From: Bdellovibrionales bacterium RIFCSPHIGHO2_01_FULL_40_29
GTDB lineage: Bacteria; Bdellovibrionota; Bdellovibrionia; Bdellovibrionales; Bdellovibrionaceae
Length of the DNA: 64,000 nucleotides
Direction: 5' to 3'
Assembly (NCBI GenBank): GCA_001771815.1
Contig: MEPU01000005.1
Span: forward strand, 2,346 to 66,345
Each line of letters opens with the position of its first letter. Position 1 is the first letter of the stretch. Positions 1-64,000 of the stretch are shown in pieces. The position numbers were made by a program, and so were the translations under genes. Under the pieces are notes generated by a model, which saw only the letters and a list, made by a program, of their open reading frames with translations, was not told where the DNA came from and did not search any database.

Positions 1-620
1 TCAAGCCACCGCGAGGCCTCTCCCAAAGCAAAAGAGAACTCATTTTCAACTCGAGTCAATCGTGCATCCAACTCAAATACCTGATTCATCATTTTACTGA
101 TTTGAGCTTCTGAAGACTCTTTTTTACGAATTTCATCATGAAGTTGACTGGCTAAATCGATATACTCAGAAACAAGCTGATCCCCCTGATTCCATTTTTC
201 CAGGGCACGGGCCAAATGAGGCACTTTATGGAACCTTCGCACAAGTTTGACCATTTCAGGAATATCTGCAGGATGAATCAAACCCTGTTGAAATCCCGTC
301 ATCACAACATTCATATTCATATCAGGCTTTTCAATTTCAATTCGTGCCATGCGGTCACCCAATGGTACAGCAAGCTCACCTTCGAAAAGTCTATAATGTC
401 TTTCGTCTTTGGACGTGACATATTTCTGCAAATAAAGGACTGAGTTTTTTTGCGCTTTTGACCAGAGACCTTCGCCGCCGACAAAAGCCCGTACTGCAGA
501 CAAGGTGCTCATCGCGAAATACAGAGTCAAGAGCTCGGTCGCAATGAGCAATGCCATCACGCCAACGACGCTAAAGAGCTTCTTTGAAACTGAAAGATTA
601 TGCCACCAGTTAAGAATCAC
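1..620 (-). CDS. N-terminal part of a membrane sensor histidine kinase (runs off the window start; missing from the ORF track)
   Basis: Manual translation from GTG at 620: ILNWWHNLSVSKKLFSVVGVMALLIATELLTLYFAMSTLSAVRAFVGGEGLWSKAQK...RVENEFSFALGEASRWL, a sensor N-terminus recalled from histidine kinases; kinase core lies outside the window. Confidence 0.7.
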   Translation of the reverse strand, partial: MILNWWHNLSVSKKLFSVVGVMALLIATELLTLYFAMSTLSAVRAFVGGEGLWSKAQKNSVLYLQKYVTSKDERHYRLFEGELAVPLGDRMARIEIEKPDMNMNVVMTGFQQGLIHPADIPEMVKLVRRFHKVPHLARALEKWNQGDQLVSEYIDLASQLHDEIRKKESSEAQISKMMNQVFELDARLTRVENEFSFALGEASRWL

Positions 621-632
621 AAAAATTGAATT

Positions 633-875
633 CTAGTCTTTAGTTTTCAGGTATGTATCATTTTCTTTAATAAAGGCTTTAATCTCTTCAGCGATGCTTA
701 AGAGTTTATTCCATTGCTCTTTGTATAAAGTGACTGGAAATCGACCCATTCCATAAACAGAAAGAGCACCCTTTTCACTGACTTTCATGGTCAAAGTCCC
801 ACCAGATTTTTTATTCTTTAAAGCTTCGTTTTCTGCTTTTAGTCGTTCAATTTCCGCTTTTAATTGGTCTGACAT
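633..875 (-). CDS. Small conserved protein, possible PC4/YdbC-like ssDNA-binding fold with N-terminal coiled coil
   Basis: KVSEKGALSVYGMGRFPVTLYKEQWNKLL; VTLxxEQWxxL resembles the PC4 ISLxxEQWxxL motif. Confidence 0.6.
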   Translation of the reverse strand: MSDQLKAEIERLKAENEALKNKKSGGTLTMKVSEKGALSVYGMGRFPVTLYKEQWNKLLSIAEEIKAFIKENDTYLKTKD

Positions 876-944
876 GCTTAACCTCGTCTTTCATCTGCTC
901 AAGATTAGATGAGAATCTTGAAGGCATCAACTTGAATAAGTGCA

Positions 945-1406
945 TTAAGCACGCAGTCGTAACGTTAATCCTTTAAGAAAATATCTTAACACTTGATCCC
1001 CGCACTCGCGGTAATTCGGATGTCCTTTTTTACGCAAAAAAGCGCTCAATTCAGAACGGCCCATTTTATAGCCACCTGACTCTAGCAGAACATGCAGATC
1101 GTCCTCTTTAAGCTCAAAGGCCACTTTCATTTTTTTAAGCACAGTATTATTTGTAACCGGAAGCTCAATCGGCTGTGCTGGCCGGTCTTTATCCCGTCCA
1201 CGCTTATAGAAGATTAAACCATCCAAAAAATGTGACATGATGATATCTGAACATATGATATAGCCAGGCTCATCCTCATTTTTTAAAAAATTTTTCACTT
1301 CTGAAAGCTCAACTCTGAGCTCGGCCAAAAGCAAAATATCAACGATCTTTTGATCGTTGATATTAAGCATATAGCGAATACTGCGCAGGACATCGTTGGT
1401 TTGCAT
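945..1406 (-). CDS. yehS: DUF1456 (YehS) family protein
   Basis: NDVLRSIRYML start, FLDGLIFYKRG, LPVTNNTVLKKMKVAFELK, YRECGDQVLRYFLKGL. Confidence 0.9.
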   Translation of the reverse strand: MQTNDVLRSIRYMLNINDQKIVDILLLAELRVELSEVKNFLKNEDEPGYIICSDIIMSHFLDGLIFYKRGRDKDRPAQPIELPVTNNTVLKKMKVAFELKEDDLHVLLESGGYKMGRSELSAFLRKKGHPNYRECGDQVLRYFLKGLTLRLRA

Positions 1407-1407
1407 C

Positions 1408-3453
1408 TTATTTATGTATCATGATCTCCGGCAACGTGTAAATCTCTGCTTTCTCATTCATATAATGTCGTAAATTAAATGTTCTCTCCGTAATCAATTC
1501 ATTCTGAGCCGAAACCTCACGAAAAATATTGGTTTGCCCACAAGCTTTTACGCTTGGAAAACATTCATCAAAGGCCTTCTGTCCATGTGCCGACATCCTT
1601 AAGCGCATGGTAACCGTCTCATCCAGTTTTGATTCTGGAATAATTTTTAAAAACAGCATAGGGCCAATCTCATAAAATACTGGCGTATGAAAACTAAGTT
1701 TTTCAAATTCGGCTTCGCGCTCTTTCATAGATAAGTTTGAATTTGCAATTCGCGATAAGAACGAGGCCATATACTGAACATCCCATGAGTATGCTGTTAC
1801 AAAGTCGCCCTTATTGTAAGCATTAATACGGTCTGATTCTGTATATGGAGTCCCTTCATGGATCGTTAAACTTGCAATTCCATAAGGCAGAGACTTCAGA
1901 TGGTTTGACTGAGCCAGAATTTCATTAAACGCCTGGATCATTTTATCTTGAGATACACTTTCTAAATACTTAAGCGCTTCTTTTCCAACAAAAATCTCAC
2001 GCTCAATAAAGGCACTTTTTCCATCGGCAATGTCCCATTTCGGAATTTTAATTCCAGCTCTAAATTGCTCCGGAATCAAATCGTTAATTTGAGCCATCAA
2101 CTGGTTATACTCAGACTTACGAAAATTGGAGCTCTCGTACCGATGATTCCAATTGAAACCCTCGAAACCTTGAGTCATCAATTTAGCATCTGTTTTCAGA
2201 ATTAAGCTTCCTGAATAATTGGTTTTTTCTTTTCCACCTTTAAGCCAGAATAGGTTGTAATTGGTTGAGCTCTCATTCGAGTATCCCTTTAGCTTATAAA
2301 CATCTGAAACGCGGTCTTCACTATCAAAAACCTTCAACACACCCGTCGACCAGCTGCTGTTTTTTACAACTTTTAAAAACTTTAAATTAAGACGAAATCG
2401 ATTCTCTTCGGAGTTTGTTTTGTTCTCACCTTTAATAATTCGTACAATCCGACGTTGATTCAAATCCAAAGACAAGTCGGCTTTTGCCGCCTGATCAATA
2501 ACCACAAGATTGGCATAAAGTCGATTTTTTAAAACATCATTGGCACGGCCTGGGACAACAGACATCACTGGAAAATCTGTCATTGAATATTTTTGACCCA
2601 TTAAATTATCATAAAACGCGCGAGACTCGGCGTTGTTCAAATTAAAAACATAGTCATTCAAAAATAATTTTGAATCGGTCTGCTTCAAGCCCATTTTTAT
2701 CAGATCAAAATCAAAGTACCGCGATAACAAACTGCCGGCACCTGGAACTAATCCAAAAATAGAAAGTCGCGTCTCAATGCCCCCCCCCGTTTGATTCAAC
2801 GCAAATAATTTAACTCGAACCATGTTGTCTTTCATACGAAAAACATGAATATCGAACTCACCAGAGGCAAACATCGAAACACCAACAGTGGTAGCTAGCG
2901 TAGCTTTTCCAATTTTACCGAAGTTATCAATCATCTTTTCACTTAAACTCACAACCATTGGCGCTCGAAAACTGACAAATGTTCCTTCGGCCAAGGCCAA
3001 CGCCTTTTCAGAATTTTTTGGAAGTTGTTTTAAGGCATGGGGAAGTGTAAAAATGGAGTCACTTTGTTTTTTAAAATGACGAACAAAGACGATCTCGCGA
3101 CCGGCGCCAATTCCTGGGTTTGCTATTAAATTTTTTCCTAATAGTTCACCGATCAATACATTCCCAGTCAGATTAAATGCATCGACACGGCTGTACAGCC
3201 CGTTGACTGAAGGTTTTGATTCTGGACGATACCGACCATCAATATAAATACCATAACCCATTTCACCGCTGAGAAGTTTCATTGAACCTGATAGACGGGT
3301 TGAAGCCAATGAATCCTGAAGCAACTCAACAAATCCACCGCTTGCAGGAGGTGTTGTAGCCTCAGTCTTTGCATTCACTTGATCTTGAGCGATCGCAGCT
3401 CCTGGCAATAGAGGAGTTAATGCTAAAACTGACATCACGATTTTCTTTTTCAT
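1408..3453 (-). CDS. Large exported hypothetical protein (~681 aa)
   Basis: Long ORF; signal peptide MKKKIVMSVLALTPLLPGAAIA behind an AAAGGTGG RBS; no recognised domain. Confidence 0.75.
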   Translation of the reverse strand: MKKKIVMSVLALTPLLPGAAIAQDQVNAKTEATTPPASGGFVELLQDSLASTRLSGSMKLLSGEMGYGIYIDGRYRPESKPSVNGLYSRVDAFNLTGNVLIGELLGKNLIANPGIGAGREIVFVRHFKKQSDSIFTLPHALKQLPKNSEKALALAEGTFVSFRAPMVVSLSEKMIDNFGKIGKATLATTVGVSMFASGEFDIHVFRMKDNMVRVKLFALNQTGGGIETRLSIFGLVPGAGSLLSRYFDFDLIKMGLKQTDSKLFLNDYVFNLNNAESRAFYDNLMGQKYSMTDFPVMSVVPGRANDVLKNRLYANLVVIDQAAKADLSLDLNQRRIVRIIKGENKTNSEENRFRLNLKFLKVVKNSSWSTGVLKVFDSEDRVSDVYKLKGYSNESSTNYNLFWLKGGKEKTNYSGSLILKTDAKLMTQGFEGFNWNHRYESSNFRKSEYNQLMAQINDLIPEQFRAGIKIPKWDIADGKSAFIEREIFVGKEALKYLESVSQDKMIQAFNEILAQSNHLKSLPYGIASLTIHEGTPYTESDRINAYNKGDFVTAYSWDVQYMASFLSRIANSNLSMKEREAEFEKLSFHTPVFYEIGPMLFLKIIPESKLDETVTMRLRMSAHGQKAFDECFPSVKACGQTNIFREVSAQNELITERTFNLRHYMNEKAEIYTLPEIMIHK

Positions 3454-3588
3454 ATTTCCACCTTTTGGTTTGGGCATAACCTTAAGGTACGCAATTCAGA
3501 TGCCTGGATTTTTCTAATTTTGAAACAACAAAACGTTCAATTTTTTGACAGTGAGCCCATTCAGGCTCGACGACTCAGACTGAGACGT

Positions 3589-4641
3589 CTATTTTTTATC
3601 GCCCAAATGCATGGTCCGAATCTTTGAATTTGAAGACAACAAAAGCCGTGGGTTATCATCCTCATCGGAAATATCCCCAACAACTTCTTCAAAAATATCT
3701 TCCATGGTGACAATACCAATCGGAGATTTGTCTTCCATAATAACGGCCAAATGGCTTTGCTTGGATTGAAGCTTTTTCAGTGCTGACAAGATAGGTTCTT
3801 TGGGATTTAACTTCACCACTGGACGAATCAATTGCTTCCAATCCAATCGAGCAATTTCAGATTCAGAGACAAATTCTTTTGCATGCAAAAGCCCAATCAC
3901 CGCTCCCTCATCCACTACTGGAATCCGCGTGTGTCGAAAGTCTTTAATTTTTTGCATGATCTCTAAAAAATGAGTCTCCGTTGAAATAGTCGAGACTTCC
4001 TCCCAAGGAACAAAAATATCTTTCACCGTTCGCTTATCAATATTGATCAGATTCAGAACATACTGCTTGTTCACATCCGAGAGCGGTTCAATATCAATGG
4101 CGGTATTTTCATGAACAGTTAATTCTGCCTTGACCCCCATCGAAATCATGCGCAGAAAAAATTTTGTAGAAACCTCTAAAATAAAAACAAAAGGAGAAAA
4201 AAACTTATCCAACGCCTGCAACATCAAACCGCCTGAAAGAGCTAATTTCATCGGAAACTTCAATGCCAACGATTTTGGAACCAATTCACCAATCACGACA
4301 CTGAAGTAAGTCAGGGGTACAACAATCAGGCCAATCGAAATACCATTAGCTACTTCAATCGTGATTGGAAACTGCTCCATCAGATACGGAGTCAAACTTT
4401 CCTCGGCACCAGCGCCTCCGATAGCTGCTGAAATAGCACCCACCAAGGTAATTCCAATCTGCAATACTGAAAGCGTGCGCTCTGGAGTTTCTCGTAGTCG
4501 CAAAATTCTCTTTGCTGCCGAATTCCCCTTTGCAGCTAACTGCTTCAAATGTGGACGCGAGACCGTTACAAATGCCATCTCCAGACACGACAGAACCGCA
4601 TTAATAAAAAGACAAAGGGAAATCACTAAAAGTGCAAACAT
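3589..4641 (-). CDS. CNNM/HlyC-CorC family (DUF21 + CBS pair) metal transport protein
   Basis: LEMAFVTVSRPHL, QIGITLVG, VVIGELVPKSLA, CBS HTRIPVVD and IVTMEDIFEEVVGDISDE. Confidence 0.93.
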   Translation of the reverse strand: MFALLVISLCLFINAVLSCLEMAFVTVSRPHLKQLAAKGNSAAKRILRLRETPERTLSVLQIGITLVGAISAAIGGAGAEESLTPYLMEQFPITIEVANGISIGLIVVPLTYFSVVIGELVPKSLALKFPMKLALSGGLMLQALDKFFSPFVFILEVSTKFFLRMISMGVKAELTVHENTAIDIEPLSDVNKQYVLNLINIDKRTVKDIFVPWEEVSTISTETHFLEIMQKIKDFRHTRIPVVDEGAVIGLLHAKEFVSESEIARLDWKQLIRPVVKLNPKEPILSALKKLQSKQSHLAVIMEDKSPIGIVTMEDIFEEVVGDISDEDDNPRLLLSSNSKIRTMHLGDKK

Positions 4642-4776
4642 ATCTCTAAGCTAAGCGATACTGCCTCCAATGTCACTGCTTGCACTTTTTTGCATTTTCA
4701 ATGACATCAATATCCACATTTTTGTTGCTGTTTTTTAATCACTTCACTATAAAACGACTTCACGAGGGGAATAGAC

Positions 4777-5715
4777 ATGAATTTATTGATTGCAGTTTTC
4801 ACATTGCCTATATTATTAGCTTTTGGCTGCAGTAACGTAAAAACTGAAAAATCCACGCCTTCAAAACCATCTTATTCAAGAATTATCGGCGGAGAACTTA
4901 CTTCTGAAAAACACTTAGCTGCCCCCAGTACTGTTGGAATTTATGATTTAGAGAACGAATTTATTTGCACAGGAACTCTGTTAACAGAGCATATTATTGT
5001 GACTGCGGCTCATTGTATTGAAACCAAACCTGAAAAAATTCGATTAGTTTTCGGTCTTCAATTATTTGAAACATTAAATGCTCGTGAAGTCGATATACAA
5101 GAAGAATTCGTTCGTCGAGCTCAAGCCACTCGCCGTCATCCTCAATGGAATAAACAGACCACCGAGAACACCTCGACTGTTGAAACCGAATGGCATGATC
5201 TGGCTTTGATCTTGTTTAAAGGATCTCTGCCTGAAGGCTATCATCCGGCAACCCGTTTAGCGGATGCCGCACTTTTAACAGAGGGAAATCGAGTCATCAT
5301 GGCAGGATATGGCGCCACCCATGTGAAAATCACAAATGTAAATGAAAAAAAATATCCTAATTTAAAGAAAGCCATAGAATCCGGTGAACTGGAATGCGAA
5401 GAAGACGAGACCACTCAGAAATTGAAGTGTTACAAAATAGATTTCGAAGGTGATGATGAATTATTTCATACCGCAGCCACCATCCGCTCGATCTCGTCCA
5501 CTGAGGTCCGTCTGGATGAATCCCATGGTCATGGCACCTGTGTTGGTGATTCAGGTGGCCCCGCCTTTATTGAACACCAAGGAGAATTACTTTTCTTCGG
5601 CGTAACCAGCCGCGGAAGTTTCGCCTGTGATAATACGGGTGTCTACACCAACACCTTGGCCTTCAAAGACTGGATCGATCAAACAATTATTGAACTCACA
5701 CAAGGATTAAAATGA
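4777..5715 (+). CDS. Trypsin-like (S1) serine protease, lipoprotein
   Basis: Lipobox LAFGC; RIIGG, CTGTL, TAAHC, DLALI, GDSGGP catalytic motifs. Confidence 0.95.
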   Translation: MNLLIAVFTLPILLAFGCSNVKTEKSTPSKPSYSRIIGGELTSEKHLAAPSTVGIYDLENEFICTGTLLTEHIIVTAAHCIETKPEKIRLVFGLQLFETLNAREVDIQEEFVRRAQATRRHPQWNKQTTENTSTVETEWHDLALILFKGSLPEGYHPATRLADAALLTEGNRVIMAGYGATHVKITNVNEKKYPNLKKAIESGELECEEDETTQKLKCYKIDFEGDDELFHTAATIRSISSTEVRLDESHGHGTCVGDSGGPAFIEHQGELLFFGVTSRGSFACDNTGVYTNTLAFKDWIDQTIIELTQGLK

Positions 5716-6152
5716 AGTTTCTAATATTTATTTTTTCGATTTCATCTTCTGTTGTTTTAGCCCAAGTTCCGCCGCACACCATTTTAGACCCTGCCAAAAT
5801 CAGCTTTGATTATATGAGTAGCGATGGTGGTTTTTGGTTGGATTGCACTCATACCAAAGGGACCCAGCCCCACTCGTGGACGGTGCAATGCCAAGATTAT
5901 CGCTTCAGTTTACATCTGTTGTTGCGGGAATTTATTCGAGCCGACGAAACCACCTACGAATTTCATTACTGGGCGACCGAAGGGAAAGTCCTCGGTCAAA
6001 CCCGCACTCAATCCACGTGGCTGACCGTGGATACAAAATCTCAGGCTAAAAAAGTTGTTAGCTACTTAGGTTTCATGGAAGACGCCACGCAATTACGTCT
6101 TGAGATTAATTTGAATCACTCACACCAAGTGCGCGGAACAATTAAGCGCTGA
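5712..6152 (+). CDS. Secreted hypothetical protein
   Basis: 4-bp overlap with protease stop; signal peptide; Cys pair. Confidence 0.7.
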   Translation: MKFLIFIFSISSSVVLAQVPPHTILDPAKISFDYMSSDGGFWLDCTHTKGTQPHSWTVQCQDYRFSLHLLLREFIRADETTYEFHYWATEGKVLGQTRTQSTWLTVDTKSQAKKVVSYLGFMEDATQLRLEINLNHSHQVRGTIKR

Positions 6153-6646
6153 ATATCCCCAGCCCGCATCAACATAAAGTCTTTACTGGTGGAAACGCGC
6201 AATCGTTCTTTTCTCAGCGGACGTGCTGAGATTGCTAAAATCTGACCATTCCCACTGGAATCTGTTTGCATAGATCCATTCAAATTCTGAATTTGCCATT
6301 TCAATGGCTGATTAGAAACTGGCATTAAATCATCTTCAACAACCTGATTGGATACGGTTCCTTCGGAGTCTCGACACATCAGTTTGAAATGAACCACAAC
6401 AAAATAACGATTCTGGCAATTCTCTGTTTCTGAAAAACCATAACCCACTTTGCACGTGTTAAAATATTTTTCTGAATACCCTAATGAATTAACTGATTTA
6501 TCTAATCCCAGCAAACGCTGAATCGACTGATAATCAATTGTCGGAGCCTCTGAAGTAACCGACAGATCGGGAGCTGTCTTGACTGGCATTTGTCCACAGG
6601 ACATAAGCACTAGCCCTAATGAACTCAACAGCAGAAATTTAATCAT
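6116..6646 (-). CDS. Hypothetical lipoprotein
   Basis: Lipobox LVLMSC; 4-bp coupling to the upstream gene. Confidence 0.75.
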   Translation of the reverse strand: MIKFLLLSSLGLVLMSCGQMPVKTAPDLSVTSEAPTIDYQSIQRLLGLDKSVNSLGYSEKYFNTCKVGYGFSETENCQNRYFVVVHFKLMCRDSEGTVSNQVVEDDLMPVSNQPLKWQIQNLNGSMQTDSSGNGQILAISARPLRKERLRVSTSKDFMLMRAGDIQRLIVPRTWCE

Positions 6647-7947
6647 AATGATATACCTTTAGCTTTTAGAATAGACTTGGCCTCTTGAATACCAGAGAGG
6701 CGTTCAAATTTTTCAAACTGACTACCGAAGTACATCAAATCCGTATCGGAATCACCCATTTCAAAACGAATGGTTTCAACAGCAGCGAAAATTTCTTTAT
6801 CTTTATAGCGATACTGTCGGTGTAATTCCCACAACCGTTCTAAAACTTTCACATCCCGAGACATAGGACCTCGCACACACCAAAACAGAACTTTTTTAGT
6901 ACTTAAAGATTCTGGTTGAATAGCACCGCCGGTGTACTGTTCATGCCCCGGCGTGATAACGTAATTTTCATTCAGACGACGACGATCAGAAACCGCATAA
7001 GAAACTAACGATTGAAGTTTTTCAATTCCACCCTGCTTGTACTGACCACCTGAAGAGGCCAGTAATAATTCGCGTGAATAAGGAAGTCGTCCACCCTGAC
7101 TTGAACAGTAAGCTTTAGCCATAGCATATGTATACCCTGAACCCGTGGATTGAACAGGCATTCTAATCCATTCTAAGTTCTGAGAGTCTGCAGAAGGTTC
7201 CCAATCAGGATAAATATTTTTTTGAAAGAAATCAAAAACTTGAAGAGCCAAGTTATCCAAGGCCTCGATCAATTTTCCGCGGGCTATAAACTGACGAGTC
7301 ATTCCATTTTTAACACCTTGCATGTGATAGGTTAATTGAAACTGACCAGCACCTAAACTTGAAAACGTTCCATAGGATACATAATCAATCTGTTTATACA
7401 TAGCATCCATCAGCACAGGGTTCAACTTAGCTGGATCAACAGTGCCACCAAGACCGTATGTACTTGAAAGAAGCTTAACATAAATTTTTAAAACTTGAGT
7501 GTCATTGCCTTTTGAAATTTGCAGACGTCGATCATTGTCACGAATATCATTGTTAATATACTGACGATCCAAGGCCGCTTTGAATTGGTTTTCTAGTGAC
7601 CAATCAATATTAATCACATCCGACGCTTTACGAATATCATGCGCCTGATCGAACATCATTAAAACATTCGCTAGTGGTTCCACCATCATTTCAGCGGGCA
7701 CACCCTTTTCCGCTAAATCATTTAAAGCTGTCGTCATTTCTGAAAAAAACATTTTCCGAACAGAATCGCGATCCTGTGACATCGTTTTCACATACTGTCC
7801 CATGTCACCCGCTGCAAAAAAGGGAATACTTGACCACAAGGCCGCCATTTGTTTTTTACTTTTAAACTGATCCTCATCCGAAACCTGGGGCGCTGCCAAA
7901 GTCTGAATAGAACAAACAAGCATGATAGAAAGTAAAAAATATCGCAT
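6643..7947 (-). CDS. Exported protein with C-terminal DUF1566/C-type-lectin-like module
   Basis: Signal peptide; YAMAKAYCSSQGGRLPYSRELL and FWCVR motifs. Confidence 0.65.
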   Translation of the reverse strand: MRYFLLSIMLVCSIQTLAAPQVSDEDQFKSKKQMAALWSSIPFFAAGDMGQYVKTMSQDRDSVRKMFFSEMTTALNDLAEKGVPAEMMVEPLANVLMMFDQAHDIRKASDVINIDWSLENQFKAALDRQYINNDIRDNDRRLQISKGNDTQVLKIYVKLLSSTYGLGGTVDPAKLNPVLMDAMYKQIDYVSYGTFSSLGAGQFQLTYHMQGVKNGMTRQFIARGKLIEALDNLALQVFDFFQKNIYPDWEPSADSQNLEWIRMPVQSTGSGYTYAMAKAYCSSQGGRLPYSRELLLASSGGQYKQGGIEKLQSLVSYAVSDRRRLNENYVITPGHEQYTGGAIQPESLSTKKVLFWCVRGPMSRDVKVLERLWELHRQYRYKDKEIFAAVETIRFEMGDSDTDLMYFGSQFEKFERLSGIQEAKSILKAKGISL

Positions 7948-8055
7948 AGATCCTCCGTCAGGTCTTCGGCCGACTCCTGTGCTCTTTCAATTCCCTGACC
8001 AAAAATGAAACGTTTAAAACCCGTCTGTATTGATTTTAGGAGGGATTGGCGGGAT

Positions 8056-9411
8056 TCACTGACTAGATTTTAGACGAAGACGCGTCAATTGCGCCAACTG
8101 ATAGGTCCCAAACTCCCCGTTAAAAAGACAACGCATTAAGGGATCTTCAAGACAATCCAGGTCATGCATCTCCAGCTCAATTTCAGTAGAAAAAATAAAA
8201 TCATTAATGCGTAAATAAAGCGAGGACAATGTTTCTCCATCAGCAAGTGCCCCATACAATTTTGCCAAAGGGATTTCTGTTAACCAGGATATGGGTTCAT
8301 TCGATGACTTCCCTAAAAATTGCATTTCTTGTGGGCTCACTGCATAGTGAAAATCCATCGCATTCCCAGATGAATCAAAGACGGAAAGCTTCCAATGTCT
8401 TGTTATTGAAAAATAAATTTCATCTGATCGATCTAATGAATTAAACTTTTCAACAATTCCTTTACAACAAAATTCAATGACAAATTCTCTTTGTTTCCAT
8501 GTCAGTTCTTTGAAATGAATTGAAATCTGGGATGTCGCTGGCGCTTTGAAATCTTTTTTATATTCATAGTCCACATCATGATCACCAAGGGGTTGCACCC
8601 AGTGCAAAGGCTTCGCAAATTGAATTGAATTTTGATCCAATTCAATAGCCACCGATGGATTCAGGCGTATCACTTTCGAATCTGGTAATGCCAACTCAAT
8701 CTGCTGTTGAAACTGCTGATAGGAAATTGGAAAAAAGGCGTGCCGGTACCAGGACCACTCTTCATGAATAAATTGGCAGGAACTCGGAACAATGTAGCGA
8801 GGATTGAGGATTTTTAGCTGCTCGATCCATTCTATTGGAATTTCTCCTGACGCTGGCATTGATCGTGACGGCATAATCACTTCGATCTCGCGCATCGTTT
8901 GAAAAGGCCACAGAATAAGATCCCAATCTCCTTGCTGATGAAGCAACGTCAATGTTGCCTCATCAATCCACGAATCCACCACGTTCAAAACATTTAATCC
9001 ACAACATTGAAGTTGAAACAGACAATCCACATCAGAGTCCAATGCCCGACGGGGAATTATCTGAATATCTCCGATGCTGATCGATAAATTAAGATCCAGC
9101 GAATAAACCTTTGAAAATCCAAGTTCGCGAATCCAGGACATCATTTCTTTAAAAAGACAGTAGATATAAATAGGTGTTTCACGATGAAGGTGCTTTAGAC
9201 TTTCAAAGGAACAGTGATCATCATGAAAATGAGAAATAAATACGGCATCAAGTCGAAGTTTTGAAATCTCTGCGTGGTTGAACTGAACATTGGGATAGGC
9301 GTGACAATTGACACTAAAAGGATTCTCGAAAATGGGATCGCAAGCAATCTGTGTTTGTCCACATTCAAAAATATAACCCGCATGAAGTATTCGTGAAATT
9401 TTTAATCCCAT
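8056..9411 (-). CDS. MBL-fold metallo-hydrolase (UlaG-like)
   Basis: ILHAGYIF, CDP, ISHFHDDH metal-binding motif. Confidence 0.85.
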   Translation of the reverse strand: MGLKISRILHAGYIFECGQTQIACDPIFENPFSVNCHAYPNVQFNHAEISKLRLDAVFISHFHDDHCSFESLKHLHRETPIYIYCLFKEMMSWIRELGFSKVYSLDLNLSISIGDIQIIPRRALDSDVDCLFQLQCCGLNVLNVVDSWIDEATLTLLHQQGDWDLILWPFQTMREIEVIMPSRSMPASGEIPIEWIEQLKILNPRYIVPSSCQFIHEEWSWYRHAFFPISYQQFQQQIELALPDSKVIRLNPSVAIELDQNSIQFAKPLHWVQPLGDHDVDYEYKKDFKAPATSQISIHFKELTWKQREFVIEFCCKGIVEKFNSLDRSDEIYFSITRHWKLSVFDSSGNAMDFHYAVSPQEMQFLGKSSNEPISWLTEIPLAKLYGALADGETLSSLYLRINDFIFSTEIELEMHDLDCLEDPLMRCLFNGEFGTYQLAQLTRLRLKSSQ

Positions 9412-9456
9412 ACCACACTTTAAAATGAGATATGGGATTAAGGCAACTCTTGGAAA

Positions 9457-10341
9457 TTAGTAAACTGGAAGAGGTTGGCGGTACAAGGCCGCTCGAATCA
9501 ACTTCATTGCAATATCGTAATCTGTCCCATCTGGATCTTTTCCTGAATCCCATTGCCATGATGGTGGAGCCTCGGGATGAGGACCTGACACAATCACAAA
9601 ACCTGATCCTGTCCAAGTTTGTGAAATGGCGGGCTTGCCTCCGGGATATCTAGCCACCACGCCTCGGTACCACTCGGGAGTTGACGGTCCGTCATACCAC
9701 ATCAAATACCGAGATGAACCATCAGCAAATGAAACCTTGGGAACGGCAGCAATCAAAGATGAATTTCCATTCGGATACCAATGTTTCAAGTACGCCCCTT
9801 GAGCCACGGCAAAACCATAGTAAGCCGTAGTATTTGAAAGACTGTCTGTTCCCACAGCATCAAATGCGCCCGCACAAATTCCTAAATAACTGACTCCCCC
9901 ATCACGAACGGCTTGGCGCACACGAATTTTAGTGGATTTTGTCAGAGCGTTATTAATCGTATTTGAATTTCCACCTGGAATCAGAATCATTCCATAAGTT
10001 TTTAATGTGGACAGACTCATGTTGTTCAACACGCTTGAATTCACAAGTTGATACGTTAATCCCATGGATTTAATTATCACTTCCAAATTTTTCCAATCTG
10101 AAAGTGATGTCCCTATTCCATTGAAAAGTAGAATCTGAACGGATCCCGCATTTTGCTCTTGAGTTGATTCATCATTAGGATTTTTGGGATCTTCTTGTAT
10201 CACATCGGGAAGAGATTTGACAGTCTCACCATCAGGTGTAGAGCTGATATCAGAATCCGTCGATGGAGTACATGCTGCAAAAGTTATGGTCAATGCAAAA
10301 GACAATAGGAGACGCTTCAGAATTAAATTCTTTTTCATCAT
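9457..10341 (-). CDS. BPL_N / class I glutamine-amidotransferase-like lipoprotein
   Basis: Lipobox TFAAC; LIPGG, YLGICAGAF nucleophile elbow, SGPHPE His-x-Glu. Confidence 0.8.
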   Translation of the reverse strand: MMKKNLILKRLLLSFALTITFAACTPSTDSDISSTPDGETVKSLPDVIQEDPKNPNDESTQEQNAGSVQILLFNGIGTSLSDWKNLEVIIKSMGLTYQLVNSSVLNNMSLSTLKTYGMILIPGGNSNTINNALTKSTKIRVRQAVRDGGVSYLGICAGAFDAVGTDSLSNTTAYYGFAVAQGAYLKHWYPNGNSSLIAAVPKVSFADGSSRYLMWYDGPSTPEWYRGVVARYPGGKPAISQTWTGSGFVIVSGPHPEAPPSWQWDSGKDPDGTDYDIAMKLIRAALYRQPLPVY

Positions 10342-10544
10342 AGGTTTCCTTTAAAATGTGTTTTTCTACAAACGATCTTGGTGGATATCGGCCGCAGTAT
10401 TTTTCTTAATTTGGTTAAGAAAAAATAATATTTGAATACGCTTATTGTTCAATAAAGCGGACGATTTATGCAATATGTTTTTAGACAATGACAGAATTGT
10501 CATTGGAAGAAGCTTTTTAGTGAATGAAGTAATTCATGTTTATT

Positions 10545-11504
10545 TTATTGGTTTTTAAAAAAATCCTGCAATTTTAAAATTTCTTTCTTAATTGGATCTA
10601 GCGTGAGCAAAAGCTTGTCAGTTTGGTGGACAAAATCCTTGGTCTCGGATTCAGATAATTTTTGATCAAACTCAGGAATTAATTTTTGATTCACAATCGC
10701 CTCTCGCAGAGAAATCACGGTGCCTTTATTAACCCTCAAGTACTGATTGATCATATTAAACATATCAACGGCATTATTAATTGAATTCTCAGCATATTTT
10801 AAACCCATTTTTCTTCGTTCTACATTAGAATAGATGTTTTTATCATCGATATACTTAGCCAATAATTTTTCAATAATAGCTTCTTCCGTTTGGCTTTCTT
10901 GCAATTTTCTGTAAAGCAAATCAATATATGTTTGGCAGGAATCTAAGATATCCTTTCGCCATCTTGAGTCTGCAAGATTTGCCATGTCTCCTGCAATTTT
11001 TTGTTGTCGGAAATTAAGTGTTCGGTGGGCCATGTAAAATTGATCACCAACGCGGTCTTTGTTTCTGCCATTGACAAATAATTGCGAATGCAAAAATTCA
11101 TGAATAAGATCATATGTTAATGCCGTATCTCGAATTAAAATAAGATCATTTTGATTTTCACAACAACCATTATCTTTTGAGAGAAACATGCCAACAGTGT
11201 CGACATCGAATTCAGCCTTTTTCAATAAATCTAACTTCGCAAAAGGATAAGATTTAAATAATGGATTGATGTGGGTTGAATTTTTTTTATCTGATTTCAC
11301 GACTTGAATTTCAATGCCATGAGATTTGATGATCTCTAATAGTTCGTGAGGCTTCGAATGAGTGGTGTCATAAACAGTATTCAAATTAATTTGCTGCTCA
11401 AAAGGAAACTGATGATTTGCCTGACTTACTGAATCTGCAAAAGCAAATACTGGGATCCAAAATAATACGACAGACTTTAATGCTAAAAAACCAAATGATT
11501 TCAT
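10545..11504 (-). CDS. Exported protein with HExxH zincin-like motif
   Basis: Signal peptide; LIHEFLHSQ; downstream EEAIIE. Confidence 0.6.
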   Translation of the reverse strand: MKSFGFLALKSVVLFWIPVFAFADSVSQANHQFPFEQQINLNTVYDTTHSKPHELLEIIKSHGIEIQVVKSDKKNSTHINPLFKSYPFAKLDLLKKAEFDVDTVGMFLSKDNGCCENQNDLILIRDTALTYDLIHEFLHSQLFVNGRNKDRVGDQFYMAHRTLNFRQQKIAGDMANLADSRWRKDILDSCQTYIDLLYRKLQESQTEEAIIEKLLAKYIDDKNIYSNVERRKMGLKYAENSINNAVDMFNMINQYLRVNKGTVISLREAIVNQKLIPEFDQKLSESETKDFVHQTDKLLLTLDPIKKEILKLQDFFKNQ

Positions 11505-11595
11505 TTATAGACCCCTTTTGTCTAAGGCAATGCTAATTGGATGCCGACTTTCAGAGATTATAATTGAGTTGAACGACCCAAACTGTTGAACTTTT

Positions 11596-12408
11596 TTACG
11601 GAAACGTAGGGAGCAATTTATCATGGATAACAGCTTCCAAAAGCGACCACGCAAAATCTGGAGCGCTAGCTTCTTTGTCATTGATATCAAGGCTTTTAAG
11701 AATACCTTTAGTGGCTGCTGGATGAAGACCCGAGATCACAACCAATCCTTTACCCGAACGAATTTGTGAAATCGCTGCTGTGCCATCAGAGTACTTAGCC
11801 ACGATACTTCCGGCATGATTTGGAGTGATGGGGCCTCCATACCATAGTAAATTTCGTTGGCTGCCATCAGGAAAAATAGAGCGATCTAATGCATACTTCA
11901 GTCCCATTTTTGAAAGTTGTGTCAGTTCTTGCACGGGTCCATCGATAACACCTAATCCGTAAACGACATCTTGTCCTGGTGCGGGTTCGGGAGCTACCGC
12001 TAACCAGGCCCCAGCGCAAAATCCCAAATAGTTCAGGCCCTGAGTTTGAACTGCTCTGCGAATATAATGACGAGTTTGAAGGCTTAAGGCTTGACGGACA
12101 GTTGGAGCATCACCACCTGCAAAAATAATGGCTTTGTATTTTGCATAATCTGATTCCATCATTTGATTGATTTCGTTGGGTTTCAAAACTTCATATGATA
12201 AAGACTGATGAAAAAGAATATTCTTCAGTGCCGCAATTTCGGCTTTCCAAGAACCTGGACCACCGTAAATCAAAACTGTGGTTGAAGATGGTGTCGCGGT
12301 TGAATCCGGCAAGACGTCTTCAACTTCAACAGGAATAGTCTCAATAGGTCGCACACAAGCCGTAAATGTAAATAAGCAAAAAATATAAAACCATTTTTTC
12401 ATACACAT
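11596..12408 (-). CDS. BPL_N / class I GATase-like lipoprotein (paralog of 9457-10341)
   Basis: Lipobox TFTAC; IFAGG, YLGFCAGAW, LLWYGGP, SGLHPA. Confidence 0.8.
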   Translation of the reverse strand: MCMKKWFYIFCLFTFTACVRPIETIPVEVEDVLPDSTATPSSTTVLIYGGPGSWKAEIAALKNILFHQSLSYEVLKPNEINQMMESDYAKYKAIIFAGGDAPTVRQALSLQTRHYIRRAVQTQGLNYLGFCAGAWLAVAPEPAPGQDVVYGLGVIDGPVQELTQLSKMGLKYALDRSIFPDGSQRNLLWYGGPITPNHAGSIVAKYSDGTAAISQIRSGKGLVVISGLHPAATKGILKSLDINDKEASAPDFAWSLLEAVIHDKLLPTFP

Positions 12409-12410
12409 TC

Positions 12411-13265
12411 CTAGAATTTTTTAACAAAGGACATTGTTGACCACAGTTCATTTCCATCATTAACTGTTGGTTCAAAAGTCCACTGATGATTCAGGCTCAT
12501 TTCAAAAATAGATTTCAAAGCATACACACCCGTCCGCAACGATGCGATCGCGTGACTGACTCCGGGGTTCACTCCAAAAACCCCATCGTGGTAACTCACA
12601 CTTGTTGTGGCTCCGGCATATTGGTAGGTGGCACCCGGAATAAACAGCTTCAACCACCGATCAAATTCTAGCATCAGTTCATGACGAGTTCCTGCTCCGT
12701 TGCGGTCCGCACGGTCTAGTTCCCAGTAAATCCAACGGTAAGCATTGTATGATGGAATGATATAAGATCCCGCAAAGGGAATTAATTTTGGAAAAGAGAT
12801 TCCCAAGTTTAACTTATTACCCCGCCGTTTAACATCTGAAATGATATCACCAAATTCATCTCGAAGAGGTTCCGTATTGGGAAAAATCCAATAATCATAA
12901 AAACCATGAATATTGAGTTGAAAAGCCCTCTCTTGAAAAAAATCATGCCCATACATCACAAAAAAATCACCCTCATCAAATTGACTATTCTGACGATCGA
13001 TCTGTAAAGCCCCCCACAGCATCACTGAAAATCCTGTCGAAAATATTTTAGATTTCAAGGCCAATTGCCACACTGGAGAATTTCCGGCAATTTTAAATCC
13101 ATCCGACATGTACTGCGAAGCCCATGTGATATCTGTGATAATACCCAATTCCTTTGGTTTTTCCGGAGCAAAAACCAAAGCACTGGTATTCTGTGCATTT
13201 GATGACTGCGCGATGATAACGAAAACAAGAATTATGAGATACTGTGGGCATTGAAACCATTTCAT
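12411..13265 (-). CDS. TorF-like putative outer-membrane porin
   Basis: Signal peptide; ASQYMSDGFKIAGNSPVWQ resembling SDYxFRGxSQ...PAxQ; alternating aromatic strands; terminal Phe. Confidence 0.65.
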   Translation of the reverse strand: MKWFQCPQYLIILVFVIIAQSSNAQNTSALVFAPEKPKELGIITDITWASQYMSDGFKIAGNSPVWQLALKSKIFSTGFSVMLWGALQIDRQNSQFDEGDFFVMYGHDFFQERAFQLNIHGFYDYWIFPNTEPLRDEFGDIISDVKRRGNKLNLGISFPKLIPFAGSYIIPSYNAYRWIYWELDRADRNGAGTRHELMLEFDRWLKLFIPGATYQYAGATTSVSYHDGVFGVNPGVSHAIASLRTGVYALKSIFEMSLNHQWTFEPTVNDGNELWSTMSFVKKF

Positions 13266-13267
13266 AT

Positions 13268-14239
13268 CTAGATGACCTCAGAGGGAGCCCATCCCACATT
13301 CACCCGTGGAGCGCGACTGAGCATCGCAAACCAAAAGGTCATCACATATGGCAGGCTTAAAATCGGAAGACCGACTCCCCCACCACTCAGTAATCGTTCA
13401 AGTGCTAACGATAAAAACAAGGACAGCACACAAAATAATAAAATTGTCCGCCAGTTGAATTTTTCAGGCTGCGCGGCTAAACCAATTCCCACCAAACCTG
13501 CGCTATAACTAAAAAATCCAAGTTGCCAAACGGATTCACCACCAGAAATTCCATAAAAAGACAACGTCGCCAGCGCCGTTCCGATCAGAAAATAAAAGCC
13601 TCTGCGCGGACTAAAAATCGAAATCAGCACCAACAAAAATAATCCATAATCAGAATTTCGAAAAAAGAAAATTTGTCCCATACTGAGAAACATGGATTTT
13701 AAAAGCTTAGCCCAGAGTGGTATTTCCGTAAACTGACTCCAGATAAAAGATTGATCAAGTATCCCCAGTCTTGATGCCTGTGGCAGAGCAATCACACCAG
13801 AGCACAACCACAGAATCCAAATAGCCAGAATATAGGGACCAATCAAAGGTGACAGCTTCCAATGTTGTAATATTTCAAACAGTGCTTTTGTCAGAAGTGG
13901 AATTGAAAAAGCACCTATTAAAAAACAAAAATAAAAAGGTGGTGATTCCTGAAATAAACTGGCAAAAGCCACTCCGAAAAAGAATCCATTAATGGTCATC
14001 AAACCATTTTGTCTCAGAATTTTCGGAGTGCGGTACAACGTCGAATACCCATATCCAATCAGTGAGGCCACAAAAGCACATGCAAAAATATGAAAGTTAA
14101 ATGCAATTGAAATCAATATAAGCAAGGCGCCAAAGTAGGCATTTTTTAAAAATAATGTCTGACTGATGCCTTGAAAATAATCTCGAATATGCACGCTGTA
14201 TTGATTAGGACTAATGGCAATACTCATAGATCTACCCAC
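13268..14239 (-). CDS. Urea transporter (UT) family channel
   Basis: Duplicated halves: QGISQTLF / SMGQIFF, NGLMTINGFFFG / GFFSYSAGLVG, LSPLIGPY / LPILSLPY; about 10 hydrophobic segments. Confidence 0.85.
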   Translation of the reverse strand: MGRSMSIAISPNQYSVHIRDYFQGISQTLFLKNAYFGALLILISIAFNFHIFACAFVASLIGYGYSTLYRTPKILRQNGLMTINGFFFGVAFASLFQESPPFYFCFLIGAFSIPLLTKALFEILQHWKLSPLIGPYILAIWILWLCSGVIALPQASRLGILDQSFIWSQFTEIPLWAKLLKSMFLSMGQIFFFRNSDYGLFLLVLISIFSPRRGFYFLIGTALATLSFYGISGGESVWQLGFFSYSAGLVGIGLAAQPEKFNWRTILLFCVLSLFLSLALERLLSGGGVGLPILSLPYVMTFWFAMLSRAPRVNVGWAPSEVI

Positions 14240-14910
14240 TCTCCGTAACTTAAAAGTTTATCTCCCCAGTTTAATAATCTGGGACACTCCGTCCGTACCG
14301 AAAGAAGCGCTCCAAATCCAACGCGTTTATGAGGTTCGAGCCAATTTCCAAATGTGGAGTCATACACTTTAGCTTGTCCATCTGCCATTTCCAGGACGCA
14401 CACTTCGTGATACACGATCTTATTTCCAACCCACGGAAATACATCTCCTAATTTTCTTTTATCCACTTTATTCATGCCCTTGATCCAAAGATCTTTCCAA
14501 TGATCTGTGCAGTTTTGATTATAACTCAATAGGGCCTGGGCAGGATGTGCCGAAACACCTTGGGCTGAAAATACTTCGCGCGCCAAGGCCGCAAAAACGC
14601 CACAATCAATCGTTTTTTCTTTAATCACTTGGCACCAGGAAATAGGCCAAACCGAAGGACCCCATTTAAATAACTGGGCCAACCATGTTGGAGGCTTCAT
14701 TTGATACTGCGCCGCTGTCCACCCCTCCATCGAACGGGCGTAAGCTAAAAACCATAATCTAGCCTCTTCACAACATTCTCGTTCATGATGAATAATAGAT
14801 GAAGACGGATGCTCGATCCAGCGTTGATAAAATTCTTCGTTATCTATCAACCCTTTCAGATGAAATTTAAAATCATTTATTGGTTTTACTCTATCCGCGT
14901 CCAAAATCAT
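14224..14910 (-). CDS. Transglutaminase-like (Cys-His-Asp) protein
   Basis: IDCGVFAALAREVF, VYHEVCVLE, KVYDST order matches the papain/transglutaminase triad; overlaps both neighbours. Confidence 0.6.
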   Translation of the reverse strand: MILDADRVKPINDFKFHLKGLIDNEEFYQRWIEHPSSSIIHHERECCEEARLWFLAYARSMEGWTAAQYQMKPPTWLAQLFKWGPSVWPISWCQVIKEKTIDCGVFAALAREVFSAQGVSAHPAQALLSYNQNCTDHWKDLWIKGMNKVDKRKLGDVFPWVGNKIVYHEVCVLEMADGQAKVYDSTFGNWLEPHKRVGFGALLSVRTECPRLLNWGDKLLSYGEWVDL

Positions 14911-17188
14911 AACTCATGCTCCTCTCGTAAGCTCCTGCATCACCAAATATTAAGTAATCACCCAATTCCACAGAAGAGGGTATTTTTAAACCTTTGCTTA
15001 AAACATCATTTTCCATGCATATTCGACCCAGAACTTTTGTGTCACCCTTGTTCAAATGAGTAAAATCATCAGAGGTTTTCGATTTAAAAAATATGCGATG
15101 AGCATAGGAATCAATAAGCGGTAATTCGGCAATACAAGCATCCACAACAATCTCGGTCACTTTATTATCCTTGGTGCGACGCACATCCAACACTCGTGAA
15201 AAAACGGCTTCACCTTCTTGTGTCAATGATCGTCCAGGTTCAAAGTAAATGGTTTTAATCTGAGGTAGCGCTTCGCGGATGGTTTCTTGAATCCATTTGA
15301 AATCCATTTTTTCAAGATCTGATGGAAAAAATCCACCGCCCATATCTAAATGCCTCACGCTAACATCTGTGAGTTGCTCGACAGCTTGACACCACGTCAA
15401 CAATGAACGAACGGCTTCTTTCCATCGCTGAATTCCAATGGACCAGCTGGGCATATGAAAGTGAAAACCCAACTCTTGACCACTCAGCTTACGAACACTT
15501 TTGATGATTCCTTGGAAATTTTCAATTTTATCAACAGGAACTCCAAATCGAGAATTCAGTTTTGGCAATTGAATTCGAAATCCTAATACTTTAGACATAT
15601 TAGGAATCTGAATCACGCGATCAAATTCTTCGACGGAATCGCAAAATAGCATCCGAAGATCCGTGACAGGTTTTTGAGTCAAAGGCCAAAATTTCCCCGG
15701 ACCATTCAGAATAATTTCTTTAGCAGGAACTCCCACATTCAAGGCTCTATGAATTTCCATCTGGCTAATACATTCTGTTAAAAATCCACATGCTTTTGCA
15801 TGCCGCAAATGCTCGTCGGTCGAACTTGTTTTAACACTGTACCCAATGCGAATTTCCGGATAGCGATGTGCCGCTCGAATAGCTTTGGAGAGTGATTCAA
15901 ATCTTGAAAATGTCCAGCCTTCTAAATGCACACGAGATGGTGTCTCTCCGACAAAGCGCTCCGCTTTTTCTTTAATTTCAGAAGAGTATTGTGGAGGAAT
16001 CGACGAATCAAAATGCATATGCTCAACAGATTTTTCATCATCATGATCGTCTTCATCATCATCAAAATCATGATGACTTTCCTGACGCTGCTCCATTGTA
16101 TCTCGAAGAAATGGCATCACAGACCCAGCGCTGGGACCACCGCCTTTTCCTTTGCCTCCATCACTGGACCAAGCCGCCAAGGAAGGATCCAGAGGCATTG
16201 GCAATCCGACAGATTCTTTTGCAGGGATTTCATAAACAACGCGTGTAAAACAAGGATACAATGGCACAATTTCTACAAATGGAATTTCCAGAGCAGATGA
16301 AATCATTTTTGCTGGTAAGTTGATTCCTGAAAGGGCCGATCCAAAAATCCATGCCGGAAAACGTGGATTGCATTCAATGATCCATTTTTTGCCATCCAGA
16401 TCCCGAGTGAATTCAATCTCACCCCCTCCGGACCATCGAAGCCCTTGAATCACTTCACTCATTTGTTCAAAGAATTCAGGAGATACTGGAGTTACTCGCC
16501 CTGCCCAAGTTTTTCCTTCGGGCGTGATCAATCGCTTTTGCATGTGAACCGCAGCGACAAGTTTGCCGCGATTAGCAGAAAAACAAATGGATTCTTCATT
16601 CCCTACAATATGCTTTTGTAAAAAAAGTCGTGATGTTTTCCAATCCTTTTGCATTTGATCACGATGACGACAAAATCCATCCCAGGATGTGATTCTTTTG
16701 GCATCATGATACGGACCTTTAAGCCAGCACTGCCAAGAATTCTGCCGCATAAATGAATGCACTTCCGAGTCTGCAGAAAATGCAGAAATATAATCTGGAA
16801 CTTTAAACCCCAATTCACTGAAGGCTTTGACCGAAGGTTTGGCTGTTAATTCTAAAGCCGTACCCGTTGGTGCAAAAAGATTTTGATGATATCCAAAATT
16901 TTGAGCCAACCAGTAAACTTCCACATCAAGTCCCGATATCCAAATATTCCCCGCATCTAGAATCTCGCGAAGAAATTCTACGTGCCGAACTCGATTGATT
17001 TGCTTCCATTGAGGCAGCAGCAACGCTTCATCCACAGATTCATGATGAAGGCCCGAGCTCCCCTGCCAGTGATCGACACCAACTAAGTTTAACTCTGGAA
17101 AAGCTTTCCGAAGCGAACGAGCAATTCCAACGCCCGCACTTGGATTTTGCCCTGAATGCATTCCACTTATAAATACTTTTTTATCCAT
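14891..17188 (-). CDS. Fusion: N-terminal ATP-grasp ligase + C-terminal fold-type III PLP decarboxylase (DAP/Orn/Arg decarboxylase family)
   Basis: ATP-grasp: CWLKGPY, FLQKHIVGNEE, GEIEF, IECNPRFP. Decarboxylase: YSVKTS (PLP Lys), NGPGK, HFHMPS, LDMGGGF, EPGRSL, GRICMENDVL, AGAYERSM. Acidic His/Asp-rich linker. Confidence 0.9.
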   Translation of the reverse strand: MDKKVFISGMHSGQNPSAGVGIARSLRKAFPELNLVGVDHWQGSSGLHHESVDEALLLPQWKQINRVRHVEFLREILDAGNIWISGLDVEVYWLAQNFGYHQNLFAPTGTALELTAKPSVKAFSELGFKVPDYISAFSADSEVHSFMRQNSWQCWLKGPYHDAKRITSWDGFCRHRDQMQKDWKTSRLFLQKHIVGNEESICFSANRGKLVAAVHMQKRLITPEGKTWAGRVTPVSPEFFEQMSEVIQGLRWSGGGEIEFTRDLDGKKWIIECNPRFPAWIFGSALSGINLPAKMISSALEIPFVEIVPLYPCFTRVVYEIPAKESVGLPMPLDPSLAAWSSDGGKGKGGGPSAGSVMPFLRDTMEQRQESHHDFDDDEDDHDDEKSVEHMHFDSSIPPQYSSEIKEKAERFVGETPSRVHLEGWTFSRFESLSKAIRAAHRYPEIRIGYSVKTSSTDEHLRHAKACGFLTECISQMEIHRALNVGVPAKEIILNGPGKFWPLTQKPVTDLRMLFCDSVEEFDRVIQIPNMSKVLGFRIQLPKLNSRFGVPVDKIENFQGIIKSVRKLSGQELGFHFHMPSWSIGIQRWKEAVRSLLTWCQAVEQLTDVSVRHLDMGGGFFPSDLEKMDFKWIQETIREALPQIKTIYFEPGRSLTQEGEAVFSRVLDVRRTKDNKVTEIVVDACIAELPLIDSYAHRIFFKSKTSDDFTHLNKGDTKVLGRICMENDVLSKGLKIPSSVELGDYLIFGDAGAYERSMSYDFGRG

Positions 17189-17272
17189 TCATTAACCCTT
17201 CATCATCGAACGATGAGTCATCCGATTGCAAAAATGACTCCAACAAAAAAGAGAATCCAATGTCGAGAAATT

Positions 17273-19021
17273 TTAATACTGTCGTTGACAATCTAGTGCG
17301 ATCTTCAAATCCTGAGCATGCGCGGCTGCCTCGTAAAAAGAAAAATTTCCACCTTGTTCTTTTTCATCCCGCCCCCTGGGACACAAAAATTCGAAATCAT
17401 TTTCAAATTCTTCAACCACTACTTGTTTGAGAGACTCCAGATAAGTGCACGCTGTTCCTGCCCCCAACACATGACTTCCTTCACAAACACGCAGAACCAC
17501 TGGCGTAGACGACGTGGATGTTTGACATTTATACTTCACAGACCTGCCGGGAATACATTGTTGCAGACCGCCTCTCTCAGTAAACCCACAATTCCTAAGC
17601 GGCGAATCTTCATCACGCTGACACAACGAAGTCACATAGCTGCCACGCGCAGGCAAAGAAACTATCTGAGTCCCCCGATTATCTTTATTCCATTGATCTG
17701 AAAAATCACAGGCAATTCGATTTTTAACTTCACCTGTTTCTGTTCGAAATTCAGTGGGAGTAAAAGTATATTGACCTTGATGATCCAGAAGAGGTTTTCC
17801 CTCGCATAAAAATTGATCCGGATTGACTTGAAATTCCAATACCGTTTTTGCAGGACCTTTCACGTCAGTCACATCAATCCACTGACACTCAATTCCAGCA
17901 ATATAATCGTCTCCCCAGCCGGCAGCGATCCCTTGATTGTGACAGTTGTACGGATGATGAAGTGGGGTTTGTTCATTATTCGAATACCTTGATGTGCTTT
18001 CCAAACAAAAAGCCTTTTTGGAATTCAACTGATTCATTCCTTTTCCAAAAGAGAAACTCCCGTAATGACTGAAGTGAAAATGACCATGGCAGGCACTGAA
18101 CTCAAACATATTCTGTTTCACTAATTCTGAATGCGGTGTGATCACACCCAAGGCCAATGCCCGAGAACTCTGATTCACAACGGAGGCATCAAATTGCAAT
18201 AGCCGTCGCCATCCTACTCCGCCAACACACCCCTCGGCAATGGCACACGAATTTTTCGGAATATATCGATAAATAATTCGATTGTTAGCAAGCCCTTTAC
18301 TGAGCACCGAAAGATTCGGCACGAGTGAATGGGTATCACCTTGACGAAATTTTTGGGCGATCACCGGATCCCAATCGATGCGCTTAAAATTCATAACCAC
18401 CTGGACACGCCCAACATGAATCTTAAGAGCTTCAATACATGATGGTGATGGATCAAAGAAATGCTTTGTGTTTTCAGAATCCACACTGTTGGGTGGAAAA
18501 TCAGTCTGGTTCATACAAGAATATCCCGTTCGTTCAAATAGAAATTCCGGATCCACCGGCAGAGTAAAATCCTCATTCCAAATTCCTCCGATCACTGTCA
18601 AACGGGGCTCAGCCTGCTGCACAGAAGAACTGCCTGTCACCAACACGCTCGAGAAATTATACTGAACTGCAATCAGATTATGGCCATCTATTCTTATCTT
18701 CTTAGGTTTTGTCACTTGAATGTTCCATAATTCTTTTGGTGGCAAAGGCAATCGTCCCTTCTGCGGGTGAAAGGAATTGCGATAGATCAATCGATATAAA
18801 GTCATTTCGATTTGCAATTTGGCGCGTGCTTTCCAAAATGAACTGGGCTTATTTAAATAACTTTTTGCGACACGACTTTGAATGGATTTCGGAAAATCAT
18901 CAAGGCGAATTCCAACGGTACTTTGCAATTGCACTTTGATGAGGGCGCCTGATTCTGCGAATGCCTGTGGCATGCAATACACAATGCCACACAAAACTAT
19001 AATTCCATTAATAATGCTCAT
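17273..19021 (-). CDS. Lysyl oxidase (LOX) family protein, probably secreted
   Basis: FSACHGHFH copper motif, KKAFCLES (LTQ Lys), QGIAAGWGDDYIAGIECQWIDVTDV (LTQ Tyr); N-terminal signal; Cys-rich tail. Confidence 0.9.
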   Translation of the reverse strand: MSIINGIIVLCGIVYCMPQAFAESGALIKVQLQSTVGIRLDDFPKSIQSRVAKSYLNKPSSFWKARAKLQIEMTLYRLIYRNSFHPQKGRLPLPPKELWNIQVTKPKKIRIDGHNLIAVQYNFSSVLVTGSSSVQQAEPRLTVIGGIWNEDFTLPVDPEFLFERTGYSCMNQTDFPPNSVDSENTKHFFDPSPSCIEALKIHVGRVQVVMNFKRIDWDPVIAQKFRQGDTHSLVPNLSVLSKGLANNRIIYRYIPKNSCAIAEGCVGGVGWRRLLQFDASVVNQSSRALALGVITPHSELVKQNMFEFSACHGHFHFSHYGSFSFGKGMNQLNSKKAFCLESTSRYSNNEQTPLHHPYNCHNQGIAAGWGDDYIAGIECQWIDVTDVKGPAKTVLEFQVNPDQFLCEGKPLLDHQGQYTFTPTEFRTETGEVKNRIACDFSDQWNKDNRGTQIVSLPARGSYVTSLCQRDEDSPLRNCGFTERGGLQQCIPGRSVKYKCQTSTSSTPVVLRVCEGSHVLGAGTACTYLESLKQVVVEEFENDFEFLCPRGRDEKEQGGNFSFYEAAAHAQDLKIALDCQRQY

Positions 19022-19442
19022 AAATAATATACGACACCTTTCCTTGAAGTTCACTTTGAAATGACGCTTTTGCTGGTGTGATCAATGGATAATTGCTCCA
19101 GGGGTTCATCCACCATCGCCGTGATTTTAAAAAAAAATGACCTGCAGGATATTGCTGATCGGGTTTGGTAAATGCAATGGTACCCGGAGTTTCAAGTTCC
19201 ACAAAATGTCTCTCAAAATCAAAGAGCTGATACTTATACTTGTATCCCGCATTGGCTAATGCCATGACAACCTCCGGACAATAATATCCGCGGGTCCACG
19301 CATGATTTTTATTCTCGAAAAATGAAATGGCTTTTTGATAACTGAGACCGCAGCGTGCAGCAACACAGGCGATCGCACAACCCATCGGATGCTTTTGAAC
19401 AACCGATTTAAAGTCTAAAGATTGCGCTCTTTTTTTTTCCAT
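19008..19442 (-). CDS. Small papain-fold (C39-like) cysteine peptidase domain protein
   Basis: VVQKHPMGCAIACVA (Q..C), PAGHFF, WWMNPW. Confidence 0.55.
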   Translation of the reverse strand: MEKKRAQSLDFKSVVQKHPMGCAIACVAARCGLSYQKAISFFENKNHAWTRGYYCPEVVMALANAGYKYKYQLFDFERHFVELETPGTIAFTKPDQQYPAGHFFLKSRRWWMNPWSNYPLITPAKASFQSELQGKVSYIIYEHY

Positions 19443-19613
19443 GACTTCATCGATATCTAAAATAATTTTCCCACGCAAGTTCCAATAAGTCCCACATATT
19501 CGTGGCAAATTTTCCAAGCTTATATTTTTGTGAAGATTTCTTTTTAAATCATTTACTAATTGCTTCGAATAATTTTTGAAACATAAACTTTTGATTAACC
19601 AAAAGGAGATCCT

Positions 19614-19886
19614 ATGAAAAAATATTTCACATGTGTACTTATTGCAGCAAGCTTACTCGGTTCAACAAGCCATGCTGTTAGCGAAGCCACGCTTGCTAAA
19701 AATTACCAAACCTGTATGGATAATGATCCAAGTTGGTACAGCCGTTGGGGTTATTATTTAGCCTCATTCAATCGTTATGAAGCTTGGGATATTTGTCGTG
19801 GCATCTGGTCCGGCGCAGATATTGCCATGATGGGATGTCGACACAACAAGAAGTGGCTCAAAGCTGGATATCACTGCGTTTGGTAA
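19614..19886 (+). CDS. Small secreted Cys-containing protein
   Basis: AAGGAG RBS, signal peptide ending SHA, four Cys in the mature part. Confidence 0.75.
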   Translation: MKKYFTCVLIAASLLGSTSHAVSEATLAKNYQTCMDNDPSWYSRWGYYLASFNRYEAWDICRGIWSGADIAMMGCRHNKKWLKAGYHCVW

Positions 19887-19911
19887 TGATCCAAAAATCT
19901 CAGTTTAATTC

Positions 19912-19946
19912 AAAAATCCCTTAAATAGTCTTGAGGGATTTTTTTT
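19912..19946 (+). terminator. Intrinsic terminator
   Basis: AAAATCCCTTAA-ATAGTC-TTGAGGGATTTT stem followed by a T run. Confidence 0.8.
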
Positions 19947-20007
19947 GGTTCAAGTCCATTGATATATAAACCGATGTACTCTACATAATTAGAACGGTCG
20001 GGAAAGT

Positions 20008-20898
20008 ATGTTCAATCGATTTCGCAAAGATCCAAATTATCTGATGAAGTACCATCTGACAGTGGCGATGGTTCTTTTTTGCTTCAACGCTGTCATTTTG
20101 TATTTTTCACCACCTCAGTGGCCCATTCTATTGTGGTATCTTCCAGCCATTCTATTAATGACTTCGACAGAACTTAAAACTGTGATGCTAGCTGTGGCTT
20201 ATGCTTGGACTGTTAGCTTTGTTCGTGCAGACTATTCGTATCAAAGTGCCCTCGCAGTCCTTCTTGCAGTTCTTTTAACATGCCCCTTAAGTAGTTGGAT
20301 TCACTCACCATCTCACGGAAGCATGCGTCCGAGATGGCTGAATCGACCACTGGGAGAATTTATTGGCTTAGTGCAATTAACTGGCTTTCCCGACTGGACG
20401 ATTCTGCATGTTTTTCACCATCAACATCCTGACGATGCCAAACTAGACCCGCATCCACCTCTGCAAAAAAACTATTGGGAATTTGCCTTTGGCATGCGAG
20501 CCCATATTGGAAACTGCTTCATGCGCCACTACTTTAAGTATTTTGGAGAGAGTCCGCTTTCTATCAAGCGGGTTGGTTACTTTCTGAAGGCAGCCAAGTT
20601 TAATATGCTGATGAAAGTTTGTTTCTGGTATTTTGTTTTTGGTCCACAAAATTTTACTTTCTTTTTCACCACATCTATTCTTTTAAAAATGCTTCATTAC
20701 GCTTGGTTCAATTACGCTACTCACAAGATCGATAAAAATGGCGACTATATGATTAAAAATTTAGATCATTCATTCTATCGTTTAATTAATCTGATTGCCT
20801 CCGGTCTTTACTACCATGGCAATCACCACACTAATCCCCATTTTCACAATCCTAAAAATATCCCTGTAAAAAATCCTGCCCCTGCTAAAAGTGCCTAA
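20008..20898 (+). CDS. Membrane fatty acid desaturase family protein
   Basis: Three His boxes: HSPSH, HVFHH, HGNHH; transmembrane segments. Confidence 0.85.
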   Translation: MFNRFRKDPNYLMKYHLTVAMVLFCFNAVILYFSPPQWPILLWYLPAILLMTSTELKTVMLAVAYAWTVSFVRADYSYQSALAVLLAVLLTCPLSSWIHSPSHGSMRPRWLNRPLGEFIGLVQLTGFPDWTILHVFHHQHPDDAKLDPHPPLQKNYWEFAFGMRAHIGNCFMRHYFKYFGESPLSIKRVGYFLKAAKFNMLMKVCFWYFVFGPQNFTFFFTTSILLKMLHYAWFNYATHKIDKNGDYMIKNLDHSFYRLINLIASGLYYHGNHHTNPHFHNPKNIPVKNPAPAKSA

Positions 20899-21038
20899 GG
20901 ACTTAATAAAAATCACCCGCAGCAAACAATATATTGTATGTATACGTTAAGGTTCTATTAAGATTCAAAGCCCCCTCTAGAAACCTTAAAAATGTGTGGT
21001 ACAAGTCCCTTCACAAACAATTTACCAAAGGACTTAAA

Positions 21039-21395
21039 ATGAAAACAGTAATCATCGCTATCAGCCTTTTCGTAGCTCAAGTGACTTTCGCTCAAATTTC
21101 TGGTTCAAAAAATGAAATTCGCCATCAAGATCTGATGACAGATAGTATTTTTCAAAACTGCGGTCCGATGTTCAACTTAGTTCAAGTTGCGCAAACTGAA
21201 AAAGTTGAGAAAATCGATCAAGGAGTACAAGATGTTAAATTCACAACACTTATTGTTGGAACATCGGTTACAGACCAAATGAATGAAGATACTTATGAAA
21301 TCACTATTGAATCTGAATTTACTGATGCTTACGATCACTCGACTCAAACTTGGGGCTCTTATAGCATTAGTTCTATTTCTTGTGTGTTGAAGTAA
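21039..21395 (+). CDS. Secreted hypothetical protein
   Basis: AAAGGA RBS; signal MKTVIIAISLFVAQVTFA; Cys pair. Confidence 0.75.
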   Translation: MKTVIIAISLFVAQVTFAQISGSKNEIRHQDLMTDSIFQNCGPMFNLVQVAQTEKVEKIDQGVQDVKFTTLIVGTSVTDQMNEDTYEITIESEFTDAYDHSTQTWGSYSISSISCVLK

Positions 21396-22146
21396 TTTTT
21401 TTGATCAACCATTCAGAGTCTTCAAAGGCAATATCATGCCCTGCTGTTGGATGAGTCTCCATTTCGCAGAGCCAATGCTGTTGAATATCTTGACTGCATT
21501 GGCTCTGAACAAGACGATCTTTAAAACCCCTGAGTATAATTACCGAACTCGGCATCGCCTTGGGAAAATGATAAAGTGATGCCGCTATTAATTGTCGAAT
21601 AATATTTATTTTTTTGACTGGATACAATCTTGAATAATCAACCACCGCCTGATAGGCACTTCTAAAATCAGACATGAGTTTTTCTTCCGTCAGATTTGTC
21701 GTCGCCAGAAGTAATTTTTTTTCAAGTTCTTCTAGATTTTGACTGAGTCGTTCCCAAATCCCATTAAAAAATTGTCCCACTGAAAAACGCATCCAGGGTT
21801 TGGAGAAATTCGCAGAACTCGTGTTTATTAAGTACAATTTAGAAAATAAATTTGAATCAATCACAGCCCACTCGACAAGCGCCATCCCGCCTAGTGATAA
21901 GCCGACTCCATAAGTTTGCCCAGGAACTTGAAAAAAATCAGACTGTTGTAATTGTTTTTCAAGATAGGGAATATATTCAGATAAAACCCACGGAGACTTC
22001 TCAGAGTTCAAAGATCCATTCCCCGGCAAATCCAACCAATATATTTTATCCTGTGGAAATGCCGACTGCATTTTCTGAATGAAAACACCCCAATGTCCAT
22101 GACCTCGCCCCAATCCACGCAAAACAATCCATTTAGTTATTTCCAT
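21373..22146 (-). CDS. Alpha/beta hydrolase
   Basis: LRGLGR, LDLPGNG, GLSLGG nucleophile, KDRLV, AGHD. Confidence 0.9.
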   Translation of the reverse strand: MEITKWIVLRGLGRGHGHWGVFIQKMQSAFPQDKIYWLDLPGNGSLNSEKSPWVLSEYIPYLEKQLQQSDFFQVPGQTYGVGLSLGGMALVEWAVIDSNLFSKLYLINTSSANFSKPWMRFSVGQFFNGIWERLSQNLEELEKKLLLATTNLTEEKLMSDFRSAYQAVVDYSRLYPVKKINIIRQLIAASLYHFPKAMPSSVIILRGFKDRLVQSQCSQDIQQHWLCEMETHPTAGHDIAFEDSEWLIKKITSTHKK

Positions 22147-23152
22147 TGTACCAGGTGCCAAGCCCTTTCTGATGATAGGCATTCAAATCCATTTTCTTAA
22201 AATCATCCGTTTCCATAAAAACTAAGAAGCGAGTTAAGAAATCAATCAAAAGCTGATGCCGTCTAAAAATTCGCTTCATCCGATGCTGTTTGATCGGATT
22301 AAACAAGCCATTCAAATTAAAAATCTGCACCGGATTTTTTTTAACCCAAAGCCAACTTCCCAATTCTAACGTCAACGGTAAAAAGCGAGAGCTTTTAACG
22401 CGATCATGTAATAAATAATCCCACAAATCGCCATGCGTGCAATACACTTTTGATTGAGGTTCAATCTTATAGATATGATGTGGGTATAGAGATTCAAACA
22501 TGTCTGTCAAAACTTGCATCAAATCCAAACGGAAAAATGGCTTTTTACTAAATGCCCACGGAAACCAAATTTGATCTCTTAATCCAAAACCAGAATGAAT
22601 ATCCAACGAGATCACTGCTCGAGACCGAGACACCTCCATCTCGACGGTATCCACTAAAAATTGAGCTTCGGGCTGCATTGGTTGTTCGCCCATATACCAG
22701 GGCAGGTGTTTTGAAATTTGGTGACCACCAATTAAAAATGCAGTCTTTTTTTCAGTTGAGACGATGGGAGCATTCCTCATCAAATCCACACCAGCTCCAT
22801 TAGATCTGGTGTGACGATAAATTCCAATGGGGTTAACCATCGGAATAAAAACAATACGCAATTGCTTTAATTGATTTTGAAGGACAACATCCCACTGAGA
22901 CAGTTCAAAATACTTTTCTAAAAGAGAAATACACAGCTGTGAGCCAATTCGTTCAAGTCCATGAACTCCACCAACAAGTATCAGGGTTGAGGCATCACTT
23001 TCATCACTGCCACAAGTGATTTTCCAAAGTGGAAATGATTTGGAATCATGTGTCACTGTTGAGATCTGTTCAAACTTCCATATGGAACTGCCATGGGATC
23101 GTAGCCGTAATTTTTCGATTCGAGTGTATTCTTCTAATATCTCAGGATTCAT
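22133..23152 (-). CDS. M14 zinc carboxypeptidase (DUF2817-like)
   Basis: GGVHGLERIG, VNPIG, RSNGAGVDLMRN, DIHSGFG, TLELG. Confidence 0.9.
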   Translation of the reverse strand: MNPEILEEYTRIEKLRLRSHGSSIWKFEQISTVTHDSKSFPLWKITCGSDESDASTLILVGGVHGLERIGSQLCISLLEKYFELSQWDVVLQNQLKQLRIVFIPMVNPIGIYRHTRSNGAGVDLMRNAPIVSTEKKTAFLIGGHQISKHLPWYMGEQPMQPEAQFLVDTVEMEVSRSRAVISLDIHSGFGLRDQIWFPWAFSKKPFFRLDLMQVLTDMFESLYPHHIYKIEPQSKVYCTHGDLWDYLLHDRVKSSRFLPLTLELGSWLWVKKNPVQIFNLNGLFNPIKQHRMKRIFRRHQLLIDFLTRFLVFMETDDFKKMDLNAYHQKGLGTWYNGNN

Positions 23153-23190
23153 GCCTAAAATCGTACCATGCTGGTTTCAAAAAGAAAATC

Positions 23191-24021
23191 TTAGTTATTT
23201 CTAAACTTTCTTTCTACTTGATTGGACAAATTTTCAACACGCATCACAGTTAAAAAATCCATACAGTTCATTACTGTATCCCAAGCTGGTGGTCCAGTCA
23301 CTTTAGCTCCAAATTTTATATAGGACTTTAATAGAGAGGGAATAATCTCTTTGACCTCCATGAGCTGATCCGTACTAAGAGGTAATGAATATTCAGATAA
23401 ATACTCATCCAAAAGTGGAACATGATATACAAACTGGGGTTCTGTTGCGTAATCTTGATCAATCAGATCAACTGATTCAAAGTATCTCATCACGAGTGCT
23501 GCTTGTCTTGAATTCATGTTTTTTATACTTGAGCACCCGAATAAAATATCCGCCTGACAACTCTTCATATACGCGTATATCCCGCGCCAAAGTAAACTGA
23601 TCACTATTCCATTTCGATGATTCTCAGCAATACAAGCTCGTCCTAACTCAACACAACTTTTCTTACTGGAGATGATCGTCTGCAACTTGAATTCCATGGA
23701 TGAATAAAAATCTGTCTCCTCTGAAGAATGATTCATTCGATATGTACCTACAACAGCCTTTGTTTCTTTATGAAGAATAATCAAATGGTCACAGACAGAA
23801 TCGAACTGATCAATGTCATATAGTCGCCCTCTGCTATGATCCACTCCAAAAAATACTTCATTTCGCAATAAAAATGCAGATTTTAACTCGTCTCTATGAG
23901 TTGCAGTTTTCAATATATAAGAACCCACTTCGATTTCAAAGGAAACCTTGGGCATAAATTTATGCATTTCATAACTACGAAACTTCAAGTTCTGCTGAAA
24001 CTTAGTAATAAGTGTGCGCAC
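23191..24021 (-). CDS. olsB: OlsB-like GNAT ornithine N-acyltransferase
   Basis: LRNEVF, DIDQFDSVCDHL, VVGTYRM, VELGRACI, PSLLKSYIKFGA, PAWD. Confidence 0.8.
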   Translation of the reverse strand: MRTLITKFQQNLKFRSYEMHKFMPKVSFEIEVGSYILKTATHRDELKSAFLLRNEVFFGVDHSRGRLYDIDQFDSVCDHLIILHKETKAVVGTYRMNHSSEETDFYSSMEFKLQTIISSKKSCVELGRACIAENHRNGIVISLLWRGIYAYMKSCQADILFGCSSIKNMNSRQAALVMRYFESVDLIDQDYATEPQFVYHVPLLDEYLSEYSLPLSTDQLMEVKEIIPSLLKSYIKFGAKVTGPPAWDTVMNCMDFLTVMRVENLSNQVERKFRNN

Positions 24022-24940
24022 AAGCGGACTCCTTTGCAGTGAATGTAGGTTTTAATTTAAATAAAATTTCCAACAAATGAAGAACCAATGAGTAGACATG
24101 ATTCAGCTCGCTAGCAGAGGCTGCCAACGATGGATTTACTTCAACAAAATCAACATTCATAAGCTTTCCAGATTCGCTCACCAAATTGAAAATTTGTTCA
24201 ACATCCTTAAGCCTCAGACCACCAGAAACTGGTACTCCGGTGCAAATACCATAGCTTGGATCCATTGAATCAATATCAAAACTAAGATGTATTTTTTCAT
24301 AGCGATCATTTTTTTTTCTGAGATACTTAAGGACATGCTCCATTCCTTCAGTAGTAATCTGATCCGCAGTAAAGACTGTTATGTTTGCTTTTTTTAAAAG
24401 TACTTTTTCAAATGGGTCCAAATCACGAAGCCCTATATAAGTCATCTGCTCTGGCTTGAGTGTTTTTTGCATCCATTGCAACAGCAGGGGCCGTCTTGAA
24501 GATTCACTCATTAAATAATACGCTGGCATACCATGAAAATTCCCCGTAAGACTTTCTCCAATACAATTAGCATCAGCATGGGCATCAATCCAAAGAACAT
24601 GTGTTTTTTGATTTTTTCTTAAACTCGCCTCTATTGTTGAAATGGCTATACTGTGATCACCACCAAAATTAAGGCACCTGTTATTTTGATAAATCCCTTG
24701 AGTGGTGGCATGACAAAGCTCTTCATACTTTGCGACATCCATCCGAAAAAGATCTGCATCTGAAAAACAGTGAATAGGTTCGGTACGTATCGAAGATTTC
24801 ACTTGTTTTATTATCTCAAAATCAAATAGATAATTCTTTTTAAGAAACTTGAATAAGATGTTTGAGGATTCAATCATCCCTTTTTTCGCTTGACCAATTT
24901 CGAAGTCTGCCCCGACCAAAGAAATTTTTTCTAACTGCAT
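24002..24940 (-). CDS. rocF: Arginase
   Basis: GGDHSIA, WIDAHAD, GNFHGMP, SFDIDSMDP, TGVPVSGG, VEVNP. Confidence 0.92.
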   Translation of the reverse strand: MQLEKISLVGADFEIGQAKKGMIESSNILFKFLKKNYLFDFEIIKQVKSSIRTEPIHCFSDADLFRMDVAKYEELCHATTQGIYQNNRCLNFGGDHSIAISTIEASLRKNQKTHVLWIDAHADANCIGESLTGNFHGMPAYYLMSESSRRPLLLQWMQKTLKPEQMTYIGLRDLDPFEKVLLKKANITVFTADQITTEGMEHVLKYLRKKNDRYEKIHLSFDIDSMDPSYGICTGVPVSGGLRLKDVEQIFNLVSESGKLMNVDFVEVNPSLAASASELNHVYSLVLHLLEILFKLKPTFTAKESACAHTYY

Positions 24941-25079
24941 ACCATAAGATTAACGAGCTAAATGATTCATTGTCGTGTTAGGTTTAAGTTAAGATAGTTA
25001 AAGTGTTATGTTGCGTCTTGCTAGAGTCCTGACACAATCCTGACTTTGATAAAGTGAACTTATCTCATAAAATATCAAC

Positions 25080-25775
25080 GTGATACATCTTACACAGGCT
25101 CTTACAAAAACTGTTACAATTTTTTTTCACCTCAGTCTTCAACTTTTACGAAGTCACTTTAGAGAAGATATTAGTTTACTAAAACAATGCTGGGCTCAAA
25201 AATTTCTAAAATATCTTAATATAGAACTGCAAGTTGTTGGAAATCCGCATTTCACAGGACCTCTCATTTTGCTTGGAAACCATATTAGTTACACCGATAT
25301 TCCTCTACTGATGGCTTGTCACAGTAAGATCTCATTTCTTTCAAAAAGTGAAATTAAAAAATGGCCTCTCATTGGAAGGGCAGCAAAAAAAATGAATACT
25401 GTGTTTGTTGAGCGTCATTCGACCCAATCCAGATTCGAGGCCAAACTTCAGATTGCTCAATCGCTACAAAAAAATAATGCCCTTTTGGCAGCCTTCCCAT
25501 CTGGAACCACTAGCTTAAAAGAGACCACGCCATGGCGGCACGGATTGTTCCAAATTGCTGTAGAAAACAAAATTCCAGTTCAGTTCTTTAAAATTCATTA
25601 CACTAATGCACGAAGTATCGCCTATATCGATGATGATACATTTTTATCTCATCTTTTTAATTTAACAAAAATAAAAAAAATTATAGCCACCATCGAGTTT
25701 CACGAACCTGTTTTAATAAAAAATCCAATTCAATGCAGTCAAAAATGGCAAAAGTGGACCCAGACACTGAGTTAA
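25080..25775 (+). CDS. Lysophospholipid acyltransferase (PlsC family, OlsA-like)
   Basis: NHISYTD, FLSKSEIKKWPLIG, VFVER, FPSGTT. Confidence 0.9.
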   Translation: MIHLTQALTKTVTIFFHLSLQLLRSHFREDISLLKQCWAQKFLKYLNIELQVVGNPHFTGPLILLGNHISYTDIPLLMACHSKISFLSKSEIKKWPLIGRAAKKMNTVFVERHSTQSRFEAKLQIAQSLQKNNALLAAFPSGTTSLKETTPWRHGLFQIAVENKIPVQFFKIHYTNARSIAYIDDDTFLSHLFNLTKIKKIIATIEFHEPVLIKNPIQCSQKWQKWTQTLS

Positions 25776-25846
25776 GGTCTATTTGCAATCATTCCTTTCT
25801 ATTCAATGGTCTTTTTTTCCGCTATTCTCCCTACAAGGAGAAACTC

Positions 25847-26545
25847 ATGCAACAAATCAGAAAATCAGACGACAGAGGTTTTGCAAATCACGGATGGCTT
25901 AAATCTCGCCACACCTTTTCATTTGCAGATTATTATGATCCCAAGCACATGGGTTTTCGAAATTTGCGAGTGATTAACGAAGATCGTATCCAAGGAGGAA
26001 CCGGATTCGGATCTCATCCCCACAAAGATATGGAAATTATTTCTTATGTGGTCAGCGGATCTCTAGAGCACAAAGATTCGATGGGAACAAAAACCATCAT
26101 TCGCCCTGGTGAAGTGCAACGAATGAGCGCGGGTTCTGGCATTACCCACTCCGAATACAATGCAATGCCTCAGGATGAAACTCATTTTTTTCAAATTTGG
26201 ATTATGCCCAATGCAAAAGGCGGAGAACCCGGATACGGACAAAAATCTTTTGAAGCCGATTTGAATTCAAAAAATTTGGTACTTGTTGTTTCTCAGGACT
26301 CTCGTGACGGATCCATTGGCATTAAACAAGATGCTGATCTTTATATTTCACGATTGAAAAAACAAGAACAACTTGAATTTAAAGTAAGGCCCACTCGCGG
26401 TGTTTGGATACAAGTCGTTCAGGGTAAAATCACTCTCAATGAGACTGAAATTTCTACAGGAGACGCTATGTCTTTTGAAAATGAAGAGCTTTTAAAAATC
26501 AAAGCCTTAGACCAAAGTGAATTTATGATATTCGATCTTGCTTAA
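25847..26545 (+). CDS. Pirin family protein (YhhW-like)
   Basis: AAGGAG RBS; HGWLKSRHTFSF, HPHKDMEI, HSEYN, QIWI. Confidence 0.95.
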   Translation: MQQIRKSDDRGFANHGWLKSRHTFSFADYYDPKHMGFRNLRVINEDRIQGGTGFGSHPHKDMEIISYVVSGSLEHKDSMGTKTIIRPGEVQRMSAGSGITHSEYNAMPQDETHFFQIWIMPNAKGGEPGYGQKSFEADLNSKNLVLVVSQDSRDGSIGIKQDADLYISRLKKQEQLEFKVRPTRGVWIQVVQGKITLNETEISTGDAMSFENEELLKIKALDQSEFMIFDLA

Positions 26546-26617
26546 AAGTTAGGAGAGTTCTTATGGCATATGTTCTAAATCATAAGAATTTTCCAAAACA
26601 AAGCCTACGATCAATGC

Positions 26618-28132
26618 ATGAAAAAATGTTCGACCTCTGATATTTCTTTAAAGTCCAATTTTTTGGGCCCACAAGCCGAAAATGCTAATTTTTTGCAAGT
26701 CGCCTTTGTTGAAATACTCTCGCAGTACTTTGACTGGAGAAAATCTCTTTTTCCAAAAGATGGTGCAGCCATTTCATTTGCAGATCAACAGAATCCACTT
26801 TTCCTAGAGAATCAAAAAAATCTACGCCAGCTTACAAATAATCTTTCAACACTTTTACAAAAGGAAATTCCGCAGTTCTCGCCACGTTATTTGGGACATA
26901 TGTTTTCGGAGCTTTCACTTCCAGGGCTTCTGGGGCATGTCGCGGCATTACTTCATAATCCCAATAATATTTCTAAGGAATCCTCGCATGTAGGACTTCA
27001 AATTGAAGCTGATGCCATCAAAGCGCTTTATAAAATGTTTCGCTGGCCGCAGGGGTTAGGACACTTAACCTCGGGGGGAACAGTTGCTAATCTTGAGGCC
27101 TTACTTCGTATGCGATCTCAGATTTCACCCGAGATGTGGCCTGAAGCTAAATTACTAACTTCGGCTGCGGCCCATTACTCGTGGAAGAAAAATTTAAAAA
27201 TCATGGGCTTCCCTGATTCGGCACTTGTTGAAATTCCCTTGGATGCACAGGGGCGTATGTCGACGTCATACTTGAAAAAACTGTTACCCACACTGAAATC
27301 TCCTATTCTAGGAATTGTCACTTTGTTTGGATCGACAGAACGCGGAACTATTGACGATATTGATACAATAAGCAAACTTCTTAAAAAACGCATCTGGCAT
27401 CATGTGGATGCAGCTTATGGAGGATTCTTTGCCTCTGTGGCGATCAAAAAAAACTCCTATCTTTCAAAGCAGGCATTGGCTTTAAAAAATGTTGATAGCA
27501 TCACACTTGATCCCCATAAGTTGGGATATGTTCCCTATGGATGCGGGGCTTTCCTGTGCCGTCAGCGAAAAAATTATTTCTATACTGATGTTGAAGCTCC
27601 TTATATTCAGTTTCAATCCGCTCAAGAGGCCGGTGTTCAATCTGTCGAAGGCTCCAGGCCTGCTACCGGAGCTGCCGCAACCTGGCTCACGGCTCAATCG
27701 TTAGGCTTTCATGAAAATGGATTAGGCCGAGTTTTAACCAGACATCTCGAAGTGAAAAATAGTTTTCAAAAATTGCTGCAACGAAAAGTGAAAGGTCTTC
27801 TTTTTACTAAAGGTTCAGATTTGAATATACTTTGCTGGACAGTTTTGCCAGGGAGCAAAAAATTATCCCGATCCAATCAATGGGTGGATCAAATTTTTGA
27901 TCTGCTTCCCCAAGGGGACAGGCCGTATTATGTTTCAAAGACCTCTCTACCTCTGGAAAAGAATGCTTGGCTTGCTCAACAACTTAAAAAAGCTCGCCTT
28001 GAACTTGATGCTGACTCCTGCCACTTGGTGCGAATGACCCTGATGAACCCATTTTTACTGACAAAAGAAACTCAAACTCAGTTTACTGAAGACTTTGTAA
28101 AAATACTGAGAAAAATTTCTAAAGGTAATTGA
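26618..28132 (+). CDS. Group II PLP-dependent decarboxylase (tyrosine-decarboxylase-like); true start may be 26563 via a frameshift
   Basis: SPRYLGHMFSE, SGGTVANLEAL, AHYSWKK, HVDAAYGG, DPHKLGYVPY. Confidence 0.88.
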   Translation: MKKCSTSDISLKSNFLGPQAENANFLQVAFVEILSQYFDWRKSLFPKDGAAISFADQQNPLFLENQKNLRQLTNNLSTLLQKEIPQFSPRYLGHMFSELSLPGLLGHVAALLHNPNNISKESSHVGLQIEADAIKALYKMFRWPQGLGHLTSGGTVANLEALLRMRSQISPEMWPEAKLLTSAAAHYSWKKNLKIMGFPDSALVEIPLDAQGRMSTSYLKKLLPTLKSPILGIVTLFGSTERGTIDDIDTISKLLKKRIWHHVDAAYGGFFASVAIKKNSYLSKQALALKNVDSITLDPHKLGYVPYGCGAFLCRQRKNYFYTDVEAPYIQFQSAQEAGVQSVEGSRPATGAAATWLTAQSLGFHENGLGRVLTRHLEVKNSFQKLLQRKVKGLLFTKGSDLNILCWTVLPGSKKLSRSNQWVDQIFDLLPQGDRPYYVSKTSLPLEKNAWLAQQLKKARLELDADSCHLVRMTLMNPFLLTKETQTQFTEDFVKILRKISKGN

Positions 28133-28139
28133 TATTTTT

Positions 28140-29123
28140 TTATTCATCATCCCAGTCCAAAAGACGTTGTTCACCCGTTAACTTTTGAATCTCAGTAATA
28201 TCTTGGGACATTTCAATAACGCCTTTATAGCGCCGCTGACTGTCTCGAATAGCAAAGTATCGAATATGAATGAGACGTTCTTTAAAACGAATCCAAAATG
28301 CCGCTTCATTTTTGGATCCTGATTTAAATTCTTCTAATATACGTAGAACCGTTCCTACACTTTTCGGTGGATGACAAAATCGTACTTCACGCCCAATGAT
28401 TCCAGCACTTCGTGGAAAAACTCTGTCTTCACCACGATTGTAAAAAATAACGCGATCATTTTCATCCACATAGGTCAAATCAATCGGCATAAACTTCAAT
28501 AACAAGTTCACCTGCTCTGGAGTCATGTATCCTTCTTCCAGAGTCACGCGCCCTTCTGGTTTATCATTTTTAATGCTAACGACCTCTGATAGATCCACTT
28601 TTTTTTGGCTTGGGTAGTCGGCTGGCTTGTGCTGAAACATCCAACCTATTTCCTCTTCACCAACACGCATCAATCTCCATTCTTCTTCGCTTAATACTTG
28701 TAAACTCGCTGGGAAAAGTCGCATTTCTTCGACCATCATTAAGTGTTGCATTTCTCCGACGACAACTCCGATGTCTTTATTTAAAGAATCAAGGTTTCGA
28801 GTTTCTATTTTTTTTCTTATAGATCTCATTAAATCTCGAATTTGATCATGAAAATTCCACATACCTTGACTGGGGCCTGTGATTCCATGCTTTTCAAGAA
28901 AAGGAAAAAGTTGATTCTCTTTACGGGCGTATCTTTTCTCAACCTCTGAAAGTTGATTGAATAAATTAAAAAACTTTTGAAAATCAACATTCACATCTGT
29001 TTGACTGATTTCATTTAGTATTTCTTGCAAGTAAATATTCTCTTCAATGTAAGTTCGTATCGGATGCCCTGCTGATAGACCTCGTGCATACGGTTGATAA
29101 GAACTCTCAGGCGGGTTAGTCAT
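28140..29123 (-). CDS. DUF438/hemerythrin-like + PAS_10 protein
   Basis: AGHPIRTY, RKENQLFPFLE, MWNFHD, EEMRLFP, IDLTYVDENDRVIFYN, CHPPKS; AGGAG RBS. Confidence 0.88.
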   Translation of the reverse strand: MTNPPESSYQPYARGLSAGHPIRTYIEENIYLQEILNEISQTDVNVDFQKFFNLFNQLSEVEKRYARKENQLFPFLEKHGITGPSQGMWNFHDQIRDLMRSIRKKIETRNLDSLNKDIGVVVGEMQHLMMVEEMRLFPASLQVLSEEEWRLMRVGEEEIGWMFQHKPADYPSQKKVDLSEVVSIKNDKPEGRVTLEEGYMTPEQVNLLLKFMPIDLTYVDENDRVIFYNRGEDRVFPRSAGIIGREVRFCHPPKSVGTVLRILEEFKSGSKNEAAFWIRFKERLIHIRYFAIRDSQRRYKGVIEMSQDITEIQKLTGEQRLLDWDDE

Positions 29124-29133
29124 ACTTTGTCTC

Positions 29134-30978
29134 CTATTTTCTATTGGTAAAATCCACGTAAATTTTAAAAAGCTGTTCAGGTAATAACTTTGGATCGGAT
29201 AAAATTTGATAACTGTTTCTATTAAATATCTGGGGAAAGTAAAATTTTGCTTCTTTATCAATTGCCAGCGCCTGAACATGAATTCCGAGTTGCCGAGCTT
29301 CCAGTATGGCGTGCCGGATATCTTCAATTCCGTACCGACCCTCGTAATGATCTAAATCTGTTGGTTTTCCATCCGTCAAAAGAATAAATAATTTGTTTTT
29401 AGCTCCTGTGGATTCAAATTCAGATGTGATATGGCGAATTGCTGGCCCTAATCGAGTGTATCCCCGCGGCGTCAACTGCTCAGCCTGTTGGAAAAACTGA
29501 TTCCACGGTGCATTGGCATCTTTAATTTTTCTTAAATAACAGTGATGTCGAGTCTCACTCCATGTCGCCCAAATAGATACAGATTCTTTGAGATCATCGA
29601 GCAAAAGTCCACATAACCCGATAGATTCTAATTGAATATCCAATACTTTCCTGTTTTCGATCCACGACTCTGTAGAAAAACTCGCATCCATTAAAATACT
29701 GACCTGCAGATCTCGCTGGCAGTTATAATTTTTCATAAAGAATTTTGTATCACCATTTCCGTTGGCTTGAAGATCTGAACAGTACCGAATATAGGAATCC
29801 AAACTCCACTCAGGACCGTCCAGCTGGCGATCCATCCAATGTTTTTTATTTACCAACGATCCAATTTTATTTTTCCAGAACTCAATTTCAGAGGCATAAT
29901 TTACCCGAAGGCGATCTTTCAATTCAGTACCCAGTGAAATGGATGGCTCATGGAACTCGTCCAGCAAGTAAAGTCGACAATGATCTGGAACAAGTGTCTT
30001 TTTTTTATAATCCCATTCCGGCACTTTTCGAAACTGTTTCCATCGCGGAGCTGGTGTCTTGATGAGATTTGCACCGATAAGTTCAGAAAGATGCCCCTTA
30101 TAAATAGATCCCGCGCCACCGCCTTCGCGGGTGACATGTTTTAAGTTCAATTCGGATAAAGCTTCGCTGTGATCTTGCACTTCATCTTTAGCATCACTGA
30201 CTCTTGAACCACCGTTATACTCATCAGCAGTTTCTAATTTTTCAAACGCATGGAATACTGGGTTTTGTTCTTGTTTTTTGCTGGCTAAACTGACTTCTTG
30301 AATGACCTCCGTCGATGAATTCCCTTCAATCAAAGTACCCTGACTCTTATTCTTTTCTTCATGATCATCCCTGGATAAAACAGATTCTGCTGCAGATGTT
30401 CTTGATGTTTCAAGTGGCTCCACCCAAAGCGCTAATCCTTGTTCAGGAAAACAGGACCAACGATAGAAATTCGCTGGTGATTTTGCGGCAAGCAATTTTT
30501 TAAATCCAATCTCTTCCCTTTTTGAATCAGTGGGCACTTGAGACAGTTGATTTTCAAGATTCATTGAAAAGGCTTCAAACTGTGAAAAACGAACTGATAA
30601 CTCATTTCGTATCAGATTTCTAAGTTTCCAAATCTGCAAAGTCCGTTCGGCGTAGTTCAGACCTTCTGAGGTGTATGTGTAATTTTTTTGATAAATCATG
30701 CTTGCAACTAAAATTTTATGTATCAGAACTTGTCGATTCATTTCTGGATTCTTAAAAAGATAAATTTTTTCAGGCAAGAGAATTTGATTTTGACTGACAC
30801 GCCCTAATCCCTTACCTGAAAAAATTGGCAATGATTCTCCATTTAAGACCAATGCTAACAGTGCCCGCAAAGATGTTAACTCATCTTCGGTGCGCACAGA
30901 AAATGCGGCTTCTTGCCGTCGCATTTTCTGTGCATGATTGACTGACAGTTTATGAAATGCCCACTCGAGTAAATCCAT
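29134..30978 (-). CDS. norD: Nitric oxide reductase activation protein NorD (VWA)
   Basis: VPEWDY, LMDASFST, YTRLGPAIRH, LTDGKPTDLDHYEGRYGIED. Confidence 0.92.
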   Translation of the reverse strand: MDLLEWAFHKLSVNHAQKMRRQEAAFSVRTEDELTSLRALLALVLNGESLPIFSGKGLGRVSQNQILLPEKIYLFKNPEMNRQVLIHKILVASMIYQKNYTYTSEGLNYAERTLQIWKLRNLIRNELSVRFSQFEAFSMNLENQLSQVPTDSKREEIGFKKLLAAKSPANFYRWSCFPEQGLALWVEPLETSRTSAAESVLSRDDHEEKNKSQGTLIEGNSSTEVIQEVSLASKKQEQNPVFHAFEKLETADEYNGGSRVSDAKDEVQDHSEALSELNLKHVTREGGGAGSIYKGHLSELIGANLIKTPAPRWKQFRKVPEWDYKKKTLVPDHCRLYLLDEFHEPSISLGTELKDRLRVNYASEIEFWKNKIGSLVNKKHWMDRQLDGPEWSLDSYIRYCSDLQANGNGDTKFFMKNYNCQRDLQVSILMDASFSTESWIENRKVLDIQLESIGLCGLLLDDLKESVSIWATWSETRHHCYLRKIKDANAPWNQFFQQAEQLTPRGYTRLGPAIRHITSEFESTGAKNKLFILLTDGKPTDLDHYEGRYGIEDIRHAILEARQLGIHVQALAIDKEAKFYFPQIFNRNSYQILSDPKLLPEQLFKIYVDFTNRK

Positions 30979-30984
30979 AGCGCC

Positions 30985-31782
30985 TTAGAAATGAAGCGCA
31001 GTCATATCTTTCAGCGCTTGAATAATTTTTAAATCATCACTGAGACTTTCTACAGCTCCATGAAGCAAGGCCTGTCGAGGATGCATTCCAGCTTTAATCA
31101 ATTCAGAGCTGTAAACTAAAAGCCTGGTCGAGATTGTTTCGCGCAAACCCAATTGAGGTTGCTGACGAATACCCGTGGCAAAAATCACCAATTTTTTTGC
31201 TAATAAAGCCGAAATACCTGTAAGAGTCTGTAAAATTTCTGCTTCGACTTCTGGAGCTGGATAATTTAAAGATAAACTGACAAAGCGCTGCCTCGTTGAT
31301 GGTTTTAATTCTTTGAAACCCCGTTGATACCCAGGATTAAAGCTTGCCACACACATAAAATTATCCGGAGCATATAAGTTCTCGTTGGTTCTATCGATAT
31401 AAATTTCACGTCGATGATCCGTTAATGAATGCAGAATCACGATGACATCTTCGCGGGCCTCTGCAACTTCATCTAAATAAAGGATTGCCCCTTCGCGCAC
31501 AGCTCGCACAACCGGTCCATCTTGCCAAATTGTATCTCTATTCTTGATTAAAAAACGTCCCACCAAATCAGCGGCCGTTGTATCCTCATTACAGGAAACT
31601 TTTATCAATGGTCGATTCAGACGCTCTGACATGGCTGAGACAAACTGTGATTTCCCACACCCTGTAGGACCCTTGATCATCAGTGGCAACTTCTGATCAT
31701 AACAGAGCTTAAAAACCTCTGCTTCGTTTCCAACATCACGATAATAGATCTGTTCTATGGTTTTTTCTTGGGTTAAAATCAT
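30985..31782 (-). CDS. norQ: NorQ (CbbQ/NirQ) AAA+ ATPase
   Basis: KGPTGCGKS, DLVGRFL, YLDEVAEAR, KELKPSTRQRF. Confidence 0.95.
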   Translation of the reverse strand: MILTQEKTIEQIYYRDVGNEAEVFKLCYDQKLPLMIKGPTGCGKSQFVSAMSERLNRPLIKVSCNEDTTAADLVGRFLIKNRDTIWQDGPVVRAVREGAILYLDEVAEAREDVIVILHSLTDHRREIYIDRTNENLYAPDNFMCVASFNPGYQRGFKELKPSTRQRFVSLSLNYPAPEVEAEILQTLTGISALLAKKLVIFATGIRQQPQLGLRETISTRLLVYSSELIKAGMHPRQALLHGAVESLSDDLKIIQALKDMTALHF

Positions 31783-33104
31783 CGCTTAGAATCCATTGGT
31801 AACCCATAACGAATAAAATTCCAGATGAATGCAATAACTCCTGCCGTAAATAAAGTTGCTGCCAGTACTAAACCCAGAAAATGCACTTCAATTTCTTTTT
31901 GTACTCCTAAAAAATCCAAACCCAATTTTCTTTCCATATAGACTTGAGCAATGCCCGCAATACCAAATGCAACAGTCATACAAATCATCCCGATGTTGCT
32001 TACCCAAAACGCGAATGCATTCATTACAGAATCTTGAATTTTACGACCCGTCATGATGGGCATCGTGTACGTGATAATCGCTAAAATCAACATGGCATAG
32101 GCTCCCCAAAAAGCCATGTGCCCATGCATTGCCGTCACCAAGGTGCCATGGGTGTACATATTGACTTGGGGAATGGTGTGAGCAAAACCCAAAAGCCCAG
32201 CCCCGACAAATGAAATGACAGAGCATCCGATCGTCCAGTTCAATGCGGTTTTATTATCTAGAGTTCGCCCTCCTTTTTTTGCCATCGCGATGGCAAAAAT
32301 GGCCATTCCTAAAAAGGCAACCGGTTCTAGCGCGCTAAAAATTCCACCGATCATCAACCAGTATCTTGGTGTTCCGATATAATAATAGTGATGTCCTGTT
32401 CCTAAAATTCCAGATAAAAATGTAAATCCCACAATAATGTAAAGCCATTTTTCAATGACCTCTCGATCAATTCCAGTTTGCTTGATCAGTAAAAATGAAA
32501 GAATAGCACCCATGATCAATTCCCAAACACCTTCAACCCACAGATGAACCACCCACCAACGCCAGTAAGAATCCATTGTCTGATGATCTGTCGGAATCAT
32601 TCCCGGAAGATACAAAAGGGCCGTCATTAAAAGTCCAAAGAACAAGACCATACTGGTTGTTGTGTAACGCTTTCCGCGCCAAATGGTGCCACCAATTAAA
32701 AAGATAAAAAGCAGCACATCCACCACAACTAAATAATCGAGTGGCCTTGGAATTTCTAAGAACTTACGCCCCTCCCACCAGTTAAAGTGAAATCCAATAA
32801 TTGCCGTAACACCCACCACAAGAAGCGCAATCAATTGAACATAAGCCCACTTCACTGAAATAAGTTCGCGTTCGGCCTCTTCAGGAATAATATAATAAGC
32901 TGATCCCATAAATCCCGTAAGCAACCACATAACTAATAGATTTGTATGCGTCGCACGTGCTGTATTGAATGGAATAATACTATGAAGACCATCGAAACCC
33001 ATATGAGCAAAACCCATAATGAATCCATAGACCAATTGCAAAGCAAGTAAACCCATACATGCCGCAAAAAACCAATATGCAACTTTTTGTGATTTGTATT
33101 TCAT
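31779..33104 (-). CDS. norB: cNOR catalytic subunit
   Basis: ARATHTN, VVHLWVEGVWEL, GTGHHYY, HGHMAFWG. Confidence 0.97.
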   Translation of the reverse strand: MKYKSQKVAYWFFAACMGLLALQLVYGFIMGFAHMGFDGLHSIIPFNTARATHTNLLVMWLLTGFMGSAYYIIPEEAERELISVKWAYVQLIALLVVGVTAIIGFHFNWWEGRKFLEIPRPLDYLVVVDVLLFIFLIGGTIWRGKRYTTTSMVLFFGLLMTALLYLPGMIPTDHQTMDSYWRWWVVHLWVEGVWELIMGAILSFLLIKQTGIDREVIEKWLYIIVGFTFLSGILGTGHHYYYIGTPRYWLMIGGIFSALEPVAFLGMAIFAIAMAKKGGRTLDNKTALNWTIGCSVISFVGAGLLGFAHTIPQVNMYTHGTLVTAMHGHMAFWGAYAMLILAIITYTMPIMTGRKIQDSVMNAFAFWVSNIGMICMTVAFGIAGIAQVYMERKLGLDFLGVQKEIEVHFLGLVLAATLFTAGVIAFIWNFIRYGLPMDSKR

Positions 33105-33820
33105 TAGTTCACTTCCTTCAGTTGAGATAAGTAAGATGTTAATTCTGAAATATCTTGATCACTCAATGGCATTTTTGGCATTTTAGAATCTGATTTTAAT
33201 GACGTCGGCGAAATTAACCATTGCTTTATGTACGCCAGGTCACGACGAGTTCCAACCCCATCAAGTGCAGGACCAACCGTACCACCTTGTGATCGAACTG
33301 AGTGGCATGCCGTGCACATTTGATCAAATACTTTGGGACGAACTAATTTTGCAGTCTCAGAAACCATATGCTCAGGGAGCGCTTCTGTTTGAACAGCGGG
33401 ACGCATCACATCTGGTTTTGCTGGAAATCCATTCAAGTCCATTTCGCCAATCCATTTGAAGAATGCAATCAGATCTTTGATTTCCGAATCGGTGAATTTA
33501 TACTGAACCATTTTTCGTTGACCAGGATACATAGCTTCGGGGTCGCGCAACATGGATTCAATAAAAGATTCTCCACGACGCTCATAGACCTTTGTCAGTT
33601 CTGGTGCATAATAAGCACCTTCACCCAAAATAGTGTGACATCCAGCACAGTTATTCGTTTCAAATAAATGCTTTCCCCGAATGGCCTCATCCGTCAGATT
33701 TTGTGAATACGTTTGCTTAGGAATTCTCTTTAGAGTGTCTATCGTGAGCAGGATAAATGCGCCTGCGCATAACCCTGTCCCAACTAAAAAAAAGGCCTTT
33801 GCCTGTGACTTTGAAAACAA
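33104..33820 (-). CDS. norC: cNOR cytochrome c subunit with a second c-type heme domain
   Basis: N-terminal TM helix; CAGCH...YYAPEL; second CTACH...VGPAL...MP. Confidence 0.93.
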   Translation of the reverse strand: MFSKSQAKAFFLVGTGLCAGAFILLTIDTLKRIPKQTYSQNLTDEAIRGKHLFETNNCAGCHTILGEGAYYAPELTKVYERRGESFIESMLRDPEAMYPGQRKMVQYKFTDSEIKDLIAFFKWIGEMDLNGFPAKPDVMRPAVQTEALPEHMVSETAKLVRPKVFDQMCTACHSVRSQGGTVGPALDGVGTRRDLAYIKQWLISPTSLKSDSKMPKMPLSDQDISELTSYLSQLKEVN

Positions 33821-33874
33821 AATAAACCTCCATTATATGAACTTTCAAAGTTAATGATCCCCTTTTAAACGGGT

Positions 33875-33932
33875 TATGATTTGACTCATGTGCACTATCA
33901 GAGACTTTTTAGCCATATGACCCAAATCATAT
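33875..33932. promoter_or_regulatory. Two ATGA-N6-TCAT (Crp/Fnr-type) operators between divergent norC and korA
   Basis: TATGA-tttgac-TCATG at 33875-33890 and ATATGA-cccaaa-TCATAT at 33915-33932; centres 41 bp apart. Confidence 0.6.
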
Positions 33933-33989
33933 TGGAGCCTGTCGTCGAGGTCGTAAGATGAAATTTACCCTGCGGAGGCTCATCCTATT

Positions 33990-35759
33990 ATGGCAAGTCG
34001 AATCAATAATTTTATTATCAACATAGCAACAGTTAACGGCAGCGGAAGTCAGACGGCCAATACAATTTTATTAAAATCACTTTTTCGAATGGGTTTGCCT
34101 GTCGGTGCAAAAAATTTCTTTCCTTCGAACATTCAAGGCATGCCGACTTGGTTTCGAATTCGGGTCAATAAAAATGGCTTCACGGGTTACAATTTAAAAA
34201 CAGATATTCTGGTGAATCTGAATCCAAAGACTGTGGTCCAAGATGTTTTACAAACTCCACCTGGAGCTCTTTTTATTCATGATCAGGATACTGACTTAAA
34301 AGATATCTCGACGGATCATCTTGTTTTGTATTCCATCCCTTATAAAAAAATAATTCAGGATCTAAATATTCCCATAAAGTATCGTAAGTTCGCTCTCAGT
34401 ATGGTTTATGTTGGATTTTTAGCTGAACTTTTACGAATTGATTTCGCGATTGTCTCTGAAAGCATCGCCGATCATTTTGAATCAAACGCAAATGCGATTG
34501 ATTTGAATCAAGCCGCAGTCAACGCTGGAGCCGCTTATTATCGTGAAACATATGGCAAAATGGATCGACCTTTTGTTTGTGAACCCATTGCAACTGCAAA
34601 AAAACGAGTTCTGATGGATGGAAACACCGCTGCAGCGATGGGACTTGTTTATGGGGGGTGCCATTTTGTGAGCTGGTACCCCATCACACCCAGCACTTCG
34701 GTTATTGAAAATTTTAAAACATTTACTCAAAACAGTTCCGCCGTTGGGAAGCCCATCATTGTTCAAGCTGAAGATGAACTGAGCGCCATGTGTATGGTCT
34801 TAGGTGCAGGATGGTCCGGTGCGCGTGCCCTGACCGCCACGTCGGGACCAGGATTAAGCCTGATGGCCGAAGCCAGCGGTTATGCCTTTTATGCCGAAAT
34901 TCCATCAGTGATTTGGGATGTTCAGCGCGTGGGCCCATCAACAGGAATGCCCACCCGTACAGCTCAAGGCGATTTGTTAGCTGCTCACTTTTTATCTCAT
35001 GGCGACACCCGGCATATCTGTTTGATTCCAGGTAATTTAAAAGAATCATTTGAATTTGGGCAAACCTGTTTTGATCTTGCTGAAACATTGCAAACTCTGG
35101 TGATTGTGCTTTCTGATTTGGATTTAGGAATGAATATTTGGGCTCAAGAAAAGTGGCCTTATCCAGAATCAAAATACGAACGCGGCCAAATTGTCACCAA
35201 AGACCACCTGGATAACAAAGTCCCATTTGCGCGCTATTATGATCAGCAAGGTGATGGCATTCCTGCTCGTACATTACCTGGTACACGTCATGATGATGCT
35301 GCCTATTTCACGCGAGGTTCAGGTCATGATTTAAAAGCCAATTACACCGAAAATCCTGAGGCCTACAAAGCCGTTCTTGATCGCTTGGATCGCAAATGGG
35401 AAACGGCTAAATTATTAGTTCCACCACCGATTCTGAATCACTCATCTCAATCCATCGGAATCATTTACAGTGGCCCCATCGAAGAAGTCGTTTTAGAAGC
35501 CCAACAAAGTATCTCGTTCGACACATGTCGCATCCGAGCTTTGCCATTTAATGAAGATGTTAAAGAATTTATCGAGTCCCACCAGTCTGTTTTCGTCATT
35601 GATCAAAATCAATTGGGTCAATTAAAAGCCACACTGACAATTGCCTTTCCAGAGTTGGCTTTTAAAATGAAATCCATTCTGAATTATGATGGACAACCTC
35701 TTTCCGCAGCCATCATCGAAAATGCCCTTAAGGAGTTCGCCCATGCAACCTCTCACTAA
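33990..35759 (+). CDS. korA: 2-oxoacid:acceptor oxidoreductase alpha subunit
   Basis: NGSGSQ, WYPITPST, QAEDELSA, ATSGPGLSLM, VQRVGPSTGMPT. Confidence 0.95.
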   Translation: MASRINNFIINIATVNGSGSQTANTILLKSLFRMGLPVGAKNFFPSNIQGMPTWFRIRVNKNGFTGYNLKTDILVNLNPKTVVQDVLQTPPGALFIHDQDTDLKDISTDHLVLYSIPYKKIIQDLNIPIKYRKFALSMVYVGFLAELLRIDFAIVSESIADHFESNANAIDLNQAAVNAGAAYYRETYGKMDRPFVCEPIATAKKRVLMDGNTAAAMGLVYGGCHFVSWYPITPSTSVIENFKTFTQNSSAVGKPIIVQAEDELSAMCMVLGAGWSGARALTATSGPGLSLMAEASGYAFYAEIPSVIWDVQRVGPSTGMPTRTAQGDLLAAHFLSHGDTRHICLIPGNLKESFEFGQTCFDLAETLQTLVIVLSDLDLGMNIWAQEKWPYPESKYERGQIVTKDHLDNKVPFARYYDQQGDGIPARTLPGTRHDDAAYFTRGSGHDLKANYTENPEAYKAVLDRLDRKWETAKLLVPPPILNHSSQSIGIIYSGPIEEVVLEAQQSISFDTCRIRALPFNEDVKEFIESHQSVFVIDQNQLGQLKATLTIAFPELAFKMKSILNYDGQPLSAAIIENALKEFAHATSH

Positions 35760-36636
35760 AGACGACTACAAAGGTCAACCTTCAACCTTATGCACAGGGT
35801 GCGGTCATGATCTGATTTCAAATCAAATTATCTCGGCATGCTTTTCACTTGGTATTAACCCTTTGGATGTTTTAAAAATTTCAGGTATTGGATGCTCATC
35901 AAAGCTTCCGGCTTATTTTATGTCCAAGTCATTTGCTTTTAATTCGATGCATGGACGCATGGCTCCTGTTGCCACCGGAGCGAAACTTGTGAATCCTAAA
36001 ATGAAAGTTCTGGGCGTCAGTGGTGATGGCGATACCGCCAGTATCGGAATTGGTGGCTTCGTTCACCTTATCCGAAAAAATGTACCCATGGTTTATATTG
36101 TTGCCAATAATGGGGTCTACGGTCTGACAAAAGGGCAATTTTCTCCGACTGCTGATAAAGCATCACCAACTAAACACGGAGAACTAACTTTGTTTGAAAG
36201 CCTTGATCTGTGCACGCTGGCTCTTGAGTTGGGCTGTGGTTTTGTGGCTCGCGGTTTCGTTGGCGACGCCAAGCAAATGGTACAAATTCTTCAAGCAGCG
36301 CTTCAACACTCGGGCACTGCTTTTATCGATGTGCTTTCGCCGTGCGTGACCTTTAACAATCATGACACATCAACAAAATCTTATACCTACTTGAAAGCTC
36401 ACGAAGTCCCACTGAAAATCACGGATGGTTTCAATGACCCCGCCACAGCAACATACGCCATCAAAGAGGCCTACAAAAAAGGAGAAGTTCTTACTGGTGT
36501 TTTTTATCAAAATAGCGGACACAAAACTTTACTGGAAACATTAGAGGTGAGCGATACCCCTCTTCGCAGTTTCAATGAAAAAGAAATGCGCCCCAGCCAA
36601 AGTGAATTTGAAAAAACTATGGCCGAGTACGAATAG
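35743..36636 (+). CDS. korB: 2-oxoacid:acceptor oxidoreductase beta subunit
   Basis: CTGCGH, SGIGCSSK, HGRMAP, GDGD, NNGVYGLTKGQFSPT, SPCVTFN; AAGGAG RBS. Confidence 0.95.
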   Translation: MQPLTKDDYKGQPSTLCTGCGHDLISNQIISACFSLGINPLDVLKISGIGCSSKLPAYFMSKSFAFNSMHGRMAPVATGAKLVNPKMKVLGVSGDGDTASIGIGGFVHLIRKNVPMVYIVANNGVYGLTKGQFSPTADKASPTKHGELTLFESLDLCTLALELGCGFVARGFVGDAKQMVQILQAALQHSGTAFIDVLSPCVTFNNHDTSTKSYTYLKAHEVPLKITDGFNDPATATYAIKEAYKKGEVLTGVFYQNSGHKTLLETLEVSDTPLRSFNEKEMRPSQSEFEKTMAEYE

Positions 36637-36644
36637 CTCAGGAT

Positions 36645-36673
36645 AGCACGTTTAACTTTTGTTTAAGCGTGCT
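36645..36673. terminator. Hairpin between convergent genes
   Basis: AGCACGTTTAA-CTTTTGT-TTAAGCGTGCT. Confidence 0.5.
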
Positions 36674-36992
36674 GCCCGAAGAGCAAAAATACTGGAGGAA
36701 ATGTTGTCAACAAGGCTAGAAACAAAAATAGAAATGTCACTTTAATCCAAAACATTTCCTTGAGTTGTTTATTCTTAAAACAAAAATACAGTATGATCCA
36801 AGATAAGAAGTAAATCCCCACGGCATAACAAGTCTTACCGGACAATGGCCCCACACCAGAGTCCAAAGTCATCAAAGGCTTCATCGCTTGAGGAAACGCC
36901 TCTGTTAAAACAACAAATAATCCTAAGGAAAAACTACCTATTCCTGCGGCAGTCAATGATGCTAACGGTGGTCCATTAAATTTTTCACTCAT
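36663..36992 (-). CDS. Small 3-TM membrane protein
   Basis: NGPPLASLTAAGIG, GVGPLSGKT; GGAG RBS. Confidence 0.75.
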   Translation of the reverse strand: MSEKFNGPPLASLTAAGIGSFSLGLFVVLTEAFPQAMKPLMTLDSGVGPLSGKTCYAVGIYFLSWIILYFCFKNKQLKEMFWIKVTFLFLFLALLTTFPPVFLLFGQHA

Positions 36993-37011
36993 AACTATTT
37001 CTCCATCTTTT

Positions 37012-37545
37012 TTAACGAGTTGCTGCCATTTTATTGATAAAAGCTCCAAAAATACCGGCTGCTGCCGCTGCACCAAAAGAAATAATCAACAGCCAAAATA
37101 ACGCTTGTCGAATTTTTGGATTGGCACGAAGTTCTGTCCCATAATAATGAACCACATAGGCAATTGAAGTCATAAACAGCGGAACAATCCAAGCGACATG
37201 CTCTTTCCATTCCATTCCGAACTCATGCCACCCCTTAGTGGTTTCTTTCGAGAGCAAAAAGTATCTTGGAAACTGAGTCAAGTCAGCACCAGCATCTGGC
37301 GGCACAGCTCGATACCAGATGTAAACCATCCACGTTCCACTTATAACTGTGACCCAAGAAATGATGGACATACTCCACAAGCCAATTTTCAATCGCTTAA
37401 CACCCTGATTTGCTCCAGCAGGTGTTAACCATTGTGAGTTCATGGCATAGAGATCAGCAACAGCTCCGGCAAATGCCAGCAAGAAAACGGAGCCTAATAT
37501 CATACCGTGCAGGACGGTCCACATTTCTTTTACAGAAACTTCCAT
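37012..37545 (-). CDS. 4-TM membrane protein
   Basis: VLHGMILG, WYRA, WHEFGMEWKEHVAW, FGAFINK. Confidence 0.8.
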   Translation of the reverse strand: MEVSVKEMWTVLHGMILGSVFLLAFAGAVADLYAMNSQWLTPAGANQGVKRLKIGLWSMSIISWVTVISGTWMVYIWYRAVPPDAGADLTQFPRYFLLSKETTKGWHEFGMEWKEHVAWIVPLFMTSIAYVVHYYGTELRANPKIRQALFWLLIISFGAAAAAGIFGAFINKMAATR

Positions 37546-37696
37546 ATTTTATATCCTCATCATCAAAAAAGATTTAAAGCAGCAAACAAAGAATACTTGA
37601 TACTCTAATTAAAGTTTAATGATTTGTTTTTTATCGGATAAAACCCGACTTTTATCTTTATATTATTGTTGCAGAGTCATTCACAGCATGGGCCGG

Positions 37697-39121
37697 CTAG
37701 AATCCATCATCAACTTTAATTTCAGAAACATCAAAGCCTTGAGTCTTTAAATACTCAAGAAACATCTTCGAATGTTCAGTAGTTGGTTCATAATGGCCGC
37801 TTCTTCTTGAAAAATAGATCACCTTGCCATTTTTGATTTCAATTTCACCCGCCATGAGTACTGGCTCTCCGGCCACAAAAGATGAATGATGCAATTTTCC
37901 TGGGATTTGCATATTTGAAGCATACATATTGCCCTGCATATCCACAACAAACATAGCACGATTTGAAGCTCGTGAAGAATGCAGACTTCGCGCCCCGGTC
38001 GTGCTGAAAGCCTTTCCTCGAGGATCTAAAAACAAACCATTCTGCGCTTTTAAAAGATATCCTTTTCTCTCTTCGGCATTCATGTATTTGACTTTTGATT
38101 TAGAAAACGCCATCGATTTACCGACTTCTTCACCGTAATAATCATCATTCAGATCCAGTGGATCAATTTTTCGAACAGGAAGAGGTTGAACCAATTTCTG
38201 ATCAAGAAGCGCCTGAAGTCTTTGTTTTTGAATCAATGAATTCAAAAACTTTTTATCTGAACCTTTAAAATACTTTGTTAAGCTTTGCACTCCAAGTAAG
38301 GAATTACCCAATGCACAAATGACTTCTGCTTTTCGCGACGGATCTATGCAACTTAAACTCTTTTGAAAATAATCAAAAAACATTTGATTCTCAGAAATCT
38401 GCTTCGCATAAAGCTTTCGAGGATCTATTGAAATCTTTTTTTGTGCCACAAGTGGTCCAAGAGCGATGTCTTCTTTTCTTTTTTGCTGAAGCAAAAGATC
38501 TTTCAGTTGCTGACACGTTAAGTTTTTAATAAATTCCATATCCAAATAGTTTTTTGAAAATGAAATAGACCGCAAATCATTTGAGTTTAAATGTTTTTGA
38601 AGATTTTTTTGTACAAACTGAGATTGATTGTAAACACTGTTCAAGATCATTTGTTTTGAGTCATTGTCTTTAAAACACTGACGATCACTTTCTAATGCAT
38701 CCATTGCAAAATCAGCCGCTGTATAAATGGTGCTGGCGATCCCTAATCCTGACAGAATTGATAAAAACCGGGGTCCAAGTTTTTGAACAATCTGTGGAAT
38801 TTTTTGAACCATCATTTTTTGTGTTTGCGAACTTAGTTTTTGATATCCCTTACCCCCTGCATAAATCGCCAAACCGCTGCAATTTAAAGTTGCTGACAGA
38901 TCGACCTGTTTTTCTGGACACTGAAGGGCCAGTCGACTTAAGGATTCTTCATTAAGATTTGAATAAAACTCTTGGCAATTTAAGCTTTTATTTATTTCAC
39001 AACTTGATTCTTGCAAAGTTCCGCTGGCAGTTCTCAAATCGCTAGAACAAATTTGTGCCTGCGCTTCAAAAACAAACATCAAAAAAATAAACAAAAAGGC
39101 CATTTGCTGAGAAAAATTCAT
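37697..39121 (-). CDS. Secreted protein with C-terminal IQM-like (HHSSF...SGHYxP) domain
   Basis: Signal peptide, Cys-rich helical N-terminus; MFVVDMQGNMY, HHSSFVAGEPVLMAGEI, SRRSGHYEP. Confidence 0.75.
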   Translation of the reverse strand: MNFSQQMAFLFIFLMFVFEAQAQICSSDLRTASGTLQESSCEINKSLNCQEFYSNLNEESLSRLALQCPEKQVDLSATLNCSGLAIYAGGKGYQKLSSQTQKMMVQKIPQIVQKLGPRFLSILSGLGIASTIYTAADFAMDALESDRQCFKDNDSKQMILNSVYNQSQFVQKNLQKHLNSNDLRSISFSKNYLDMEFIKNLTCQQLKDLLLQQKRKEDIALGPLVAQKKISIDPRKLYAKQISENQMFFDYFQKSLSCIDPSRKAEVICALGNSLLGVQSLTKYFKGSDKKFLNSLIQKQRLQALLDQKLVQPLPVRKIDPLDLNDDYYGEEVGKSMAFSKSKVKYMNAEERKGYLLKAQNGLFLDPRGKAFSTTGARSLHSSRASNRAMFVVDMQGNMYASNMQIPGKLHHSSFVAGEPVLMAGEIEIKNGKVIYFSRRSGHYEPTTEHSKMFLEYLKTQGFDVSEIKVDDGF

Positions 39122-39208
39122 CCCTATCTTGTCGGATGTTTTCTAAGAAATTCACCACAAACCAAAGACTAGTTCATCCTATTTTCGCTTAAAAAACTTA
39201 ACAAAAAA

Positions 39209-40618
39209 ATGGATGTTGCGCCGGCCATCCCGCTATGCAAATCTCAGCAGATGACGGACTCACTGCAGGTCATGATAACAATGTATCTGGGTACAGTCGT
39301 TATCAATATTATTATTTCATTTATTCAGTATCAGGTCGATCGCAATCAAGCTCAGCGCGCCATTTTTCTATTTTGGATTTGGACAATTATTTCCTTTGTC
39401 GCAAATGGGTGGTTACCCGAGAATGACATGCGGATTATCGTTGTTGCCTCGTTGGGAACATTTTTCTCTAACTATTTCTTAGGATCTTTTTTTGCACGAT
39501 TACATGATCTTGAAATTCCAAGGAAATCATTGTTCATCGTTTATTGTATTTTAATCTTCTCATCCTACCTTTTATCGTTAACTGGCGTTAGTTTCACACT
39601 GTATGCCTACCCTGGTATTATTGCTTGTTCATTTCCACTTTTTTATACTTTCTATTTAGTTACTATAAAAAAGAAGTCTCCGCTGACAACTGTTCAAAAA
39701 ATATTTGTCGTCATTTGCTTTATTTATGCTATTCACCTGTTGGATTGGCCTTATTTTAAGCCCCGACCGGATCTGATTGTCATTGGGTTTTGGATAGCCT
39801 TTATCCTGATGCACACTCTTTCTATTCTGACCCCGTTCATGGGTAATGAAAATCTACTTCAGCGACGGAATGCAAGACTTAGTGAAGAGGTCAAAGAAAA
39901 AGCTCGCCTGCTCACGACGGCTGAACTTAAAATCTGGGAAGGCAATAAATTGGCCAGTATAGGCCGAATGGCTGGTGGCGTGGCTCATGAAATCAATAAT
40001 CCATTGCAGATTATTTCGTTGCAAGCCGATGAACTGATTTGCCTCAGTGAATCCGGTTCCGTTTCAGCTGAACATGTGGTGGCAGGATCTGATAAAATTT
40101 TACAGATGGTCAACCGTATTTCCAACATCACCGAAAGTCTTCGTAAGGTGGCTCGTGATCGTCGCACGGTTGATTCTCAAAAAAATGATTTGGGTCAAAT
40201 TGCTGAAGACACATTGTCGTTGTGTTTTAATAGAATGACGGCCTTGGGTATCAATTTTATCTCTCAAATACCGGAACCCCCATTACCTATAAATTGCAAT
40301 GCCATCGAAATTTCGCAGGTCCTATTGAACCTCATGAATAACGCCATTGATGCAGTGGAAACTTTAGATGACAGACAGATAAAACTGACAATCCAGAAAA
40401 TAAGATCCATTTATAGAATTACAATCGAAGACAGTGGCTCTATAGATCCAGAAATTGCATCAAGGATGATGGAGCCCTTCTTTACAACAAAGCCTGTTGG
40501 CAAGGGCATCGGCTTGGGGCTCAGTGTTGCCAAATCCATAGTTGAAAATCATAATGGCCAGCTTTATCTCGATACCAAAAGTAAACGCACACGATTTGTT
40601 TTAGAGCTTCCGTTCTAG
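39209..40618 (+). CDS. Multi-TM sensor histidine kinase
   Basis: About 7 TM; GVAHEINNPL, QVLLNLMNNAIDA, EDSG, FFTTK, GIGLGL. Confidence 0.93.
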   Translation: MDVAPAIPLCKSQQMTDSLQVMITMYLGTVVINIIISFIQYQVDRNQAQRAIFLFWIWTIISFVANGWLPENDMRIIVVASLGTFFSNYFLGSFFARLHDLEIPRKSLFIVYCILIFSSYLLSLTGVSFTLYAYPGIIACSFPLFYTFYLVTIKKKSPLTTVQKIFVVICFIYAIHLLDWPYFKPRPDLIVIGFWIAFILMHTLSILTPFMGNENLLQRRNARLSEEVKEKARLLTTAELKIWEGNKLASIGRMAGGVAHEINNPLQIISLQADELICLSESGSVSAEHVVAGSDKILQMVNRISNITESLRKVARDRRTVDSQKNDLGQIAEDTLSLCFNRMTALGINFISQIPEPPLPINCNAIEISQVLLNLMNNAIDAVETLDDRQIKLTIQKIRSIYRITIEDSGSIDPEIASRMMEPFFTTKPVGKGIGLGLSVAKSIVENHNGQLYLDTKSKRTRFVLELPF

Positions 40619-40746
40619 CCGAAAATTCAGCCATATAATTGCTCTATCGTCTAGAATCTAGACAGTCCTTTCAGCTTAAACCTTATATAAGCACCTATTC
40701 TAAGGCCTTTAATTCGCATAGTTTTAATTAGAATTGGAAACCAAAA

Positions 40747-41424
40747 ATGATGAAGACTCCGTTTATTTCTTTTATTTTAGCGCTCTTTATTTCTGTCATA
40801 GGAAACTCGGCCTCATTATCAGATTTACGTAAATTTGAAACAGCAACAGCTCAGAATCCAGAAATAATCACCAAGCCAGCATTAATTTTTAATCAAAAAA
40901 ACGATACATTGGTATTTGAAAATTTAGAGTATACAGTTCTGTCAAAAAAAGAATTCCTTTCACTCGAATCACAATTGCGTTTAAAAAACTACGCCAATGC
41001 TTATAAAAAAGATGGATGTTACGCCAAGTCTCATCTTATTAGTTATGAACTTTATAGAGTTGGAATTAAGCACAATAAAATCCTGATTTTTGGAAATGAA
41101 TTGGGTGATGTGCAAGTAACCAATCCTGATCACTCTGTTATTTTATTTAAGTTTCATATCGCCCCAATTGTACTGGTCAGAGAAATCGATAACTCCATCA
41201 TGCCTTATGTCTTGGATTTAACTTTTTTTGATAAAGCTCCACACTATGACGCATGGATTGACTTATTCTACAAAAACTCAATCAAAGATAAAGTCACCAT
41301 TCAGATTGCTCCCCCTCAGTCCATTGACCCCACTTGGCAATTACCAATAGATATGACCTACAGTCCTGAATATCTCTACAGATTTGAAAATGAAGTAAAA
41401 GCCATTAACTCTATTAGGCCGTAA
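40747..41424 (+). CDS. Secreted protein-glutaminase-like cysteine hydrolase
   Basis: Signal peptide; DGCYAKSH, FKFHIAP, YVLDL triad. Confidence 0.75.
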   Translation: MMKTPFISFILALFISVIGNSASLSDLRKFETATAQNPEIITKPALIFNQKNDTLVFENLEYTVLSKKEFLSLESQLRLKNYANAYKKDGCYAKSHLISYELYRVGIKHNKILIFGNELGDVQVTNPDHSVILFKFHIAPIVLVREIDNSIMPYVLDLTFFDKAPHYDAWIDLFYKNSIKDKVTIQIAPPQSIDPTWQLPIDMTYSPEYLYRFENEVKAINSIRP

Positions 41425-41512
41425 CCCTAGCTAGACATTCGTCGCAGTTGATACCTTTTGCTATCATAGCTACACTGATTATTCACAATTTAAATCAGAA
41501 AATGAGTGTGCT

Positions 41513-44191
41513 ATGAAGCAATTATTGATTTTAGCTGCGGTCCTTGTTTGTTCTTCTTTTGCTCAAGCACTTCCAAGTGCCGAAGATATTATTAACAAAG
41601 TTGCTCCGATTCTTTGGAGTAAAGATCAAACTCAGGCCATTTTATTCAGTCTTAAGTATCCTGATTGTTCTGCTAAAATTATTTCCTACACTGTTGCGCA
41701 GGATTACGCCCTGGTTACTTTTATTAATGGACTTAAAGTGACTAAAATAAAGTCTATCCCTGGAATGTCCAATTTTAGCAATGCACCCAGCTGTAAAAAA
41801 TTAAATCCACCAGAGCAGGCTTACGCTTTCATCGACAGTCAAGGCGACAAATTTTTAGGAAAATCCACAGCGGATTCTGCAAAATCTTTACTGGCACCAT
41901 TAATTGCTGAAGGAACTTCTTATATTGATGCCCAAATCCTGGCTATTCCTTATGTGGGTACAATACTTGGCAATTGGAATTGTGGTTGCGATGCCGCCTT
42001 TGAAACAACATTTCAGGTTGAAGTGATGGCCGATGCCGCTGTTGCAGACGGAATTGCCATCGGCAAAGCCGCAAAAAACAAAGACATCACAAAAGTCATT
42101 GAGATTTTAATTGATAAAGCCGGATCTAAAATCGCGTGTGAATTGGCCTCGGAATTTATTGGCACCGGAAGTATTCCAGTCATCAGCTCAGTGGTTTCAA
42201 AAACGTGTTCCAGCGTTCTCGGAAAAGGCATTAGCTGGTTAAAAACAGCTGCCGGCGATATCGGCGAAGCCCTTGGAATTGTTGGTTATCAACACATTCC
42301 TACCGACCAGTACTATCAGCAGAACTGGGTTCCCCATTTAGATAACGGCGCCAAAACGGCTTCATTTTACGGGGGCGATGCCCTTTTTCAGTTTGAAGTT
42401 CCGATCTATAACGGCTGTTTCGATTATTTTTCAAAAAGCAATATGTCCGATTCAACTGCCTCCGGCGAATGCGATGAAGAACGTGAGAAATTTTCAAATC
42501 AAGCCAGTGCATTACAAGCTAAAATGGAAGAAGACATTCGAAAACAAATCGGTATGGTTTACGATAGCAAAGTGGATCAGTGGCGCGCCAGTTATATAAA
42601 TCTTTGTAAAGTGAATGATCCGAGTGTTCCTAATTCAAATAAATTAACTGAGACTTGTAATCAAAATATCGCTAATGCTTTTAACAGCGGAAAACCTGTG
42701 GCTGTACAAGCTTGGAAAAAATGTCAACTTCCTGCCAACTTCTCATATGATATTAATAAATGTCTGAAAATTGGAAATGAGTCGAGCCTAGGCGCTCGCA
42801 ATAACGCCATTGCAGAAATCGCTACAATGAATAATGCCTATGCTGTTAAACTCATTGTAGAATCTATCAGTAAAGGTGCAGCTGCCGCAAAACAAAAAGC
42901 CATGGACGATGAATTGGCGTCTTGGATTCCACAATGTCCCTACAGTTTAAAAGAGACCTGTGTAGCCAAACTCAAGCAAGGATGGAATGTTTGCCAAGCT
43001 AATATCGCCTTGATTCCTTATAACAAAGGTGGAAAAGAATTTAAAGATCAAGATATTAAAGTTGTTGCGGCGACAATGGCTTCCTGCCAGAAACTTTATG
43101 CGACATTAACAACGGGCTACACCAAACACGCTGACAATAAAATACTCATGATGGCACAAGAATCCACTTGTGATCCCTATAAAAGTAAATCCACTTTGTT
43201 TGCTCGTTGCAAATTTGACTTACAAATTTCTATGAATAAATGCCTTGGTGGCCTACCCTACATCCAGGTATTAACTTCTGTTTCTCAAAATCCGGCACCG
43301 GGCGATTGTCCAAAACTTATTTCAGAATTCAATGACAAGTGGCATATTTCGGATTTAGTGAAAAAAACTCTCAATGCGCAAACCGCAGCTTCCATTGCAA
43401 CTTGTTATAGCCTGGAACTTCCTGGGTGCATTGAGGCTGTCACTGACCAGGTTAACAAATGCCGCGCTGGGATCGACAAACAAGCCGATATCACAGTGCT
43501 TTCACTAGCAATCAATTCACCTCAACTAACGAAAGCGAAAAAAGATTTATATGCAATGGCTGCCGGATGCGGACAGTCCATAGCCAAAATCCCGGACACT
43601 TTTAAAAAAGGCAAAGGTGCCGAAGTTCTTGTGATGAGTAAATATGGAAAACTATGTCCCGCAATAAATGAAAAATCGGATTACAACTTTCAGTGTAAAA
43701 ATGAATTATTAAAAACAATTGCCAAATGCAAAGCTGAAGGACTTGCGCAAAAGCGCAGTGGCATTGCTGAACAAGAAGTCAATGCCTGTCACGATCAACT
43801 TATGGCAGTGGTTGAACATTTTAATAAACTTGAAAATCCAAAATTTGAAACTGGAAAACTAGATAAACCTGAAGCCAAACAAGGACCTAAAATAGTTCCC
43901 AATAAAATGGCGCCCCCGCCGCCAATGGGTTTACCAAAAGATTCTATCGCTCCAGCTGCGGCGACACCAACAGGGTTCACACAGCCTAAGAAAAATCCAA
44001 CACGTATCGAACCACCTACAGCTCCTAACCGCACAGCTCCCGTTCCGCCTGCCTCCGGAGTTGAGTCATTAGCTGGCAAGTGCACAGTGGCTCGCACTGG
44101 AATATATCAATGCAACACAGATGAAGGCCTGGCGCTTTGCGAAGCACTTAAGCGTGACGCCAAAGTTTCAGGCTGCGCAAAGGTGAATTAA
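41513..44191 (+). CDS. Large secreted Cys-rich repeat protein with Pro-rich tail
   Basis: Signal peptide; repeated C-x7/12-C-x10-C units; Pro/Ala-rich C-terminus then a 3-Cys end module. Confidence 0.85.
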   Translation: MKQLLILAAVLVCSSFAQALPSAEDIINKVAPILWSKDQTQAILFSLKYPDCSAKIISYTVAQDYALVTFINGLKVTKIKSIPGMSNFSNAPSCKKLNPPEQAYAFIDSQGDKFLGKSTADSAKSLLAPLIAEGTSYIDAQILAIPYVGTILGNWNCGCDAAFETTFQVEVMADAAVADGIAIGKAAKNKDITKVIEILIDKAGSKIACELASEFIGTGSIPVISSVVSKTCSSVLGKGISWLKTAAGDIGEALGIVGYQHIPTDQYYQQNWVPHLDNGAKTASFYGGDALFQFEVPIYNGCFDYFSKSNMSDSTASGECDEEREKFSNQASALQAKMEEDIRKQIGMVYDSKVDQWRASYINLCKVNDPSVPNSNKLTETCNQNIANAFNSGKPVAVQAWKKCQLPANFSYDINKCLKIGNESSLGARNNAIAEIATMNNAYAVKLIVESISKGAAAAKQKAMDDELASWIPQCPYSLKETCVAKLKQGWNVCQANIALIPYNKGGKEFKDQDIKVVAATMASCQKLYATLTTGYTKHADNKILMMAQESTCDPYKSKSTLFARCKFDLQISMNKCLGGLPYIQVLTSVSQNPAPGDCPKLISEFNDKWHISDLVKKTLNAQTAASIATCYSLELPGCIEAVTDQVNKCRAGIDKQADITVLSLAINSPQLTKAKKDLYAMAAGCGQSIAKIPDTFKKGKGAEVLVMSKYGKLCPAINEKSDYNFQCKNELLKTIAKCKAEGLAQKRSGIAEQEVNACHDQLMAVVEHFNKLENPKFETGKLDKPEAKQGPKIVPNKMAPPPPMGLPKDSIAPAAATPTGFTQPKKNPTRIEPPTAPNRTAPVPPASGVESLAGKCTVARTGIYQCNTDEGLALCEALKRDAKVSGCAKVN

Positions 44192-44195
44192 TTCT

Positions 44196-45785
44196 ATGTT
44201 CAAATATTTTTTAGCAGCATCGATGGTCCCGTGTTTCGCTTTTGCAGAAGAAATAGTGACAGGGACTAATGAACAGGCTTTGCAATCATGGCAAGCCAGT
44301 GTTCGTGGCAGCAACTATACAAATCATGTCACAGCTCCTGCCAATACAACAACACCCAACAAAGACGGTACATTTTATAAAATAGCGGTGGTCACTGATT
44401 TTCGTCAAACCAATGAAATCAAAGGCCTCGTTGATTTTTTACAATTTGGCTTAATTAATTCCAATGATCGCTCGGTGATCAGTCAAACTCCTGCATTAAT
44501 TAATAATTTACAGGCCGGGCGCAGCACCAACGACTATTTTATTTCAGGCGGAGATATCTCGCCGAATTTTTCCAGCCTGAGTACAAATCTTGGTGCCCGC
44601 GGGATTATCGGTCAAAATTTATTCGGAAACTTTCTTGTTTCGGCCTACACAGGCGTTGTTGCAGAAAGTTGGGAAGCATTGAATTCTTCAATACTGCGCA
44701 GCCATTTCTTACGTGATATTTATGGTTTGAAAACCGAGTATACTTACTCAGATAGCATTCAACTTTACGCCACCACTCAGGTTGGTTCGGATCGCAGCGG
44801 CAGTGTGAATGATCCTGCACTTATTGCGACATCAAATGCAACTAACTTGCAAAGTTCCAGCGTCGGTTTTGCGTTTTCCGAAGGAAATTTTAAAATTGCT
44901 GGCGAAATAGCTACCAGCAGTGATCAGCAGGAAACTTTAGCAAATAAATCTGGTCTAGCTAGTATTCTTGATGCTGAATGGGATAATAAAACAGTTGCGC
45001 TTCATTTGGGATATCATGATATCAGTGATAAATTCTCAACCCTTTCAGTAAAAGCCCTGCCCGGAGTACGAGAGGCCTATCTCGGAGCTGACTGGGTCGC
45101 ACAAACGTGGCTGACTGCTGGAGCAGAATTTCGAAACGGAAATGATACCGTTCTTGCAACAACTACCACTTCACAAAGCGCCAAAGCTCAATTCAGTTTT
45201 GAATCTGAAAATCCAGAATGGACTTTAAATCTGACTCAAACAGATTCAAAAGCACGGGATATCAGATTGCTGTTGATACAAAATGAACAAAGTGCGGCGA
45301 CGCTTAAGTACGAAGCTCATCAGTGGAAAATTGGACTCACACACTCTGTGGGGAAAGTAACCGATGCCAGCGCTCCAACAAGTGATGCTAAAAAATTGGG
45401 TTGGAATCTTTCAGTAGCAAAAGCTCTTGGTGATGTGACACCGACTCCAACTTCGATCTGGTCTGGAAATGTTGCAATCAGTTACTCTTCGGATGATCAT
45501 CGATATTTAACCGGAACAAATGTTCTGACGACCAAGCGCTCACTCAGTATTTCGGCAAAGCATATTGAATGGGGAAGCTTAATCCTCAGTGCCGATGATG
45601 GCGCCACTCCTCGGCCAAACTTACCCGAACTCACCACTGAAAGCCGACAATTCGATGTGGCCCATGACTTCACAGCAAAAGATAATGCACGGATCTACTG
45701 GCTCAGCACTAAAAACAACACTCAGGAAATCGCGCTGGCAACCGAAGAACAAATCCTTGGCGCCGAATACACTCACACTTTTTAA
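44196..45785 (+). CDS. Putative outer-membrane beta-barrel protein
   Basis: Signal peptide; amphipathic beta strands; C-terminal GAEYTHTF beta-signal. Confidence 0.7.
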   Translation: MFKYFLAASMVPCFAFAEEIVTGTNEQALQSWQASVRGSNYTNHVTAPANTTTPNKDGTFYKIAVVTDFRQTNEIKGLVDFLQFGLINSNDRSVISQTPALINNLQAGRSTNDYFISGGDISPNFSSLSTNLGARGIIGQNLFGNFLVSAYTGVVAESWEALNSSILRSHFLRDIYGLKTEYTYSDSIQLYATTQVGSDRSGSVNDPALIATSNATNLQSSSVGFAFSEGNFKIAGEIATSSDQQETLANKSGLASILDAEWDNKTVALHLGYHDISDKFSTLSVKALPGVREAYLGADWVAQTWLTAGAEFRNGNDTVLATTTTSQSAKAQFSFESENPEWTLNLTQTDSKARDIRLLLIQNEQSAATLKYEAHQWKIGLTHSVGKVTDASAPTSDAKKLGWNLSVAKALGDVTPTPTSIWSGNVAISYSSDDHRYLTGTNVLTTKRSLSISAKHIEWGSLILSADDGATPRPNLPELTTESRQFDVAHDFTAKDNARIYWLSTKNNTQEIALATEEQILGAEYTHTF

Positions 45786-45794
45786 GGAGATTTT

Positions 45795-46289
45795 ATGAAA
45801 ATATTTTTAATAACAATTTTACTGTCAGCCAGCAGTCATCTTTATGCCTCCGAAAATTCAGAGACTTCATCAAATTCAGTTAAAACTCTCGACAGCAAAC
45901 CCAGTAAGGTTGGCACTCCTTTAGATGCAAAAAAAGCTTCAGCGGCACTGAATGAATTATTCCGCGCCTACGAATCCGGAAACATAACCACTGCTCGCGA
46001 GTTTCTCGATTCTAAAATGATTGGCTTTCAAAAAATGTTAGATGGTATGACGGCCGAATCCAACACATGCAAACAAATCCGTATCCATTTACTGGATACT
46101 CAAATTCAAGCTGGCCCAGATATTGTCACCATTCAAAGCAAATGGGAAAAACGCTGTTTGCAACTACCTAACTTCTCTCCGAAACTTTACACCGGACATT
46201 CGACCTTTCTGATGCAAAGATCTGGCACGGGGTGGAATTTATCAGGAATCTCTGGAAGCAATCCTTTACAGAATTCTGGCGCCCGTTAG
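45795..46289 (+). CDS. Exported small protein, possibly NTF2-like
   Basis: AAGGAG RBS; signal peptide; helix-then-strands pattern ending GWNLSGISG. Confidence 0.65.
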   Translation: MKIFLITILLSASSHLYASENSETSSNSVKTLDSKPSKVGTPLDAKKASAALNELFRAYESGNITTAREFLDSKMIGFQKMLDGMTAESNTCKQIRIHLLDTQIQAGPDIVTIQSKWEKRCLQLPNFSPKLYTGHSTFLMQRSGTGWNLSGISGSNPLQNSGAR

Positions 46290-46311
46290 GATTTGAAAAC
46301 CACTGAAACGA

Positions 46312-46381
46312 ATCCGACTATTTTAACCTATACATTAAAATAGACTTGACTATTTTAATGTATAGGTTAAAATAGTCGGAT
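46312..46381. repeat. Perfect 32-bp inverted repeat with 6-nt spacer covering the promoter and start codon
   Basis: ATCCGACTATTTTAACCTATACATTAAAATAG-ACTTGA-CTATTTTAATGTATAGGTTAAAATAGTCGGAT. Confidence 0.97.
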
Positions 46382-47504
46382 GAGATACATTGAAGATTTT
46401 ATTCGAAATGATTTAAATAAAAAAATGGTCTTTTTAGGCGGTCCTAGACAAGTTGGAAAAACGACTTTGGCTAAAAATATCATTAAAAACCGTGGTTTGT
46501 ATTTAAATTGGGACGATGAGCTTGATCGTAAAAAAATACTTGCTCGCCAGTGGTCTGATGATGATCATTATCTTGTTTTTGACGAACTTCATAAATTTCC
46601 ACGTTGGAAAAACTGGGTTAAAGGTGTTTATGACACTCAAAAAGAAAATCATAAAATTTTAGTAACAGGCAGTGCTCGACTGGATCTTTATAAAAAAGGT
46701 GGCGATTCATTACTTGGACGATACCATTACTACCGACTGCACCCTTTTTCCATCAATGAAGTTCCAAAATCAGTTCATAAAAAAGATGTTTTAAAACGAT
46801 TAATGAAATTTGGTGGGTTCCCAGAGCCATTTCTTTCAGGAAGCGAAACAGAAAATCGTCGTTGGCGTAAAGAACGCTTTGACCGTATACTAAAAGATGA
46901 TATTCGCGAACTCGAAGCTGTAAAAGAAATAAATAATATTTCCTTATTGGTTGATTTATTAAAATCGCGCGTCGGATCACCAATAGTGGTCTCTAATTTA
47001 GCCAAAGATTTACAAGTGGCTTCGAACACCGTGAAAAATTGGATTGATATTTTAGAAAAGATGTACTTAATATTTAAAGTTCCTGTTTACACAGTGAAAA
47101 TTGCGCGAAGCCTTCAAAAACCATTTAGAATCTATTTTTATGACAATGCTGATGTTGATGGTGATGACGGAGCACGATTTGAAAACCTTGTTGCAACCCA
47201 TCTTTTGAAAATGCTACATTATTTAGAAGATACAGAAGGCTACAGATGCGAACTATTTTATATTCGAGATAAAGACGGCCGTGAAGTTGATTTTTGCGTC
47301 GTTATCGATGGAAAAGTTGTGGAACTCATCGAAGCTAAACTGAATGACTCTACGATATCAAAGCCACTGATCTATTTTTCAGAAAAATTAAATCCATTAA
47401 AATCGACTCAAGTGTTATACTCAGAAATAACAAGGTATAAAAAAAATAATCTTGTCTTAAATGGCGTCGAAGAAGAATTCTCAAAATTAAACAGGTGGAA
47501 GTAG
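46380..47504 (+). CDS. AAA_14 ATPase with C-terminal DUF4143 (PD-(D/E)xK-like) domain
   Basis: GPRQVGKTT, LVFDELHK, VTGSAR, FGGFPE, FYDN, REVDF...IEAK. Confidence 0.93.
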   Translation: MRYIEDFIRNDLNKKMVFLGGPRQVGKTTLAKNIIKNRGLYLNWDDELDRKKILARQWSDDDHYLVFDELHKFPRWKNWVKGVYDTQKENHKILVTGSARLDLYKKGGDSLLGRYHYYRLHPFSINEVPKSVHKKDVLKRLMKFGGFPEPFLSGSETENRRWRKERFDRILKDDIRELEAVKEINNISLLVDLLKSRVGSPIVVSNLAKDLQVASNTVKNWIDILEKMYLIFKVPVYTVKIARSLQKPFRIYFYDNADVDGDDGARFENLVATHLLKMLHYLEDTEGYRCELFYIRDKDGREVDFCVVIDGKVVELIEAKLNDSTISKPLIYFSEKLNPLKSTQVLYSEITRYKKNNLVLNGVEEEFSKLNRWK

Positions 47505-47507
47505 TTT

Positions 47508-48566
47508 ATGTCACTTCTCGGAAAACCACTGCAACTCGGCGATATCACATTACCAAACCGCATTATCATGGCGCCTCTAACTCGCTCACGCGCTGGTGAT
47601 GACCGCATTCCCAATGATCTTATGCGCGACTATTACGAACAACGCGCTTCTGCAGGACTCATAATTACCGAAGCGACTATTATTGATGAAAAAGCAGCCG
47701 GTTATGCCGCGACTCCTGGAATTTATAACGAGCAACAAATTGCGGGCTGGAAAAAAATCACAGACGCCGTTCACGCCAAAAGCGGGCGCATATTTATACA
47801 GTTATGGCATGTGGGACGCATTTCAGATCCCCTCTTTTTAAATGGTGACTTACCCGTTGCCCCTAGTGCGGTGAGACCCGCTGGACACATAAATCTTGTA
47901 CGACCTGTTAAAGAATTCGTTACTCCACGTGCACTGGAAACTACCGAAGTGAAGCAACTGGTCCAAAAATACAAACAAGCAGCAATCAACGCACGAAAAT
48001 CTGATTTCGATGGTGTTGAACTTCACGCGGCCAATGGGTACTTAGTGGATCAATTTTTACAAGAAAAAACTAATCTACGAACTGATGAATACGGTGGATC
48101 CATTGAAAACAGAGCGCGTTTTTTACTTGAAATCACAGACGCCTTAATCGAAGTCTACGGCGCTGGACGTGTCGGAGTGCATTTAGCACCACGCATGGAT
48201 TCACATGATATGGGTGATTCCAACCCCAAAGCCCTTTTTGGTTACGTCGCTCGCGAACTCGGTAAAAGAAAAATTGCTTTTATTTTCACACGTGAAACTC
48301 AAGGTCCGGGATTTTTGGGTGATTACCTAAAAAAAGAATTTGGCGGCGTGCTTATCGCTAATCAAAAGTATTCTAAAGAAGCCGCCGAAGAAAGTATTGC
48401 TCGAGGCGACGCCGACGCTGTGTCTTGGGGAGTAAACTTCATTGCCAATCCCGATTTACCACTGCGACTTTTAGAAAACCTTCCCTTGAATCCACCCGAT
48501 CCAAGTCATTTTTATCAGGGTGGCGCAAAGGGATATACGGATTATCCGTTTTATTCAGAAAATTAA
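47508..48566 (+). CDS. Old Yellow Enzyme family alkene reductase (NemA/XenB-like)
   Basis: MAPLTRSRA, QLWHVGR, VELHAANGYL, RTDEYGGSIENRARF, FIANPDLP. Confidence 0.95.
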   Translation: MSLLGKPLQLGDITLPNRIIMAPLTRSRAGDDRIPNDLMRDYYEQRASAGLIITEATIIDEKAAGYAATPGIYNEQQIAGWKKITDAVHAKSGRIFIQLWHVGRISDPLFLNGDLPVAPSAVRPAGHINLVRPVKEFVTPRALETTEVKQLVQKYKQAAINARKSDFDGVELHAANGYLVDQFLQEKTNLRTDEYGGSIENRARFLLEITDALIEVYGAGRVGVHLAPRMDSHDMGDSNPKALFGYVARELGKRKIAFIFTRETQGPGFLGDYLKKEFGGVLIANQKYSKEAAEESIARGDADAVSWGVNFIANPDLPLRLLENLPLNPPDPSHFYQGGAKGYTDYPFYSEN

Positions 48567-48568
48567 AA

Positions 48569-49660
48569 TCACATTCCTACGCTAATACCGAATAATAAAC
48601 TATTTAATGACCCACTGGATTTTACACCATCGAATTCAACGCCACTTATGAAACGAGAGTTAAGTCCTAAATTAAAATAATATTTACCTCTCCAATAACC
48701 TCGTTCGACATTCGAAAACATAACATTATATCTTAATCCTAATTGACCGGCAGCATATGGCGAATTGGATTTAAATGCATCATCAACATTTCCCAGACTC
48801 ATATGTCCGGACTCGCCGCCAATCCTCAAGTAGATATTTTTATCTTCATTTATAATAAATCGTTTCACATAACCAATACCAAATCCTCCAATCGACCACG
48901 TGTCATGACCAATAAGAGGATGCAAACTTTTGTAATTATCTGAAGCCCTTGCTGAAGCGTACCCCAGATCCAAATACATTCCATTATTTGAAGCACCTAA
49001 TACATTCCATTCAAATCTAACTTCAGAAGCTAAACTCTCACTAGTCAAATCACTAAGATCACCTTGAATGAACGTTGGCCCTAAATACATACTTAACATT
49101 GTAATTTCGCTATCAACTAAACTTTCGCTTCCCTTAAATTCAGGATTCTTCGCATAGGTGATATTGATATCACAATTTTTTTGATCAACCATGACAGGTA
49201 TTTTTACCAACATAGTCGTCGCATCTCTAAAATCAGATTTTTGATGAAATTTTAAATACCCTGCCGATATCATTTTAGCAGGCAAAAAACCGGTCACACT
49301 CAAATCCAAATCAAAATACTTAGTCACTTCATTGTTATAATTTACTGTCGCCAAATTATTAAATATTTGCGCGCCACTATTGCTGTTATTTTTCATACCT
49401 AAAAACATCACTGAAAAAGGAGATAAATTGTATATTTTTGATTCAATGATTAACCCACACTGTTCAGTTAATTTCGTGGTCGTTTTAACTCGTGGATCAA
49501 CCCAATAGTCAGATTCATAAGGCGCAAGACCACTTGCCGAAGTCGCAGACAACGCCATACCAACACCCACAGCCGTTGCAACACCGACAGCTGCATCACC
49601 AGCGCTTGCAAAACAATTAATATGAAAACAAAAAAACAAAGAGAATATTATTCTTTTCAC
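48569..49660 (-). CDS. AT-rich hypothetical protein with probable C-terminal OM beta-barrel
   Basis: Signal peptide; strand-like C-terminal half ending FGISVGM. Confidence 0.65.
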   Translation of the reverse strand: MKRIIFSLFFCFHINCFASAGDAAVGVATAVGVGMALSATSASGLAPYESDYWVDPRVKTTTKLTEQCGLIIESKIYNLSPFSVMFLGMKNNSNSGAQIFNNLATVNYNNEVTKYFDLDLSVTGFLPAKMISAGYLKFHQKSDFRDATTMLVKIPVMVDQKNCDINITYAKNPEFKGSESLVDSEITMLSMYLGPTFIQGDLSDLTSESLASEVRFEWNVLGASNNGMYLDLGYASARASDNYKSLHPLIGHDTWSIGGFGIGYVKRFIINEDKNIYLRIGGESGHMSLGNVDDAFKSNSPYAAGQLGLRYNVMFSNVERGYWRGKYYFNLGLNSRFISGVEFDGVKSSGSLNSLLFGISVGM

Positions 49661-50148
49661 TTCAGCTCCTCATTTCGTATAAAAACGTTAGAGCTTAAAT
49701 ATTTATTTGATTTGCTGACAACTGGAATACGAAGCTCTCCAATTAAGTCATTTTTACCAATTAACGTGACATCATTCTGAGTTAATATAACCTTACAATC
49801 AATGATGTACTCTTTCGTAGCTTCAAGGGTATTTGAACTATTTTCTGGGTTAAATAAACACGTTGCACTTATACTATTATGCAAATATTTAAATTTAACA
49901 TCATCAAGATTAACACTGACATTATTTTTAATATCAACATTTTTCACAAAAATCTTAAAAGCAATTTCTTGATCAGAATTTTGTATATTTTTAGAAATTG
50001 GTTTTTTTAGAAACATAAATGAATTTGAAGTAATTATCTCATCTACCTTATTCAATTCATACACAACATTTGGTGGATCTTGCATCAATATCGGGTTTAT
50101 ACAAGATGTCATTAAAACCATAAAAAAAGCCAATAAATATTTATTCAT
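49657..50148 (-). CDS. AT-rich hypothetical lipoprotein
   Basis: Lipobox LMTSC; 4-bp overlap with the next gene. Confidence 0.7.
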   Translation of the reverse strand: MNKYLLAFFMVLMTSCINPILMQDPPNVVYELNKVDEIITSNSFMFLKKPISKNIQNSDQEIAFKIFVKNVDIKNNVSVNLDDVKFKYLHNSISATCLFNPENSSNTLEATKEYIIDCKVILTQNDVTLIGKNDLIGELRIPVVSKSNKYLSSNVFIRNEELK

Positions 50149-50201
50149 TTTGTTATTTAAGCACATGTTAATTATTTTGCAATTCAAGTAACTCGACTTG
50201 A

Positions 50202-50624
50202 GTCCACACCAGGTGTCCAAAACTCTTTGAGCGCAATATAACAGTTATTAAATTAGCAGGAATTCCGAACCACTATCTTTGGATTGCTCATCAAAATCGA
50301 ATGCGCCCACCCCCTGGAGAATTCAATCCCATTCTTCCTTGGCTTGGCATTGGGTCACTTATAATTTCTCTTTTTATCGGCATTGGCGTTACTATTTTTA
50401 TTATTTACAACTCTGTTCATAAAAAAATAAAAGAAGCCGATGATGTTATTTCTCAAATACAGTCAGGAAATTTAAAAGCTCGATTCAAAATTCAGCGACG
50501 TGATGAATTTGGCGAAGCCATGGTCCGTTTTAACAAAATGGCCGATGAAATTGAAAAATTGGTTGATCATCTTAAATTTGTCGAATTAGCTCGTACCAAA
50601 CTTATACAAGAGCTTGCACACGAT
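50202..50624 (+). pseudogene. Internal fragment of a HAMP sensor histidine kinase
   Basis: TM + HAMP (DEFGEAMVRFNKMADEIE) ending at H-box ELAHD; upstream open frame lacks a start; no HATPase. Confidence 0.8.
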
Positions 50625-50837
50625 ACAAAATATTTCACCATTCAAAATCTTTTGCAAACAGGCATCCATTGCTTGCTGCTGGGCGGTCTTCGACACCTCA
50701 GCATTCTGTTCTTCAGAAATTTCTTTTGCCAATCGGTCAGCATTTACAAATGATAAGTTCTTATTTTTTAAATATATGTCGTAAAATTTTGATTTGCCAG
50801 CGCCATTCCCACCAGCAAGTATCCAAAGTTGTTTCAT
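50625..50837 (-). pseudogene. Truncated zeta-toxin-like P-loop kinase
   Basis: LAGGNGAGKS, FVNAD; breaks at GEIFC where FETV would be expected. Confidence 0.8.
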
Positions 50838-50846
50838 CTAAAAAAA

Positions 50847-51266
50847 CTACCGCGTCATCTTTTTTACGGATTTTTCTGGTACAAATTTTCCATCAGAAAA
50901 TTGGCCGAGAGTTTTCTCTCCCTCACTAGTCATACGAAAAAACATACCCAGTTTTTTAGGATTTTCTTCATACCAAACTTCGTCTTTAATGACCTTTGAT
51001 TTAATAATGCCAGTCTTGCGATCTGACTCCACCTCATCAAATACGCTATCAAAATCAACAGGTTCAGATTTTTTTCTAAGCACTTTGATTTCAGCCTCTC
51101 CACTGACTAAGGCTGCAACATCAGCAGGAGTCATATTTATCTCAGCCTCTTTTCCAATTTGAGCCCAGAACTCAATTTGTTTAGTCAGTGATCTGTAGCT
51201 CATCTTAATCTGCTGCTTTGCATCTTCTAGCAACTCATCGCTCACTCGAATTGGAATAGACATCAT
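50847..51266 (-). CDS. ParD-like (DUF3423) ribbon-helix-helix antitoxin
   Basis: PIRVSDELLEDAK, RSLTKQIEFWAQIGK; AAGGAG RBS; directly upstream of the zeta fragment. Confidence 0.8.
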   Translation of the reverse strand: MMSIPIRVSDELLEDAKQQIKMSYRSLTKQIEFWAQIGKEAEINMTPADVAALVSGEAEIKVLRKKSEPVDFDSVFDEVESDRKTGIIKSKVIKDEVWYEENPKKLGMFFRMTSEGEKTLGQFSDGKFVPEKSVKKMTR

Positions 51267-51289
51267 CTTCTCCTTTTAAAGAATTGTAC

Positions 51290-51330
51290 ACATACAGTGT
51301 ATCACAAAGTAGCATATTGCTACAACCAGA
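51290..51330 (-). promoter_or_regulatory. TA promoter with GTAGCA-TAT-TGCTAC operator (51309-51323)
   Basis: Minus strand TTGTAG-18 nt-TACACT with extended TG; the palindrome overlaps the -35 and spacer. Confidence 0.5.
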
Positions 51331-51464
51331 AAAATACTCAGTAAAATCATACATATAGCTCGACCAATCGGGAAAATGCTTCATACGCGTTTTTTATCAA
51401 TATCTATCTTAAACAACGATCGCTCACTCGTTTCTAAAATGTAAATCGACAGCTCAGTCGATGA

Positions 51465-51809
51465 ATAGATTTCGTAGCCTTTTCAGTTATCTCGACCTCG
51501 AAGCCCTATGACCTTGTTAGTATCCAATTTCAAAATAAAACAATCGATGCCATTCTAAAAAAGAGCACTGCTTCAGGCGAAATTATTTGCAACAAATATT
51601 CTTCTCAAACTGGGCAGGACAAAGCAGAATACAAAATTGGAGTCGGTCAGTCAGAAAATATAGAATTTGTAACTTTTAATGCTGTTGCAATGGACAATGA
51701 ATACAGCTGCCAAGGGGTAAAGATATTTAATTCTTCAAAAGTTGTTTTAGATACTGGTGCCGTTATTGCGAGTCATGTAAATAAAATACACTCGGCACCT
51801 TTAAAATAG
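51465..51809 (+). pseudogene. Start-less 114-codon open frame, probable remnant of a secreted protein
   Basis: Manual translation IDFVAFSVISTSKPYDLV...CNKYS...YSCQG...APLK*; upstream TGA; not in the ORF track. Confidence 0.4.
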
Positions 51810-52157
51810 TTTTAAATCAACTCACCTTTGAAAAATTCAAAGTTGTTTTTTGGCCTAATACACCTAGCACTCTAAATAAGACATCGAGTGTGATATCACT
51901 CGTGTCACCTTTTTTAATATTCGACTAATTCGCGCGAGTGATATTTTAGCACGCTTAGACATTTCTATCAGATATTAAAAGTACAGAAACTGAATCCTAA
52001 TTAACAATTTGAATCAAAACGTCCCAAAAAGATCCACGGTCTGAATTTATTAAGATTCCACTATTTTTAAAAGTTATCTTTTCTTAATTTTTTAGCAAAA
52101 TATTCCGAAATGTAACGCTAGTACTATAATTTATAGTTCTCAAAGAAACGAGATGAA

Positions 52158-53450
52158 ATGAGCTCGGGCAACGACAACATACTGATAGTTGACGATAACA
52201 TCTCTATTCAAGACGATTTTCGTAAAATTTTAAACTCATCAGCTCAGGAATCCGATCCCAAAATGAATGAATTAGAGCAACAACTCTTTGGAGAAACGAG
52301 CTCATCTGAAAGTCATTTTTTTAACAACAAACAGATTAACTATCGACTTTCGTTTTCAAGCCAAGGAAATGAAGCCATAGAAAAAATCATTGAAGCTGAA
52401 AAAAAAGCAGACTCCTTTTCTGTTGTTTTTATGGATGTGCGCATGCCTCCTGGAATTGATGGCATAGAAGCCGCTTCTCAAATTCGAAAAATTGCTCCTC
52501 ATACTCAAATAGTTATTTGCTCAGCCTACTCTGATTATTCCTGGGAGGACATGGTCAAGAAACTTGGAAATCCCGAGGGGATTATTTTTTTAAAGAAACC
52601 TTTCGATAAAATTGAAGTTCAACAGCTCGCATTATCTTTAAGTGAAAAATGGAAAACCGCTCGCAAGCTGGAATATCACATCAATAATTTGGAAAAAATC
52701 GTCAAAGAAAAAGTCGATGAACTTGCTGTCGCTCAAATGCAAAGTGTTGAGTCCGCTAAGTTTGCAGCTTTAGGTATTATGTCAGCTGGTTTAGCGCATG
52801 AGTTGAACACTCCTTTGTGCGCCATTCTTATTGCGTCAGAACAAGTTATTGAGAAACTGGCCGATGACGCCGAGACACCCAAAACAAAATTAGTATCAAA
52901 GCTATTGAAGCAAATTGTCTCCATGGCTGAAAAAATGGCTACGATTATAAAGGCCTTTAGAGGTTATTCTAGAAATGAAAAAAATGATTCCTATGAATTC
53001 ATCAACGTAAAAAGCATTATCGACAATGCTCTTTTATTCTGTGAACACAAGTTTGTAGAAAATAAAATTGAACTTCATGTCGAAAACAGAACCCAATCCG
53101 GAGAGCTCAATTGCCATCCTGCCCAAATATGTCAAGTCGTATTAAACCTTCTTAATAATTCATTTGATGCTATTAAGAACCAAACAGAGAAATGGATTAA
53201 GATTGAGCTCGATGAAATTGATAATAATATTCAAATCGTTGTCATAGATAGCGGACAAGGAATTCCTGAACATGTTGCAAAGAATATCATGGTGCCATTT
53301 TATACAACAAAAGAAGTGGGACAAGGCACTGGGCTTGGCTTAAGTATTTCAAAGGGTATTATCGATCAGCATCGCGGAACATTCCAACTTGATACGACAC
53401 ACCCGAACACGCGATTTGTGGTTAAAATCCCTAAAACTCAACCCTTATGA
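52158..53450 (+). CDS. Cytoplasmic hybrid: receiver domain + histidine kinase
   Basis: LIVDDN, FMDVRMPPGIDG, LKKPF; LAHELNTPL, NLLNNSFDA, DSGQG, GTGLGL. Confidence 0.93.
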   Translation: MSSGNDNILIVDDNISIQDDFRKILNSSAQESDPKMNELEQQLFGETSSSESHFFNNKQINYRLSFSSQGNEAIEKIIEAEKKADSFSVVFMDVRMPPGIDGIEAASQIRKIAPHTQIVICSAYSDYSWEDMVKKLGNPEGIIFLKKPFDKIEVQQLALSLSEKWKTARKLEYHINNLEKIVKEKVDELAVAQMQSVESAKFAALGIMSAGLAHELNTPLCAILIASEQVIEKLADDAETPKTKLVSKLLKQIVSMAEKMATIIKAFRGYSRNEKNDSYEFINVKSIIDNALLFCEHKFVENKIELHVENRTQSGELNCHPAQICQVVLNLLNNSFDAIKNQTEKWIKIELDEIDNNIQIVVIDSGQGIPEHVAKNIMVPFYTTKEVGQGTGLGLSISKGIIDQHRGTFQLDTTHPNTRFVVKIPKTQPL

Positions 53451-53483
53451 AAGATCATGTCCATTTAAAAAAAGGAGTTTCTT

Positions 53484-54440
53484 GTGCGTGCATGTAAGCT
53501 GTTACTCATTTTACTTTTACTCAGCTCATCCACTGTCTTTGCCGAGAAAAAAATTAAAATTGCCGTTATTCCCAAGTCCACCCACCCCTGGTGGTTAAAA
53601 ATGAAAGCCGGAGCTCAGAAGGCCGCCCAAGAGCAGAATGCACAAATTTTTTGGATCAGCCCAGAGACTGAGGATCAAGTCGAAAAGCAAATCGAATTCA
53701 TGAATGGATTGATTGATAAAACAGACGGAATTGTCTTAGCTCCTCTAGATACAGAAAAACTGGTGGCCTCTGTTGAAAAGGCCATGGCCCAAAAAAAGCC
53801 CGTCGCTATTGTCGATGCCATGATCAACACCTCCAAAACAACATCCTTTTTAGCAACTGACAATAAAAAGGCTGGAGCTGTCGCCGCTGCAGAAATGGCA
53901 AAAGCGCTGACTACTAAAATCCAACCAAAAACAAAACCCAAAGTCGCTATTTATCGATTTATAAAGGGAATACAAACAACAGATGATCGAGCACTTGGTT
54001 TCGAAGAGGCTGCCGCCAAACTGCAGCAGTTTGAAATTATACGAGAAGACTTTTATGCTGGAACCACCGAGGTGACTTCAATCAACGAAGCAACAAGATT
54101 ATTAAAAAAATATCCTGATTTAAAAGGGATTTTTGCGGTCAATTGGCCCAGTTTTGAAAATCTCTATCGAGCTGTTAAAAAAACAGGAAGTGCCGGAAAA
54201 ATTAAACTCGTGGGTATAGATGAACCCGAGGCTTGCTTGGATGGCATACGTAAAGGTGAAGTCTCAGCGGTTATTATGCAGGATCCATTTAATATGGGCT
54301 ATCTCGGGGTTAAAGCAGTTGTTAATGCTTTAAAGAATAAACCCGTTGAAAAGCACATTGATACGGGAACTGTTGTCATCACTGCGGAAAATATTGATAG
54401 TCCAGAAATTAAAAAAGCTCTCAAACCAAAATCAGAGTGA
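53484..54440 (+). CDS. Periplasmic sugar-binding protein (RbsB/LacI-type fold)
   Basis: Signal peptide; IAVIPK, HPWW, LAPLD, ATDNKKAG, VGID, MQDPFNMGYLGV. Confidence 0.9.
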   Translation: MRACKLLLILLLLSSSTVFAEKKIKIAVIPKSTHPWWLKMKAGAQKAAQEQNAQIFWISPETEDQVEKQIEFMNGLIDKTDGIVLAPLDTEKLVASVEKAMAQKKPVAIVDAMINTSKTTSFLATDNKKAGAVAAAEMAKALTTKIQPKTKPKVAIYRFIKGIQTTDDRALGFEEAAAKLQQFEIIREDFYAGTTEVTSINEATRLLKKYPDLKGIFAVNWPSFENLYRAVKKTGSAGKIKLVGIDEPEACLDGIRKGEVSAVIMQDPFNMGYLGVKAVVNALKNKPVEKHIDTGTVVITAENIDSPEIKKALKPKSE

Positions 54441-54443
54441 CCC

Positions 54444-56483
54444 GTGTTTTTAAGAACCATCCGCTCAAAACTATTATTATCACTGACTTTTTCAGTTTTA
54501 CTGGTTGGAACCGGATTGACTTTGGGAGCTTCATGGATGACGACCAAACAAATCCGTCATCAGAATGAAGAGCGTATACATGCAGCTATCACAAGCATGC
54601 AACGCTCTTTTTTAAATGCTGTTAAAACAGATCAAAAGTTAATTTCAGATTTTTGTGCTCGAGATGACGTCGCTCGAAAATTCAACACAGCAGCCCTACT
54701 GGGTTTTATAGAGGATGATGTCATAGCAAAAACAAATGAACTCAGAATTTCTTTGCACGCCAAATCCTTAGCTGTTTACTTAAAAGAAGAACAAAATCCA
54801 AATATTTTCACACTTCGCATTATCTCAACACCCACCGAGGGTTCTCGCAGTTCTTTTAATAATGATCAAATCGAACAATCAAATTTTTCTAAATATTTTG
54901 AAAAAAGCACACCTGCATTTCGGCTTGTCTCTACTGATGAAGGCTATGCCGCCAAGTGGGATTTTTCTTTTGTAAGCCTTATTGATGACCCAAACTATGG
55001 ACTTAAAAAAAATGATGTCATCGGAAAAATAACTGTTGAAAACACAATTAATCTAGATCTTGCTGAAATGGGTAAAGATCTTGGTGTTTCTTTTAGTATT
55101 TATGATATTTCGGGTCGCGTTGGAATTTCGGAAAATACATTCCCCGATTTAGATCTTAGTACTGCTCGCGAAACAATGGGACGAATCACTCACATAAATG
55201 ATCAAAAAAATCTAGCCTATGATTCTGTTTTAGTTCCACTCACAGTGGACGGAGAAATAGTTGGCTATGCCTCGGCAAGCATTGCTCTGTCCATCATTTT
55301 CCAAAGAACCGTTCAAACGATTGAAGTCCTAATTTGGATTGGCCTTTGTATCATTATTGTCATCCTTGTTGCGTTTATTCCATTTGTAGATATCAGCATT
55401 GCTCGTCCATTAACAAATTTTGCCCGCGTTTTTAAAGATGTCAGCGAGGGCAAATCAGATTTAAATGTCCGATTGAAAGCAAACACACAAAATGAAATTG
55501 GCGAATTAGCCGCCGCGTTTAATACGATGGCTGAAAAAATTGAACTCACAACAACTGATTTGAAAAATGCAGAATCGGCTTTACGTGAAAGCAATCTGGA
55601 TCTTGAAAAAAGAGTCATCGACCGAACCAAAGAACTCAAAGAAGCCCAGACAATGGCATTGGAAAGTGCACATGCCGCAGGAATGGCTGAAATTTCTACG
55701 GGCATGCTTCATAATATAGGAAATATCGTTAACAGCGTGAATATTTCCACTGAAGAGCTTGCTGAAATAACTGCTTCATTAAAAGTAAAAGAGTTAAATA
55801 AAGCCAATCAACTTTTGCAAGAGCAACTTCCCAATTTAGCGCATTTTTTTACTGAAGACCCTCGTGGAAAAGCTTTGATTAGCTATTATAGCACTTTAGG
55901 AGAGGCTTTTAAATTATCACAGGATAAGCAAACTCAAGAAATTCTACGGATGCGCAAGCAATTGTCCTTAATTAATGATGTGATCAGCACTCAACAGCAA
56001 TACGCCAAGAAAGATCTTTATTTAGAAGTCATCTCATTAAAAGAACTTCTTGAGGATGTCTTAAATCTTCAAGAAAAAACTTTAGAAAATCACCATATCC
56101 AGATAATCAAAAATATTCCCAAGGACGATTTTCTGGTTAAGATTCAACGTGTGAAAATTGCCCATGTGCTTATGAATCTCATCAAAAATGCCATAGAAGC
56201 CATGGAGTCCATTCCCGCAGATGAAAGAATCCTTACTCTAACAATAGAGCGTTTAACAAACTCTGAAGTTTGCATTAAAGTCATTGATAAAGGCTGTGGC
56301 ATTTCCCAAGAAAATCTAACAAAAATATTTATTCATGGCTTTACAACCAAGCAAACAGGTCATGGCTTCGGCCTTCACTCTTGTGCCAATGCCATGACAG
56401 AAATTGGGGGACGCCTCGAAGTGAATAGTCCCGGCCCAAATCAAGGCGCTGAGTTCGTCATGATTTTTAAAATCTCACAATAG
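54444..56483 (+). CDS. Membrane HAMP sensor histidine kinase
   Basis: Two TMs around a periplasmic domain; NEIGELAAAFNTM; GMLHNIGN, NLIKNAIEA, DKGCG, GHGFGL. Confidence 0.93.
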   Translation: MFLRTIRSKLLLSLTFSVLLVGTGLTLGASWMTTKQIRHQNEERIHAAITSMQRSFLNAVKTDQKLISDFCARDDVARKFNTAALLGFIEDDVIAKTNELRISLHAKSLAVYLKEEQNPNIFTLRIISTPTEGSRSSFNNDQIEQSNFSKYFEKSTPAFRLVSTDEGYAAKWDFSFVSLIDDPNYGLKKNDVIGKITVENTINLDLAEMGKDLGVSFSIYDISGRVGISENTFPDLDLSTARETMGRITHINDQKNLAYDSVLVPLTVDGEIVGYASASIALSIIFQRTVQTIEVLIWIGLCIIIVILVAFIPFVDISIARPLTNFARVFKDVSEGKSDLNVRLKANTQNEIGELAAAFNTMAEKIELTTTDLKNAESALRESNLDLEKRVIDRTKELKEAQTMALESAHAAGMAEISTGMLHNIGNIVNSVNISTEELAEITASLKVKELNKANQLLQEQLPNLAHFFTEDPRGKALISYYSTLGEAFKLSQDKQTQEILRMRKQLSLINDVISTQQQYAKKDLYLEVISLKELLEDVLNLQEKTLENHHIQIIKNIPKDDFLVKIQRVKIAHVLMNLIKNAIEAMESIPADERILTLTIERLTNSEVCIKVIDKGCGISQENLTKIFIHGFTTKQTGHGFGLHSCANAMTEIGGRLEVNSPGPNQGAEFVMIFKISQ

Positions 56484-56566
56484 CACAGTAAATTTGTAAA
56501 AGTTTGTAAGACATAATTTCTAGTGCTACCATTTAACTACATTTAATTTTAAACCCCAGGGGCCAA

Positions 56567-56974
56567 ATGAAGAACGTTATCTTGATGGTCGATGACAACG
56601 CAGAGATGCGCAGTGTATTTTCTGATTTACTAGCACCTACAAAACTAAAAGTTTTGACCTTTCCTAGCGTGAAAGAGGCTCAAATTTACCTTATCAACCC
56701 GGAAAGTAGACAGAAAGTATTAGCCATAGTTTCTGATCTGATGATGGGACCAACTGATGGCTTGGAATTTCTTTCTTATGTCAAAAAAAATCCTGATCTG
56801 GCCCATATTGATTTTTTTCTATTCACGGGTGCGGATGTCTCTGTATTCAGACCTTTCATCACACCATTCAAGCTAAAAGGAATTATTGAAAAACCCTTTA
56901 ATCGAAAAGCGCTGGTGCAAATGCTCACCGACTTACTACCAGCTAGTGATGTCATCAATAAATCGGCAGCATAA
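56567..56974 (+). CDS. Single-domain response regulator
   Basis: MVDDN, VSDLMMGPTDG, FTG, IEKPF. Confidence 0.9.
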   Translation: MKNVILMVDDNAEMRSVFSDLLAPTKLKVLTFPSVKEAQIYLINPESRQKVLAIVSDLMMGPTDGLEFLSYVKKNPDLAHIDFFLFTGADVSVFRPFITPFKLKGIIEKPFNRKALVQMLTDLLPASDVINKSAA

Positions 56975-56985
56975 GTGCTGCCTTT
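56965..56985 (+). terminator. Short hairpin overlapping the stop codon
   Basis: GGCAGCA-TAAG-TGCTGCC-TTT. Confidence 0.45.
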
Positions 56986-56999
56986 GCCACGGACAGGCA

Positions 57000-57953
57000 T
57001 TATTGTTTGGTTAGATATTCTTCAAGCTTATCAAAGCTTCCGCCCCAGCCTTGCGACATTCCAAGTTTAGATTTATTGAATGTTTCACGCTCTGCTGGTG
57101 TCGCATCTCCGACCACTTCCCATTTGATGGTCACTCGGGTTTTTTCAGGGCCTTCGGCTTCAAGCGAGACAGTTGTCTTCATGATTTCAGGCCACGTGGG
57201 AGCCATTGGATGACGAGATATATTTTCATTTTCATCGCAGAAGAATTGAGTATAGACAAAGCGATGGGGTTTAACGATTTCCAGATAGTTGGCTTTACCG
57301 TATATCTTCGTGTCACCAACACCCATCATGCAGTAGAAGGCACTGCCCCCCGGCTTAATGTCAGCCCTTAAATAATTTATTTTAGACCCTGCTGGCCCCA
57401 TCCATTGACTGAGATGCTTTGGATCAGTCCACACTTCAAACATCAAATTCAGTGGAGCATCAAAAGTTTGATTGATAACAAAAGTATCTTCTTGGGTGGA
57501 TTCCATTTCTAAGTATTCGGCAAGTCGATCCCAAGTTGAGTTTCCGCCAGCTTTTTTGATGAATTTCTTGGTCTCGGCAGCGGCTTCAGCCGTAGCTAAG
57601 GCCATAGTCATTTCCATTCTCGTTTTGCCTTTAAGATCAATAAAATTAACAGTCACACGAAACAGCGGCGGCTGGTCATCATTACCACCATGATCATAAA
57701 CCATACGAGAATATTTTTCGACTTCGAGATATTTAGTTTTGTTAGGATAATCAACACCATCAGGCCCATGCATTGTGTAGTTCCAATGGCCACCCGTTCG
57801 CACATCTTTACTATGATTGGTCAGCGTAAACCCACGAGGCCCCCACCATTGAGCCACTTGTTTAGGGTCAACCCAAGCATCCCAGACCATCTTCACTGGA
57901 GCATCATAAATGCGTTCAATATAGAGCTCATTGGGTTTACTTTTTCCGGCCAT
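57000..57953 (-). CDS. Tandem SRPBCC/AHSA1 domain protein
   Basis: Two START-like repeats: VWDAWVDPKQVAQWWGP and FEVWTDPKHLSQWMGP. Confidence 0.92.
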   Translation of the reverse strand: MAGKSKPNELYIERIYDAPVKMVWDAWVDPKQVAQWWGPRGFTLTNHSKDVRTGGHWNYTMHGPDGVDYPNKTKYLEVEKYSRMVYDHGGNDDQPPLFRVTVNFIDLKGKTRMEMTMALATAEAAAETKKFIKKAGGNSTWDRLAEYLEMESTQEDTFVINQTFDAPLNLMFEVWTDPKHLSQWMGPAGSKINYLRADIKPGGSAFYCMMGVGDTKIYGKANYLEIVKPHRFVYTQFFCDENENISRHPMAPTWPEIMKTTVSLEAEGPEKTRVTIKWEVVGDATPAERETFNKSKLGMSQGWGGSFDKLEEYLTKQ

Positions 57954-58311
57954 TTTTTCGTCCCTTCTTCTTCGTCGTCTTTTTTAAAGTTATTGTTTTT
58001 AAATAAATATCAAGCCTGTCAAAGCTTTCTTCCCAAAATTTTCTATAGTCGCCAATCCAATCGGCGACTTCTTTCAGAGGTTCAGACTCAATACGACAAG
58101 GACGCCATTGCGCGGTTCTTCCCCTGGAAATAAGCCCTGCCCGTTCAAGCACTTTCAAATGTTTGGTGATCGCCGGCGCTGAAATATCAAAAGGCTCGGA
58201 GAGCTCTTTCACAGTGGCTTCGCCATTGGACAATTTAGATAATATGCCTCTACGAATTGGATCCGAGAGAGCCATAAATGTCAGAGTTAATTTATCTTCC
58301 GCCTGCTTCAT
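57937..58311 (-). CDS. ArsR/SmtB family regulator
   Basis: ALSDPIRRGIL, PAITKHLKVLERAGLI, FWEESFDRLD. Confidence 0.93.
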   Translation of the reverse strand: MKQAEDKLTLTFMALSDPIRRGILSKLSNGEATVKELSEPFDISAPAITKHLKVLERAGLISRGRTAQWRPCRIESEPLKEVADWIGDYRKFWEESFDRLDIYLKTITLKKTTKKKGRKNGRKK

Positions 58312-58320
58312 AATTATCCA

Positions 58321-58338
58321 ATCGGTTAATTAACCAAT
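58321..58338. promoter_or_regulatory. Probable ArsR operator
   Basis: ATCGGTTAATTAACCAAT palindrome 10 bp upstream of the start. Confidence 0.6.
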
Positions 58339-58398
58339 ACGTTAATTATAAAGGAGAAAGGTCTTTTGTCAAGAGGGTCTGTTTACGGCCGTACCAGA

Positions 58399-58701
58399 TT
58401 AAAACTCATACTCTCGTTCGATTTTACAAATTTTTACTTTGAAAGATTTATACCAGTCAGATTTTCCGCGCTGTTGAGCAACCAAATGCTCTTCGTTTTT
58501 TTTCCAGTTTTGAATATCTTCAAGCGTTTCCCAATATGAAATTGTGATCCCAATACCGTTATTATCTCTCACGCTTTCTATATCTAGAAAGCCTTTTTGA
58601 GTTTTTGCAAGTTCGACCATATGATAAGCTGTCTCCTCGTATCCAGAAAGATCGTTGTCATTTCTTTCAGACGAAAAAATTACGGCATAAGCGTTTTTCA
58701 T
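58399..58701 (-). CDS. ABM (antibiotic biosynthesis monooxygenase) family protein
   Basis: YAVIFSS, GFLDIES, ITISYWE, WKKNEEH, WYKSF. Confidence 0.9.
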   Translation of the reverse strand: MKNAYAVIFSSERNDNDLSGYEETAYHMVELAKTQKGFLDIESVRDNNGIGITISYWETLEDIQNWKKNEEHLVAQQRGKSDWYKSFKVKICKIEREYEF

Positions 58702-58996
58702 TAAATCTACTCGTTTCTTAAAATGTCAGGAACTACAATTGTCCCAAAAGACTCTATTAAGATCAAATATAATTGAATCCTACTGGGACTGCTGGCAGCA
58801 GATGAACATAAATAGCAACCATCATCATCACAATCAAACTTTGATTATTTGACTACACGATTTCATTCCAGAAGGCATTGCGTAGAAATTGTTAAGAAAA
58901 ATGAAGAATGAATACCGATCCCCTCTTGACAGAATTCACATACCCTAGTCTTCTAAATCTCTGTACTATTTTAACAGTTTTTAAAGGAGACTCGTT

Positions 58997-59362
58997 ATGC
59001 GATTTTCACCTCTTAAGAGAAATTTCTGCGCACTGGGTATGGCCGTTTTTATTTCAAATATTCCTCAAATTGTTGTGGCGGAAACTGCTTTAACAATGAT
59101 TCCCACATCTACAGTTTTACAAAATTTATCTGTTCAGGATGCGAAGGAAAGTGTTTCAGCCTTTATGAGTCGCACAGATGTGCAGCAACAATTGCTTGAA
59201 CGTGGATTATCTGCAGCAGAAGTTGAACAACGACTCGCGGCGCTTTCTCCTAGTGAATTGAATTCATTGGCTTCACAAATGAATGAAGCCCGTGCCGGCG
59301 GAGATATTCTGGTAACAATTCTATTGGTTGTATTAATCATTTTCCTTATTAAACGCATTTAG
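58997..59362 (+). CDS. PA2779 family protein
   Basis: Signal, VEQRLAALSPSEL, AGG followed by a hydrophobic tail. Confidence 0.85.
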   Translation: MRFSPLKRNFCALGMAVFISNIPQIVVAETALTMIPTSTVLQNLSVQDAKESVSAFMSRTDVQQQLLERGLSAAEVEQRLAALSPSELNSLASQMNEARAGGDILVTILLVVLIIFLIKRI

Positions 59363-60300
59363 TGAGTTCCATGAAGCAGGCCGTTTACTTAATTCTTGCG
59401 GTTTGTTTTTCGGGATGTGTCAGTTCAACCAAACAGACCGATCTTCTACTAGCGAACCCACTGTCGATTCCAGCTCAGCATCACATTGCTGATGCCCCCT
59501 TTATCAATCAAGAAGCAGGTCATTGCGGACCTGCGACATTAGCCATGGCGATGAATTCATTAGGCCAGTCGATCACTGCTGATGAACTGGCATCGCACGC
59601 ATTTACTCCCGGAGCCAAGGGAACATTTCAATCTGATATGATTGGCGCAGCCCGAAGGCAGGGATTGCTGGCATTACCCATTACAGGAATGGAAAACCTG
59701 CTTCAAGAAGTTGCCGCGAATAACCCCGTCATTGTTTTTGAAAATCTAGCATTAAAATGGATACCCCAATGGCATTACGCTTTAGTTATCGGATATGATT
59801 TGAAAAGGCGTCATATTGTTATGCATTCAGGCCCCGAAGCCTTTAAAGAATGGGATTTACGAAAGTTTGAACGATCATGGAAGCTAGCAGATTATTGGGG
59901 CTTGGTTATCCTTCGACCTGATCAACTATCCCCGACTGCGAACGAATTGACACATCTCAACGGCGCCTCAGCGCTAGAACAAATAGGGAAAACAACCGAA
60001 GCTGCGACGGTGTACAAAACAATTTTATCAAAATGGCCCCAAAGCCTCGTAGCCCTTATTGGACTTGGAAATATCCATTTCGCACGTCACGAATTTGAAA
60101 AAGCTATTTTTTTTCTGCGCCAAGCAACCGAAACTCATCCGAATTCAGCAGCGGCCTGGCATAATCGAGCGATTGTCGAAAAATCTCTTAAACAGAAATC
60201 CGCAGCCCGGGTCAGCGCAAAAAAGGCCTTAGAAAAAGCAGCCTTAGAATCAGCTGAACTGTTCAATCAGTATAAATTATCGCTGAGTCAGATTTTTTAA
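59362..60300 (+). CDS. PA2778 family C39-like cysteine peptidase with TPR, lipoprotein
   Basis: Lipobox FSGC; HCGPATLAM, WHYALVIGYD, C-terminal TPRs. Confidence 0.88.
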   Translation: MSSMKQAVYLILAVCFSGCVSSTKQTDLLLANPLSIPAQHHIADAPFINQEAGHCGPATLAMAMNSLGQSITADELASHAFTPGAKGTFQSDMIGAARRQGLLALPITGMENLLQEVAANNPVIVFENLALKWIPQWHYALVIGYDLKRRHIVMHSGPEAFKEWDLRKFERSWKLADYWGLVILRPDQLSPTANELTHLNGASALEQIGKTTEAATVYKTILSKWPQSLVALIGLGNIHFARHEFEKAIFFLRQATETHPNSAAAWHNRAIVEKSLKQKSAARVSAKKALEKAALESAELFNQYKLSLSQIF

Positions 60301-60331
60301 ATGTTCTAATTGGAATAGCAAATACATTAGC

Positions 60332-61606
60332 CTACACTGACTCTAATATGGCGGCAATTCCCATACCGCCCGCAGTACAAATCGAAATTAGCCCACGTTT
60401 TTTTCCTTTAGATAACAGTTTTGCAAGAGTCCCCACGATTCTTGCGCCAGTCGCCGCGAATGGATGACCAATCGCGAGACTGCTGCCAACAACGTTTAAT
60501 CGCGACCGATCAACTGTACCTAGAACATTTTGTAATCCTAAAATATCATTACAATATTCTTTTGATTCCCATGCCTTTAAATTACAAAGAACCTGTCCAG
60601 CAAATGCCTCGTGAATTTCAAAATAATCAAAATCAGAAAATGAAAGTTGATTGCGACTCAGAAGCTGCGCCACTGCTTTTGTGGGTGCCATAAGAAGTCC
60701 AGCGCCTTTTACAAAATCTACTGCTGCAACTTGAATATCAACAATTTCAGCTAGGGGTTGCAATTTAAGCTTGTCGGCTCCAATAGAGTTACCAATCAGC
60801 ACACAAGCCGAGCCATCAGTCAAAGGTGAGCTATTTCCGGCAGTCAGGGTTCCATTTTCATGATCAAAAACAGGCTTTAGCTTAGATAATTTATCAATTG
60901 ATGTATCGTTCCGCAAAGTTCCATCTTTTGTGATTCCGCTAAATGGAGTTATAAGATCATCATAAAAACCAGATTCATACGCTTTGCTTCCATTTTTATG
61001 ACTGGCTAAAGCAAGTTCATCTTGCTCCACTCTAGAAATTTTCCATTCCTTCACCATCAATTCACAGTGAGCCCCCATAGAAAGATGAGTTCGCGGTTCG
61101 TCGATAACAGGAGTTTTTGGTTTTAAATCACCAAATCTCAAATGACTGAAAACCTTAAGACGGTCAGATAAACTCTTTGATTTGTTTAATTGTAATAGAC
61201 CTTGTTGAAGCCGTTCAGAGACTTCAATAGGCAAATCACTATTAGTGTCAACGCCGCCTGCGATTCCAGTATCAATAGCACCAACATGGGCTTTAAGCGC
61301 TAATTGCCAAAGCGTTTCCAATCCAGTTCCACAAGCACGCTGCACATTATATGCCGGTGAATTTGGATCGAGCTTCGTGGAAAGGATTGCTTCACGAGAC
61401 AAGTTGAAATCTGACGAACTATTCATAACAGCTCCGAAGGAACTATCATCAATCAAGCACCCTTGAAGATTGTAACGCTCGACGAGGCCATTGATCGAAG
61501 CTACGAGCAAATCCTTACGAGTGGCTTCGCTATACGAAGTTTGACTTTTAACGAAAGGGATTCGATTGCTTCCTAAGACGAATACTTTATTCGTTGATGT
61601 TTTCAT
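60332..61606 (-). CDS. Acetyl-CoA C-acyltransferase (thiolase)
   Basis: QRACGTG, GNSSPLTDG, EIHEAFA, GHPFAATG, ICTAGGMG. Confidence 0.95.
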   Translation of the reverse strand: MKTSTNKVFVLGSNRIPFVKSQTSYSEATRKDLLVASINGLVERYNLQGCLIDDSSFGAVMNSSSDFNLSREAILSTKLDPNSPAYNVQRACGTGLETLWQLALKAHVGAIDTGIAGGVDTNSDLPIEVSERLQQGLLQLNKSKSLSDRLKVFSHLRFGDLKPKTPVIDEPRTHLSMGAHCELMVKEWKISRVEQDELALASHKNGSKAYESGFYDDLITPFSGITKDGTLRNDTSIDKLSKLKPVFDHENGTLTAGNSSPLTDGSACVLIGNSIGADKLKLQPLAEIVDIQVAAVDFVKGAGLLMAPTKAVAQLLSRNQLSFSDFDYFEIHEAFAGQVLCNLKAWESKEYCNDILGLQNVLGTVDRSRLNVVGSSLAIGHPFAATGARIVGTLAKLLSKGKKRGLISICTAGGMGIAAILESV

Positions 61607-62383
61607 TTATTTAGCTCCGAGTCTTCGATCGAGAGATTTACTCATCATCTTGAGTAAGAATTTCGGAGCAAATTTATTGAGAAAATAAACCTGTCCAGTT
61701 TGCTCAGGTCGTATTTCAAAAGTATTATTTTGCATTCCCTTAATAGCAGATTGAATAAGTGCTTCAGCAGTGATTAGTTTAAAATCTGCAACGTCTTCTT
61801 TGTCGAAAACATCTACTAAGTCTGTTTGTGTTGCTTGTGGCGCAAGCTCAAATACTTTTATAGATGTATGCTTAAGCTGCTCACGAAGTGATGTTGTAAA
61901 TGAGATAAGCCCAGATTTTGTTGCACTATAGACTGGTGCCAGCGGCAATGGAACAATTCCCAACAGAGAAGTGACATTCAAAATGACCGCTTCTTTTTGT
62001 TTTTTTAAATGCGGTATGAATTGATGTGACATCCAAATTGGGCCGTTCAAATTTGTTGTGATTTCTTGTGTTAACGAAATGAGATCTTCGTCAGGGCTAT
62101 AAAAATTGGTCACTCTCATTACCCCTGCATTATTGATGAGAACATTCAACGAGGGATGGTTCTCTAAAATAGTAGCGTATAAAGAGCGAATTGCATCTGG
62201 GCTTGTGACATCGCTTTTATAGGTTATGAGCTTAGAATATTGCTTTTTCGCCTGATCAAGTTTTGCCTGATTTCGGCCTGTGATTATAACTGTATTATTT
62301 AACTCCAAAAGCTGTTTCGCAAACTCCAAACCAATCCCGCTTGAGCCGCCCGTTATTAAAATGGTATTTTCAGACATTTTCAT
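61607..62383 (-). CDS. SDR oxidoreductase (DltE-like)
   Basis: TGGSSGIG, NNAG, YSATK. Confidence 0.93.
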   Translation of the reverse strand: MKMSENTILITGGSSGIGLEFAKQLLELNNTVIITGRNQAKLDQAKKQYSKLITYKSDVTSPDAIRSLYATILENHPSLNVLINNAGVMRVTNFYSPDEDLISLTQEITTNLNGPIWMSHQFIPHLKKQKEAVILNVTSLLGIVPLPLAPVYSATKSGLISFTTSLREQLKHTSIKVFELAPQATQTDLVDVFDKEDVADFKLITAEALIQSAIKGMQNNTFEIRPEQTGQVYFLNKFAPKFLLKMMSKSLDRRLGAK

Positions 62384-62513
62384 TGTGATCTCCTTTTGTT
62401 AATGTATTAAAAATTGGACTTACTCTACCGCTCCTTGAGACATCAAAAGCAAACTGAGACAAATGACGTAAATTTTCTTAATTAATGACGTGCGGCCCAT
62501 AACAATCTCCCCG

Positions 62514-62596
62514 ATCTTGACAGTGTATAGATTATTATGTTGTTTATCTATACATTGTCAAGATTGAATAAATAAAAATCTTGTCAGCGTAAAGAT
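62514..62596. promoter_or_regulatory. Three 19-bp TetR-type operators at 32-bp spacing
   Basis: ATCTTGACAGTGTATAGAT (62514), ATCTATACATTGTCAAGAT (62546), ATCTTGTCAGCGTAAAGAT (62578). Confidence 0.8.
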
Positions 62597-62615
62597 TGAA
62601 CGATAAAGTGCTATA

Positions 62616-63260
62616 ATGAGTCATGGAAATGTAAAATATATGGCTAAAAAAAGTGATAAAAAGAAATCTGCCGTCAAAAAGGAATATCATCACGGTGATT
62701 TAAAAAGAACTCTTATGTTAGCCGCCTCTGAACTTCTTGAAGAACTTGGTTATGAGAAGTTTACTTTGCGTAAGTGCGCTGCCCGCGCAGGAGTTTCTCC
62801 AAGCGCCCCAGCTCATCATTTTAAAGACGCTAATGGACTGTTAAATAGTCTTGCTGTTGAGGGATTCCAGTCTTTGTCTTCTAAATTACGGGTTACATTT
62901 TTGAACTCTCCGAAAGATACGGCAAATCCATGTTCCGCAGTCGCTGTTGAGTATTTACGTTTCGCGAAAAACAATCCTGCACTTTACAAAGTAATGTTTG
63001 GGTCGAGATTAAATGCAGATAACCCAGAACTGAAATCAGCAAGTGAAGCTTGCTTTGAAAATTTATATTTATCAGTTTCTGAAATGTTTCCAGGAAAAAA
63101 TAAAGAAGACTTAAATGCCATCTCATTACGAATGTGGTCGTCGGTTCATGGTCTCTCGATGCTAGTTGTCGAAGGACGCTTGAACTTTCTAATTGGAAAA
63201 GACGGCTTTAAAAACCTTTCCTCTCTGGAGTCAGCATGGTTGAATATTCAGGGGTTTTAA
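62616..63260 (+). CDS. TetR/AcrR regulator (WHG-type C-terminus)
   Basis: YHHGDLK, FTLRKCAARAGVSPSAPAHHF, WSSVHG. Confidence 0.93.
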   Translation: MSHGNVKYMAKKSDKKKSAVKKEYHHGDLKRTLMLAASELLEELGYEKFTLRKCAARAGVSPSAPAHHFKDANGLLNSLAVEGFQSLSSKLRVTFLNSPKDTANPCSAVAVEYLRFAKNNPALYKVMFGSRLNADNPELKSASEACFENLYLSVSEMFPGKNKEDLNAISLRMWSSVHGLSMLVVEGRLNFLIGKDGFKNLSSLESAWLNIQGF

Positions 63261-63335
63261 ATTTTGTGATCAATGATACGTCAGAACCATAATCTCCTGA
63301 GGCTTTCTCCAGAGTAAAATTCACTCTCGGTTCTG

Positions 63336-63366
63336 GTAGCGACGAAGTAGCAAGAAAATAGCAAAC
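63336..63366 (+). repeat. GTAGC-core direct repeats at 11-bp period (arm-type sites, left copy)
   Basis: GTAGC 63336, GTAGC 63347, ATAGC 63358; similar to 63671-63692. Confidence 0.5.
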
Positions 63367-63499
63367 CTGTGAAATTTGCGGACATGCTGATATCACAACG
63401 ACAATGAACTATGTTCACCTTGTTAGTGGCGCAATTGAGAATGTAGCGAAAACTTTTTCAGTAGTTCCAACACTTGAAATCAACTCAGTATTTCGGTGA
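63362..63499 (+). pseudogene. C-terminal remnant of a tyrosine recombinase
   Basis: Manual translation EICGHADITTTMNYVHLVSG...FR* (box II His and catalytic Tyr). Confidence 0.8.
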
Positions 63500-63522
63500 T
63501 ATTCGTATCGCTACTGAAGTTG

Positions 63523-63543
63523 GTGGACGTAATGTGGACGTAA
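63523..63543 (+). repeat. GTGGACGTAA x2 (arm-type integrase sites)
   Basis: Perfect 10-mers at 63523 and 63534. Confidence 0.65.
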
Positions 63544-63614
63544 AATGGGTTTTTGGGAGAATTTTGTGTTAATGGTGATTTTGAATTTTACTAGTGTTTT
63601 CAATAGCTTGAAAT

Positions 63615-63627
63615 TGGTTGCGGGGGC
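63615..63627 (-). mobile_element. att-like duplication of a tRNA 3' end (tRNA-fMet type)
   Basis: TGGTTGCGGGGGC is the reverse complement of GCCCCCGCAACCA; match ends after 13 bp so it is not a full tRNA. Confidence 0.65.
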
Positions 63628-63670
63628 GGCAAATCCGTAAGTGCCCGCAATAACAGTTATTTGCAACTCT

Positions 63671-63692
63671 AAAGTAGCAGAAAGTAGCAAAC
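63671..63692 (+). repeat. AAAGTAGCA x2 (arm-type sites, right copy)
   Basis: AAAGTAGCAG AAAGTAGCAA AC between the att core and the integrase stop. Confidence 0.55.
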
Positions 63693-63706
63693 TTGCAAGA
63701 CCTTTC

Positions 63707-64000
63707 TTATCTGACCAAGGACAAAACTTTTGCCCCAGACAAATCAGGTAGCTTGTAACCAAGTTTATCCGTACCGCCCTGAACATCGACACCCGCCTTG
63801 CGCAAATAACCATTCGTTGTCTTCAATTGGCTATGCCCAACAAGTGACATGACGCGAGCCAACGATTCACCACGAGCCAACAGGTTCGTAATAAAAGTTG
63901 CCCTTAAATCATGGAATTTGATTGGCGTTATGCCTATCGCTTTACAAAATTCCCTGGTTACACGAGCCTGTTCACCATTTTGCCAATCCCTATAATGGGG
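63707..64000 (-). CDS. Tyrosine recombinase/integrase, 3' end (partial; missing from the ORF track)
   Basis: Manual translation ...ITPIKFHDLRATFITNLLARGESLARVMSLVGHSQLKTTNGYLRK...VR*. Confidence 0.92.
   Translation of the reverse strand, partial: PHYRDWQNGEQARVTREFCKAIGITPIKFHDLRATFITNLLARGESLARVMSLVGHSQLKTTNGYLRKAGVDVQGGTDKLGYKLPDLSGAKVLSLVR

Follow-up and report, generated by a model that had tools for sequence, protein, structure and literature searches.

Oxidation of lysine for the formation of cross-links is the defining reaction of the characterized lysyl oxidases (LOX) and LOX-like (LOXL) proteins. Other exported oxidases with quinone cofactors, namely, LodA and GoxA (with CTQ) and the TPQ copper amine oxidases, convert amines to aldehydes and H2O2; LodA (marinocine) of Marinomonas is a quinone-dependent lysine oxidase with antimicrobial activity. 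Bacterial LOX have been catalogued since 2015, and the single assayed and biochemically characterized prokaryotic LOX found in our literature search, HTU-LOX of Haloterrigena turkmenica, is archaeal (PMC6452851). HTU-LOX is an active, BAPN-sensitive amine oxidase of broad specificity (PMC6452851).

We analyzed a 64,000-nucleotide stretch of a Bdellovibrionales genome (hereafter, the window) that encodes a LOX. A preliminary description of this DNA had pointed to the patchy occurrence of LOX homologs with unknown substrates in prokaryotes, which is correct and already published (PMC4448552, PMC6452851), and had supposed a prey-taking host; a homology search with EF-Tu indeed places the source in a Bdellovibrio-like predator lineage (Bdellovibrionota). 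The window LOX shares with animal LOX, and specifically with human LOXL2 (5ZE3), the catalytic fold, the copper-binding His triad, and the Lys and Tyr of the LTQ cofactor, as well as cysteines at the positions of Cys311, Cys339, and Cys379, but the two proteins are only about 20% identical over the catalytic core (Foldseek alignment). Unlike animal LOX, it contains neither SRCR domains nor the animal pro-peptide, and has a bacterial N-terminal domain and a Cys-rich beta C-terminal domain; the upstream His of the animal enzymes (WEWHSCH) is replaced by Ser, as reported for bacterial LOX (PMC4448552). With myxobacterial (“Deltaproteobacteria”) LOX, such as WP_012233967.1 of Sorangium cellulosum (PMC6452851), the window protein shares a three-domain architecture and conserved cysteines. 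It differs from them in its location in a low-GC Bdellovibrionota genome, in its cleavable signal peptide (read by eye), whereas most relatives have a lipobox, and in its apparent operon context, whereas the relatives are mostly solitary genes. HTU-LOX resembles the window protein in its LOX domain, with the His triad and both LTQ residues, and in a hydrophobic signal at the N-terminus; its gene, too, was probably acquired horizontally (PMC6452851). However, HTU-LOX belongs to a different, archaeal subfamily, lacks the Cys-rich C-terminal domain, and has a short autoinhibitory N-terminal stretch where the window LOX has its folded domain of some 215 aa. Its activity data are not quantitatively transferable to the window LOX. 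LodA, GoxA, and the TPQ copper amine oxidases differ from the window protein altogether, with unrelated folds and other cofactors.

Catalytic residues and predicted export signal

The gene and the parts of its product are as follows (residues are numbered by the 582-aa form).

17273..19054, minus strand: lysyl oxidase family gene, identified from the open reading frame list, a PF01186 match, and full-length homologs with 42-56% identity
18956..19054, minus strand: predicted Sec signal peptide (MNFKERCRILFMSIINGIIVLCGIVYCMPQAFA), read by eye, with predicted cleavage after AFA
18317..18955, minus strand: family-specific N-terminal alpha+beta domain, residues 23-235, with a strongly conserved FPPNSVDSEN loop
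17642..18316, minus strand: lysyl oxidase catalytic domain, about residues 236-460 (Pfam match, 270-407; LOXL2 alignment, 268-406; Foldseek match, 5ze3)
18074..18091, minus strand: CHGHFH, comprising a predicted disulfide Cys and the predicted copper-binding His312, His314, and His316, aligned to CHRHYH of LOXL2
18017..18019, minus strand: Lys335 in NSKKAF, the predicted LTQ lysine, aligned to the LTQ Lys of LOXL2
17903..17905, minus strand: Tyr373 in GDDY, the predicted LTQ tyrosine, aligned to the LTQ Tyr of LOXL2
17276..17641, minus strand: all-beta Cys-rich C-terminal domain, about residues 461-582, containing 8 of the 10 tail cysteines and beta strands in the model

The PF01186 match (score, 63.4 bits; curated cut-off, 20.4; E = 3e-17) extends over residues 270-407 and spans only model positions 50-180 of 204. 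A phmmer search of PDB yielded LOXL2 (5ZE3) as the sole match (E = 1.7e-8). In the AlphaFold model of the protein (pLDDT 90.4, pTM 0.89), the same structure was the only Foldseek match in PDB at E ≤ 0.001 (E = 2.2e-11, probability 1.00, 264 columns). In the alignment with LOXL2, the catalytic residues of which we take to be H626, H628, H630, K653, and Y689, the first K of KKAFC is paired with the Lys in HKASFC, and the Tyr of GDDY with that of WDMY; GDDY is followed by IECQWIDVTDV. His312, His314, His316, Lys335, and Tyr373 are invariant across 30 homologs. Cys311, Cys339, and Cys379 align with LOXL2 cysteines, and one LOXL2 Cys position is occupied by Arg; Cys259 and Cys265, which the HMMER alignment does not reach, correspond to LOX by motif (CAxxExC) only. 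The preliminary description had read the motifs CHGHFH, KKAFC, and GDDY as equivalents of those in animal LOX and had proposed a bacterial LOX with a complete catalytic set. The motifs were confirmed at these sites by the residue-level alignment, and the proposal is borne out by the Pfam profile, the aligned residues, and the fold. Together, sequence and modeled fold identify the window protein as a member of the lysyl oxidase family with an intact catalytic set. Assignment to the TPQ copper amine oxidases or to LodA-like CTQ oxidases was considered and rejected: a Pfam scan of the protein at E ≤ 0.1 returned PF01186 alone.

The gene (stop codon, 17273..17275) encodes 593 aa from a GTG at 19054 or 582 aa from an ATG at 19021, the latter form matching the coordinates of the preliminary description. 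The GTG is the more likely start. A charged n-region is present only with this codon; the ATG chosen by gene callers leaves the protein without one. By eye, the signal peptide has a hydrophobic core (Kyte-Doolittle values up to 2.8) and an A-x-A site, with the cleavage site AFA|E, so that the mature protein would begin with ESGALIK. The closest homolog begins with MSFK. The mature protein contains 18 Cys. Thus read from the GTG start, the signal peptide supports the prediction that the protein is exported, as had been proposed previously. Among 30 aligned homologs, 20 carry a lipobox-like signal ([A/S/G]-C at the signal end), which was found neither in the window LOX nor in its closest homolog; a lipobox is typical of the myxobacterial-type LOX family but does not define it.

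Family architecture and neighborhoods

Searches with the window LOX retrieved more than 1,000 homologs, the best 120 of which are colinear with it from end to end, at 42-56% identity and with query coverage of 84-100% (nearly all at least 93%). The homologs come chiefly from Myxococcota and Chloroflexota (filamentous; Anaerolineae), and those that are labeled bear the NCBI name “lysyl oxidase family protein”; named NCBI entries include Nannocystaceae, Kofleriaceae, Minicystis, and Binatia. Judged by sequence, the window LOX is a typical representative of a large bacterial family that has been annotated before and, as such, adds little to the existing catalogue of bacterial LOX.

The N-terminal domain has no Pfam match even at E ≤ 10. 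Modeled alone (pLDDT 83), it has a best Foldseek match in PDB at E = 0.055. Resemblances to a ferredoxin-like fold and to the M20 dimerization domain were weak (best E, 0.055) and were rejected. A profile search retrieved 358 representatives, in which the domain is N-terminal in proteins of about 600-700 aa; it appears to occur almost only within the myxobacterial-type LOX family and is defined here as a domain without a solved or Pfam relative. An N-terminal domain of this kind had been described as unrecognized and about 270 aa long. The first part holds, with neither Pfam nor PDB providing a match, but the length is about 215 aa: the LOX fold, which includes the CAIAEGC pair and GWRRLL, starts near residue 236, so that the N-terminal domain ends at about residue 235. 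A short loop of this domain with two Cys/His, kept in about 90% of aligned relatives, is missing in the window LOX. The domain could be autoinhibitory, in which case the exported protein may need activation. Autoinhibition has been proposed for the pro-regions of other LOX.

The Cys-rich tail reported in the preliminary description is present: the last 179 residues contain 10 Cys, each invariant or at least 90% conserved among 30 homologs. The C-terminal domain itself (pLDDT > 88; conserved Cys467, Cys478, Cys489, Cys499, Cys513, Cys525, Cys547, and Cys578) has no Pfam match. A Cys-rich C-terminal domain was noted for the Sorangium LOX in 2019 (PMC6452851). The combination of the N-terminal domain and the Cys-rich tail, presented previously as special, is how members of this family, which yields over 1,000 matches, are normally built.

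If the window LOX performed the defining reaction of the characterized members of the family, it would oxidize lysine side chains in secreted or surface proteins, whether of the host itself or of prey, to allysines that form covalent cross-links, as in the animal extracellular matrix. The archaeal LOX deaminates lysine-containing polypeptides (PMC6452851), and most homologs resemble lipoproteins and would be anchored in the envelope, which is compatible with such a role, whereas the window copy has a cleavable signal peptide (by eye) and no lipobox. The neighborhoods argue against it: no gene for a lysine-rich repeat or collagen-like protein lies beside the window LOX, and clustering of the open reading frames from 83 LOX loci revealed no partner gene conserved across the family. 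The only neighbors that recur are confined to Chloroflexota and encode proteins of 229 aa (17 loci) and 450 aa (7 loci). In addition, cross-linking of bacterial collagen-like proteins has been deemed unlikely (PMC4448552). We regard protein cross-linking as possible, if on balance improbable, for the window LOX.

Probable horizontal acquisition

Full-length LOX was found in 1 of 401 sampled Bdellovibrionota genomes, that of the window. Within the genus, this amounts to one full-length gene in 37 genomes plus one remnant: 35 of the 36 congeners lack LOX, and the remaining one (G014) keeps just the final 180 or so codons of a related gene. In the phylogenetic tree, the window LOX groups with its closest homolog, at locus L012 (support 100), inside a mostly myxobacterial clade (support 99). 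Because the LOX nests among sequences from Myxococcota and is missing from other Bdellovibrionota, we infer from distribution and tree that the gene probably entered this genome horizontally, from a lineage in which Myxococcota predominate; the case would thus document that an enzyme of the myxobacterial type has passed into Bdellovibrionota. In GC content, the gene (43%) differs little from the genome (40%), which suggests that the transfer was not recent, and its direction is read from the distribution and the tree only. Six near-complete congeners also lack the flanking genes at 6646..7947 and at 20008..20895; therefore, the accessory region appears to be larger than the LOX and the gene module that adjoins it (see below). 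The horizontal origin and the operon context of the LOX had been missed in the preliminary description.

The same distribution bears on the suggestion, made in that description, of a secreted amine oxidase serving either as a cross-linker or as a weapon that produces H2O2 and aldehydes. The exported amine oxidase stands as a prediction, whereas a prey-directed role is not implied by family membership because the family is found most often in Myxococcota and in filamentous Chloroflexota, the latter not known to be predators. Such a weapon, similar to LodA (marinocine) in effect, would generate H2O2 and toxic aldehydes at the prey surface. The host comes from a predatory lineage, the protein carries an export signal (by eye), and Myxococcota, in which the family chiefly occurs, are likewise predators. 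However, LOX is missing from the 35 congeners and, as a full-length gene, from the other 400 Bdellovibrionota genomes, and Chloroflexota (Anaerolineae), which are not known to be predatory, carry the family just as commonly. Furthermore, no immunity, catalase, or secretion gene neighbors the LOX. We consider a function as a weapon rather unlikely; nothing in sequence or context discriminates between a cross-linker and a source of H2O2 and aldehydes directed at prey.

The very patchy distribution and the truncated gene in the congener also fit a passenger gene that was gained by horizontal transfer and now does little or nothing, being weakly expressed or decaying; the archaeal LOX has been described as “cryptic,” with negligible native activity (PMC6452851). 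Against idle cargo of this kind, which we find very improbable, stand the intact reading frame, the conservation of the catalytic residues and all 18 cysteines of the mature protein, the ameliorated composition, and the overlap of the LOX start with the upstream gene in the apparent operon.

Probable operon context and predicted activity

Two genes flank the LOX on the same strand.

19008..19517 (probable start 19442), minus strand: upstream gene g169, encoding a small protein with a Cys/His motif; its stop overlaps the LOX start
14891..17188, minus strand: downstream gene encoding a fusion of ATP-grasp with a PLP-dependent (Orn/DAP-type) decarboxylase (Pfam PF02784, PF00278, PF15632)

The fusion gene is the first gene of the ATP-grasp/PLP-decarboxylase-UT-BPL_N module that adjoins the LOX; several proteins of this module are, like the LOX, predicted to be exported. 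The g169 product has no Pfam match, and a four-sequence profile of it has no match in PDB. The LOX stop is separated from the fusion gene by 84 nt that contain a 9-bp hairpin without a T-run, and the fold of this intergenic region is no stronger than that of shuffled sequence (z = −0.41). Promoter and terminator scans gave counts at chance level, and no Rfam match was found within the window. Given the overlap of the LOX start with the g169 stop and the lack of a terminator-like site ahead of the fusion gene, the LOX is probably co-transcribed with the module.

Homologs of g169 adjoin the module in seven other loci, always directly beside the fusion gene and divergent from it, so that the position of the LOX in the window appears to be a derived insertion. 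Elsewhere, LOX and module are linked only at L012, where the module adjoins the closest LOX homolog (56% identity) in a different arrangement and with unrelated flanks. None of the seven other module-bearing genomes among the 401 Bdellovibrionota contains LOX, and the module is found within 10 kb of none of 80 LOX loci from other phyla. At the module locus L096 (15.6 kb), no LOX is present in the 3.3 kb upstream or the 10 kb downstream of the fusion gene. A metagenome scan with a single fusion protein as the query retrieved no module loci, and one with a two-sequence alignment of the fusion protein retrieved two loci, neither with LOX. Thus, the LOX is not a regular component of the module, and their linkage is a secondary, lineage-specific arrangement.

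We consider it likely that the window gene encodes a Sec-exported copper/LTQ amine oxidase of the myxobacterial-type LOX family that was acquired horizontally and is probably co-transcribed with the module. The product would be a disulfide-rich protein of about 63 kDa, consisting of a Sec signal peptide, the family-specific N-terminal domain, the LOX catalytic domain, and the Cys-rich beta domain. Once the protein has been exported and its disulfides have formed, Cu(II) coordinated by His312, His314, and His316 would oxidize Tyr373, to which Lys335 would add, yielding the LTQ cofactor. The enzyme would then convert primary amines (peptidyl-lysine or free amines) to aldehydes, with release of H2O2 and NH3. 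Cofactor formation, amine oxidase activity, and substrate are all predictions. Our best guess for the substrate is a broad one, namely, accessible amines of the envelope or the extracellular space, with no single substrate reaching an even probability.

The linkage with the module raises a more specific possibility, in which the exported LOX oxidizes a small-molecule amine made by the module to a reactive aldehyde and H2O2. The fusion protein would make the amine or amide, the UT-type channel would convey it to the periplasm, and the BPL_N (GATase-like) lipoproteins may unmask the amine. The LOX is flanked by g169 and the fusion gene in the same orientation, overlaps the g169 stop, and is followed by no terminator-like site ahead of the fusion gene; its closest homolog also adjoins the module, in a different setting; and several module proteins appear to be exported as well. 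A PLP-dependent decarboxylase yields a primary amine, and the archaeal LOX accepts many small amines (PMC6452851). However, the lack of LOX in the seven other module-bearing genomes and at L096, the lack of the module at the 80 LOX loci, and the derived position of the LOX, given the divergent g169 directly beside the fusion gene in seven other loci, all weigh against such a pathway. Moreover, as the window LOX is sister to that of L012, a single event may account for both linked cases. We therefore view the oxidation of a module-derived amine as doubtful. Its fullest version, which we hold to be quite improbable, is that the LOX was recruited as the last extracytoplasmic step, with the module exporting a masked amine, the lipoproteins unmasking it, and the LOX converting it to an aldehyde and H2O2, possibly against prey. 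If the LOX were a step in such a pathway, a physiological substrate would be defined for a bacterial LOX for the first time, with the enzyme acting on a metabolite rather than on a protein.

For the exported amine oxidase as such, the operon with an amine-generating module provides a concrete, testable substrate hypothesis. The window LOX is a compact, intact, single-copy gene in a small genome from a lineage with cultivated representatives.

Catalytic residues, predicted export and architecture of the lysyl oxidase

The lysyl oxidase (LOX) gene of the window is real and intact, and its product is a lysyl oxidase homologue that is predicted to be exported.

17273..19054, minus strand: LOX open reading frame, 593 aa from GTG or 582 aa from ATG 19021 (the 582-aa numbering is used here)
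Residues about 23-235: N-domain, alpha+beta
Residues about 236-460: LOX catalytic domain
Residues about 461-582: C-terminal all-beta domain, containing 8 of the 10 tail cysteines

The preliminary description of a bacterial lysyl oxidase with a complete catalytic set, an observation confirmed as far beyond chance, is borne out by the family match, the residue alignment with LOXL2, invariance among homologues, and the fold. Residues 270-407 match PF01186 (Lysyl_oxidase) in Pfam with 63.4 bits (gathering score, 20.4; E = 3e-17), and a search of all PDB sequences returned human LOXL2 (5ZE3; E = 1.7e-8) as the sole match. In this alignment, CHGHFH lies over CHRHYH, the first Lys of NSKKAFC over the Lys of HKASFC, and the Tyr of GWGDDY over the Tyr of CWDMY; it then runs on with IECQWIDVTDV over IDCQWVDITDV. 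We take the matched LOXL2 residues to be the copper ligands H626, H628, and H630 and the lysine tyrosylquinone (LTQ) pair K653/Y689. The corresponding H312, H314, H316, K335, and Y373 of LOX, the window coordinates of which were verified by translation, did not vary across 30 aligned full-length homologues. Among the cysteines of the mature protein, 14 of 18 were invariant in the same alignment, and the remaining 4 were conserved in at least 90% of the sequences.

The ATG form starts with MSIINGIIVLC, and no charged residue precedes its hydrophobic core. Starting in frame at GTG 19054 instead yields MNFKERCRILFMSIING...AFA|ESG, by eye a conventional signal, and this N-terminus is similar to that of the closest homologue (MSFKILFV). 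For both reasons, we favor GTG 19054 over ATG 19021 as the probable start, and with it the expectation of a secreted enzyme is upheld by a predicted export signal. A lipobox-like signal ending in [A/S/G]-C is present in 20 of the 30 aligned homologues and absent in LOX and its closest relative. Mature LOX has a mass of about 63 kDa, a pI of about 8, and 18 Cys.

The protein thus consists of four parts, the signal peptide followed by a conserved three-domain architecture. The catalytic domain begins before the Pfam match because the CAIAEGC and GWRRLL motifs belong to it. AlphaFold2 modeling with the 30-homologue alignment as input gave a full-length model (mean pLDDT, 90.4; pTM, 0.89), the confidence of which indicates that the parts pack as a single body; LOXL2 was the only Foldseek match to this model in PDB below E = 0.001 (E = 2.2e-11; 264 aligned columns). 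The extra N-terminal domain and the Cys-rich tail reported previously are indeed present but are not special, both being the norm of the family. In Pfam, neither was matched up to a threshold of E = 10, and Foldseek detected no PDB neighbor for the N-domain modeled alone (pLDDT, 83; lowest E = 0.055). A search of 1.84 billion representatives with an N-domain profile retrieved 358 proteins, 141 of these at E <= 1e-30. The full-length matches are about 600-700 aa long and carry the domain N-terminally, which makes it a family-specific accessory domain; the short matches have the appearance of truncated gene calls. Within the N-domain, the strongly conserved FPPNSVDSEN loop is modeled poorly when this domain is folded in isolation but with confidence in the full-length protein, suggesting a contact with the catalytic domain. 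A different N-domain loop, of about 12-20 residues with two Cys and one His (C-x-C-H-V-T; near residues 190-195, window about 18430-18450), is missing from LOX and its closest homologue and is kept by about 90% of the aligned family members (alignment columns 305-325).

Family distribution and origin of the window LOX

A word-indexed search produced >1000 matches to LOX. The best 120 of these share 42-56% identity with it and are colinear, the alignment nearly always spanning 93-99% of the query; each contains PF01186, and those named by NCBI are denoted "lysyl oxidase family protein" (Nannocystaceae, Kofleriaceae, Minicystis, and Binatia). The window LOX is an ordinary member of this large, already annotated family. 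Sampling each species by a single genome gave 142 stretches that encode a relative, the best 80 of which come nearly all from Myxococcota or Chloroflexota (class Anaerolineae). Five bacterial phyla as well as archaea were reported to contain LOX; the LTQ residues and core histidines are conserved, and the bacterial proteins lack the extra upstream histidine of the animal enzymes (PMC4448552). Amine oxidase activity, sensitive to BAPN and of broad specificity, was demonstrated for a haloarchaeal LOX (PMC6452851). The main points on bacterial LOX are already covered by these two studies; our literature search found no paper joining "lysyl oxidase" and "Bdellovibrio."

In 17 Chloroflexota loci (L035, L041, L044, L048, L052, L053, L057-L059, L061, L065, L077, L079, L081, L083, L084, and L093), the gene after LOX (median distance, 55 nt) encodes a ~229-aa protein, a lineage-specific synteny; by eye, its N-terminus resembles a PEP-utilizing/ATP-grasp-like motif ("AARAGLPVPNGG"). 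One full-length family member (L067), with Byssovorax (Myxococcota) as its tree neighbor, belongs to a contig assigned by binning to a "Methanosarcinales archaeon," reflecting either a binning error or transfer into an archaeon.

The host genome (2.93 Mb, 13 contigs, 40.2% GC) carries one LOX copy. Its EF-Tu shares 99% identity with that of a "Bdellovibrio sp." MAG and 91-94% with several Pseudobdellovibrio entries, which places the host in Bdellovibrionota, probably within the Pseudobdellovibrio group of predators. The full gene is absent from the 36 other congeneric species, and a wider sampling of the phylum (400 further genomes) contained no LOX of the full-length type; as a new observation, the host holds the first full-length copy among 401 sampled Bdellovibrionota genomes. 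In one congener (L003, G014:C36:847-1377), only the 3'-terminal ~180 codons of a related LOX are present (49% identity, from the NPDxFLCEG region), with no LOX-like sequence upstream, and this is either a decayed remnant or a free-standing Cys-rich domain. Two of the 400 genomes (G299, locus L098; G360, locus L099) encode a different LOX subfamily in ORFs of 787 and 404 aa, similar to the catalytic domain alone (32-42% identity), with intact motifs (CHGHYH/CHEHYH, Lys, and the Tyr of GWSDIY).

The phylogeny proposed as a check in the preliminary description was built by maximum likelihood from 74 sequences. The window LOX groups with its metagenomic closest homologue L012 (support, 100) and then with L014 (99), inside a mostly myxococcal clade (support, 99) of 11 Myxococcota, 3 "Proteobacteria"-labeled MAGs, and 1 Binatia. 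The GC content of the gene (43%) is near that of the genome, the two closest relatives are on low-GC contigs (43% and 37%), and their flanking genes are unlike the host genome. The most economical reading, also new, is that LOX was acquired horizontally, probably not recently, via low-GC intermediates.

Gene neighborhood and candidate functions

By established LOX chemistry, copper-dependent self-processing would turn Tyr373 and Lys335 into LTQ, and the enzyme would then oxidatively deaminate primary amines to aldehydes, H2O2, and NH3. Such an activity could cross-link envelope or secreted proteins or provide a prey-directed source of oxidant; alternatively, LOX may be near-idle cargo. The putative operon setting is new and leads to a testable, weakly supported substrate hypothesis. 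On the minus strand, the genes are ordered as follows, and the plus-strand gene g90 is listed last.

19008..19517 (probable start 19442), minus strand: g169, small protein
17273..19054, minus strand: LOX, followed by an 84-nt gap
Next, minus strand: 765-aa fusion of ATP-grasp and Orn/DAP-type PLP decarboxylase
Then, minus strand, in order: 228-aa protein, UT-family channel, 284-aa exported protein, BPL_N lipoprotein, 319-aa exported protein, second BPL_N lipoprotein
19614-19886, plus strand: g90, small exported Cys-rich protein of 90 aa

The g169 stop overlaps the LOX start by 14 nt (ATG) or 47 nt (GTG). No terminator-like site was detected between LOX and the fusion gene, where the intergenic fold is unremarkable, and co-transcription of LOX with the module (the fusion, 228-aa, UT, and BPL_N genes) is plausible.

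LOX could act on a product of the module, a reading we consider unlikely. The LOX of L012 (56% identity) adjoins the same gene set, including the fusion (67% identity), 228-aa (71%), and UT (53%) proteins, both BPL_N proteins, g169, and g90; there, LOX lies convergently at the opposite end of the module, and the flanks are unrelated to those of the window. However, the window and L012 proteins are sisters, so the two module-linked cases may represent a single event. The module was missing within 10 kb of LOX in all 80 loci from other phyla, and the neighbors of LOX in L014 and in a Nannocystaceae locus are unrelated. Of 401 Bdellovibrionota genomes, 8 contain the module, and the 7 besides the host lack the window LOX type; a metagenomic module locus (L096) has no LOX within the 15.6 kb examined. 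Finally, in seven other loci, g169 is immediately beside the fusion gene and divergent from it, whereas in the window alone, it is inverted, co-directional with LOX and overlapping the LOX start; the placement of LOX between the two genes is therefore a derived arrangement.

No match to g169 was found in Pfam or PDB; its invariant Q-x-H-x2-GC-x2-ACVA motif and later [PS]GH make Cys/His catalysis possible. A congener (G036) has g169, and the fusion gene was not found in that genome. The g90 gene is conserved next to g169 in L012 (49% identity) and may be a further part of an accessory island. The edges of the accessory region around LOX and the module were not found; the flanking genes for a 434-aa protein (6646-7947) and a fatty-acid desaturase (20008-20895) are likewise missing in six near-complete congeners, so that this region extends beyond LOX and the module.
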